Shown: one piece after another, positions 1 to 32,000 of the stretch
How the letters are laid out: each line of letters starts with the position of its first letter
How positions within the stretch are numbered: the first letter of the stretch is position 1
NCBI GenBank assembly: GCA_030606485.1
Contig: JAUWGH010000001.1
Span: 420,001-452,000, forward strand
From: Promethearchaeota archaeon
Lineage (GTDB): Archaea > Asgardarchaeota > Lokiarchaeia > Sigyniarchaeales > SOKP01
DNA length: 32,000 nucleotides
Direction of reading: 5' to 3'
The notes under the pieces: model-generated
Seen by the model: only the letters and a program-made list of their open reading frames with translations
Database searches by the model: none
Told to the model about the DNA's origin: nothing
Program-made: the position numbers and the translations under genes

Positions 1-38
1 GAAATGAGAGAAAAAATAAAATAAATGCTATTTTTTAT

Positions 39-245
39 TTATTTCTCAAGTTCAAAATTTATTTGCATTCTTACTCGATAGATTAGTTCATCTTTATCTT
101 CTTTTACCTTAACATCAGATTGAATAATAGATATATTTCTAATACCCTTTAAACTCTTTTTTGCTACTTTATAACCTTCTTTTACGGCTTCAGCCCAATT
201 TTTTTCTGATGTTGCTACTATTTCAATTGATTTATAAACAGGCAT
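39..245 (-). CDS. Dodecin family protein
   Basis: 68 aa with the dodecin pattern VYKxIEIVxTSxxxWxxA...I...DVKV...YRVxMxIxF. GAGTGA SD-like motif 7 nt upstream of the ATG. Confidence 0.85.
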   Translation of the reverse strand: MPVYKSIEIVATSEKNWAEAVKEGYKVAKKSLKGIRNISIIQSDVKVKEDKDELIYRVRMQINFELEK

Positions 246-451
246 TTTAATATCACTCTTTTATTAGAATTTTATGGTAATGTTAATTTTTATTTTCGAA
301 TATTTAAATATTTGGAAAGTTGCAAATTGAAAACATAATTTCAAGGCATAAAAAAAAATTTGAGAATCTTCTGAAAAATTATTAGAAAGAAAAAGTGTTA
401 TGAAAATATTTCTGCTAATATGTAATTTTAAGGAATTTATTCTATAATCCT

Positions 452-2368
452 TTATACACCAAAGCTATTTAAAAGATTCTGAATATCATCAATTTGTTTT
501 GATATGTTAGCTTTTATGGCTTTTATCTTTTGTGATTTCTTATTAAACTCTTCTGAGGTTATTTCTCCTGAAATTTCTTTTATATCAAGGTCGAGTTCCA
601 TTTTAGAAATATTTGCAAATTTAATCTTTAAATCCATTAAGGTTTTTTCAAGTTCATTTTTTTGTGTGCCTTCTTGATCACTTACGGTTGTTGTTGGGGG
701 TTTGGTTGGGACTGGTGTTGGTTGAGTTAAAGGCTTCGGAATAGAGGGTTGAGGTGGAGCTTTCGGTGGGGCGGGTGGTTGTGGTGGTTTTTTAGAATCA
801 GGTAAAGGCTGTTGATATGGTGATTTAGCTTTAGTAGTGTATGGTTTTGATTTTTGTTGAGGTTGAGGTTCTTCTTGTTTTATAGCACTAAATGGACTAA
901 TTGTTAATGAGGGTTTAGGTCCGGTGGGTTTTGCGGATAAGATATTTGTTGGACGAGGTTTAATTTTAAAATCTTCGAGATTAATTGTTAATTTTGGTTG
1001 TGTGGATTGTGATTTAGGTGAAGTTGGCTTTGGAGTAGCTTTAGGTTCAGGTATAGTTGTTTTTTTTATTGCTGGTGGTTTAGCAATCGCTGGTTTCGGA
1101 GCTGTTTTAGGTTCAAGCACAGTTGGGATTTTTTTTGCTGAAGGTTTAGAAATCGCTGGTTTTGGAGGGGCTTTAGGTTCAGGTACAGTTGATTTTTTTA
1201 TTGCTGGTGGTTTAGGAATTGCTGGTTTTGTAGCAGCTTTAGGTTCAGGTGATGTTGATTCAACCGATGCAGGTTGAGCTTCTTCTTTTTGTTTAACAAT
1301 TTCAACTGGGGTTGTTTCCATCTTTATTAAAATTTCTTTAATCTTCTGGGCTTTTTCATTAAATTCATTTCCTAAACTATCATCACCTAAATCAAGACAT
1401 AAATCTGCAATTTTTTCAAATAATATTAAAGCATTTTGGAAATTGCCTTCATTAAGTGATAATTCAGCTTCTTGTAATAATTTATCTCTCTCAATCAATG
1501 GTTTCAATAAGGGACTTACTTCTGCACTCATTTCAAGGATATCAGCAATTATTGTAATCATTTTATCACGATTTTCACTTCTATTTGCAATCATCTTATA
1601 AGTTTTTAAACCTAAAATGTTCTCAATTTCTGATACAGGAAGTGCAGGTGAAAGATCTTGTTTGTTTCCAATTATTGCAGTATGTGCATGGGGTGCTTCA
1701 TCTTTTATTAAATCGAGGAAAAATCTACTTTTTTCTATATTTTCTAAAGTGGAATCTGTAATGAGAAGAACTGCATCGCTACCTTTAACAAAATTATTCC
1801 ATAAATAGCTAAACTGTTCTTGTCCTGCAAAATCCCACAAATGAAAGTGTAATTTCCCTATCTTAATAGTTGCTATATCTCCAGTTATAGTAGGAATATG
1901 TTCCATCGGTATTTCTTCAGCCCTAATTAATCTAGTTATTGTTGTTTTTCCAACACCAGAAAATCCTACGAGTGAAATTTTGGGGCGTAAATTTTTATGA
2001 ATTAAGTCAATTGTTGGGTCAAATACTTCAAAAGTTTTAGAATCAAATTCAGTTTTGATTATATCCCCAAAAAGATTAAGAAATTCCCTTTTACACCTAA
2101 GCAATTCATTTTTAATATCCTTGGATGAATCAGTTAAACCTGTTACAAATAAGAACATTAAATCTAAATTTTTTTCCGTAGCGTATGTGATTCTATATTT
2201 ATAATAATCATGATATTCAATTTTATCACTTGGTGCAGCTAAAGCATCTTTACATAGTTGTTTGAACAAACTATCAAAATCATCTTGTGTTAATGCCTTA
2301 CCAAATTGACAGGAATATATCAATTCCCCCTCTTTATAAATATAAACTTGCCTTAGAATAATATTCAC
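452..2368 (-). CDS. Longin-like domain + Arf/Rab-like small GTPase + helical (TPR/MIT-like) hairpin + Pro/Lys-rich repeats + C-terminal coiled-coil
   Basis: G1 GFSGVGKT, G2 PTIT, G3 WDFAGQ, G4 NKQD. The ~125-aa N-terminus (LRQVYIYKEGELIY...) is typical of Asgard longin-GTPase fusions. C-terminal GEITSEEF helix pair. The true start may be ATT at 2359, because the GTG at 2368 lies inside AGGTGA. Confidence 0.85.
   Translation of the reverse strand: MNIILRQVYIYKEGELIYSCQFGKALTQDDFDSLFKQLCKDALAAPSDKIEYHDYYKYRITYATEKNLDLMFLFVTGLTDSSKDIKNELLRCKREFLNLFGDIIKTEFDSKTFEVFDPTIDLIHKNLRPKISLVGFSGVGKTTITRLIRAEEIPMEHIPTITGDIATIKIGKLHFHLWDFAGQEQFSYLWNNFVKGSDAVLLITDSTLENIEKSRFFLDLIKDEAPHAHTAIIGNKQDLSPALPVSEIENILGLKTYKMIANRSENRDKMITIIADILEMSAEVSPLLKPLIERDKLLQEAELSLNEGNFQNALILFEKIADLCLDLGDDSLGNEFNEKAQKIKEILIKMETTPVEIVKQKEEAQPASVESTSPEPKAATKPAIPKPPAIKKSTVPEPKAPPKPAISKPSAKKIPTVLEPKTAPKPAIAKPPAIKKTTIPEPKATPKPTSPKSQSTQPKLTINLEDFKIKPRPTNILSAKPTGPKPSLTISPFSAIKQEEPQPQQKSKPYTTKAKSPYQQPLPDSKKPPQPPAPPKAPPQPSIPKPLTQPTPVPTKPPTTTVSDQEGTQKNELEKTLMDLKIKFANISKMELDLDIKEISGEITSEEFNKKSQKIKAIKANISKQIDDIQNLLNSFGV
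1020..1250 (-). repeat. 66-bp (22-aa) in-frame tandem repeat, about 3.5 copies, unit EPKAxPKPAIxKPPAIKKxTxP
   Basis: TTAGGTTCA anchor recurs on the + strand at 1041, 1107, 1173 and 1239 (66-bp period). Confidence 0.9.
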
Positions 2369-2427
2369 CTAAATTAAATATTGAACTTTAAATTCATAAT
2401 ACACGTTTTGAATTTATTTATACAGAT

Positions 2428-2922
2428 TTATGAAATATATTTAATTAAATCTTTAATAATCTTAAATTTTTGTAGTCTATCTTCATCTGTTTTTAATGAA
2501 TCATCTAACTTAATTATTTCTTTTACGAATTCAAATTTTGTAAATTCATCAATTTTGAGTTTTTTTGAAATACCCTTTGCTAGTTTTTCAAGAAACTTTT
2601 TTACACTTGGAATAAGGTTTGATAAATCTACACTTTTTTTTAATTGTGCTAGTAAAATTAATTCACTAGTTTTAGTGATTAAAAAAAAGTATTTTTCGCT
2701 TTCTAAAGTTATTGAATCTATTTTTTTCAATTTAAGACTTTTAGCGAATATCGCTCTCTGATTTATCAAATCCGAAATTTCTGGCGGAATAATTTTTCCT
2801 TTATGCAAATCTTCAATTTCAGAACCTAATATTACACCATATTTATTTGCGATTAATGTATTGGTTTTCAATTCTGATTTAATTTGTTTTACAATTTTGC
2901 TATATTTGTCTTCTTCGGACAT
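2428..2922 (-). CDS. Roadblock/LAMTOR-like (or profilin-like fold) domain protein
   Basis: LIANKYGVILGSE...SITLESEKYFFLITKTSELILLAQL pattern resembles roadblock folds. The ATG at 2922 is preferred over the GTG at 3018 because the upstream extension is not protein-like. Co-oriented 59 bp upstream of the GTPase ORF. Confidence 0.6.
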   Translation of the reverse strand: MSEEDKYSKIVKQIKSELKTNTLIANKYGVILGSEIEDLHKGKIIPPEISDLINQRAIFAKSLKLKKIDSITLESEKYFFLITKTSELILLAQLKKSVDLSNLIPSVKKFLEKLAKGISKKLKIDEFTKFEFVKEIIKLDDSLKTDEDRLQKFKIIKDLIKYIS

Positions 2923-3207
2923 CTGGGAATCATTCTGTGGAATATTGAAATATAAGCAATAAAAATAATTTATCCTTATAGCATAATCATGTAAACATAA
3001 TATTATAAATTTTTTCACAAAAAATAATTTCTCTTTCTATAAACAAATCAAATTTTTTACTATAATTTTTATTTTAATTTGTTTCACTGTTCTTTAAAAA
3101 TTTATAAATAATTAGAAGGTTGTATTACTTTTATACACAAGATTATTAAGAAATTTTTCTGTATTATTAAAAATCTAATTTAAAATTATTATATACGATG
3201 AATAATA

Positions 3208-3603
3208 ATGTTTGATTATAATGAATATAATAGATGGATGAATGAAGCAGACAACACATTAAAATCAGCAGAAATAGATAAGAAAAATGGATTTTTCAAT
3301 TGGAGCTGTTTTAAATGTCAACAAGCTGCTGAGTTTTCATTAAAAGCGATTTTATATGGTTTAGGATCAACTCCTTTTGGTCACTCTTTAACAAAATTAA
3401 CTAGCGACCTAAAAAATCATGATATTAATGTTTCTTCAATATTAACTGCTTGTAAAAAGTTAGATTTACATTACATTCCCTCTCGATATCCAAATGCATA
3501 TTCCACAGGGGCACCATTCGAATATCATGATGAAGTTATTGCTGAAGAGGCTTTAAATAATGCGTCAATAATATTTAATTTTATTAAAGGTATTAAAAAA
3601 TGA
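3208..3603 (+). CDS. HEPN domain protein (COG2250-like)
   Basis: QQAAEFSLKA, GHSL and LDxHYIPSRYP motifs. ATGA overlap with the downstream MNT. Confidence 0.85.
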   Translation: MFDYNEYNRWMNEADNTLKSAEIDKKNGFFNWSCFKCQQAAEFSLKAILYGLGSTPFGHSLTKLTSDLKNHDINVSSILTACKKLDLHYIPSRYPNAYSTGAPFEYHDEVIAEEALNNASIIFNFIKGIKK

Positions 3604-4022
3604 ATACTTCCTTAAAAACTATTAATTATGGCATTAAAAAATTTTGTGAAAATATTATTAAAAAATTAAATCCCAAATGCATTATTTTATACGGATCACT
3701 GGCAAGGGGGGATTTTAACGAGCGAAGCGATGCTGATCTAATTGTGATATCTTCGAAATTACCTAAAAATTATTATGAAAGGGCACAATTACTTTATGAC
3801 TTAATCGAAACTCTTGACCCGATTGAACCTATTGGTTTTACTCCCGATGAATTCATCAATATGATCGAAAACCGGCATTGCACAACCTTATTTGCAATGG
3901 AAGAGGGAAAACCTTTATTTGGAAAAAAATATTTTTCTTTTTTAAAAAAAATTCATAAGAAAATATTCAATAAGTACAAAATCATCAAAGGGAATTCATC
4001 TTGGATTGCCAAAATAGGATAA
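3600..4022 (+). CDS. Minimal nucleotidyltransferase (MNT), partner of HEPN
   Basis: GSLARGDFNERSDAD matches GSx10DxD. Translationally coupled to HEPN. Confidence 0.9.
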   Translation: MNTSLKTINYGIKKFCENIIKKLNPKCIILYGSLARGDFNERSDADLIVISSKLPKNYYERAQLLYDLIETLDPIEPIGFTPDEFINMIENRHCTTLFAMEEGKPLFGKKYFSFLKKIHKKIFNKYKIIKGNSSWIAKIG

Positions 4023-4091
4023 TTCTAACGATGATTTTAAATTGAATCTTATCAAATCAAATAAATCTTTCAATGGTTACATATTTAAAAG

Positions 4092-4883
4092 ATGGTATTT
4101 TTAATGAATAAATTCTCGTATCACTTCATTGAAAAGGAATCAGATGTCACTATAATCTCTGAGTCAAAAAAAGCAATTAAATTAGCTATTAAATCTTTTT
4201 ATAAACATAGAACGATTCTTGAGAAATTTGTGTATAAAAATGAAATTTTCTTAAAATCTCTTTCACCAATAAAAGTCAAAAATCCTCCCAAAATTATTAA
4301 ACTTATGGTTAAATATTCAGCAATATGCGATGTTGGTCCGATGGCTACAGTTGCTGGCGCTCTTGCTGATATAATGGTAAAAGAAATAAAGATGAATGAG
4401 AAATTATACCCATTGAAAATTGCAGTTGTGGAGAATGGCGGTGAAATCTCAATTAATTCTGAAGAATCTATTAAAGTAGGGTTATATGCAGGAAAAAATT
4501 TGCTGGGTGGAAAATTAGGCTTTCTTATAACTGAAAAAGATTCTCCTTCGGGTATTGGCTCAAGCTCCGCAAAAATTGGTCATGCAATAAGTTTCGGAGA
4601 AGCTGATGTCGTAACTATTTTCGCAACAAATGCCACACTTGCAGATGGAGCAGCAACAAGAATTGCCAATGCCGTAAAAGGGAGAGATATTGAAAAGTCA
4701 ATAAAAAAAGGTTTAGATCTTGTGGATGATCTCGAAGGTGTATTCGGAGCTTTTATTAGTAGGGAGGAAAAAGTAGGACAAGTTGGAAAAATACCAAAAA
4801 TTGTTAAGATTAAAGGTGATGAATATTCATTATTAAAAAAAAAATTAGAGGATTTTTATCCAAACTATGAATTTTTTTACTAG
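4092..4883 (+). CDS. UPF0280 family protein (ApbE-like superfamily)
   Basis: VGPMATVAGALAD, VENGGEI, SFGEADVVT and LADGAATRIAN motifs. Confidence 0.85.
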   Translation: MVFLMNKFSYHFIEKESDVTIISESKKAIKLAIKSFYKHRTILEKFVYKNEIFLKSLSPIKVKNPPKIIKLMVKYSAICDVGPMATVAGALADIMVKEIKMNEKLYPLKIAVVENGGEISINSEESIKVGLYAGKNLLGGKLGFLITEKDSPSGIGSSSAKIGHAISFGEADVVTIFATNATLADGAATRIANAVKGRDIEKSIKKGLDLVDDLEGVFGAFISREEKVGQVGKIPKIVKIKGDEYSLLKKKLEDFYPNYEFFY

Positions 4884-4916
4884 AATTTCCTAACTTTAGT
4901 AAATATAGTAAATATT

Positions 4917-5603
4917 TTATTCTTCTTGAAGCCATACACGGAAGTGAGTAAAGTTTACATTATATTCCATAAATTTGTTCTCTATTAACCACAAACATTT
5001 TTCAGGAATAAGAAAAGCTCCTCGCCCCAATTTAAATCCTTTTATTTCTTGTACTAATCCATCTTTTTGATATTGATATACTTTTTTAAAATATCTCTTT
5101 TTAGTTTGATAACCATACAATATTCTTTTTATTTTCATTTTAGAAGATTTATCTAACTCTCTTAAATTGAATTTTATAATTAAATATGGTTTTAATTTCA
5201 AAGTTTTAAAGGGAATCTCCAAAAAATTCGAAGATCCATATATTAGACGACCTTCAGCTAAAATATTTTCAATAAAATTTGAATCCCATTTTTCAATTTC
5301 TTCAGGATAAATAAAAATACATTGGACTAATCGATCTATTTTTTTTTCTAAATCTAAGAAATTATTAAATACATTATTTTCTATAGATTTCGGAGTATTT
5401 TTTTTAAAAAATATACAAATATCAATATCACTCTCATCAGTAAAAGTTCCAGAAGTTAAAGAACCAAAAACCAATATGGAATCAATATTTTTAAATTTAG
5501 ATTGATTTTTTTTTATAAAATTTTTAGTATATTTTATTATTTTTTCTTGTTTTTCGTTTTTTTTAATGAATTTAATATTTTCTTCTTCTAATCTAAGATT
5601 CAT
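4917..5603 (-). CDS. MNT-type nucleotidyltransferase with ~90-aa C-terminal extension (possibly ferredoxin-like, Cas2/PaaX-like)
   Basis: GSLTSGTFTDESDID (GSx10DxD) and ILAEGRLIYG. The extension has YLIIKFNL...RILYG...LGRGAFLIP; its fold is inference only. Confidence 0.75.
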   Translation of the reverse strand: MNLRLEEENIKFIKKNEKQEKIIKYTKNFIKKNQSKFKNIDSILVFGSLTSGTFTDESDIDICIFFKKNTPKSIENNVFNNFLDLEKKIDRLVQCIFIYPEEIEKWDSNFIENILAEGRLIYGSSNFLEIPFKTLKLKPYLIIKFNLRELDKSSKMKIKRILYGYQTKKRYFKKVYQYQKDGLVQEIKGFKLGRGAFLIPEKCLWLIENKFMEYNVNFTHFRVWLQEE

Positions 5604-5698
5604 TTTCTAAAACCTTTAGGCAGGTTATCAAGACTAGTAAAAACCCAACAAATCTTGTTTAATTCTGTTATCCATTTTATTAAATAATAACACAATAT

Positions 5699-5760
5699 GG
5701 GCATAACCCTATGCCCTCTATCCCATCTACCGAAGATTTTGGGACTGCTTTTCCACTGCG
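5699..5760. other. GC-rich two-hairpin element, copy A
   Basis: GGGCATA-accc-TATGCCC, linker TCTA, TCCCA-TCT-accga-AGA-ttt-TGGGA. Homologous to 6873-6930. Confidence 0.6.
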
Positions 5761-6317
5761 TATGCTGTATCTACTCTAACCAATTGTTTCCCTCGGTATG
5801 AAGACTCTTTTTTCTCCCCTAACTATGATAGCTATAAGGCAACATTGAGCGGAAGTGAGCGTGGAGTTGCACCACATTCTTTATACCTCATAGAGACTTG
5901 TAAATACAATAATTCATAATAATTTTTAACTTATAAATTATGAAACTCCTATGATTTTCAATAAAATATTATATTTTTAAGATGGTATAAATAACTTTAA
6001 TTAGTTTTTGTGTTATTTCATTCTTTTCGTAATATAATAATGCGAATTTATATTAATAAAATTTTGTTTTCTATATTAATCTTTATCTTTTTATTGGGCG
6101 TTATGATTTTTAATTGATCTTCATCGATAAATGTATTTATGTGTTTTTCAGGTTCTAATTATTTATAAAATCATATGAGACTTTACCTTTAATTTTGAAT
6201 ATTTGATTGGACTATTGTGGAAAATATAATTATTATGGTCTATTTTAATTTCTATAATTAAGAAAATTGATTAATTTAATAGTAAACCTAATAATATAAA
6301 GTGAATTTTTTTTAAAA

Positions 6318-6797
6318 ATGAATCAAATCGTTGTTACTGGCGGTGGAGGATTTATTGGCTCACATGTTGCCAAATATTATGCAAAACAAAAGGAAAACCA
6401 TGTTATAATAATTGATAATTTATCTCGTGCGAAATTATTGCATAGAGATGATAAAAATGCAATGTATAACTGGAAATATTTACATCAGTATAAGAATATT
6501 ACATTTTATCAAGAAGATATAAAAGATTTTAACTTTTTAAAGGATTTATTTAAAAAAAATGAAATTGATACGTTAATTCATACTGCAGGACAAACTGCTG
6601 TAACCACTTCAGTAACCAATCCGAAAGAAGATTTCGAGAATAATTTAATTGGAACTTATAATCTATTGGAAGCTGTGAGAATTTCGAAATCAAATCCTGC
6701 AATAGTATTTTGTTCTACAAATAAAGTATTCAGAAATAACGTTAATAAATGTGATCTTGAGGAAAAAGAAACAAGATATCTGATTTAATTGATGCAG
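6318..6797 (+). pseudogene. Truncated paralog of CDP-paratose 2-epimerase with a 289-bp internal deletion
   Basis: Colinear with 7307-7768, then jumps at ATAT to sequence matching 8054-8073 (ctgatttaattgatgca). Frameshift and TAA at 6786-6788. Catalytic YxxxK region missing. Confidence 0.9.
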
Positions 6798-6872
6798 ACT
6801 ATTAAAATGAATAAAATTGTATTCAAATTATTTCAAATAATATTATCAAACAAATTTTGACTAATTATTTGT

Positions 6873-6990
6873 GGCATTAGTCCTAATGCCTCTATCCCGT
6901 CCGCCATAGGAGCTTTCGGGAATACTTTCCAATTTTCCCGATATGGGAATTCTTTTCCACAGTTGAGGGATATCCTCGGAGATGATCCGA
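6873..6990. other. GC-rich multi-hairpin element, copy B
   Basis: GGCATTA-gtcc-TAATGCC, TCTA, TCCCG-TCC-gccata-GGA-gcttt-CGGGA. Further stems TTCCC-gatat-GGGAA, GAGG-gatat-CCTC and TCGGA-gatga-TCCGA. Confidence 0.6.
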
Positions 6991-7306
6991 TGCAAAAACA
7001 ATTCTTTCTTATATAAATAAACAGAATATGTATTTAAATTTAACAAGTCAACAGATTTTCTATTAAAGTGAAAACTATAAAGAATTCAATGATATTATCA
7101 AATGGTATTAAACTTAATATGTTTTATTATTTTTTCTAACTATATTCGATCTCGATTCAATAAGATCAAAAAAAACAAATATAGGATTTAAATTTTTTAT
7201 AGATGGTTTTCTAGGTAGAATGTCGGATTAGAAAAGAATAAAAATTATTAGAAAAAAATTACTTCATTAGATACTGATAAATATTAAAAAAATAAACAGT
7301 TTAAAA

Positions 7307-8362
7307 ATGACTCTAATCGTAGTTACTGGTGGTGGAGGCTTTATAGGTTCTCATGTTGCAGAACATTATGCAAAACAAAAGGAAAATGAAGTTATAATAA
7401 TTGATAATTTGTCCCGTGCGAAATTACTCCATAAAGATGATAAAAATGCAATGTATAACTGGAATTACTTACATCAATATAAAAATATAGAATTCTTTCA
7501 AAATGATATAAGAGATTTCAACTTTTTAAAGAATTTATTCAATAAGATAGAAATTGATGCAATAATTCATACAGCCGGACAAACTGCTGTAACCACTTCA
7601 GTAACTGACCCAAAAGAAGATTTTGAAAATAATTTAATTGGTACATACAATATATTGGAAGCTGTGAGAATTTCAAAGTCGAATCCTGCAATAGTATTTT
7701 GTTCTACTAATAAAGTATTTGGAGATAACGTTAATAATTGTAATATTGAGGAAAAAGAAACAAGATATGTATTTACTTCAGAATATAATAATGGAATTTC
7801 AGAAAAATTTTCTACGGATTTATGCGAACATACTCCATACGGTGCTTCAAAATTTTGTGCCGATGTTTATGCCCAAGAATATGGACACATATACGGGTTA
7901 AAAACTGGCGTCTTCAGAATGTCGTGTATCTACGGAACTAGACAATTTGGTTTTGAGGATCAAGGTTGGGTAGCGCATTTTGTAATTTCAGCAATATTAG
8001 ATAAAAAAATCAATATATTTGGAGATGGAAAACAAGTTCGCGATTTATTATATATATCAGATTTAATTGATGCAAATGATAAATTCATTAAAAACTCTCA
8101 AAAATTAAAACATGATGTATTTTGTATGGGTGGTGGAAAGGAAAATACGCTTTCTTTACTTGAGTTAATCTCAATACTTAAAAATAAATTAGATAAAAAA
8201 ATAAATATAGAATTTTTTGATTGGAGACCAAGTGATCAAAAAGTCTACATCTCTGATATATCCAAAGCAAAACAAAAACTCAATTGGAACCCAAAAATAA
8301 ATCCTCAAGAAGGAATAGAAAAATTAATTAATTGGACAAAAAAAAAAAAAATAATCTTTTAA
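7307..8362 (+). CDS. rfbE: CDP-paratose 2-epimerase (CDP-tyvelose epimerase), extended SDR
   Basis: TGGGGFIGS, DNLSR, AGQTAVTTSV, STNKV, PYGASK, FRMSCIYGTRQFGFEDQGWVA and WRPSDQKVYISD are all characteristic of the RfbE/Tyv subfamily. Confidence 0.8.
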   Translation: MTLIVVTGGGGFIGSHVAEHYAKQKENEVIIIDNLSRAKLLHKDDKNAMYNWNYLHQYKNIEFFQNDIRDFNFLKNLFNKIEIDAIIHTAGQTAVTTSVTDPKEDFENNLIGTYNILEAVRISKSNPAIVFCSTNKVFGDNVNNCNIEEKETRYVFTSEYNNGISEKFSTDLCEHTPYGASKFCADVYAQEYGHIYGLKTGVFRMSCIYGTRQFGFEDQGWVAHFVISAILDKKINIFGDGKQVRDLLYISDLIDANDKFIKNSQKLKHDVFCMGGGKENTLSLLELISILKNKLDKKINIEFFDWRPSDQKVYISDISKAKQKLNWNPKINPQEGIEKLINWTKKKKIIF

Positions 8363-8432
8363 TTGTTTTAAATTAATTATTCCCTTCCAACAATTAAATA
8401 AATTAATAGAAATATAGAAAATTTGATATCAA

Positions 8433-9224
8433 TTGAAATTAAGCATTATTATTCCATGTTATAACGAAGAAGAAACAATAAAAGATCTATTGGATTGCCT
8501 TTTTAAAGTTAAATTTCCAATTGAGCGTGAAATTATAATTGTAGATGATGGTTCGCGTAGAAATCATCGAGAAATTATTAAAGAAGAAATTAAAACAAAT
8601 AAAATAAAATTTATTAGATTACCCCGTAATCAGGGAAAGGGTGTTGCGATAAGAGTAGGTTTAAGATATGCAACTGGTGATATCTTTATAATTCAAGATG
8701 CAGATTTTGAATATTTTCCAACAGACATCCCGAAATTATTAGAACCTATTTTGAATAAAGAAGTAAATGTTGTATATGGATCTAGATTTACAACAAAACC
8801 AAAAAATATGGCTAAAACCCATTATTACGCAAATATGCTTTTAACAAAAATAACAAATTTTATTTATAATGTTAATCTCACGGATATGGAAACTGGATAT
8901 AAATTATTTACAAAAAGCGTCTTAAATAATATTACTTTAAACACTCGAGAATTTGAATTTGAGCCCGAAATTACGGCGAAAATAATTTTGAATGGATTTA
9001 AAATTAAAGAATTACCCATTCAATATCATTACCGACAATTTGGTGCCTCAAAAATAAATTGGCTTGATGGTCTCGAAGGAGGTTTAATTCTTTTGCAACA
9101 TAGATTTTGTCCCAATTCAAAACTCTACCAATTTATTTATAATACCTATAAATTTCACATTAAAAAAATTGTTAATAAACTAACGAGATTTATTTCTAAA
9201 ATCATTTACATGCGGAGAATTTAA
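8433..9224 (+). CDS. GT2 glycosyltransferase, DPM1-like (polyprenol-phosphate sugar synthase family)
   Basis: IIIPCYNEE, VDDGS, NQGKG, QDADFEY, VYGSRF, DMETGYK and FEFEPE motifs. TTG start. Confidence 0.9.
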   Translation: MKLSIIIPCYNEEETIKDLLDCLFKVKFPIEREIIIVDDGSRRNHREIIKEEIKTNKIKFIRLPRNQGKGVAIRVGLRYATGDIFIIQDADFEYFPTDIPKLLEPILNKEVNVVYGSRFTTKPKNMAKTHYYANMLLTKITNFIYNVNLTDMETGYKLFTKSVLNNITLNTREFEFEPEITAKIILNGFKIKELPIQYHYRQFGASKINWLDGLEGGLILLQHRFCPNSKLYQFIYNTYKFHIKKIVNKLTRFISKIIYMRRI

Positions 9225-9242
9225 ATTAAATTAATTAAATGT

Positions 9243-11444
9243 CTAATTATTATTAAACCAATAAACCTGAATTGATTGATTTTTTATATTTTTTGATGTA
9301 AATACTCTATTTAAATAGGGCAAATTATAATATTCTTCTAAAATAGTAGAATTTAACTTTCCTATATTAATTCCAATTACATCACCAAATATTCCTTCCG
9401 TAATTTGCTTATCATCTAACAATAAATATAAATTATTTTCGTTTTTTTCTTGTTGAAATTTCCTTAAATTGTTAAAACCAGTTTCATTTATTTGATTAGA
9501 TGGAAGTAAAAGAAATGCTTCATTAAAGTAAATAGACTGATTTTTTCCTGAATAATAATCCAAAATATAATTCCATCTAAACCCGGTTAGATAAGAACTC
9601 TCTTTACTTGAATAAATACCAAACCATTGGGCACCCGATATTTCATAATTTTTTTTAAACTGAGTAACATTTATCGTTGTAAATAAAGAACTGAGAAATG
9701 TTAAAATAAAAACAAATAAATAAAATTTTTTGTAGATTTTAGGCTGAAAAAATTTATCTTTATATAAATAAAATAGATAAGCCATTTCTGCGCAAATAAA
9801 TCCAATACTGGAATATGTAACCATTCGCATCCATAACATATATTTAAGAAATAGTAAATCATAAATCAAAAAAATTACAAGAATTAGAAGTGAATAATAT
9901 GTCCAAAGATATATTAATGTCCCATCTAAATGCTTCTTTCGATAAACCAATACTCCAAAAATTGATAAAATCAATGAAACCACAAAAATTGTTATAGGAA
10001 TCACTATATATGTAAATATATATAAGTAATCATAAGATGTTTCAAAACTGATAGATATTAAAAAAAAAATTAAAATGGGAAGTACCAAGATTAATATGAC
10101 TAAAATTGGTTTCAAATAAACCACTCCAACCCTTTTCAAACTACTTTCTTTAAGTTCTTTATTTAACCAAGCTTTAAATTTTCCTTTTGGTTCAGCTGAA
10201 TATTTGTTAATCAAAATTATTAGACTAATCCCAATCACACCAAGAATTGGGAATATATATATGGGTAATGATAAATCCACTAAGAAACTTTCAAAAATAA
10301 TAGTTTGAAAACCAATGATATTATAAACTCCATAAATTAAAAATAAGAAAGCAAAAAATCCTAAATCTATTATTTTTTTCCTATCAAGAATTGCAAAAAA
10401 AAATGAAATAAAAAGAAATAAACCTAAAAATAAAATAACACTTATATCTGAAATAAAGACCATTGCAGAAAAACCAATACTAATAAAAAAATATATTATT
10501 ACCGTTTGTTTTATTTCAAATTTAAAATTTTTAATTCGCTCGATATAAAAAAACATCATAAATAGAAATACTACTAATCCTAATGCTGTAGGGAAATATT
10601 GACTCTGTGGAAAATCAAAACGATATGGACTAATTAATAAAAGAAATGCCCCTAGTATTCCAATTTGGGCGTTATTAAAAATCTTTTTAAAAACAACAAA
10701 GCTCATCAAACCAGAAATTAAATAATTTAAGATAGGAAAATATCTTACAATAAAAATTGTAGGATGTCCAGAAAATAAATGAATAACTGCTCCCAAAAGA
10801 TGTAATCCATTTAATCCTCTGTATGATTCAAAAGGTATTATTCCTGTTTGAATAATCTCATTAGTTAAAATTAGATGAAACCAAGGATCATCTCCAAATA
10901 ATACGGGATATCGAAAAATTGCAAATAATGCATATAATATAAGAAATACGATATATAGTAAGAAATTTTTTGGAATTAGGCTCTCAATTTTAATCAAATT
11001 GAATTTTTTAATATAAGTAGTATTTTTAAAGTATTTATTCAAAAACATAAACAAAAAGAAAATAGAATATATACAAATCAAATAAAAATAAACCGTGATT
11101 GGCACACCTAAAAATCCCGCAATTATTCCAGTTAAAATATTAAAAATCATGCTAAATAAAATTGTTAATACCATTTTTTCTATGAAGTTATATTTTGTTT
11201 CAAAAATTTTAAAGAAAAGTTGGTAACCTGGAATAAAATAGATAAGAAATAAACTTGGGAACAAATTTAATATAGAATTTAAAGTTAAACCAATTGTATT
11301 GAGGATTATAAAAATTGAACTTACAATCAGTAATATATTAATTAATAAATCTAAATTTCTAAAAATAAAAATTAAAACTTTCTGCGATTTACTTATAATT
11401 TGATTTAAAATTCTTTCCTTGGTTATGCGTTCATTAAAATCCAT
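9243..11444 (-). CDS. Multi-pass membrane protein, GT-C-like glycosyltransferase candidate
   Basis: Many hydrophobic segments, first-loop motif GDDPWFH and a soluble C-terminal domain. Lies directly downstream of a DPM1-like GT2 in the same orientation. Confidence 0.6.
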   Translation of the reverse strand: MDFNERITKERILNQIISKSQKVLIFIFRNLDLLINILLIVSSIFIILNTIGLTLNSILNLFPSLFLIYFIPGYQLFFKIFETKYNFIEKMVLTILFSMIFNILTGIIAGFLGVPITVYFYLICIYSIFFLFMFLNKYFKNTTYIKKFNLIKIESLIPKNFLLYIVFLILYALFAIFRYPVLFGDDPWFHLILTNEIIQTGIIPFESYRGLNGLHLLGAVIHLFSGHPTIFIVRYFPILNYLISGLMSFVVFKKIFNNAQIGILGAFLLLISPYRFDFPQSQYFPTALGLVVFLFMMFFYIERIKNFKFEIKQTVIIYFFISIGFSAMVFISDISVILFLGLFLFISFFFAILDRKKIIDLGFFAFLFLIYGVYNIIGFQTIIFESFLVDLSLPIYIFPILGVIGISLIILINKYSAEPKGKFKAWLNKELKESSLKRVGVVYLKPILVILILVLPILIFFLISISFETSYDYLYIFTYIVIPITIFVVSLILSIFGVLVYRKKHLDGTLIYLWTYYSLLILVIFLIYDLLFLKYMLWMRMVTYSSIGFICAEMAYLFYLYKDKFFQPKIYKKFYLFVFILTFLSSLFTTINVTQFKKNYEISGAQWFGIYSSKESSYLTGFRWNYILDYYSGKNQSIYFNEAFLLLPSNQINETGFNNLRKFQQEKNENNLYLLLDDKQITEGIFGDVIGINIGKLNSTILEEYYNLPYLNRVFTSKNIKNQSIQVYWFNNN

Positions 11445-11475
11445 TAATGATTATTAAAACTTCCCATCTTAATAA

Positions 11476-12306
11476 TTATCTTATTTTATTAATTTTAGAA
11501 GTCAGAAATCTAAGGATAAATTTAAACTTCTTAGGAAAAATTCCACTAAAAAAAGTAAGCCCAATTTTTAGACTATCTAATACAAGATTCATATATGAAT
11601 CTCTGAAAGATACTCCATTATTAATCGGAACTTCTTTAATTGTATAACCTTTATTTAATGCTTCAATTATTATTTCTGTTTCAATTTCAAACCCCGAAGC
11701 CTCAAGATTCAAATTATTAATTACATTTGGTTTAAAAGCTCTAAATCCACTTTGAGTGTCAGTAATATACTTTTGAGTCACCACAGTGCCAAATATTGTA
11801 AATATTTGGTTTCCAACTTTTCTCATTTGAGAAAGATATTTCCTATTATTTAAATAACTCCCATTTGCATTCTGTTTAATTAAAAAGCGTGATCCAATAA
11901 CCATATCTGTTTCTCCATTAAATATTGGTTTTAATAGCTCTGGAATATCTTCTGGACAATGTTCTCCATCTGCATCAATAGTAATTATAATATCGGAGGG
12001 GGAACAATACCCAAAACCATTTTTTAAAGCCTCTCCTTTTCCTAAATTTTCCTCATGATATAAAAGAGTTATATCTGGTCTGTTTAATATCTCTCTTGAA
12101 TTATCAATTGAACCATCATCAATGCAAATTATCTCGGCTTTTATATTCAATTTAGAAAATGTTTCTAAGATTCTCTTAATCAATCCAGTTATCGTATCTT
12201 CCTCATTATACACTGGAATTATAACCTTAACCGGGGAATTGATGTTTTCTAGGTCGTCTGTAATGCTTTTTGGTATCGCTATTGGCTGATATAGTTCCTT
12301 TGTCAA
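11476..12306 (-). CDS. GT2 glycosyltransferase, DPM1-like
   Basis: IPVYNEE, IDDGS, NLGKG, IDADGEH, VIGSRF, DTQSGFRAF and FEIETE motifs. TTG start. Confidence 0.9.
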   Translation of the reverse strand: MTKELYQPIAIPKSITDDLENINSPVKVIIPVYNEEDTITGLIKRILETFSKLNIKAEIICIDDGSIDNSREILNRPDITLLYHEENLGKGEALKNGFGYCSPSDIIITIDADGEHCPEDIPELLKPIFNGETDMVIGSRFLIKQNANGSYLNNRKYLSQMRKVGNQIFTIFGTVVTQKYITDTQSGFRAFKPNVINNLNLEASGFEIETEIIIEALNKGYTIKEVPINNGVSFRDSYMNLVLDSLKIGLTFFSGIFPKKFKFILRFLTSKINKIR

Positions 12307-12438
12307 ATTTTAAACTCTGTTTTGTATTAAAAACATTTGATTAAATAAATAAATATTTATAATATTATTATATATCTGTACCATTTTTTTATTAAAATCT
12401 TTTCTTTTTTTTATTAAAGAAAATTTTATTTAACCTAA

Positions 12439-13578
12439 TTATGATTCTATTAAATCATTATAGACTCTAATCATCTTCTTTGTGATTATTTCCCAAGAAA
12501 AGTTCTTTTTTAGATATTCTCTTAACTTTTTCGAATTTGATTTTCCCTCTTTTTGATTTTCTATTGATTTTAAACAAATCTCGGAAACACTACTCAGATT
12601 ATTAAGTTTAAACAATCTCCCATGATCTTCATTTCGGATTACTTCTGGAATTCCCCCAACATTAGAGGCTATAACGCTAATGCCGCAAGCCATTGCCTCC
12701 AACATTGTTGTAGGCATTCCTTCATATCGGGATGTAATTAATAAAATCTTTGATTGGTTATAAATTTTAATCATTTGCTCATGTGGAATTCTGTAATAAT
12801 GCCTAATAGGAATCTGCTTTTTAAAATCTTGGAGCATATAATATAACGGTCCATCTCCCACAACAAGAAATTCAATATCTTGATTTTTTTTATAAATTTT
12901 TTCAGCAATTTTTAAGAATAAGTCAAAACCTTTAATGTAACTTAAACGGCCAATAAATGTAATATATTTTTTTTCCACATCATCAATTTTTATGAATTTA
13001 GAGAGATTAACTCCATTCGGAATCCAATAATTTTTCTCACGCTTTATTTTAAATCTCTTTAAAACAGTTAGTAAATCCATATATGAAACAGACACCAAAG
13101 AATCAGGAATCGTTAAAGTAAATTTTCCTACAACGGGATCAAATATTATCTTTTTGACTAATAATTGAAAATTTTCAAATAAATTTGATGTGTAAAAAGC
13201 ATCAGTTTGAATTCCACCATGTAATTGAAGTATTAAAGGGAATTTACGAATCTTTCTTAATAAAGCAGCATGAATTGAACTAAAAAAAATATAAGAATGA
13301 GCATGAATAATATCATAATCTCTATAATGCTTGTTTAAAAAAGGTATTATATTAAAGAGTGGATTAATTCCAAAAAGATTTCCATAATATCTTCTATTAA
13401 TAATTCTAATCCCTTCAGAATTATAGTATTCTCCACTTTTAGATATACGATTATAGTTTGAAGTTAAAATTTCACATTCTAACCCATGAGAATTTAAATT
13501 TCTTATTAAATTTTGACAATATATCGAATAACCACCTATATGATCAGGTGGATATGCCATAATATGTAGAATTTTCAT
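12439..13578 (-). CDS. GT4 family glycosyltransferase
   Basis: HIGG, HAHS, IPNGV, FIGRLSYIKG and EGMPTTMLEAMACG (EX7E) motifs. Confidence 0.9.
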   Translation of the reverse strand: MKILHIMAYPPDHIGGYSIYCQNLIRNLNSHGLECEILTSNYNRISKSGEYYNSEGIRIINRRYYGNLFGINPLFNIIPFLNKHYRDYDIIHAHSYIFFSSIHAALLRKIRKFPLILQLHGGIQTDAFYTSNLFENFQLLVKKIIFDPVVGKFTLTIPDSLVSVSYMDLLTVLKRFKIKREKNYWIPNGVNLSKFIKIDDVEKKYITFIGRLSYIKGFDLFLKIAEKIYKKNQDIEFLVVGDGPLYYMLQDFKKQIPIRHYYRIPHEQMIKIYNQSKILLITSRYEGMPTTMLEAMACGISVIASNVGGIPEVIRNEDHGRLFKLNNLSSVSEICLKSIENQKEGKSNSKKLREYLKKNFSWEIITKKMIRVYNDLIES

Positions 13579-13610
13579 GAGTTCTTAAAAAAAGTTCCAA
13601 TTTATTTTAA

Positions 13611-14720
13611 TTATAATAGTTTTAAGAAAAGTTTTTTTAAATCATTTCCTAATTTTTGAGGCGTTAAATATCTCTCAAATAATTTATATCCATTCCGAGC
13701 AATTTTATCTCTTAAATTTTTATCTTCATACAATGTAGTGATCGAATTAACCAATGACTCAACATTTGCATTTTTACATAAATAAACATTTTTCTCATGT
13801 GTAAGAAGTTCCCTTACTGCTATTGTATTTGCGGTTATTATCGGTTTTTTCATCGCTAACGCTGAATAAACTTTATTAGGTATTACAATATTTGATTTTA
13901 ATGTACCCCCAAAAATTCCGAGTTGGATATCAGAATGTTCAATTTTTTCTGGTAATTGACTTAAAGGAATATGTGGTATCAAATCAACGTTATTTAAATT
14001 ATACTTTTTTCTAAATTTAATTATCTCTTGAAATAAAACATTTCCTGGTTTCCCACCAACAATCTCAAATTTAAGTTCAGGATAACTCTTTAGAATTTTA
14101 GCTGCTTCCATTATAACTTTTATACCTTGTAATGGTATATATGTGCCATAAAAACCAATAATGAATTTGCTTTTCTCTCTATTATACTCTCGGGGATAAA
14201 AAATTTCAGGATCAGAACCTACTAAAATTATCTTAATTTTACTTGGCTTTTGATAAAATAACTTAGAAAAGATCTTTCCATGAATTTTAGTATCCGATAA
14301 TATTAAATCTGCTTTTTTAAATGAATAATAATCAATAAAATAAGAAATTTTTGCTAATATTGACTTCTCATTAATATATTTATAATCATAAACATATGAC
14401 AAATAAGAAGAAATAAATGGATCATAAATAATGGGTTTATTAGTTAATCGCTTCACTTGAAGCACAGAATCGAACCCAGGATATCCAACTATTACTAAAT
14501 CAAAATCCTGTGAAATTATTAATTTTTTTAATAATTTTAAACTAGTCTTAAATGAGTTAATTATATATCTTCCTTTATTAACTTCAATAAAAGTTGCACT
14601 TTTTTCATTACATTCAATAACATTTATGCCATTATTAATTAAGCCTTTGATTAATACTCTATTTCGAATTGCTCCTCTGGAATAGGTCCCAAAATAACAA
14701 ATGTTTATTGAATTAGTCAG
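13611..14720 (-). CDS. GT4 family glycosyltransferase, probable CTG start at 14720 (369 aa)
   Basis: The frame is open 85 codons upstream of the track start (TNSINICYFGTYSRGAIRNRVLIKGL...). The CTG overlaps the flippase stop as CTGA. Also GTYIPLQG and IPNKVYSALAMKKPII. Confidence 0.8.
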   Translation of the reverse strand: MTNSINICYFGTYSRGAIRNRVLIKGLINNGINVIECNEKSATFIEVNKGRYIINSFKTSLKLLKKLIISQDFDLVIVGYPGFDSVLQVKRLTNKPIIYDPFISSYLSYVYDYKYINEKSILAKISYFIDYYSFKKADLILSDTKIHGKIFSKLFYQKPSKIKIILVGSDPEIFYPREYNREKSKFIIGFYGTYIPLQGIKVIMEAAKILKSYPELKFEIVGGKPGNVLFQEIIKFRKKYNLNNVDLIPHIPLSQLPEKIEHSDIQLGIFGGTLKSNIVIPNKVYSALAMKKPIITANTIAVRELLTHEKNVYLCKNANVESLVNSITTLYEDKNLRDKIARNGYKLFERYLTPQKLGNDLKKLFLKLL

Positions 14721-16279
14721 ATTTTAAACCCTTTTTTTTTAAAAATGAATATCCTTAAATCATTTAAAAATCTTTTTAATTCCTTAAATTTTAAAATCCT
14801 AAATCCAAATAAAAGAATAAAATACGACCCTAGACATAATAAGCCTATAAAATAAGCATTTAACCCAAAACTCAGTTTTAAAATAAAAAATTCAAAAATA
14901 ATTATGAGAATAGATATGACTAACTGAATTAATTTAAATTGCCATAAAGAAAGTTCAATAATCCTCGATAAACTATAAAAATATAAAATAAATATTACAG
15001 CCATGGATATAATAAATGCTGATGTTGCCGAATATATACCAAAATAAGGGAGGAAAATTACAGTTAATAAAACGTTTATCAAGGCTCCTATTACCTGAAT
15101 AATCAAAAATCTAATAGTTAATCCTTTTGCCACAAGAAATTTTGCTGTGAATTGATTCAAACTATAAAATAGACCACCTATTAAAATCAATTGAAAAACA
15201 TCTGAAAAGCTTGGATATTGACTTAGAATGCTTGAATAAAGAATTCCAAGAATTAAATTCGACATAATTATACATACCAACAATAAGGGAATAATTATAA
15301 CAACAACAAAAGTGAAAATCAACTTATAAATCGCCTTTATTTTATTTTGATCATTATGATAAAAAGCATCTGATTCATAAGGTAATAATAAATCATTTAC
15401 CGTTACTCCAAGCAACCCAATTAAATATATTGTTAAAGATAAAGATAAACCAAAAATCAGTGAAGCCTCATTACCTAAACTACTCAGTAATAATGGACCA
15501 ATCCGAGTATTTAAATAATAAAAAATATTACTTGCTAAAAGTGGTAAGCAGAATAAAATCAACTCCTTTTGTATTTTTAAATCTATAGATCCTTTAATTC
15601 TAAAATTCTTATTTGGATTCTTGTTTCGGTTTAATCCACGAAAAATAAAAAAAATAGCCACTCCATCTAATAAAAAATATGCTAAAATATAACTCAATGC
15701 CGCACCGATAAATCCGAGATTAAGAATCGCAACTAAACTAAATCCAAGTATTAAAAAAATTATAGATAAAAAAAAAATAACTGTTGCAACTCTACTTGAT
15801 AATTTTAATCCATACAAAACACCTTCAAAAAAACGATAAAATTCATAACCAATACCTCCTAATAAAAAAATAACCATGATCTCAGAATTTGGAAGCGAAA
15901 CTCTATAATCATAATTAAATATAAATGTAAAAATTACAATACCTAAGATTATTATTATAAGATTAACGAGTAAAAGAATCGTTCCATTATATAAATATCT
16001 CAACTGAATTTTACTCGAATCTCTCTGTAAGAATCTTGGCATCGCAATATGTAAGGTCAAAATCAAACTAAAAAAAAGGTTTATAAGATAAATAAAAAGA
16101 ATATAATCCCGGTTCGCTCCAATACTCAACCAATTAATCAATAAAATATTACTTACAATAAAAAAAAACACTTCACCAATCGCTTTCGCAATAAAAATTA
16201 GTGAAAACCGCCTTATAATGTCAAACTCAAATATAAGACCTTTTGTTTCGGACCTTTCTTTAATATTATTTTGCTCCAA
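14717..16279 (-). CDS. Polysaccharide/oligosaccharide flippase (Wzx/RfbX, MATE-like)
   Basis: 520-aa multi-pass protein with MPRF, LGFIGAALSYI, PLLASNIFYYLNTRI and PYFGIYSATSA patterns, inside a GT operon. Confidence 0.8.
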   Translation of the reverse strand: MEQNNIKERSETKGLIFEFDIIRRFSLIFIAKAIGEVFFFIVSNILLINWLSIGANRDYILFIYLINLFFSLILTLHIAMPRFLQRDSSKIQLRYLYNGTILLLVNLIIIILGIVIFTFIFNYDYRVSLPNSEIMVIFLLGGIGYEFYRFFEGVLYGLKLSSRVATVIFFLSIIFLILGFSLVAILNLGFIGAALSYILAYFLLDGVAIFFIFRGLNRNKNPNKNFRIKGSIDLKIQKELILFCLPLLASNIFYYLNTRIGPLLLSSLGNEASLIFGLSLSLTIYLIGLLGVTVNDLLLPYESDAFYHNDQNKIKAIYKLIFTFVVVIIIPLLLVCIIMSNLILGILYSSILSQYPSFSDVFQLILIGGLFYSLNQFTAKFLVAKGLTIRFLIIQVIGALINVLLTVIFLPYFGIYSATSAFIISMAVIFILYFYSLSRIIELSLWQFKLIQLVISILIIIFEFFILKLSFGLNAYFIGLLCLGSYFILLFGFRILKFKELKRFLNDLRIFIFKKKGFKI

Positions 16280-16705
16280 TTAAATCCCAAATATCAACTT
16301 ACTTAAAGACAATTTATTGCATAACCGTAATATAATCCATTTAATAATTCAATAGATTTAACTTATTCGAATATTTCTAATTATATAAATTTCCTAGCAA
16401 AAAGCTTGAGCAACAATAATACTTTTAATTCTTGTTTTCTCTCAAGTTTTGTTATACTCACCTAATTTTGTGATTATGAGTATTTCAAAAGAAAAATGTA
16501 AGTCGCCAATTGGTAATTAGTTTTCTATGTTCAAAAATTGTATAAAAAATCAAACATCCTATATAGTATTCTTTCTCCAATATTTTTATTATCCAACTTA
16601 AAAACATTTTTAAACAAAAATATCTAATTAATTATTGAAATAGATCAGAAATCTTTTTAAAATACTACTATTTTAAAAAAAAATCACTATAATAAGGTAA
16701 TCTGC

Positions 16706-17545
16706 TTGACCAAGGAATTCTTAACAAGCATAAAATCTGAAACAAATTTTAAACCGTCAAAAAAAGTAATGAATAAATATTCTTATCAAGCAGAATCTTC
16801 TAAAATCTCATTGGAAAAAAGATTTCTAAAATTAAAAAAAGAGTCGAATTTTACCTTATCTATAGTAATTCCAGTATATAATGAGGAAAAATCAATTAGA
16901 AACATATTAAATCTAATCCCTCATAATGATGGGATTGAAATCATAGTAGTTGATGATGGCTCGACAGATAAAAGCTTCCAAGAAGCTATAGAAAGTGATA
17001 AATCAATTAAATTAATAAAACTTGATGTAAATCAAGGTTATGGAAATGCTATACTGACTGGCGTTAAAAATGCAAGTGGTGATATTATTATTACGATGGA
17101 TTCCGATGGGCAACATAACCCAAATGAAATATGCCGCCTGATTGAACCAATTTTAAATGATAAAGCTGATATATGCATTGGCTCGAGATATTTAGGAAAG
17201 TGTAATTATAATATTCCCCTTTTTACTCGACTTGGAGAATGTTTTATTGAAAAATCTCTGCAAATTCTATTTGGACAAAAAATTTCTAATAATCAAAGCG
17301 GCTTTCGAGCTTTTAAAAAAACAACAACTGATGTCTTTAAAAAAATTAAATTCAATGGCTTTGCATTTGCAACAGAGCTTTTAATAAAATCTAAGCTAAA
17401 AAATTATCGTATAAAAGAAGTCCCTATTGTATTAGAACCTAGAAAATATGGAATATCAAAAATTCGATTACTTAAACTAACAATCACTCTATTATCTTGC
17501 ATTGCATACTATTTTTTTATTAAAATTAAAAATAATAATAGATAA
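16706..17545 (+). CDS. GT2 glycosyltransferase, DPM1-like
   Basis: IPVYNEE, VDDGSTD, NQGYG, MDSDGQH, IGSRY and QSGFRAF motifs, C-terminal hydrophobic helix. Confidence 0.9.
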   Translation: MTKEFLTSIKSETNFKPSKKVMNKYSYQAESSKISLEKRFLKLKKESNFTLSIVIPVYNEEKSIRNILNLIPHNDGIEIIVVDDGSTDKSFQEAIESDKSIKLIKLDVNQGYGNAILTGVKNASGDIIITMDSDGQHNPNEICRLIEPILNDKADICIGSRYLGKCNYNIPLFTRLGECFIEKSLQILFGQKISNNQSGFRAFKKTTTDVFKKIKFNGFAFATELLIKSKLKNYRIKEVPIVLEPRKYGISKIRLLKLTITLLSCIAYYFFIKIKNNNR

Positions 17546-17621
17546 AAGATTTTAATTTAATTTAAATCAATTCAAATGTTCATTTTAATAATCCTATTTT
17601 TCAAACATATGGTGATTTAAA

Positions 17622-18845
17622 ATAAATATAGGTTTTTTATACTTACATCCTCAAGGTGAAAGTATGGGCTCATTATACAGAGTAAGAAATTTTTGTCAAG
17701 GTTTAACAGAATTAGGTCATAAATGTTTTATATTTTCTCCGTATATTTTTTCTGAAGATTGGGGACCTTTAGTTAAATTTATTCAAATTCCTGTATTAAA
17801 ATCAAGAGGAAACATATCAAAACAAATTTATAAAATAATAAGATGGGTTCTGGATCTTCAATTCTTATCTCGTTATACAATATTACAACCAAAAATCCTA
17901 AATTCTATGATAAGTCGAGTTTCTCAGGGCTTATTTAATGTAATTAATTCAGAATTTATTTATCTAGATGTAATTATAGGAGAATCAGAGTTAGGTGGTT
18001 TAATGCTTATTCGAATAAAGGAAAAATTAAAAATTCCTATAATTGTCGATTTACAAAATTATTGGCCTGAAGAATTAGTAGAAAATAATATTATTAAGAG
18101 AAATCATAAACGCTATAAATTTCTAGTTGCTTTAGAAAAAAGTGTAATTGATAATGTGGATTTAGTTATAACTCCCAGTCTTGCCTTGAAAAAATTTCTT
18201 GCCAATAAATTTACTAATGGTAACTATTTAAAAATAAAAGCGATAATTAATGGGGGCATACCTTTTTTGGATAAACCTAAAAAAAAGGAATTTCCACCAA
18301 AAATAATTATGTCGGGATTAGTTGCTTATAGAAGCAATTATCAATTATTCTTAGAAAGCCTACCCTATGTGTTGAGAAAACATCCAGATACTCTAATTTA
18401 TGTAACTAGAAAAGGTGAAGATTTAAAAAAGATGATGAAATTAGCAAAAAACCGAAAAATTAAAATAAATTGGTACTGGAAAGCTTCATATAAGGAATTT
18501 CTTGACTTTTTAGCAGACTTTCATGTAGGTATAGTTACTTCATCACATAATTTATCGAGAAAATTAGGTTTTGTTACTAAAATATATGATTATTTTTCGG
18601 TCGGGGTTCCAGTTGTAGGAAATGATATTGGAGGTTGGACATCTTTAATCCACAAAGAGAAAGTGGGATTATTATCATCAAACGACCCTCAAGATTTGGC
18701 AAATAAAATTTTGCAATTTATTGACAATCCAGATATGTCATATGAGTATGGTGAAAGAGGAATTAAATTATTAAAGGACAAATATAGCGTAAAAAAATCT
18801 TCTCGAAATTTAATGGAGTGTATTGAACTAATCAATGATAATTAA
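17622..18845 (+). CDS. GT4 family glycosyltransferase, probable ATA start at 17622 (ORF track starts at ATG 17664)
   Basis: The N-terminal beta strand INIGFLYLHP lies upstream of the ATG. GGTGA at 17611-17615. C-terminal TKIYDYFSVGVPVVGND motif. Confidence 0.8.
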   Translation: MNIGFLYLHPQGESMGSLYRVRNFCQGLTELGHKCFIFSPYIFSEDWGPLVKFIQIPVLKSRGNISKQIYKIIRWVLDLQFLSRYTILQPKILNSMISRVSQGLFNVINSEFIYLDVIIGESELGGLMLIRIKEKLKIPIIVDLQNYWPEELVENNIIKRNHKRYKFLVALEKSVIDNVDLVITPSLALKKFLANKFTNGNYLKIKAIINGGIPFLDKPKKKEFPPKIIMSGLVAYRSNYQLFLESLPYVLRKHPDTLIYVTRKGEDLKKMMKLAKNRKIKINWYWKASYKEFLDFLADFHVGIVTSSHNLSRKLGFVTKIYDYFSVGVPVVGNDIGGWTSLIHKEKVGLLSSNDPQDLANKILQFIDNPDMSYEYGERGIKLLKDKYSVKKSSRNLMECIELINDN

Positions 18846-18900
18846 AGCATAAATAAATAATAAATAGAATTGAAAAAAGGAGTTCAATTTAAAGAAAATT

Positions 18901-19728
18901 TTGAATATTATCCTAAATCTTTTATATAAAGTTAGAAATTCTATTCCCAAGAGAATCTATAACATTATCATTGGAAAAATTAAGCGTTCAAACATTTTCA
19001 AGATAATAATTGGTTTACCTTATGGAGTATTGCTATTGTCAAAATCAAAAACCTATCCCCGATTAATACCATTAAGAAAAAAAATTTACCCTATACCAAT
19101 AAATATTTTAGATATTTCTTCACTTGATGCTTTTTGGGAAATTTTCATTGGAAAAAATTATGAAAAATATAATAAAATTAAATCTGGAGACTTGGTTTTA
19201 GATATTGGAGGAAATGTTGGAATTTTTACGATTAAAGCAGCACAAGTTGTTGGTGATAAAGGGAAAGTAATTGTTATTGAACCAGAACCTAATAATGTTA
19301 AATTAATTAAAGAAAATACTAAAATTTTTAATAATGTGACCATAATTCCTAAAGCTGTTGGAAGTAAATCAGGTAAAGTTGAACTTCTTATAGGGAAGCA
19401 CTCTGGTTCTCATTCAATATATACTGAAGACGATTATTCACCTAATGATAAAATAATATCAATCCAAATAGATCTTTTAGATAATATATGTAAAGAATTA
19501 ACCCTTAACTTGATTGACTTTATTAAAATTGATGTAGAGGGGTGGGAACTTGAAGTTTTGAAAGGTGCTATAAATTCTTTAGAAAAAATTAAATTTTTTA
19601 CAATTGCCTCATATCATTCAAAGGAAATAAGAAGCCAACTAACAAAATTTTTAGAAAATAATAATTTTAAGGTTATTAATGATGGAGGTTTAACTCATGC
19701 GTTTAATAACTTATATTTTACAAATTAA
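18901..19728 (+). CDS. FkbM family SAM-dependent methyltransferase
   Basis: VLDIGGNVG, IEPEP, IPKAVG and IKIDVEGWE motifs. Confidence 0.9.
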   Translation: MNIILNLLYKVRNSIPKRIYNIIIGKIKRSNIFKIIIGLPYGVLLLSKSKTYPRLIPLRKKIYPIPINILDISSLDAFWEIFIGKNYEKYNKIKSGDLVLDIGGNVGIFTIKAAQVVGDKGKVIVIEPEPNNVKLIKENTKIFNNVTIIPKAVGSKSGKVELLIGKHSGSHSIYTEDDYSPNDKIISIQIDLLDNICKELTLNLIDFIKIDVEGWELEVLKGAINSLEKIKFFTIASYHSKEIRSQLTKFLENNNFKVINDGGLTHAFNNLYFTN

Positions 19729-19790
19729 AGTTTAGTTAATCAATAACAAAATTACAAATCTTTAAACATTTAGTATTTAAGTGTATAAAC

Positions 19791-20112
19791 ATGAAAAAAA
19801 AGATAGCAAAGAAAAACCCGTTAATTAATTTACAAAGTTCTAATATATGGAAAAATATATGATTATTTTTCGGTTGGTGTTCCAGTTGTAGGAAATGATA
19901 TTGGAGGTTGGACATCTTTAATTCGTGAAGAGAAAGTGGGTTTATTATCATCAAACGACCCTCAAGATTTAGCAGATAAAATTTTGCAATTTATTGACAA
20001 TCCAGACATGTCATATGAACATAGCGTAAGAGAAATTAATTTATTAAAAAAAAAATATAATGTGAAAGAAACAGGTAAAAAATTGATAAAATGCATTCAA
20101 AACATTATTTAA
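19791..20112 (+). pseudogene. Chimeric remnant: first 20 codons of an MTase paralog fused out of frame to a GT4 C-terminus
   Basis: 19791-19850 encodes MKKKIAKKNPLINLQSSNIW (12/20 identical to the start of 20237). 19852-20112 is a near-copy of 18579-18845. Confidence 0.85.
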
Positions 20113-20236
20113 TAATAATTATAAATAAGTTCAAATGAGATATTCTTCATATCGAATTAATAATCTATAAATATATAATAACTTTTAAAACAAATATAAA
20201 TTATTAGAGAAAAATTTAGTCAGATAAAGTGAATTT

Positions 20237-21265
20237 ATGAGAAGGAAAAATGCAATTAAAAATCCAATATATAATTTACAAATATCTAATCTATGGGCTA
20301 ATTTGGGTTTAAAAGAAAAACTCTATATACTTTTTAAAAAGATATTTTTATTTTGTCAAAGATTGGGATTTCATATAACACCGAACCACTTTTATTTTCC
20401 AATCCCAGATACAAGAACATTAAAGGATAAGTTATGGTTAAGGCAATCAAAGCTAGTTGGTATCGATATTAATGAGAATAAACAATTGGAACTTTTAACA
20501 CTTTTTTCATCAAAGTTTGAAAATGAATATAACAATTTTCCAATGCATAAAACTCAAATACCACATCAATATTACGTAAATAATGGTAATTTTAGAAGTG
20601 TAGATGGTGAAATTCTCTACTGTATGATGCGTTATTTTAAACCAAAAAAAATTATTGAGATAGGATCAGGTTTTTCCACTTATTTATCTGCACAAGCAAT
20701 TTTAAAGAATAAAAAAGAAGATAATAGTTATAAATGTAAATTAATAGCAATTGAACCCTATCCCAATAATATTTTAAAAAAAGGTTTTCCAGGTTTATCA
20801 AAACTAATCTCAAAAAGAGTACAAGATATTCCTCTTTCGTTTTTTAAGAAATTAAATGAGAATGATATACTTTTCATTGATTCAAGTCATATTTTAAAAA
20901 TAGGAAGTGATGTAGAATATGAATTTTTAGAGATTTTACCTAGACTTAATAAAGGTGTTCTTATCCACATACACGATATATTTTTACCTTCACAATATCC
21001 CAAAGAATGGGTTTTAAACCTATTCAGATTCTATACTGAGCAATATTTACTTCATGCATTATTGATTTTTAATAACAATTTTGATATATTATGGGCAGGA
21101 AGATATATGCATTTAAATCATTTTAATAAGTTGGAAATTGCTTTTAATTCATATAAAAGAGATAGGACACAGTTGGAAAAAGCTGATTTTAGTTCATTCA
21201 AAAGAAATCATAAAGATTGGCCAATAGAATGGCCAACAAGTTTCTGGATGAAGAAAGAAAAATGA
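20237..21265 (+). CDS. Class I SAM-dependent methyltransferase (Methyltransf_24-like)
   Basis: IIEIGSGFST, IEPYP, FIDSSH and IHIHDIFLP motifs. Confidence 0.85.
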   Translation: MRRKNAIKNPIYNLQISNLWANLGLKEKLYILFKKIFLFCQRLGFHITPNHFYFPIPDTRTLKDKLWLRQSKLVGIDINENKQLELLTLFSSKFENEYNNFPMHKTQIPHQYYVNNGNFRSVDGEILYCMMRYFKPKKIIEIGSGFSTYLSAQAILKNKKEDNSYKCKLIAIEPYPNNILKKGFPGLSKLISKRVQDIPLSFFKKLNENDILFIDSSHILKIGSDVEYEFLEILPRLNKGVLIHIHDIFLPSQYPKEWVLNLFRFYTEQYLLHALLIFNNNFDILWAGRYMHLNHFNKLEIAFNSYKRDRTQLEKADFSSFKRNHKDWPIEWPTSFWMKKEK

Positions 21266-21441
21266 ATATTATTTTCCATTATTATTAATTCTTTATTATT
21301 TGATTATCAAAGATATGTTTTCTTATAACTATATCTATTTATTAATACCAATTTTTATTAATATTAAGAATTACAATAAAAATTTTATATCTTTATTTGG
21401 TTTTCTCGTTAAATATCCATCAAACTCATCTAAATGATTTT

Positions 21442-22819
21442 ATGGATGATAAAAGGGTCGAGATTTACAAAATGTGGGATTCAAAAGATTATAGGCTTGC
21501 CAGAAAGAAATTTTTTTGGTTATCAATCCATCGTTATAAAGCGCATTATTTCAATATATTCTGCGAAATTTAATAAATATCAGCATAAAAAGTTGATTAT
21601 TTGAAATGGGTGCTAAAACTTAAGGAGAGATGTCTTTATAGAATTCCTAGAATAAAAATCCCGAGATTTGAAAATTATGCAGAATGGACAATCTCAAAAA
21701 AAGAATGGAATATATTCCATTATCTCCCGAAATTTGATGGGCTTTTTGAAAATTTATTTGAATTTAATGATTTTAGCTTTTTTAATGATCTTTAAGAGAA
21801 ACTTGAGGAAGAAGGGGTTTCTTTTAAGAATATGTTTATTATAGATGTTATTAAATACGAAATGTTAAGAGTAAATCTGGGCTTTAAAAATTATTCTGAA
21901 TTAGAAAAAATGAGCAAATTCATGAAACATTCCCTCTATTTAGCGTTACTCGTGATTATATTTTTTTTCTTACTGCAGCAGATATAAGTTACATTATAAA
22001 AGGAATTCCTGCCGAGGAATTATTTGCATTCTTTCAATTATTAGTCAAGGATTGTATTGATGTTGGGATAATTGTCTCTCGGATTCTAATCTGGGATGGT
22101 AATTTATCCGATCAAATTGTAGAAATAATAAGGATAAAAATAAAAGCTCATATAACGATCCTGACGCGGGATACGGTCGTCATATCGGAACGAAAAAAGG
22201 AGTAGGCTACGACCCCAGAATTTTTTATGCATATTGTTTTAATAGGTAGTTTCTGGTATATTTCAAAATATTTCCTGGGAACAGAAACGACACTTCAGCT
22301 TTTAAAGAAACGGTCGATGATTTTTTTCAGGTGTCCGAAGAAAAATGGTTGATCATAATAGCAGACTCTGGAGCGTATTCTCTTAAAAATTTAGAACATA
22401 TTACTTATAAAGGGATGGTACCTGTTATTTGTGCAAAAAAGAACATTAAAAATCAGCCCATTAAAGAATTAAAAGAGAAATTCTATTTTAATACGGATTT
22501 TATTCCCAAGGAATGGTCAATTAAATTGTTTTTAAAAATATATAGATTTCATCCGATGATTGAGCAAGGGAACTCCTTTAATAATACCTATTATAATGCT
22601 TCTTGGATGAATACGATGGGTTTGGACGCTGCAATCAAACTTAGAGTAACGATCTATATTATAGTTCTCTTAAAGGCCTTAACGGCTTATAAGTTGGGGC
22701 GACCCGATTTAGTTATGTAACCTTCCGCTTTTGAATCTTCCAGATACCTTAATTTTCGTGTAACTTTACCCAAGCTCGCAGAAGATTCAAATTTTTTAAT
22801 ATTTAAAGATGAGCAATAA
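21442..22819 (+). mobile_element. Decayed IS4/IS5-superfamily (DDE_Tnp_1-like) transposase pseudogene
   Basis: Stitching frames gives IWDG (D1), DPDAGYG, PGNRND, IADSGAY (D2) and YRFHPMIE (E). At least 5 in-frame stops and 2 frameshifts. No clear TIRs. Confidence 0.8.
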
Positions 22820-23016
22820 TTAAACCGACATAAAATTATTTAGTATAGAAATATTATAAACACGAAAAGAAATGTAAATAAATTCTTAAGTTATTAAGTT
22901 AAAAATTATTTAAATTTCTTTATTTATGTAATGCCAATAGAAAGCATTTAAATAAAGGTAACTTTAAAAAGAGGGATTCCTTAAGGTCAATAATTTTATG
23001 TTCGAAATAACAGGAT

Positions 23017-24630
23017 GTGATAGAATTAGAAGATAATCACAACTTAATTGAAAATATTTATACACTTTTTAAGGGGCAACTTATTGGGACGATCATTTCT
23101 ATGATCGGATCAATTTTTATAATTAGATTAATCTCAGTTGAAGAATATAGCCTTATAAATATTTCCTACATTATCACAATAATATTAATTTCTTTAGGGG
23201 ATTTCGGGTTAAATCCCGCTACCACTCATTTTATCGCCAAAAAGATGAATAAAAACGATATTGATGGAATAAGAAATATTATACGAATAAATCTAATTAT
23301 TAAAATCTTCATTGGATTATTATTTATGTTTATTATTGCTGTAAATGCTAATTTTATTGTTAACGAAATTTATAAAGTAGACGACGAAAGATTAATTGTT
23401 TTAATTCAAATTGCATCTATTGGAATCTTTACAACTATTTTATTTGAAGCGATAAATTCAATTTTTTTAGGTGCTGAATACATGAATTTGATTCGAACCG
23501 GAAATATTCTCTATAATTCATTGAAAGTGGGGTTATCAGTTTGGTTAATATTATTGAATTTAACTTTAATTGGACCCTTAATCAGTTTTGTTTTTTCTCC
23601 CTTAATTGTAGCATTAATTTATTTATTCTTTTTAAAAAAAAAATTTGGTAAAGATATTTCAATAAAATTTCAAATTGATTGGAAAGAATTAAAAAAAATG
23701 ATGAAATATGGTTATCCTTTATTATTAGTTTCATTAATAATGTCTATCCAAGCACAAATATATAGTTATATTTTATTTTCTTTTGGTTTTTTACACGAAG
23801 TTAGTTATTTTTATGTTAGCTTATTGAGCTCAGGATTAATTTTTATAATAATATTACCAATTTCATTAGCACTTTTTCCTGCTTTTTCTAAATTTGAATG
23901 GATTAAAAATGAGGAACAAAAAATATTAAAAATTTATTTCCAATTTTCTATTAAATTTGGGAATCTTATTACTCTACCGATTATTATTTTTATAATCATA
24001 TTCTCTAATGAAATATTTCCAATAATTTATGGAAATAATTATCTTTCTGCATCTCCTTTTATTTCAGTATATTTTTTAACGTATCTTTTGGTGCCCTTTG
24101 GTTTATTAACTATTCCTGCATTTCTAAACGGGCAAAAACATACAAAATCAGTGATGTATTTGGAATTAATAAAATTGTTTGGGGGAATATCTTTTGGATT
24201 GATTTTTATTCATATTTTTGGTGGTATCGGAATAATGATTGGAATTTTTATTGGTCAGATTTTAAGTGTTGTTTATGGAATTCTATTGATAAATAGGAAG
24301 TACGGTAGAGAATTACTTAGAAATTTTAAAGAGAATGTAATAATTTTTTTAATTGCAACGTTTGGAGGTATAATTACCTTTTTTTTATACAATACAATAA
24401 AAATTTTTATTTCAATAGAAATTTTGTTAATTAAATTAATTTTTCTTGGAGGTGTATTTTTATTTTATATAATTTTTTTTTATTTTATAGTGGGAATATT
24501 AAATCTAATAAATTATGATGAATTAAATTTCCTGGAAAAAAGTTTTATAAAATTTCCATTAATCTCTAAAATTTTTTTATTTTTTTCAAATGTAGAAAAA
24601 AAAATAATAAATTTAAGAAAAAAAGGATAA
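23017..24630 (+). CDS. Polysaccharide/oligosaccharide flippase (Wzx/RfbX, MATE-like)
   Basis: LISVEEYSLI, GDFGLNPATTHFIAK, KYGYPLLL, LFPAFSK and GGIGIMIG patterns, multi-pass. Confidence 0.85.
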   Translation: MIELEDNHNLIENIYTLFKGQLIGTIISMIGSIFIIRLISVEEYSLINISYIITIILISLGDFGLNPATTHFIAKKMNKNDIDGIRNIIRINLIIKIFIGLLFMFIIAVNANFIVNEIYKVDDERLIVLIQIASIGIFTTILFEAINSIFLGAEYMNLIRTGNILYNSLKVGLSVWLILLNLTLIGPLISFVFSPLIVALIYLFFLKKKFGKDISIKFQIDWKELKKMMKYGYPLLLVSLIMSIQAQIYSYILFSFGFLHEVSYFYVSLLSSGLIFIIILPISLALFPAFSKFEWIKNEEQKILKIYFQFSIKFGNLITLPIIIFIIIFSNEIFPIIYGNNYLSASPFISVYFLTYLLVPFGLLTIPAFLNGQKHTKSVMYLELIKLFGGISFGLIFIHIFGGIGIMIGIFIGQILSVVYGILLINRKYGRELLRNFKENVIIFLIATFGGIITFFLYNTIKIFISIEILLIKLIFLGGVFLFYIIFFYFIVGILNLINYDELNFLEKSFIKFPLISKIFLFFSNVEKKIINLRKKG

Positions 24631-25154
24631 ATTAGAGTTCTTATATTAAATTGAAAAAGGTTGGATATATTCAAATCTCACCTAAATATCATATCACCAA
24701 ATATTTCTTGATAAACATCTTAAATTTTTAGATTTAATGTTATTTTCAACATTGGATAAAATTAGTGTTATTTTTTAAATTGGGTAGGTAGAAAAAATAT
24801 GATTTTAGATGAAATGTACTAAAATATCAAAAACTTTTTGAAGTAAATATCCAAGTCCAGTAAGTTTTAGTGCATCATCATGAAATTTATTGAAAATGCT
24901 ATTTAATTCTTTCATTCTAGAGGATATTATGTGTTTATATAAATTATAACAAAATTTTATTTTAAATTATTAGATTCGAAAGATTTCTTATCTAATTATA
25001 ATTTTTTTGATTATCTATAAGGTCTACTTATCATAATTAAACAAAGTTAATTTGATTTCATGTGTTTGCTAAAAACATTTTTAAAATAATTAATATTAAA
25101 TCCTTTATAATTTAAGAAATTATTAATTATTTTCACTCAATAGTTAAAATTGAG

Positions 25155-25961
25155 GTGTTCTTTTTATCTCCATCTAAAAATTCGACTTTCAAGCGCTTAA
25201 AACATCTGATTAATTTACATTTTTTTTCTTTTCGCGTTTTTCCATCTCGTATATTTGTACCTCATACATTATCTAGATGTTATGAATATCCTCTTGCTCT
25301 ACTTTATATTTCTGAACAAAAGATTGATCGCTTTTTAGATATTGGGCCATCTCTCGAATTTTTTCTTTATAATCTTCGGAAAGCTAAATCAATTTTTGGT
25401 TTAGATCCTGATCCTAGATTACAAAAAAAAATTCAAAAATTCTTGAAAAGGTTTCAAATTCCGAATAATAAGATTACATATATTAAAGGCGATATCACAA
25501 AAGCTCCATTTCCTGATAATTATTTTAATATGATAACCGCTATTTCGACGATAGAACATATTCCCGATAGAGGTGATGAACGAGCAATGAAAGAAGTCGA
25601 ACGAATCCTTAAACTGGGAGGAACTTTTATCCTCTCAGTTCCCTTTAAGAATAAATGGGATGCTTACTGGACAAATGAAGGTGGCATTCAAAGGTATTAT
25701 AACATTGATCACTTGAAAAAACGCCTAATATACAATACCAACTTACAAGTGGAAGAAATAAAGTTTTTTGGCAACTTTATTACAGGTTTTTTTTTACATC
25801 TCATCCTATTTTTACCAGGTAGAATGAAATTTTTACTTAATTGGATTGGTCTTCTGCTTGCACTCATGTTTTTCTCAGAAGTTAGCCCTTCTACTGCAGG
25901 AAAATTGGGAGGAGAGGTAATTATCCTCTTTAAAAAAATAAAAGATAGCAACAATAAATAG
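25155..25961 (+). CDS. Class I SAM-dependent methyltransferase (Methyltransf_11-like)
   Basis: RCYEYP, FLDIG, GDITKAPFPDNYF, ISTIEHI and ILKLGGTFILSVP motifs. Confidence 0.8.
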   Translation: MFFLSPSKNSTFKRLKHLINLHFFSFRVFPSRIFVPHTLSRCYEYPLALLYISEQKIDRFLDIGPSLEFFLYNLRKAKSIFGLDPDPRLQKKIQKFLKRFQIPNNKITYIKGDITKAPFPDNYFNMITAISTIEHIPDRGDERAMKEVERILKLGGTFILSVPFKNKWDAYWTNEGGIQRYYNIDHLKKRLIYNTNLQVEEIKFFGNFITGFFLHLILFLPGRMKFLLNWIGLLLALMFFSEVSPSTAGKLGGEVIILFKKIKDSNNK

Positions 25962-26381
25962 AAAATTTTTTTTCATACAACTTATTAAAAAAAAAAATTT
26001 TAAACAAAGGAAATTTAATCATAACTCCGAGTGAAAATTTAAGAAAATTTTAGAAACAAAATTTAATAAAGAAAAGAGATTAAAATTAAAACAATTACTA
26101 ATGGGAGAACCTCGATGAAAATACTAAATAATTTACCGATGTAAGATAAGAAAGATAAGAAGAATCCATTTTATATAATTTAAAAAGTTCAGCTTTATAG
26201 AAAAATAAAGGAATTAATAAGATATTTTATAAAATTCTTAAAAGTTTCTGTTTTTTGACACTCTAATACTATGCAAGAAAAAGTTTTTATCAATAAAAAG
26301 ATTAATTTTCTAAAGATTTTTCATATAAAAAACCAAGTAGTTAGATAAAATATAGAAGATAAAATTGATTGAAGTGAAATT

Positions 26382-29300
26382 ATGAAGAAAAAAAATATAG
26401 TAATCCTTTTTTTAACTATTTTTATCTTTATAATTACTTATTTTATTTCTTTAATAATTATCATAAATATTTTCTTTATAATTGGTTTAATTTTTTTTTC
26501 CATTACTTATTCTTTTTGGTTTTACTATTTTTTTTATAATTCTGACGAATCTAAAATTAGAATCATTAAAATATTTCGTTCGGGATGGTGGATTGAAATC
26601 TTAATAATATTTTTAATGCTATTAAGTTTGATGATTAATCCGCTTATAACTCCCATAGACAGTTGGCAAAACATCCCTTTTTTACTATATGTTCGCAGCA
26701 TAATATGGTTAATTGGATTATTATTTTTACCTGGTCATAATATATTTAGATTTTTTAAATTTTATACAAAATTATCAAATTCAATAAAATTTGTCGTATC
26801 GATTACTTTCTCTTTAATTTTTTTAGGTATTCTTACTCTCGTATTCCATTTTTATGATTTCACTTATTACTACATGCCGTTTTTCATTTTAATTTTTCTA
26901 ATTTTTACATCATTTTTATTTTGGAAAACACATAAAAAAAAAAAAAAACCATGTAATATCAATCAAGTTCACCAAGTGGGATCTAATACTTCTTTTATTT
27001 TCAATCTCATGTATATTTTTCGCTGGCGCTGTTCAATTATCTATGAATTATCTAATGCCTGGAGATGTTTGGACTTCAGTAAATTCTGCGACATTGATTC
27101 TTTCTGGTCAAAAGGAATTTTTTGAATCACTCGTTCCTGAATACCCAGTATTTTTCGGTTGCATTCTCTTTGGATTATCTATATCTTGCGGTTTTCCTTT
27201 TGTAAATACCTATGTTTTTCTTTTCCCATTAATAGCATTAAAATACGTGTGTTTTTTTTCCTTAATAAGGACATTGTTTCATCAAAATAAAAAAATCTCT
27301 GTATCTGCCACGATTTTTTACGGTTCAATGGAAGGTTTAGCATGGATAATTGGAGTTCTTACTTCTAAGCTTTCTGGTCATAATTTTTTTTGGGAGTTAT
27401 CTTATCGAACACAGGATATGTATTTTTCTGTTTTACTTGAATCAATTCAATTCCAATATAAAACTTTAGCAATTATAATGATTTTTACTTTTTTAATTTT
27501 ATTTACTTTAGGAGTAGAAGCTCATGTAAAAAAAAATAAAATTATTATTCTATTTTTCTCAACAATTTTTCTCTTATCTGCGTTTTACATTCATATGATC
27601 GAACTATTAATGATTCCTAGCATTTTTCTAATTACATTTTTATATGAATCTAAATTTAAAAAATTTTATAATATACTTTTTCTAATCTTGAATTTTTTAA
27701 TATTATTTATAATTCTTGACTTTTATATGAATGGTTATTACTCAAATCTATCTCTTTTAAAAGTATCATTACCATTGAATTATGTTTTTAGCCTTTTTGG
27801 ACTAACTCTAACTCAAGGTTTAATAATTTTTTCTTTAATTTTTATTTTTATTTTGGGAATGAGTTTTCTTATATTATTTTTATGTAAAAAAACATCAATT
27901 CGCTGTCTTTCAAAGATTCATATTCCGGAACAAAAGGTACAAAAATTAATGTTTGTCGCAAGAATCATTATTTTAATCCTAATATTTATATATGTAGGAT
28001 CAATTATCATATGGCTTAATCTTGACGATTCATATTATAATAATACACTTTTACATGCTGAAGAAACTATCTTGCCTTTTTTTATGTATTTTACAAGATG
28101 GGGCTTCATGGGTTTATTTGGTCTAATAGGAATTATGATATCTCCATGGAAGCAAAAATGGTTTAAGGTAGCAATTTTTTGGTTTTTAACTTCATTTATT
28201 ATAGGAAATATTTGGTGGGGTAGCGTAACAATTCAATTTCTTTTCCCTGTTTTGGCACTATTTGCTGTTATTGGCATAGAATTTTTAATTTCCAAGATTC
28301 CCTCATTAAACTGGAAAATTGGAAAGATCATCAAAAAATTTATCAAGAAAATTAAGTGGAAGGAAAACAATTTAAAACCAATTGAAACATGTGTAAAATT
28401 TATGAAGAAAATTAAGTGGAATAAAAACAATTTAAAACCAATTGAAACATGTGTAAAATTTATGTTTGTTATTGTGTTGCTTCTTGGCACATCATCGTAC
28501 ATTTATGGCACTAGCTATTATAGTCAACAAGAAAGTGTTACAAAAGATGAACAAGCACTTATTTTTAAATGGGTATATGAAAATGTTGAACAATCCTCAA
28601 CAATTTTAGTCCCTAATGATTACATATTTTATTTTGGAATAAATACCATATGTAATCGTACTACTTATATTTATACATCATTACCCAAAGAATTGAATTT
28701 TCCAAATATTCTTATAGTTAAGCAGATTTTTCAACAAAAAAGCATAAAATATGCTATTTTAGGAGAAGATTTAACACCATTAATGAAAGAAATTAAAGCA
28801 GATTCATTATTATTAGAAGATTATGGAACTTGGAAAATATATAAAATAATAATAATTTCTGGGACGTATATTGATTTTGTAGATGCAGATGGCTCTGATG
28901 CAAATTGTACTATTTCCATAGTTGCAAATAAAGATGGACATAAAAAAGTATTGAAAATTTTAGATAATAGTAATACTGGACAAATTAATTTTCATCATTA
29001 TTTTGATGCTCCACAAACTACTGGTATAATAGAATTTTATAGTTATGCAGAACAAACAGATAAACAAATAGGCTTTCCTTTTAAGGCTGTTGATTGGGGA
29101 TATGCAGTTTATCCTTTTATGGACTCTGATGGAAATTTTAAATATTCTCATGATGGTTGGAACGCTGTAACAGTACAATCATATAATGCTAATCAGTGGT
29201 ATCATCATAAAATTGTTTTTGATTGTGAGGGAGATTCTGGCTGGGGAACTTTTGATTGGTATATAGATGGAGTAAAGAAAGTCACAGCAGGAAGATTTTG

Positions 29301-29448
29301 GGGAGATACAGATAATATATATAGATGGTGGTTCTATACAGAAAATATACCTATTGATGCTGTTTTTTATTTTAATGCTATTGATTTTAGTTGGGCTTCT
29401 GGATATTATGATGGAAGAAATAAAGACGTAATATTGGACAGATTTTGA
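26382..29448 (+). CDS. Large multi-pass GT-C-like membrane protein with C-terminal LamG/ConA-like domain, split by a +1 frameshift at an A15 tract
   Basis: ORFs 26382-27125 and 27043-29448 join at A15 (26934-26948). With A14 the frame reads ...HVISIKFTKWDLILLLFSISCIFFAGAVQLSMNYLMPGDVW, giving about 1021 aa. Confidence 0.7.
26934..26948 (+). repeat. A15 homopolymer at the frameshift site
   Basis: cat-A15-ccatgt read directly from the sequence. Confidence 0.9.
28345..28464 (+). repeat. 60-bp in-frame tandem duplication (KKIKW[KE/NK]NNLKPIETCVKFM x2)
   Basis: Units 28345-28404 and 28405-28464 differ at 2 nt. Confidence 0.95.
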
Positions 29449-29739
29449 GGAGTAGCTTCCAAGAAGCACGTTGATAAGATAAACAAAACTTTACTTCTCG
29501 GAGCTCTTGTAAATAACGTTCAAATAAATACAACTTCTGAAGATGCAACTTTGATTGAATAGGTCGGAGAGAAATTATATAAGGATAGTTATGCTCATAT
29601 AAAAGTAGTTGCTGATTTACAAACAGCCGCAGATAATGTAAGAACAAGAGAAGAACCTGTATTTAAAAATTATCAAATTTTAAAACAAAATATAGCAATT
29701 AATAAAAGAACAAATATCATACCTATTAAGCAAGGCTAA
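29449..29739 (+). pseudogene. Coding-like remnant in frame after the TGA of the GT-C/LamG gene
   Basis: 96 codons with only one internal stop (TAG 29560-29562) and protein-like composition. No product assignable. Confidence 0.4.
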
Positions 29740-29836
29740 TCAAATGAAAAAGGAGTAAAAACAATAAAAAATTTAAAGTATATATACATGAATTTAATCA
29801 ATTTTTAGGTTTATTATATGCTAAAAGATAAAGATA

Positions 29837-30976
29837 GTGTATATAATGATTAATATAGACTTAATCGTACCACCTTTTGCATATTATCCAAATATTCCCT
29901 TTGTTTCACACAGATGGAATAGTTATTGGTTTCCTGTTTTGTTTTATCTTAAAGATCTTAAAAAAATAGGCGTAAAAATACGGTTTTTAAATTTTTTTGA
30001 ATTAAAATTTAGACATTTAGCGAAAATTGTAGGAATAGATTGTCGATTTTTTTTTAAAAATATAGATTACGGAAATTTCGGTGATATAAACTCAAATGGT
30101 AAAATTCCACTCAATTTTCTTGAAAAACTTAGAGATAACATTGATACTTTACTTTGGTTTGATACTTCCGATAGCTCAGGCACAACACAATTTGAAGTCC
30201 TACCTTATGTTGATCGATATTATAAACGGCAATTGCTTAAAGATAGAATATTATATAGCCGACAATTTTATGAAGATCGGATTTTTGCCGATTTTTATAC
30301 AAACTTATATAATTTTAAAAAAAACGATAAACGTATCACCATATATCCACTTGAACTTAAGTATAAAGATAAACTTGGTCTTTCATGGAATCTTGCACTT
30401 TTTGACTATAGGGTTAATAATAAACTAACTAGATTTATTAATGGATTTTCTAGAAAGATGGTATTACCATATTCGAATCCAAATAAAAAAAGAAATAAAT
30501 TGCTATCTGCACGTTTTGGAATTATATATAACATTAAATCCATATCATTTCAGCGAAAATCCCTGATTAAATTTATTAATAGAAAATTTAAAACAAACCC
30601 ATATATCTCTACCGGTTTTATTTCCAAGAAGGAATACCTCAAAGAAACTCATTCATCAAAAGCGATACTCAGTCCATTTGGTTGGGGAGAAATCTGTTTA
30701 CGTGATTTTGAAACTTTTATTGCTGGTGCTGCATTAATAAAACCTGCGATGGAACATCTTGAAACATGGCCTAATTTCTATCGAAATCAAGAGACTTATA
30801 TTTCTATACCATGGAAAATTGAAGAATGGGAATCAAGATTTAATGAGATTTTTGCTAATGAAAAATTACTATTAAAAATTGCGATTAATGGACAAAAGGA
30901 ATTCAAATCATTATGGACTAAAAAAGCAAAAGAACAGTTTTGTAATCGCTTTATTAATATGATTTCTCTAAATTAA
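29837..30976 (+). CDS. Glycosyltransferase-like protein (GT-B/exostosin-like C-terminal motif)
   Basis: WFDTSDSSG, YYKRQLLKD and SKAILSPFGWGEICLRDFETFIAGAALIKP motifs, inside the glycan locus. Start may be ATG 29846. Confidence 0.6.
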   Translation: MYIMINIDLIVPPFAYYPNIPFVSHRWNSYWFPVLFYLKDLKKIGVKIRFLNFFELKFRHLAKIVGIDCRFFFKNIDYGNFGDINSNGKIPLNFLEKLRDNIDTLLWFDTSDSSGTTQFEVLPYVDRYYKRQLLKDRILYSRQFYEDRIFADFYTNLYNFKKNDKRITIYPLELKYKDKLGLSWNLALFDYRVNNKLTRFINGFSRKMVLPYSNPNKKRNKLLSARFGIIYNIKSISFQRKSLIKFINRKFKTNPYISTGFISKKEYLKETHSSKAILSPFGWGEICLRDFETFIAGAALIKPAMEHLETWPNFYRNQETYISIPWKIEEWESRFNEIFANEKLLLKIAINGQKEFKSLWTKKAKEQFCNRFINMISLN

Positions 30977-31298
30977 ATTTAAAATTAATCTATTTTAATA
31001 ATGAAAATGAATAAATAAGTTAATATCATTTTATAAAGTACTTTAAACATCAAAAAAGTTAACGATAAGGATAATATTATAATATCGTCCCAATATAAAA
31101 TATGCCAGTTATTATCCTTTTTATTTCGATTAAATCTTGATTCCCAATTTGGGAATATCTATTTTATAGATATTTTTATATGTTTATTATTAGATTTAAA
31201 AATGTTAATCTATTAAATATTTATGATAGTATATATAAGATTTAAATTTTTTATTAAATAAAAGAATTTAATACCTAAAGAGAAATTAGTGATCTAAT

Positions 31299-32000
31299 AT
31301 TCTTGTAGATTTAATAAGAAAAATTAAATTAGGTCTTACATCCAAAATTAATCCATTAGCTGCGATTAAAAAGATATATAATTGGCCCACTTACTTTTTA
31401 GATTTTTTTTATCTAATTAAAAAGAATTATATTATTTATCATATGAAAAATGGATTAAAATATTTTGTTAGAGCAAGAACTACTGATCGAGGTTTTATTA
31501 CTTCGATTGAATTAGCTGATGACTATAAATTAAATAAATTATTTTTACCAAAGATTCTATCGTAATAGACATTGGAGCTCATATAGGTATTTTTTCGGTT
31601 TTTATTTCTAGAACAGCGAGTAAAATTTATTCATATGAACCGATTCCAAATAATTTTAAAATGTTATTAAAAAATATCAAGATTAATAATTTAACAGATG
31701 TAATTAAACCTTTTAATTATGCTGTTTTTGATAAGAAAGAAAAAATAAAAATATACATTTCAAAACATAATACTGGTGGCCATTCTATTTATTGTAAAAG
31801 TAATAAGGACATTGAAGTTTTTACTATTACTTTAAAAGAAATATTTGAAAATAATGATATTTCTAAATGCGATCTACTTAAAATTGATACAGAAGGTTCG
31901 GAATATAAAATATTATATGGTTTGCCTAAAAATTATTTCACAAAAATAAAAAGAATCCATTTGGAATATCATGATATAAATAAAGAAAAATACAATCATA
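31299..32000 (+). pseudogene. FkbM family methyltransferase, frameshifted at T5 (31542-31546), runs off the window
   Basis: Frame 1 encodes IKKIYNWPTYFLDF...MKNGLKYFVRARTTD. The -1 frame from 31547 encodes VIDIGAHIG, SYEPIP, NYAV and LKIDTEGSEY and is open to the end. Not in the ORF track. May be a real gene with an assembly error. Confidence 0.75.

Follow-up and report, generated by a model that had tools for sequence, protein, structure and literature searches.

The window, that is the whole 32,000-nt stretch analysed here, carries on its reverse strand a 638-aa ORF that begins with GTG and ends with a stop codon at 452-454. Its N-terminus agrees with that of its homologs, and it was confirmed as a genuine, strongly conserved gene of Asgard archaea. 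More than 700 full-length homologs of the encoded protein, called longin-GTPase below, were found; the mean column identity of the family alignment over aa 1-365 is 79%, and most family members are about 65-70% identical to the window protein in the folded part. An earlier note on this DNA had given the order of the domains correctly: a longin domain (aa 1-126) is followed by a G domain (aa 127-282), three helices, a Pro/Lys-rich spacer and a hairpin (Table 1). A membrane-spanning stretch was sought in the window protein and none was found. The ORF 924..1277 on the forward strand was rejected as an antisense by-product of the repeat region and is no gene. RNA-library contigs span window positions 1155-2270 with an identity of about 97%, a weak sign of transcription; RNA run X21 yielded nothing for the stretch, and the RNA contigs of X20 fail to bridge the longin-GTPase gene and its upstream neighbour.

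Table 1. Features of the longin-GTPase locus, with positions in the window and the basis of each assignment.
Feature	Position	Strand	Basis or remark
Whole gene, 638-aa longin / Arf-like GTPase / helical bundle / Pro-Lys spacer / hairpin protein	452..2368	-	
Longin domain (modelled), aa 1-126, bb-a-bbb-aa	1991..2368	-	AF2 model and VIA-align
Arf-like G domain, aa 127-282, G1-G5 and catalytic Gln183	1523..1990	-	Pfam Arf
Invariant SPLLKPL connector and three-helix, putatively TPR-like bundle, aa 283-352	1313..1522	-	AF2 model
Pro/Lys-rich disordered spacer, aa 353-565	674..1312	-	Composition and AF2 model
66-nt tandem repeat, 3.4 copies	1025..1250	.	Tandem Repeats Finder, 80% matches, score 305
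Conserved linear motif of about 40 aa in the spacer, aa 459-497	878..994	-	Family alignment
Antiparallel helical hairpin, aa 566-638	455..673	-	AF2 pLDDT about 97 and conservation
Upstream partner gene, 164-aa Roadblock-like protein	2428..2922	-	Start codon ATG at 2922; gene separated from the GTPase start by 59 nt

The conserved upstream partner

The genetic coupling of the longin-GTPase gene and the Roadblock-like gene is conserved. In all eight loci that were read, an ortholog of 163-174 aa lies directly upstream on the same strand. The ortholog is present in 33 of 41 genomes of the order and absent from family f4, which likewise lacks the hairpin. In 27 of these 33 genomes, a comparison of coordinates showed that the ortholog shares contig and strand with the hairpin and lies about 2 kb upstream of it; the remaining six orthologs are found at contig ends or on split contigs. 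In the window the gap between the two genes contains a TATA-like box.

Judged from sub-threshold matches, the partner protein is probably Roadblock-like; it ends in a helical C-terminal extension of about 50 aa. Its best PDB profile matches are Roadblock/LC7 proteins with E-values of 0.059 and 0.41, both below threshold, and Pfam Robl_LC7 did not match it. One of its UniRef names is Roadblock/LAMTOR2, and its Atlas features lead to Robl_LC7 clusters at 0.88-0.90, with Robl_LC7 in 13-41% of the neighbour members. Dimers of longin and Roadblock proteins are described as GTPase platforms (PMC10933270). The same study calls the matching of GTPases with their regulators hard, as they are usually not in operons; the fixed, putative operon partner sets the longin-GTPase family apart from the GTPase genes of MK-D1, which as a rule do not share an operon with genes for Roadblock or longin proteins (Tran et al. 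2024, PMC10933270). When aa 1-365 were modelled in complex with the Roadblock-like protein, the score was 0.00 against a mark of 0.32, which speaks neither for nor against binding.

Longin domain, G domain and helical bundle

In the AF2 model the N-terminal domain has a longin fold with the topology expected of it. The longin domain of VAMP7 (4afi_B) is the top structural match in VIA-align (Z 15.1, rmsd 2.8, 120 aligned residues, aa 1-129), and synbindin (Z 13.8), Sec22 (Z 13.7) and the N-domains of adaptor sigma/mu subunits (Z 12-13) match as well. The VAMP7 structures among these matches hold bound peptides, namely a delta-adaptin fragment (Z 15.1) and an Hrb peptide (Z 13.7). Pfam found no match on aa 1-125, and across 35 members only stray weak ones were obtained, including SRP-alpha_N in a single member (E 0.017). 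Searches of the N-domain against Pfam and NCBIfam, and of the N-domain and the hairpin by sequence profile against the PDB, returned chance-level matches (V-ATPase H, MITF, UvrA).

Longin SNAREs (VAMP7, Sec22, Ykt6) are the best fold matches of the N-domain (Z 13.7-15.1) and have in common with the protein the succession of a longin domain, a linker and a C-terminal helical element able to fold back. However, a GTPase is inserted here, and a SNARE-motif match and transmembrane or lipid-anchor signals are missing. A reading of the protein as a SNARE was rejected, as there is no SNARE-family match and no membrane anchor.

The G domain was matched by Pfam Arf (PF00025) over aa 126-258 with 74.2 bits, compared to a cut-off of 22.3 bits (E 1.2e-20). 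As claimed earlier, G1-G4 are intact and G5 is atypical, of the MIA type, and all motifs could be located: G1 is GFSGVGKT (135-142), switch I HIPTITGD (157-164), G3 WDFAGQ (178-183), G4 NKQD (235-238) and G5 YKMIAN (257-262), in which M259 and A261 are invariant across the family. HIPTITGD, WDFAGQ and NKQD agree with the criteria for Arf-type switches and are likewise invariant. The nearest solved sequences are those of Asgard ArfR (8oun/8oum, E about 1e-17), followed at nearly equal E-values by Arf1/Arl1, and Foldseek led to Arf1/Arl1/GerdArfR1.

The N-terminal amphipathic helix of Arf proteins couples GTP binding to membrane insertion. In longin-GTPase this helix is lacking and the 126-aa longin domain takes its place at the N-terminus, just four residues joining the longin fold to the G domain; in contrast to true Arfs, no membrane-binding element was found in the protein. 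The cis arrangement of longin and G domain in the AF2 model is unreliable, because the P-loop helix and switch I are poorly predicted (pLDDT <50 at 139-169).

Behind the G domain the earlier note had seen a helical hairpin. The AF2 model instead shows a putatively TPR-like bundle of three helices (289-306, 310-326 and 330-352; pLDDT 80-92), and the mean column identity of aa 283-352 is 78%. TPR_8 was weakly matched in 23 of 44 members (best E 9e-4) and MIT in 2 of 44 (best E 0.06). An Atlas feature search with aa 283-356 gave no usable match.

Spacer and C-terminal hairpin

The disordered Pro/Lys-rich stretch described before is present, but it measures about 210 aa in the window protein and not the claimed 230 aa or so; it consists of 25% Pro and 17% Lys and has a net charge of +22. 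The two sequences listed from the tail, PPQPPAPPKAPPQP (aa 528-541, in the spacer) and GEITSEEF, were both found. Across the members the spacer has a length of 169-351 aa and contains 20% Pro and 16% Lys, and it keeps its Pro/Lys/Glu composition while sequence and length vary. It grows by tandem repeats; the 66-nt repeat of the window encodes 22-aa units of the type PEPKAxxKPAIxKPxAxKK. TonB-type spacers are Pro-Lys/Pro-Glu segments that link two functional ends. By analogy only, the spacer resembles them as a compositionally kept, repeat-expanding Pro/Lys/Glu segment between two functional ends, although longin-GTPase is cytoplasmic and unrelated; the likeness suggests that the spacer may act as an extended leash.

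The sole conserved island of the spacer is a non-proline linear motif with the family consensus GLxLNPEDFMVKxRPK...VPKDAKxKLKTSP. In the AF2 model it forms a short helix and its pLDDT is above that of the remaining spacer. Readings of the spacer as LIR/AIM, NPF, DPF/DPW or YPxL motifs were checked and rejected.

This island, together with the peptides bound in the matching VAMP7 structures, would fit an autoinhibited longin switch of the VAMP7/Ykt6 kind, in which the linear motif or the hairpin folds back into the peptide groove of the longin domain until GTP binding or the Roadblock partner frees the groove and exposes the tail. However, the motif has diverged in the window protein itself and was not seen in the orthologs of the sister family f3, which keep everything else, and therefore it cannot be essential to a common mechanism. 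We regard autoinhibition as unlikely, yet it is the alternative that survives best.

The tail of about 72 aa had been called a coiled coil. A helical pair is indeed present, but it is modelled as one intramolecular antiparallel hairpin with helices 566-600 and 605-637. Most conserved is its tip, TGEITxEE, in which G601 and E602 are invariant, and further conserved hydrophobic residues lie at 587-599. The earlier note had made its reading depend on the tail being kept in orthologs, and hairpin and linker occur in all full-length homologs. With a hairpin profile, 122 of 400 Asgard genomes were found to have the hairpin, each in a single copy. These genomes all belong to one order (Promethearchaeales/Lokiarchaeales type), with 110 of 134 genomes in family f1, 1 of 1 in f2, 10 of 14 in f3 and none in f4. 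Against 1.84 billion representatives the profile found nothing outside the longin-GTPase family, and a second hairpin copy as possible hetero-partner was sought in the source genome without success.

Whether the C-terminal 70 aa are CdvA-, Vps28- or SHOCT-like had been raised as a check; every family score stays below its threshold. SHOCT (PF09851) reached 13 bits on the hairpin compared to a cut-off of 27 bits and matched 6 of 44 members at E <=0.01. In a genome scan with SHOCT, true SHOCT domains passed, whereas a match to the hairpin was seen in 1 of 41 genomes. In hhalign, the family profile and eight true SHOCT domains of the same order were aligned with 82% probability over 18 columns only (G-x-I-T-x-E-E-x-x-x-K-K). 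Like the SHOCT domain (PF09851; PMC3581485), the hairpin lies at the extreme C-terminus and has two helices with a conserved Gly and Glu; however, only its second-helix half aligns, and its helices have about 35 residues each compared to about 28 for a whole SHOCT domain. Pfam matches to Lip_prot_lig_C (15 of 44 members) and TbpB_B_D (11 of 44) were judged to be composition or coiled-coil noise.

For CdvA (PF18822) the isolated tail scored 21-22 bits (E 2e-4; cut-off 30 bits), and 5 of 44 members matched at E <=0.01. An antiparallel helical hairpin of similar length is also found in the CdvA coiled coil and the ESCRT-I steadiness box: CdvA of S. islandicus superimposes with an rmsd of 0.9-1.1 A over 70-75 residues at 24% identity, and chains of the ESCRT-I headpiece with 0.7-1.4 A. 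Many steadiness-box fusion proteins are known from Asgard genomes (PMC10936438). From this, longin-GTPase could be an ESCRT-linked adaptor, whose hairpin is a homolog of CdvA or of the steadiness box and joins the ESCRT headpiece, while an MIT-like bundle binds ESCRT-III tails. However, besides the sub-threshold scores, matches of the CdvA model with E up to 1 were also obtained in 10 of 14 control genomes. The structural scores are tied at Z 9.6-10.9, CdvA (10.8) and the ESCRT-I headpiece (9.6) standing alongside SMC, CHMP4B, designed hairpins and the cytoplasmic domain of an Asgard OST1, which is the top match (10.9). Foldseek with the tail model gave no match reaching E 0.001 (E-values 0.4-1.7), and the family hairpin profile found no CdvA or ESCRT-I chain among PDB sequences. 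The bundle itself was matched by MIT far more rarely than by TPR_8. Within the window and the four annotated loci (L009-L012) there are no ESCRT/Cdv genes. An ESCRT-linked role thus appears improbable, more so than autoinhibition.

A further reading, in line with the earlier note, is that PxxP, polyproline or P[ST]AP motifs enable the proline-rich arm to bind profilin-actin, SH3 or UEV domains. With a proline content of 20-25% the arm contains many PxxP in every member, but in the window protein their number (14) is that expected from shuffled sequences (13.3 +/- 2.8). The linker is also not polyproline, as the longest Pro run of the window protein is 2. Runs of at least five are found in 22 and P[ST]AP in 5 of 118 members, among which no family-wide PxxP, polyproline or P[ST]AP signal was detected, and the one conserved element of the spacer is not proline-based. 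In addition, a lack of polyproline binding is reported for Loki and Odin profilins (PMC8410842). Partners of the actin, profilin, SH3 or UEV type are therefore very improbable.

A probable GTPase switch with a long spacer

We assign a probability of about 0.6 to the reading that we find most plausible. In this reading the gene, which comes second in a conserved module of two genes, codes for a cytoplasmic small GTPase with several domains that belongs to the Asgard 'longin plus Arf-like' type. The protein would act as a GTPase switch under the control of a longin/Roadblock platform, and a long flexible spacer would connect this switch with a hairpin for docking. The earlier suggestion of a tether or adaptor attached to a GTPase switch is still the most sensible description; the actin or ESCRT partners proposed for it are not supported.

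In such a switch the cis longin domain and the Roadblock partner would form a platform that controls the nucleotide state, by analogy with MglA-MglB, Rag-Ragulator and SRbeta-SRX. The last longin helix would be placed where Arf proteins carry their N-terminal helix, so that a GTP-driven interswitch movement could bring the longin domain into a new position. The Pro/Lys spacer would serve as a long extended leash, and the hairpin tip with the conserved hydrophobic residues 587-599 may dock on another partner or on a second copy. As a result, a GTP-gated switch head would be kept some way apart from a site of anchoring or assembly.

In MglA-MglB and Rag-Ragulator, too, a genetic link joins a small GTPase to a Roadblock-fold protein, and the nucleotide state is controlled by longin/Roadblock platforms, as is predicted for longin-GTPase by analogy. 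However, the G domain described here is Arf-like and not MglA- or Rag-like, and Rag proteins carry a C-terminal Roadblock domain whereas longin-GTPase has an N-terminal longin domain in cis.

In the SRP receptor the Arf-family GTPase SRbeta is paired with the longin-like domain SRX, and the disordered linker of eukaryotic SRalpha is long and charged and includes a recognition motif. Longin-GTPase mirrors this pairing and has a comparable linker, and could accordingly be viewed as a similar device at a membrane or translocon with SRX- and SRbeta-like parts in cis. The SRP-alpha_N match in one member, SRPRB in an Atlas neighbour cluster of the G domain and the OST1 hairpin match point in the same direction, but all these signals are weak or tied. 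Moreover, longin and GTPase are in one chain here, the NG domain of SRP GTPases and a membrane anchor are lacking, and translocon or SRP genes are absent from the four annotated neighbourhoods, which makes an SRP-receptor-like device a very remote alternative to the longin/Roadblock-regulated switch.

That Asgard longin-GTPase fusions are known, as stated in the earlier note, is correct: fusions of longin and Arf-like GTPase were reported for Lokiarchaeum in 2016 (Klinger et al., as summarised in PMC4917890) and again in 2024-2025 (Tran et al. 2024, PMC10933270; PMC11914678). The ArfL/AArf fusions, a type limited to Asgard archaea, share the N-terminal longin and the Arf-like G domain with the longin-GTPase family, and Atlas neighbours have the same core, e.g., a 271-aa Thor-type cluster (TM 0.82). 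In difference to them, the longin-GTPase family adds the three-helix bundle, a Pro/Lys spacer of 170-350 aa and the family-specific hairpin, besides its fixed Roadblock-like neighbour. The full architecture had been called undescribed. This does not apply to the core, which is already catalogued; a description including the tail and the Roadblock partner was not found in the literature searched.

In Asgard genomes small GTPases number in the dozens, and longin and Roadblock proteins are numerous as well. The longin-GTPase family is an exception to the difficulty of matching GTPases with regulators, as it is single-copy, highly conserved and fixed beside one Roadblock-like gene, and therefore provides a concrete and testable pair of regulator and GTPase. 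Orthologs were found in complete genomes of a family placed by NCBI taxonomy in the Promethearchaeaceae, which has cultured strains. More speculatively, and in our view with little likelihood, the pair could be an order-wide, single-copy 'long-reach' GTPase device of the Promethearchaeales, in which a proline-lysine leash keeps an anchoring hairpin and a self-contained switch, regulated by longin/Roadblock, tens of nanometres apart. If true, it could position or measure cellular structures, e.g., protrusions, the envelope or division sites, and would represent a prokaryotic stage of the longin/Roadblock-GTPase platforms which eukaryotes use in Rag-Ragulator, SRP-receptor and trafficking systems. 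The partner of the longin-GTPase tail could reveal what an Asgard GTPase switch controls.

Domain layout of the longin-GTPase

The existence and layout of a longin-GTPase gene with a long tail, as proposed in the earlier note, were confirmed. The GTG start appears credible, since homologs open with the same residues (M/V-x-I-I-L-R-Q-V-Y-I-Y-K). All motifs named before are found in the protein, i.e., GFSGVGKT, HIPTITGD, WDFAGQ, NKQD, the unusual G5 YKMIAN, PPQPPAPPKAPPQP and GEITSEEF, and no membrane-spanning hydrophobic stretch was detected in it. For the family 120 homologs were aligned, and the structures of aa 1-365 and aa 455-638 were predicted with family alignments.

Features of the longin-GTPase, its partner gene and the surrounding window (nucleotide positions unless marked aa)
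Feature	Position	Strand	Details
Longin-GTPase gene	452..2368	-	638 codons, uninterrupted open frame, GTG start
Longin domain	N-terminal 126 residues		strand-strand-helix-strand-strand-strand-helix-helix (predicted model)
Pfam Arf match	aa 126-258		74 bits, cut-off 22.3
Three helices after G domain	aa 289-306, 310-326, 330-352		predicted model
Spacer	aa 353-565		predicted disordered
Conserved spacer motif	aa 459-497		GLxLNPEDFMVKxRPK...VPKDAKxKLKTSP (family consensus)
Antiparallel hairpin	aa 566-600 + 605-637		predicted, pLDDT ~97
Roadblock-like partner ORF	2428..2922	-	164 aa, ATG at 2922, directly upstream of the GTPase gene, same strand, 59-nt gap
Dodecin gene	39-245	-	
ORF antisense to spacer	924-1277	+	117 aa, rejected as a gene
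HEPN/nucleotidyltransferase pair	3208-4022	+	131 aa (HEPN, E 1e-30) and 140 aa, 4-nt overlap
Divergent neighbour	4092-4883	+	263 aa, no Pfam match
Larger nucleotidyltransferase-domain protein	4917-5603	-	228 aa, Polbeta/NTP_transf_2

Judged by its motifs the Arf-like G domain is catalytically complete, and in the predicted model it is fused to a longin fold. When the model of aa 1-365 was searched against 48,161 solved chains by a method independent of Foldseek, the best match of the whole model was the longin domain of VAMP7 (4afi_B; Z 15.1, rmsd 2.8 A over 120 residues, model 1-129), followed by synbindin (Z 13.8), Sec22 (Z 13.7) and then adaptor/COPI small-subunit folds. The longin domain was undetected by every sequence method used. 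For the G domain, Foldseek returned Arf1, Arl1 and the Asgard GerdArfR1 structure, and among solved proteins the nearest sequences were two Asgard ArfR (E ~1e-17), next eukaryotic Arf1/Arl1; neither Rag nor Rab occurred among the best 60 sequence matches.

The stretch behind the G domain, previously read as a helical hairpin, is indeed helical, and the predicted model has three helices there instead of two. They are preceded by an invariant SPLLKPL connector and show weak TPR_8 matches in half of the members and MIT matches in almost none.

Spacer and C-terminal hairpin

The tail is kept in orthologs, as the spacer and the same C-terminal hairpin are present in every full-length homolog. In the spacer the composition is conserved (20% Pro, 16% Lys, 10% Glu) and the sequence is not, and its length ranges from 169 to 351 aa in the family. 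The window gene has 3.4 copies of a 66-nt unit in tandem, thus spacer length changes by repeat expansion. In the divergent members P0338 (443 aa) and P0311 (460 aa) just a few tens of spacer residues separate the complete N-terminal module from the hairpin; therefore the long arm is not universal. As a by-product, the Pro/Lys repeat gives rise to the Gly/Phe/Ala-rich ORF on its antisense strand.

A role of the Pro-rich arm in recruiting profilin, SH3 or UEV domains found no support, because PxxP occurs at chance level (14 in the window protein, 13.3 +/- 2.8 in the shuffled spacer), the window protein has no proline run longer than two and 22 of 118 members reach five or more, P[ST]AP is rare (5/118), and Loki- and Odin-type Asgard profilins are reported to lack polyproline binding (PMC8410842). 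The sole true conserved island of the spacer is a motif of about 40 aa, limited to the taxonomic family of the window and missing from sister-family orthologs. In three such loci (L013-L015, family f3) another short conserved stretch, DQLGxLLxKLQxK, was seen, possibly a lineage-specific helix.

The best-conserved part of the hairpin is its tip (LDFDMKELTGEITxEE, with G601 and E602 invariant), and the end of helix 1 carries conserved hydrophobic positions beyond the need of simple two-helix packing; we infer that both form a docking surface. The hairpin is SHOCT-like at its tip, yet a member of neither the CdvA, ESCRT-I-type nor SHOCT families, since the CdvA match is below threshold, the structural matches are tied and the SHOCT likeness covers only 18 columns. 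Pfam CdvA reaches 21 bits (cut-off 30) and matches 5 of 44 members, and the same model matches 10 of 14 unrelated control genomes. The hairpin superposes at ~1 A on S. islandicus CdvA and ESCRT-I headpiece chains and equally well on the cytoplasmic domain of an Asgard OST1, SMC arms, CHMP4B and designed hairpins (all at Z 9.6-10.9), and Foldseek gave no significant match for the tail model. Against eight true SHOCT domains from same-order genomes, profile-profile comparison gave 82% probability over only these columns (G-x-I-T-x-E-E-x-x-x-K-K-x-x-L).

Roadblock-like partner and distribution

When 1.84 billion representatives were searched exhaustively with HMMER, the hairpin was found in 87 proteins only, all of them members of this longin-GTPase family or fragments thereof, always at the very C-terminus; the window's genome has one copy. 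Of 400 genomes of the phylum the profile was positive in 122, with one copy each, all in the window's own GTDB order (110/134 in its own family f1, 1/1 in f2, 10/14 in f3) and none outside it. As the positives are confined to one order, the mixed names given to homologs by submitters (Hermod-, Hod-, Thor-, Loki-, Promethearchaeota) do not indicate that it is phyletically widespread. Among the genomes of family f3 are complete ones of a single contig, in which the sequence of the partner protein is almost the same as that of a record named Candidatus Harpocratesius, a genus placed in Promethearchaeaceae, Promethearchaeales by NCBI taxonomy. At locus L016 (1469-2893, minus strand; G000:C1) lies a 474-aa paralog with longin, G domain, helices, short Lys/Pro linker and helical C-terminus, which may be a pseudo-GTPase because its G3 is degenerate (WDFQLED, without Gly or Gln).

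The partner protein looks Roadblock-like. In a PDB profile search the top two matches were Roadblock/LC7 proteins (E 0.059 and 0.41), one source names it Roadblock/LAMTOR2 and its Atlas feature neighbours carry Robl_LC7; a curated-threshold match was not obtained. At its C-terminus the protein is extended by about 50 aa, which include a conserved terminal helix. Each of the eight loci examined has an ortholog (31-44% identical) in this position relative to the GTPase gene, and at least 481 proteins of 159-176 aa belong to the family. Of 41 genomes sampled from the order, 33 have the partner, and family f4 has neither partner nor hairpin. Comparison of coordinates placed partner and hairpin on one contig and strand, ~2 kb apart, in 27 of the 33 genomes; in the remaining six they lie at contig ends or on split contigs.

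The toxin-antitoxin type HEPN/nucleotidyltransferase pair separates the Roadblock-like gene from the divergent gene, which is otherwise syntenic; the pair looks like an insertion, as it is missing at this site in the four annotated loci of relatives (L009-L012); the larger nucleotidyltransferase-domain protein is encoded nearby. The divergent neighbour is 57% identical to its L012 counterpart, annotated PF27030 (AbpE_bact), and its gene adjoins the pair in three of the four loci. Downstream of the module, three loci carry a stand-alone 174-175-aa Arf/Rag-like GTPase (L009 9537-10061, L011 8676-9203, L012 8481-9008), an aspartokinase-ACT gene and a RACo-type protein; the window has none of this set, and the dodecin gene lies downstream of the module instead.

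A putative tethered switch

Fusions of longin domains to Arf-like GTPases were described in Lokiarchaeum in 2016 (five cases, as summarised in PMC4917890), in AlphaFold catalogues of MK-D1 GTPases (PMC10933270) and among the 'AArfs' (PMC11914678), and Vargova et al. distinguish two groups, ArfL, restricted to Asgards, and ArfR, the sister of eukaryotic Arfs. Atlas neighbours have the longin and Arf core in common with the window protein but lack the tail. In this family the core comes with a spacer that keeps its composition and varies in length, with a hairpin specific to the family and with a Roadblock-like gene as fixed neighbour. The literature searched describes neither three-helix bundle, spacer and hairpin nor a fixed Roadblock partner.

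By analogy to established GTPase systems, i.e., MglA-MglB, Rag-Ragulator, SRbeta-SRX and longin GAP/GEF complexes (PMC10933270), the longin domain and the Roadblock protein would form a platform setting the nucleotide state. The last longin helix appears to lead directly into G-domain strand 1, at the site of the Arf N-terminal helix, so the longin domain may change its position when GTP drives the interswitch movement. The spacer would be a leash joining this switch head to the hairpin, which would dock on a putative partner or on itself. The tether or adaptor suggested in the earlier note is partly supported: the tethered switch is plausible, and for actin- or ESCRT-type partners there is no support. 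Metatranscriptome-library contigs cover the gene of a 97%-identical relative, a weak sign of expression, and do not bridge the GTPase and Roadblock-like genes. The module is of interest as a rare matched regulator-GTPase pair that is testable in cultured relatives.

What the first reader, a model, noticed from the sequence alone, without database searches (positions are those of the whole stretch)
5699..6990. Unannotated two-hairpin element present twice, with compensatory base changes
Seen: copy A (5699) GGGCATA-accc-TATGCCC TCTA TCCCA-TCT-accga-AGA-ttt-TGGGA. Copy B (6873) GGCATTA-gtcc-TAATGCC TCTA TCCCG-TCC-gccata-GGA-gcttt-CGGGA. Both are followed by a YTTT(T)CCA tract. Both arms of hairpin 1 change symmetrically, and hairpin 2 has two compensatory pairs (A-T/G-C and T-A/C-G) while its loops and bulges vary. 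B continues with three more stems, two with a GATAT loop. Both are GC-rich islands in ~25% GC DNA, each upstream of an epimerase paralog, and A also lies ~95 nt upstream of the minus-strand MNT gene. Inference: structure under selection. Candidates are a novel cis-regulatory or small RNA, or an IS200/IS605-type end or MITE. A weak TnpB-like peptide (YRGKQLVRVDTAY) is readable on the minus strand at ~5760-5800. I could not match any riboswitch or ribozyme I know.
Basis: partly seen in the sequence, partly recalled or inferred. Interest (0 to 1): 0.7.

Follow-up and report, generated by a model that had tools for sequence, protein, structure and literature searches.

The report
TnpB guide-RNA scaffold in mini-transposons
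The two GC-rich double hairpins are the folded guide-RNA (omega RNA) part of two protein-less leftovers of an IS607-type transposon in an Asgard archaeon, a kind of element already described, so the finding is real but ordinary.

Summary

They must be read on the minus strand. There they are the last ~35 codons of a tnpB gene (…KAFPNSISVDGIEALGLMPQ…*) plus ~45 nt reaching the transposon right end.

Together this forms a 138-nt, four-helix scaffold. It sits at the 3' end of every intact tnpB of this family in related Asgard genomes and in some Firmicutes.
- 93% of pair cells are paired, against 68% in shuffles.
- 24 of 30 pairs show double changes.
- G·U pairs greatly outnumber A·C pairs, which points to the tnpB sense strand.

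Relatives carry a serine-recombinase tnpA upstream, so the element is IS607-like.

**Copy B** (6796-7144) is one of four ~350-nt gene-less derivatives in this genome. It keeps the left end, a TATA-like box, the first tnpA codons, and the tnpB 3' end with the right end. It sits in a decayed epimerase copy.

**Copy A** (about 5621-6012) is an older, eroded derivative. It is absent from the same site in a sister genome.

I found no riboswitch or known RNA family. The scan has reported the same kind of element in other Asgard genomes.

Verdict: new member of a known kind. Expression is untested.

The parts
6796..7144 (-). Copy B: complete 349-nt protein-less (MITE-like) derivative of an IS607-like tnpA-tnpB element. 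The left end starts TATAGTTAG at 7144. The right end finishes ...AATAGTCT at 6796.
   Evidence: Four copies in this genome align end to end and diverge outside these bounds. At least 7 full-length copies occur in each of two sister genomes, matching query 897-1245, which equals window 6796-7144. Positions 4-165 are 90% identical to the left end of the C12 tnpB element, and positions 220-352 are 93% identical to its 3' end.
6794..6931 (-). It still reads as the TnpB tail KVFPKAPMADGIEALGLMPQIISQNLFDNII*, with the stop inside 6833-6847.
   Evidence: Covariance model R1 scores 147.1 bits, E 1.5e-29. The minimum-energy fold gives the same four helices, z -2.9. tblastn with TnpB residues 372-399 matches here.
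6930..6961 (-). 32-nt linker of copy B of unknown origin. It contains the TTCCCatatcGGGAA stem and resembles a shortened duplicate of P1.
   Evidence: This is the only part of the element without a match in the parent elements.
6962..6995 (-). Remnant of the tnpA start (TTG CAT CGG ATC ATC TCC GAG GAT ATC CCT CAA C = (M)HRIISEDIPQ).
   Evidence: 98% identical to the left end and tnpA start of G002:C54. There the frame continues into an HTH_17-like N-terminus, E 3.8e-4, which is below Pfam's cut-off.
7008..7017 (-). TATA-box-like TTTATATAAG, about 22 nt upstream of the tnpA start remnant. It is a candidate archaeal promoter that would drive the scaffold in copy B.
   Evidence: Position. Conserved in all four copies and in the tnpB-bearing parents. 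Promoter function is inferred, not shown.
6776..6795 (-). Flank immediately 3' of the copy B right end. This is the would-be 20-nt guide GCATCAATTAAATCAGATAT.
   Evidence: Conservation among copies stops at 6796. It matches window 8054-8073 at 19 of 20 positions.
8054..8074 (+). Uninterrupted counterpart of the copy B insertion site inside the intact epimerase paralog (codons ..YISDLIDA|NDK..).
   Evidence: A 21-nt match at 95% to 6776-6796. The paralog then continues with aaatgataaa where the truncated copy continues with the element.
6318..6788 (+). Decayed epimerase copy. It keeps 155 N-terminal codons (85% identical to the paralog at 7307-8362). An internal deletion follows, then the ISDLIDA codons abut the right end of copy B.
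   Evidence: This copy is syntenic with the single epimerase gene of sister genomes.
5621..6012 (-). Copy A: an older, eroded ~390-nt protein-less derivative of a related subfamily. Present in G000 and G002 and absent from the same site in G001.
   Evidence: The G001 site reads ...GAGAGTTCC|TATAATTTC..., with 103 nt where G000 has 395. The G002 orthologue is 94-96% identical. In G000 the left terminus (11 nt) and the DNA beyond the right flank (267 nt) are deleted relative to G002.
5620..5754 (-). Copy A omega-RNA-like scaffold: P1 5721-5744 (hairpin 2), P2 5699-5716 (hairpin 1), P3 5662-5696. The ACTAGTCT end motif is at 5631-5638.
   Evidence: R1 scores 94.1 bits, E 5e-18. Fold. The tail peptide from 5683-5757(-) is 67% identical to the last 24 residues of the G002:C54 TnpB.
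5755..5895 (-). GC-rich 5' part of copy A, of unresolved origin. It is shared with protein-less copies in genome G019 and preceded by a TATA-like ATTTACAAG at 5897-5907.
   Evidence: Alignment with four G019 copies. No Pfam hit for its 33-codon ORF.

Best explanation
Both 'two-hairpin elements' are the 5' half of the omega-RNA (reRNA) scaffold of an IS607-like transposon family (serine-recombinase tnpA, tnpB, right-end guide RNA), read on the window's minus strand.

In intact elements the scaffold (about 138 nt, helices P1-P4) overlaps the last ~35 codons of tnpB and runs ~45 nt further to the right end, ...AATAGTCT. The ~16-20 nt of flanking DNA that follow would be the guide.

Copy B is a complete 349-nt protein-less deletion derivative. 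It consists of the left end, a TATA-like box, the first ~12 tnpA codons, a linker, and the tnpB 3' end with the right end.

Copy A is an older, eroded derivative of a sister subfamily.

Inferred, not shown:
- The element is transcribed from the retained tnpA promoter.
- The RNA is bound in trans by the one intact TnpB of this genome (C10:196789-197994, 402 aa).
- The complex would cut TAM-flanked DNA matching the flank, as shown for IS605 and IS607 TnpBs elsewhere.

Copy A is most likely inert. The hairpin covariation reflects family-wide selection on the RNA, which these copies inherited.
For: 1. Position and coding. In the two tnpB-bearing copies of this genome the hairpins lie inside the ORF end ...NADVNGAYNIMKKAFPNSISVDGIEVLGLIPQIINQNIVDNII*. 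That protein hits OrfB_IS605 and Cas12f1-like_TNB above Pfam's cut-offs.

2. Family size. There are 8 copies in the genome. Scaffold hits occur in 15 of 37 genomes of the family. They lie at the 3' end of tnpB in Asgard and Firmicutes relatives.

3. Structure. RNAalifold on plain MAFFT alignments recovers the two hairpins plus two more helices, and 15 of 30 pairs have compensatory changes. On model-fitted alignments 92-93% of cells are paired, against 68-70% in shuffles and 35-52% when partners are slid; 24 of 30 pairs show double changes.

4. Strand. G·U pairs number 64 and A·C pairs 14.

5. Selection acts on the nucleic acid, not only the protein. Pairing is kept in protein-less copies whose frame is broken; for example, the C5 copy has TAG inside P2. 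Compensatory changes also alter residues (A/V paired with M/I).

6. IS607 type. Relatives have a resolvase-domain protein with a MerR/HTH-like N-terminus directly upstream of tnpB. G000 keeps only remnants.

7. Mobility. Copies have unrelated flanks. There is an empty site for copy A in G001. An uninterrupted homologous site for copy B lies in the neighbouring paralog.

8. TnpB looks intact. The family-invariant residues D182, E321 and D362 are present, along with the NADxN motif, and glycine sits at the canonical RuvC-II position. This fits the rearranged-RuvC-II TnpB clades described in PMC10691335.

9. Literature. Protein-less IS605 derivatives (PATEs) 'often encode omega RNAs' that TnpBs encoded elsewhere would have to act on in trans (PMC10055086). 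IS607 elements encode right-end omega RNAs used by TnpB (10.1101/2023.11.20.567912).
Against: - There is no direct evidence of transcription, processing or TnpB binding.
- No Rfam family matches.
- No intact tnpA of this type exists in this genome, so the copies cannot move on their own now.
- Copy A carries 10 extra nt (TGATAACCTG) between the AGTCT end motif and the sequence of the empty site. Its would-be guide is therefore out of register with its target.
- Copy A has lost its left terminus.
- Since the G000/G002 split, copy A has diverged about as much as the surrounding intergenic DNA (94-96%). That gives no sign of current selection on it.
- The TAM is not defined. Left flanks share only a weak WWT.
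- The covariation alignments A3 and A4 were fitted to the model, which favours the structure.
Confidence: 0.88

Rival explanations
1. A host cis-regulatory or small RNA (riboswitch-like) controlling the epimerase genes downstream on the plus strand.
For: Both copies lie upstream of epimerase ORFs on the plus strand. Both strands fold about equally well by energy.
Against: - The same scaffold occurs at 6 other, unrelated loci in this genome and in many other genomes, always tied to tnpB or its ends.
- The G·U versus A·C asymmetry points to the minus strand.
- The epimerase ORF after copy A is a dead fragment, and copy B is inserted into it.
- The sister genome G001 has the epimerase without either element.
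- No Rfam hit.
Confidence: 0.02
2. DNA-level hairpins: subterminal imperfect palindromes recognised as single-stranded DNA by a Y1 TnpA, as at IS200/IS605 ends.
For: TnpB is most often found in IS200/IS605 elements, whose ends carry such hairpins (background in PMC10055086).
Against: - No Y1 transposase was found in this 100%-complete genome.
- Relatives carry a serine recombinase instead. IS607 ends lack palindromes (10.1101/2023.11.20.567912).
- P1 and P2 lie 77-126 nt inside the right end, within the ORF, and no matching hairpin exists at the left end.
- There are 64 G·U pairs, which are A·C mismatches on the complementary strand and poorly tolerated in DNA.
Confidence: 0.04
3. The hairpins are a by-product of protein conservation in the TnpB C-terminal tail, with no selected nucleic-acid structure.
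For: The tail ...FPN..SVDGIE..GL.P is conserved as protein across the family.
Against: - Paired positions change together in ways that alter the residues (A/V with M/I; G.G..C).
- Pairing persists in copies whose frame is broken by stops.
- Helices P3 and P4 covary although they lie largely or wholly outside the ORF.
Confidence: 0.03
4. Both window copies are inert relics. They came from an omega-RNA scaffold but are no longer transcribed or used, and the structure is merely inherited.
For: - No intact tnpA in the genome.
- Copy A has eroded ends, an out-of-register flank, and divergence that looks neutral against G002.
- The left flank of copy B has been rearranged, because the rest of the epimerase is missing there.
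Against: - Copy B keeps every helix, the TATA-like box and both termini, and scores as high as the scaffolds of intact tnpB genes (147 bits against 147-153).
- One intact TnpB of the same subfamily is present.
Confidence: 0.35

Closest known systems
IS607-family elements with TnpB and a right-end omega RNA (e.g. the Clostridium botulinum IS607 IStron studied in 10.1101/2023.11.20.567912)
   Same: - A serine-recombinase tnpA lies upstream of tnpB.
- The guide-RNA scaffold overlaps the tnpB 3' end and the right end.
- There are no terminal inverted repeats and no target duplication.
- The guide is the flanking DNA.
   Different: - The host is archaeal (Asgard) and there is no group I intron.
- The flanks are AT-rich rather than carrying the TGGG motif.
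- The TnpB lacks the C4 zinc finger and has glycine at the canonical RuvC-II position with a conserved glutamate elsewhere.
- No activity of this family has been tested.
Omega-RNA-encoding PATEs / minimal non-autonomous IS200/IS605 elements of Geobacillus stearothermophilus (PMC10055086)
   Same: These are protein-less derivatives that keep both transposon ends and the omega-RNA scaffold. They are multi-copy and presumed to be served in trans by TnpA and TnpB encoded elsewhere.
   Different: The parent here is IS607-like, with a double-stranded-DNA serine recombinase, not a Y1 single-stranded-DNA transposon. The ends are not palindromic. Copy B also keeps the tnpA promoter-like box and the first tnpA codons.
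TnpB clades with a rearranged RuvC-II site and the NADxN RuvC-III motif (PMC10691335)
   Same: The NADVN motif, glycine at the canonical RuvC-II glutamate position, an invariant alternative glutamate (E321 in ..E.YTSK..), and association with a serine recombinase.
   Different: I did not place the protein in that paper's tree. The assignment rests on motifs only.

Membership tests
TnpB omega RNA (reRNA) scaffold | Lies on the tnpB sense strand, overlaps the 3' end of the tnpB ORF and runs to the transposon right end | tested here: met
   The scaffold covers the last ~35 codons plus ~45 nt in the two tnpB-bearing copies and in all intact relatives.
TnpB omega RNA (reRNA) scaffold | Conserved secondary structure supported by covariation | tested here: met
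   (plain MAFFT alignments). Searches give 92-93% paired against 68-70% shuffled, and 24 of 30 pairs with double changes.
TnpB omega RNA (reRNA) scaffold | Sharp boundary between the conserved scaffold and a variable guide at the right end | tested here: met
   Conservation stops after ...AATAGTCT in all copies.
TnpB omega RNA (reRNA) scaffold | The guide matches the TAM-flanked empty target site | tested here: inconclusive
   The copy B flank matches the uninterrupted paralog site at 19 of 20 positions, next to a T-rich flank. Copy A has 10 extra nt between the end motif and the empty-site sequence. The TAM is not defined.
TnpB omega RNA (reRNA) scaffold | Transcribed, processed and bound by TnpB | not testable with these tools
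   No RNA run holding this DNA was available.
IS607 family | Serine-recombinase TnpA (HTH plus resolvase catalytic domain) encoded upstream of tnpB | tested here: met
   Resolvase PF00239 at E 1.6e-19 and 2.6e-17 in relatives L030 and L028. Only remnants are present in this genome.
IS607 family | No terminal inverted repeats and no target-site duplication | tested here: met
   The left end TATAGTTAG and right end AATAGTCT share a direct ATAGT, not an inverted repeat. The flanks of 6 copies show no duplication.
MITE/PATE-like non-autonomous derivative | Both ends of the parent element retained, interior deleted, no intact gene | tested here: met
   Copy B matches the left end (90-98%) and the tnpB 3' end with the right end (93%) of the parents.
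MITE/PATE-like non-autonomous derivative | Multiple copies at unrelated loci, with presence/absence differences between genomes | tested here: met
   4 copies in G000 and at least 7 each in G002 and G003. Copy A is absent at the orthologous site of G001.
IS200/IS605 (Y1 TnpA) transposon end | Y1 HUH transposase in the element or genome, and subterminal hairpins at both ends | tested here: not met
   PF01797 was not found in the 100%-complete genome. There is no left-end hairpin, and P1 and P2 lie 77-126 nt from the right end.
Any Rfam family (riboswitch, ribozyme, sRNA) | Match at or above the family's gathering score | tested here: not met
   No hits at gathering thresholds. The best sub-threshold hit is RAGATH-22, 23 bits against a threshold of 120.

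The most novel reading that the evidence does not exclude
The copy B guide-equivalent flank matches, at 19 of 20 positions and next to a T-rich flank, a site inside the intact epimerase paralog 1.3 kb away (8054-8073). If copy B is transcribed and loaded onto the genome's one intact TnpB, a protein-less mini-transposon would direct RNA-guided cutting or binding at a live host glycosylation gene. That could drive gene conversion or rearrangement between the tandem epimerase copies, or act as a regulator. Simple ancestry explains the match equally well: the element inserted into a duplicate of that gene.
Probability: 0.05. Interest if true: 0.55.

Novelty: new member of a known kind. Interest (0 to 1): 0.2.

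Why it matters
This explains two unannotated GC-rich structured islands and stops them being taken for a new riboswitch or sRNA.

It provides a covariance-supported, 138-nt, four-helix model for the guide-RNA scaffold of one TnpB subfamily. That subfamily lacks the zinc finger, has a rearranged RuvC-II site, and is linked to IS607. It is shared by Asgard archaea and some Firmicutes.

It adds IS607-derived, protein-less guide-RNA carriers to the IS605 PATEs already described.

It also shows these elements reshaping a surface-glycan gene cluster, where an epimerase copy has been truncated.

None of this changes current understanding of TnpB systems.

Tried and rejected
- **Rfam.** The gathering-threshold scan of the whole window and the permissive scan of 5600-7100 gave nothing meaningful.
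- **tRNA/tmRNA scan.** None found.
- **RNA evidence.** No RNA holder was listed. Three cold-seep metatranscriptome runs from the same study laid no contig on 5400-7400. This says nothing about expression either way.
No significant alignment to TnpBs of this family, and tblastn with the intact TnpB finds nothing there.
- **The 33-codon ORF at the 5' end of copy A (5779-5877, minus strand).** I considered it as a tnpA N-terminal remnant. It has no Pfam hit, so its origin stays unresolved.
- **CATAGTTAGGGG at 5816-5827 as the left end of copy A.** Rejected. The motif is internal and conserved in the G019 copies, and the empty site in G001 puts the left end near 6012.
- **Link to the characterised ISAam1 TnpB of Anoxybacillus.** I recalled from memory that ISAam1 comes from Anoxybacillus; PMC11224200 does not name the organism. 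My model hits Anoxybacillus tnpB 3' ends. The ISAam1 reRNA sequence was not in the paper's held supplements, so the link is untested.
- **PDB sequence search with the TnpB.** Only weak Cas12f matches, best E 4.6e-7.
- **The nhmmer hit at C10:419427 (E 0.12).** It lies in a coding region and I judged it chance.
Full report
**1. The observation**

- Copy A: GGGCATAaccCTATGCCC at 5699-5716, then TCTA, then TCCCA...TGGGA.
- Copy B: GGCATTAgtccTAATGCC at 6873-6890, then TCTA, then TCCCG...CGGGA.

Both lie in 40-48% GC islands within DNA of 13-25% GC. When aligned column by column, hairpin 1 differs at three pairs by changes on both sides. The outer stem of hairpin 2 differs at one pair.

**2. What the hairpins are**

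A BLAST of copy A against the whole genome found further partial copies (13 contigs, 3.75 Mb, 29% GC; the window is C10:420001-452000). nhmmer found eight copies in total.

In two of them the motif continues, on what is the window's minus strand, into a long ORF. Its end reads ...NADVNGAYNIMKKAFPNSISVDGIEVLGLIPQIINQNIVDNII*.
- The intact 402-aa protein matches OrfB_IS605 at 2.7e-17 and Cas12f1-like_TNB at 2.1e-9, both above Pfam's cut-offs. It is a TnpB.
- The second copy has one in-frame stop.

- Copy B still translates to KVFPKAPMADGIEALGLMPQIISQNLFDNII*.
- Copy A translates to KAVPKSSVDGIEGIGLCPYCVII. This is 67% identical to the last 24 residues of a 395-aa TnpB of sister genome G002.

**3. 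The structure is selected, and as RNA on the tnpB strand**

TnpB relatives are common in genomes of the same family, order and class (30 of 61 genomes). I took the 3' ends of 19 of them together with the copies of this genome.
- RNAalifold on plain MAFFT alignments recovers both hairpins (7 of 13 pairs with compensatory changes).
- On the closer subset it finds two further helices, P3 and P4, for 30 pairs in all, 15 of them with compensatory changes.

A covariance model (R1, 138 positions) finds exactly the eight genomic copies. It also finds the 3' end of every intact tnpB tested, including bacterial homologues from Anoxybacillus, Mitsuokella and Lachnospiraceae.

Pair counts on the model-fitted alignments:

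| Alignment | Cells paired | Shuffled | Partners slid | Pairs with double changes |
|---|---|---|---|---|
| 29 sequences | 92.1% | 69.5% | 35-52% | 24 of 30 |
| 42 sequences | 92.9% | 67.8% | 37-45% | 24 of 30 |

These alignments are fitted to the model, so the counts lean towards it. The MAFFT-only results point the same way.

Three further observations matter.
- G·U pairs outnumber A·C combinations 64 to 14. That selects the tnpB sense strand and argues for RNA rather than DNA pairing.
- Pairing is kept in protein-less copies whose frame is broken; the C5 copy, for example, has TAG inside P2.
- P3 and P4 covary although they lie largely or wholly outside the ORF.

Selection therefore acts on the nucleic acid. 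Single-sequence folds of both window copies give the same four helices, with z about -2.5 to -2.9. The plus strand folds about as well, so energy alone does not choose the strand.

**4. Transposon type**

No Y1 transposase (PF01797) is detectable in this 100%-complete genome. In relatives, the gene directly upstream of tnpB is a roughly 200-aa protein with an HTH and a resolvase catalytic domain (PF00239, E 1.6e-19 and 2.6e-17).

In this genome only remnants survive: an HTH-like start before one tnpB and a 60-residue C-terminal piece before the other.

The ends are TATAGTTAG... on the left and ...AATAGTCT on the right. They share a direct ATAGT, with no inverted repeat and no target duplication.

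This is the IS607 organisation. For IS607, TnpB and a right-end omega RNA have been shown experimentally to cut the vacated donor site and so retain the transposon (10.1101/2023.11.20.567912).

The TnpB has these motif features:
- the family-invariant residues D182, E321 and D362;
- the NADxN motif;
- an invariant glycine where the canonical RuvC-II glutamate would be;
- no C4 zinc finger.

These match the rearranged-RuvC-II and zinc-finger-loss variants described in PMC10691335. I assigned this by motifs only.

**5. Copy B**

Four copies in this genome align over about 350 nt and diverge outside it. Two sister genomes each have at least seven full-length copies whose matches begin and end at window 6796 and 7144.

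The element is built from these pieces:
- the left end (90% identical to the C12 tnpB element);
- a TATA-like TTTATATAAG at 7008-7017;
- the first ~12 tnpA codons at 6962-6995, 98% identical to the left end of G002:C54, where the frame continues into an HTH;
- a 32-nt linker;
- the last 133 nt of the parent, 93% identical.

Copy B sits at the end of a truncated epimerase ORF (6318-6788). That ORF keeps 155 codons at 85% identity to the intact paralog at 7307-8362. It then jumps, through an internal deletion, to the codons ISDLIDA, which abut the right end.

The paralog keeps the uninterrupted site at 8054-8074. That site matches the 20-nt guide-equivalent flank at 19 positions. The rest of the epimerase is not on the left side of the element, so that side was later rearranged.

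**6. Copy A**

Its scaffold scores 94 bits. It is closest to the omega-RNA region of a 395-398-aa TnpB subfamily in G002 and G003, at 74% nucleotide identity.

Its GC-rich 5' part (5755-5895) is shared with protein-less copies in genome G019. The origin of that part is unresolved.

The same insertion is present at the orthologous locus of G002 at 94-96% identity. It is absent from G001, where 103 nt replace 395 nt. That sets the insert at about 5621-6012.

Relative to G002, this genome has lost 11 nt at the left terminus. It has also lost 267 nt just beyond the right flank, between the element and the minus-strand nucleotidyltransferase gene.

Ten nt (TGATAACCTG) lie between the AGTCT end motif and the sequence of the empty site. 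A guide taken from the flank would therefore not match its own target.

Divergence between G000 and G002 inside copy A is similar to that of the neighbouring intergenic DNA. Copy A is best read as a decayed relic.

**7. How it most likely works**

Shown here:
- identity of the hairpins as the tnpB 3' end and right end;
- the conserved four-helix structure on the tnpB strand;
- the IS607-like parent;
- the protein-less multi-copy derivatives;
- insertion polymorphism.

Inferred from established work on IS605 and IS607 TnpBs (PMC10055086; 10.1101/2023.11.20.567912):
- The RNA is made from the element. In copy B this would be from the retained tnpA promoter-like box.
- The scaffold binds TnpB.
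- The adjacent 16-20 nt of flank guide cleavage of matching, TAM-flanked DNA.
- Protein-less copies depend on TnpB, and on TnpA for movement, supplied in trans.

This genome has one intact TnpB of the subfamily and no intact TnpA.

No transcription data could be obtained.

**8. Comparison with what is known, and novelty**

The closest known systems are:
- IS607 tnpA-tnpB-omega-RNA elements;
- the omega-RNA-bearing PATEs of IS605 elements, which are described as needing TnpB in trans (PMC10055086).

Differences from these:
- the Asgard host; record titles of close relatives read Promethearchaeota;
- the serine-recombinase parent for a protein-less derivative;
- the zinc-finger-less TnpB with a rearranged RuvC-II site.

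Earlier reports of this scan describe the same kind of element in other Asgard genomes and one sister copy in this genome. I confirmed that sister copy, C10:187768-187905, as a member.

Verdict: a real, well-supported feature that is a new member of a known kind. Interest is low.

Noticed in passing
window 6318-6788 and 7307-8362: These are tandem epimerase genes. The upstream copy is syntenic with the single gene of sister genomes. It is dead: it keeps 155 codons, has an internal deletion of about 280 nt, has the mini-transposon inserted after the ISDLIDA codons, and has lost its 3' remainder. The downstream copy is intact.
   Followed up: partly
L064:1515-3293 (G002:C195), equivalent to window 7925/7926: In sister genome G002 the single epimerase gene reads through a roughly 1.3-kb in-frame insert that starts CLTGDT.. 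and ends ..VHNC. It looks like an intein but was not checked with Pfam. Identity between G000 and G002 jumps from 85% to 94% exactly at that point, which suggests gene conversion around an intein site.
   Followed up: partly
window 5603-5631; L048:1780-2046 (G002:C195): G002 has 267 nt between copy A and the start of the minus-strand nucleotidyltransferase gene, carrying a small ORF (..AFHLIESCTAKFKVHINKHQRVRKVLERNHEIF..). This genome has deleted it, so copy A now ends 28 nt before that gene's start codon and points the same way. By eye the lost ORF might be a HEPN-type partner. That was not tested.
   Followed up: no
window 8377-9219: The stretch holding the glycosyltransferase-like ORF 8433-9224 is missing from the orthologous loci of G001 and G002. 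There, the flanks 8376 and 9220 overlap by about 10 nt, so nothing lies between them. It is present in G003, so it is a recent gain or loss within the glycan cluster.
   Followed up: no
genome G019 (same family), e.g. L055-L059: G019 has at least 10 scaffold copies. At least four of them (L055-L057, L059) are protein-less elements like copy A. No TnpB match to the 402-aa query at E<=1e-10 was found there. These may be guide-RNA carriers without a cognate nuclease of this subfamily in the assembly.
   Followed up: partly
L094-L112 (Anoxybacillus, Mitsuokella, Lachnospiraceae and others): Bacterial TnpBs 40-47% identical to the Asgard protein carry the same four-helix scaffold at their 3' ends (42-67 bits with model R1). 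This points to transfer of this TnpB/omega-RNA type between domains.
   Followed up: partly
G000:C2:436035-436389: An eighth, degraded copy: a tnpB C-terminal remnant (..VINADVDASYNILKKAFSNAFSADGIG..) with a scaffold scoring 72.7 bits. P2 is rebuilt with entirely different letters (GTTGT..ACAAC).
   Followed up: partly
G000:C10:379161-379823: A third tnpB (409-aa open frame), only 26% identical to the one studied here, lies 41 kb before the window. Its own guide RNA and derivatives were not examined.
   Followed up: no
window 5621-5630: Ten nt (TGATAACCTG on the minus strand) lie between the AGTCT end motif of copy A and the sequence of the empty site in G001. They may be flank carried over from a previous location through use of a shifted crossover site, or the result of a small deletion in G001.
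   Followed up: no
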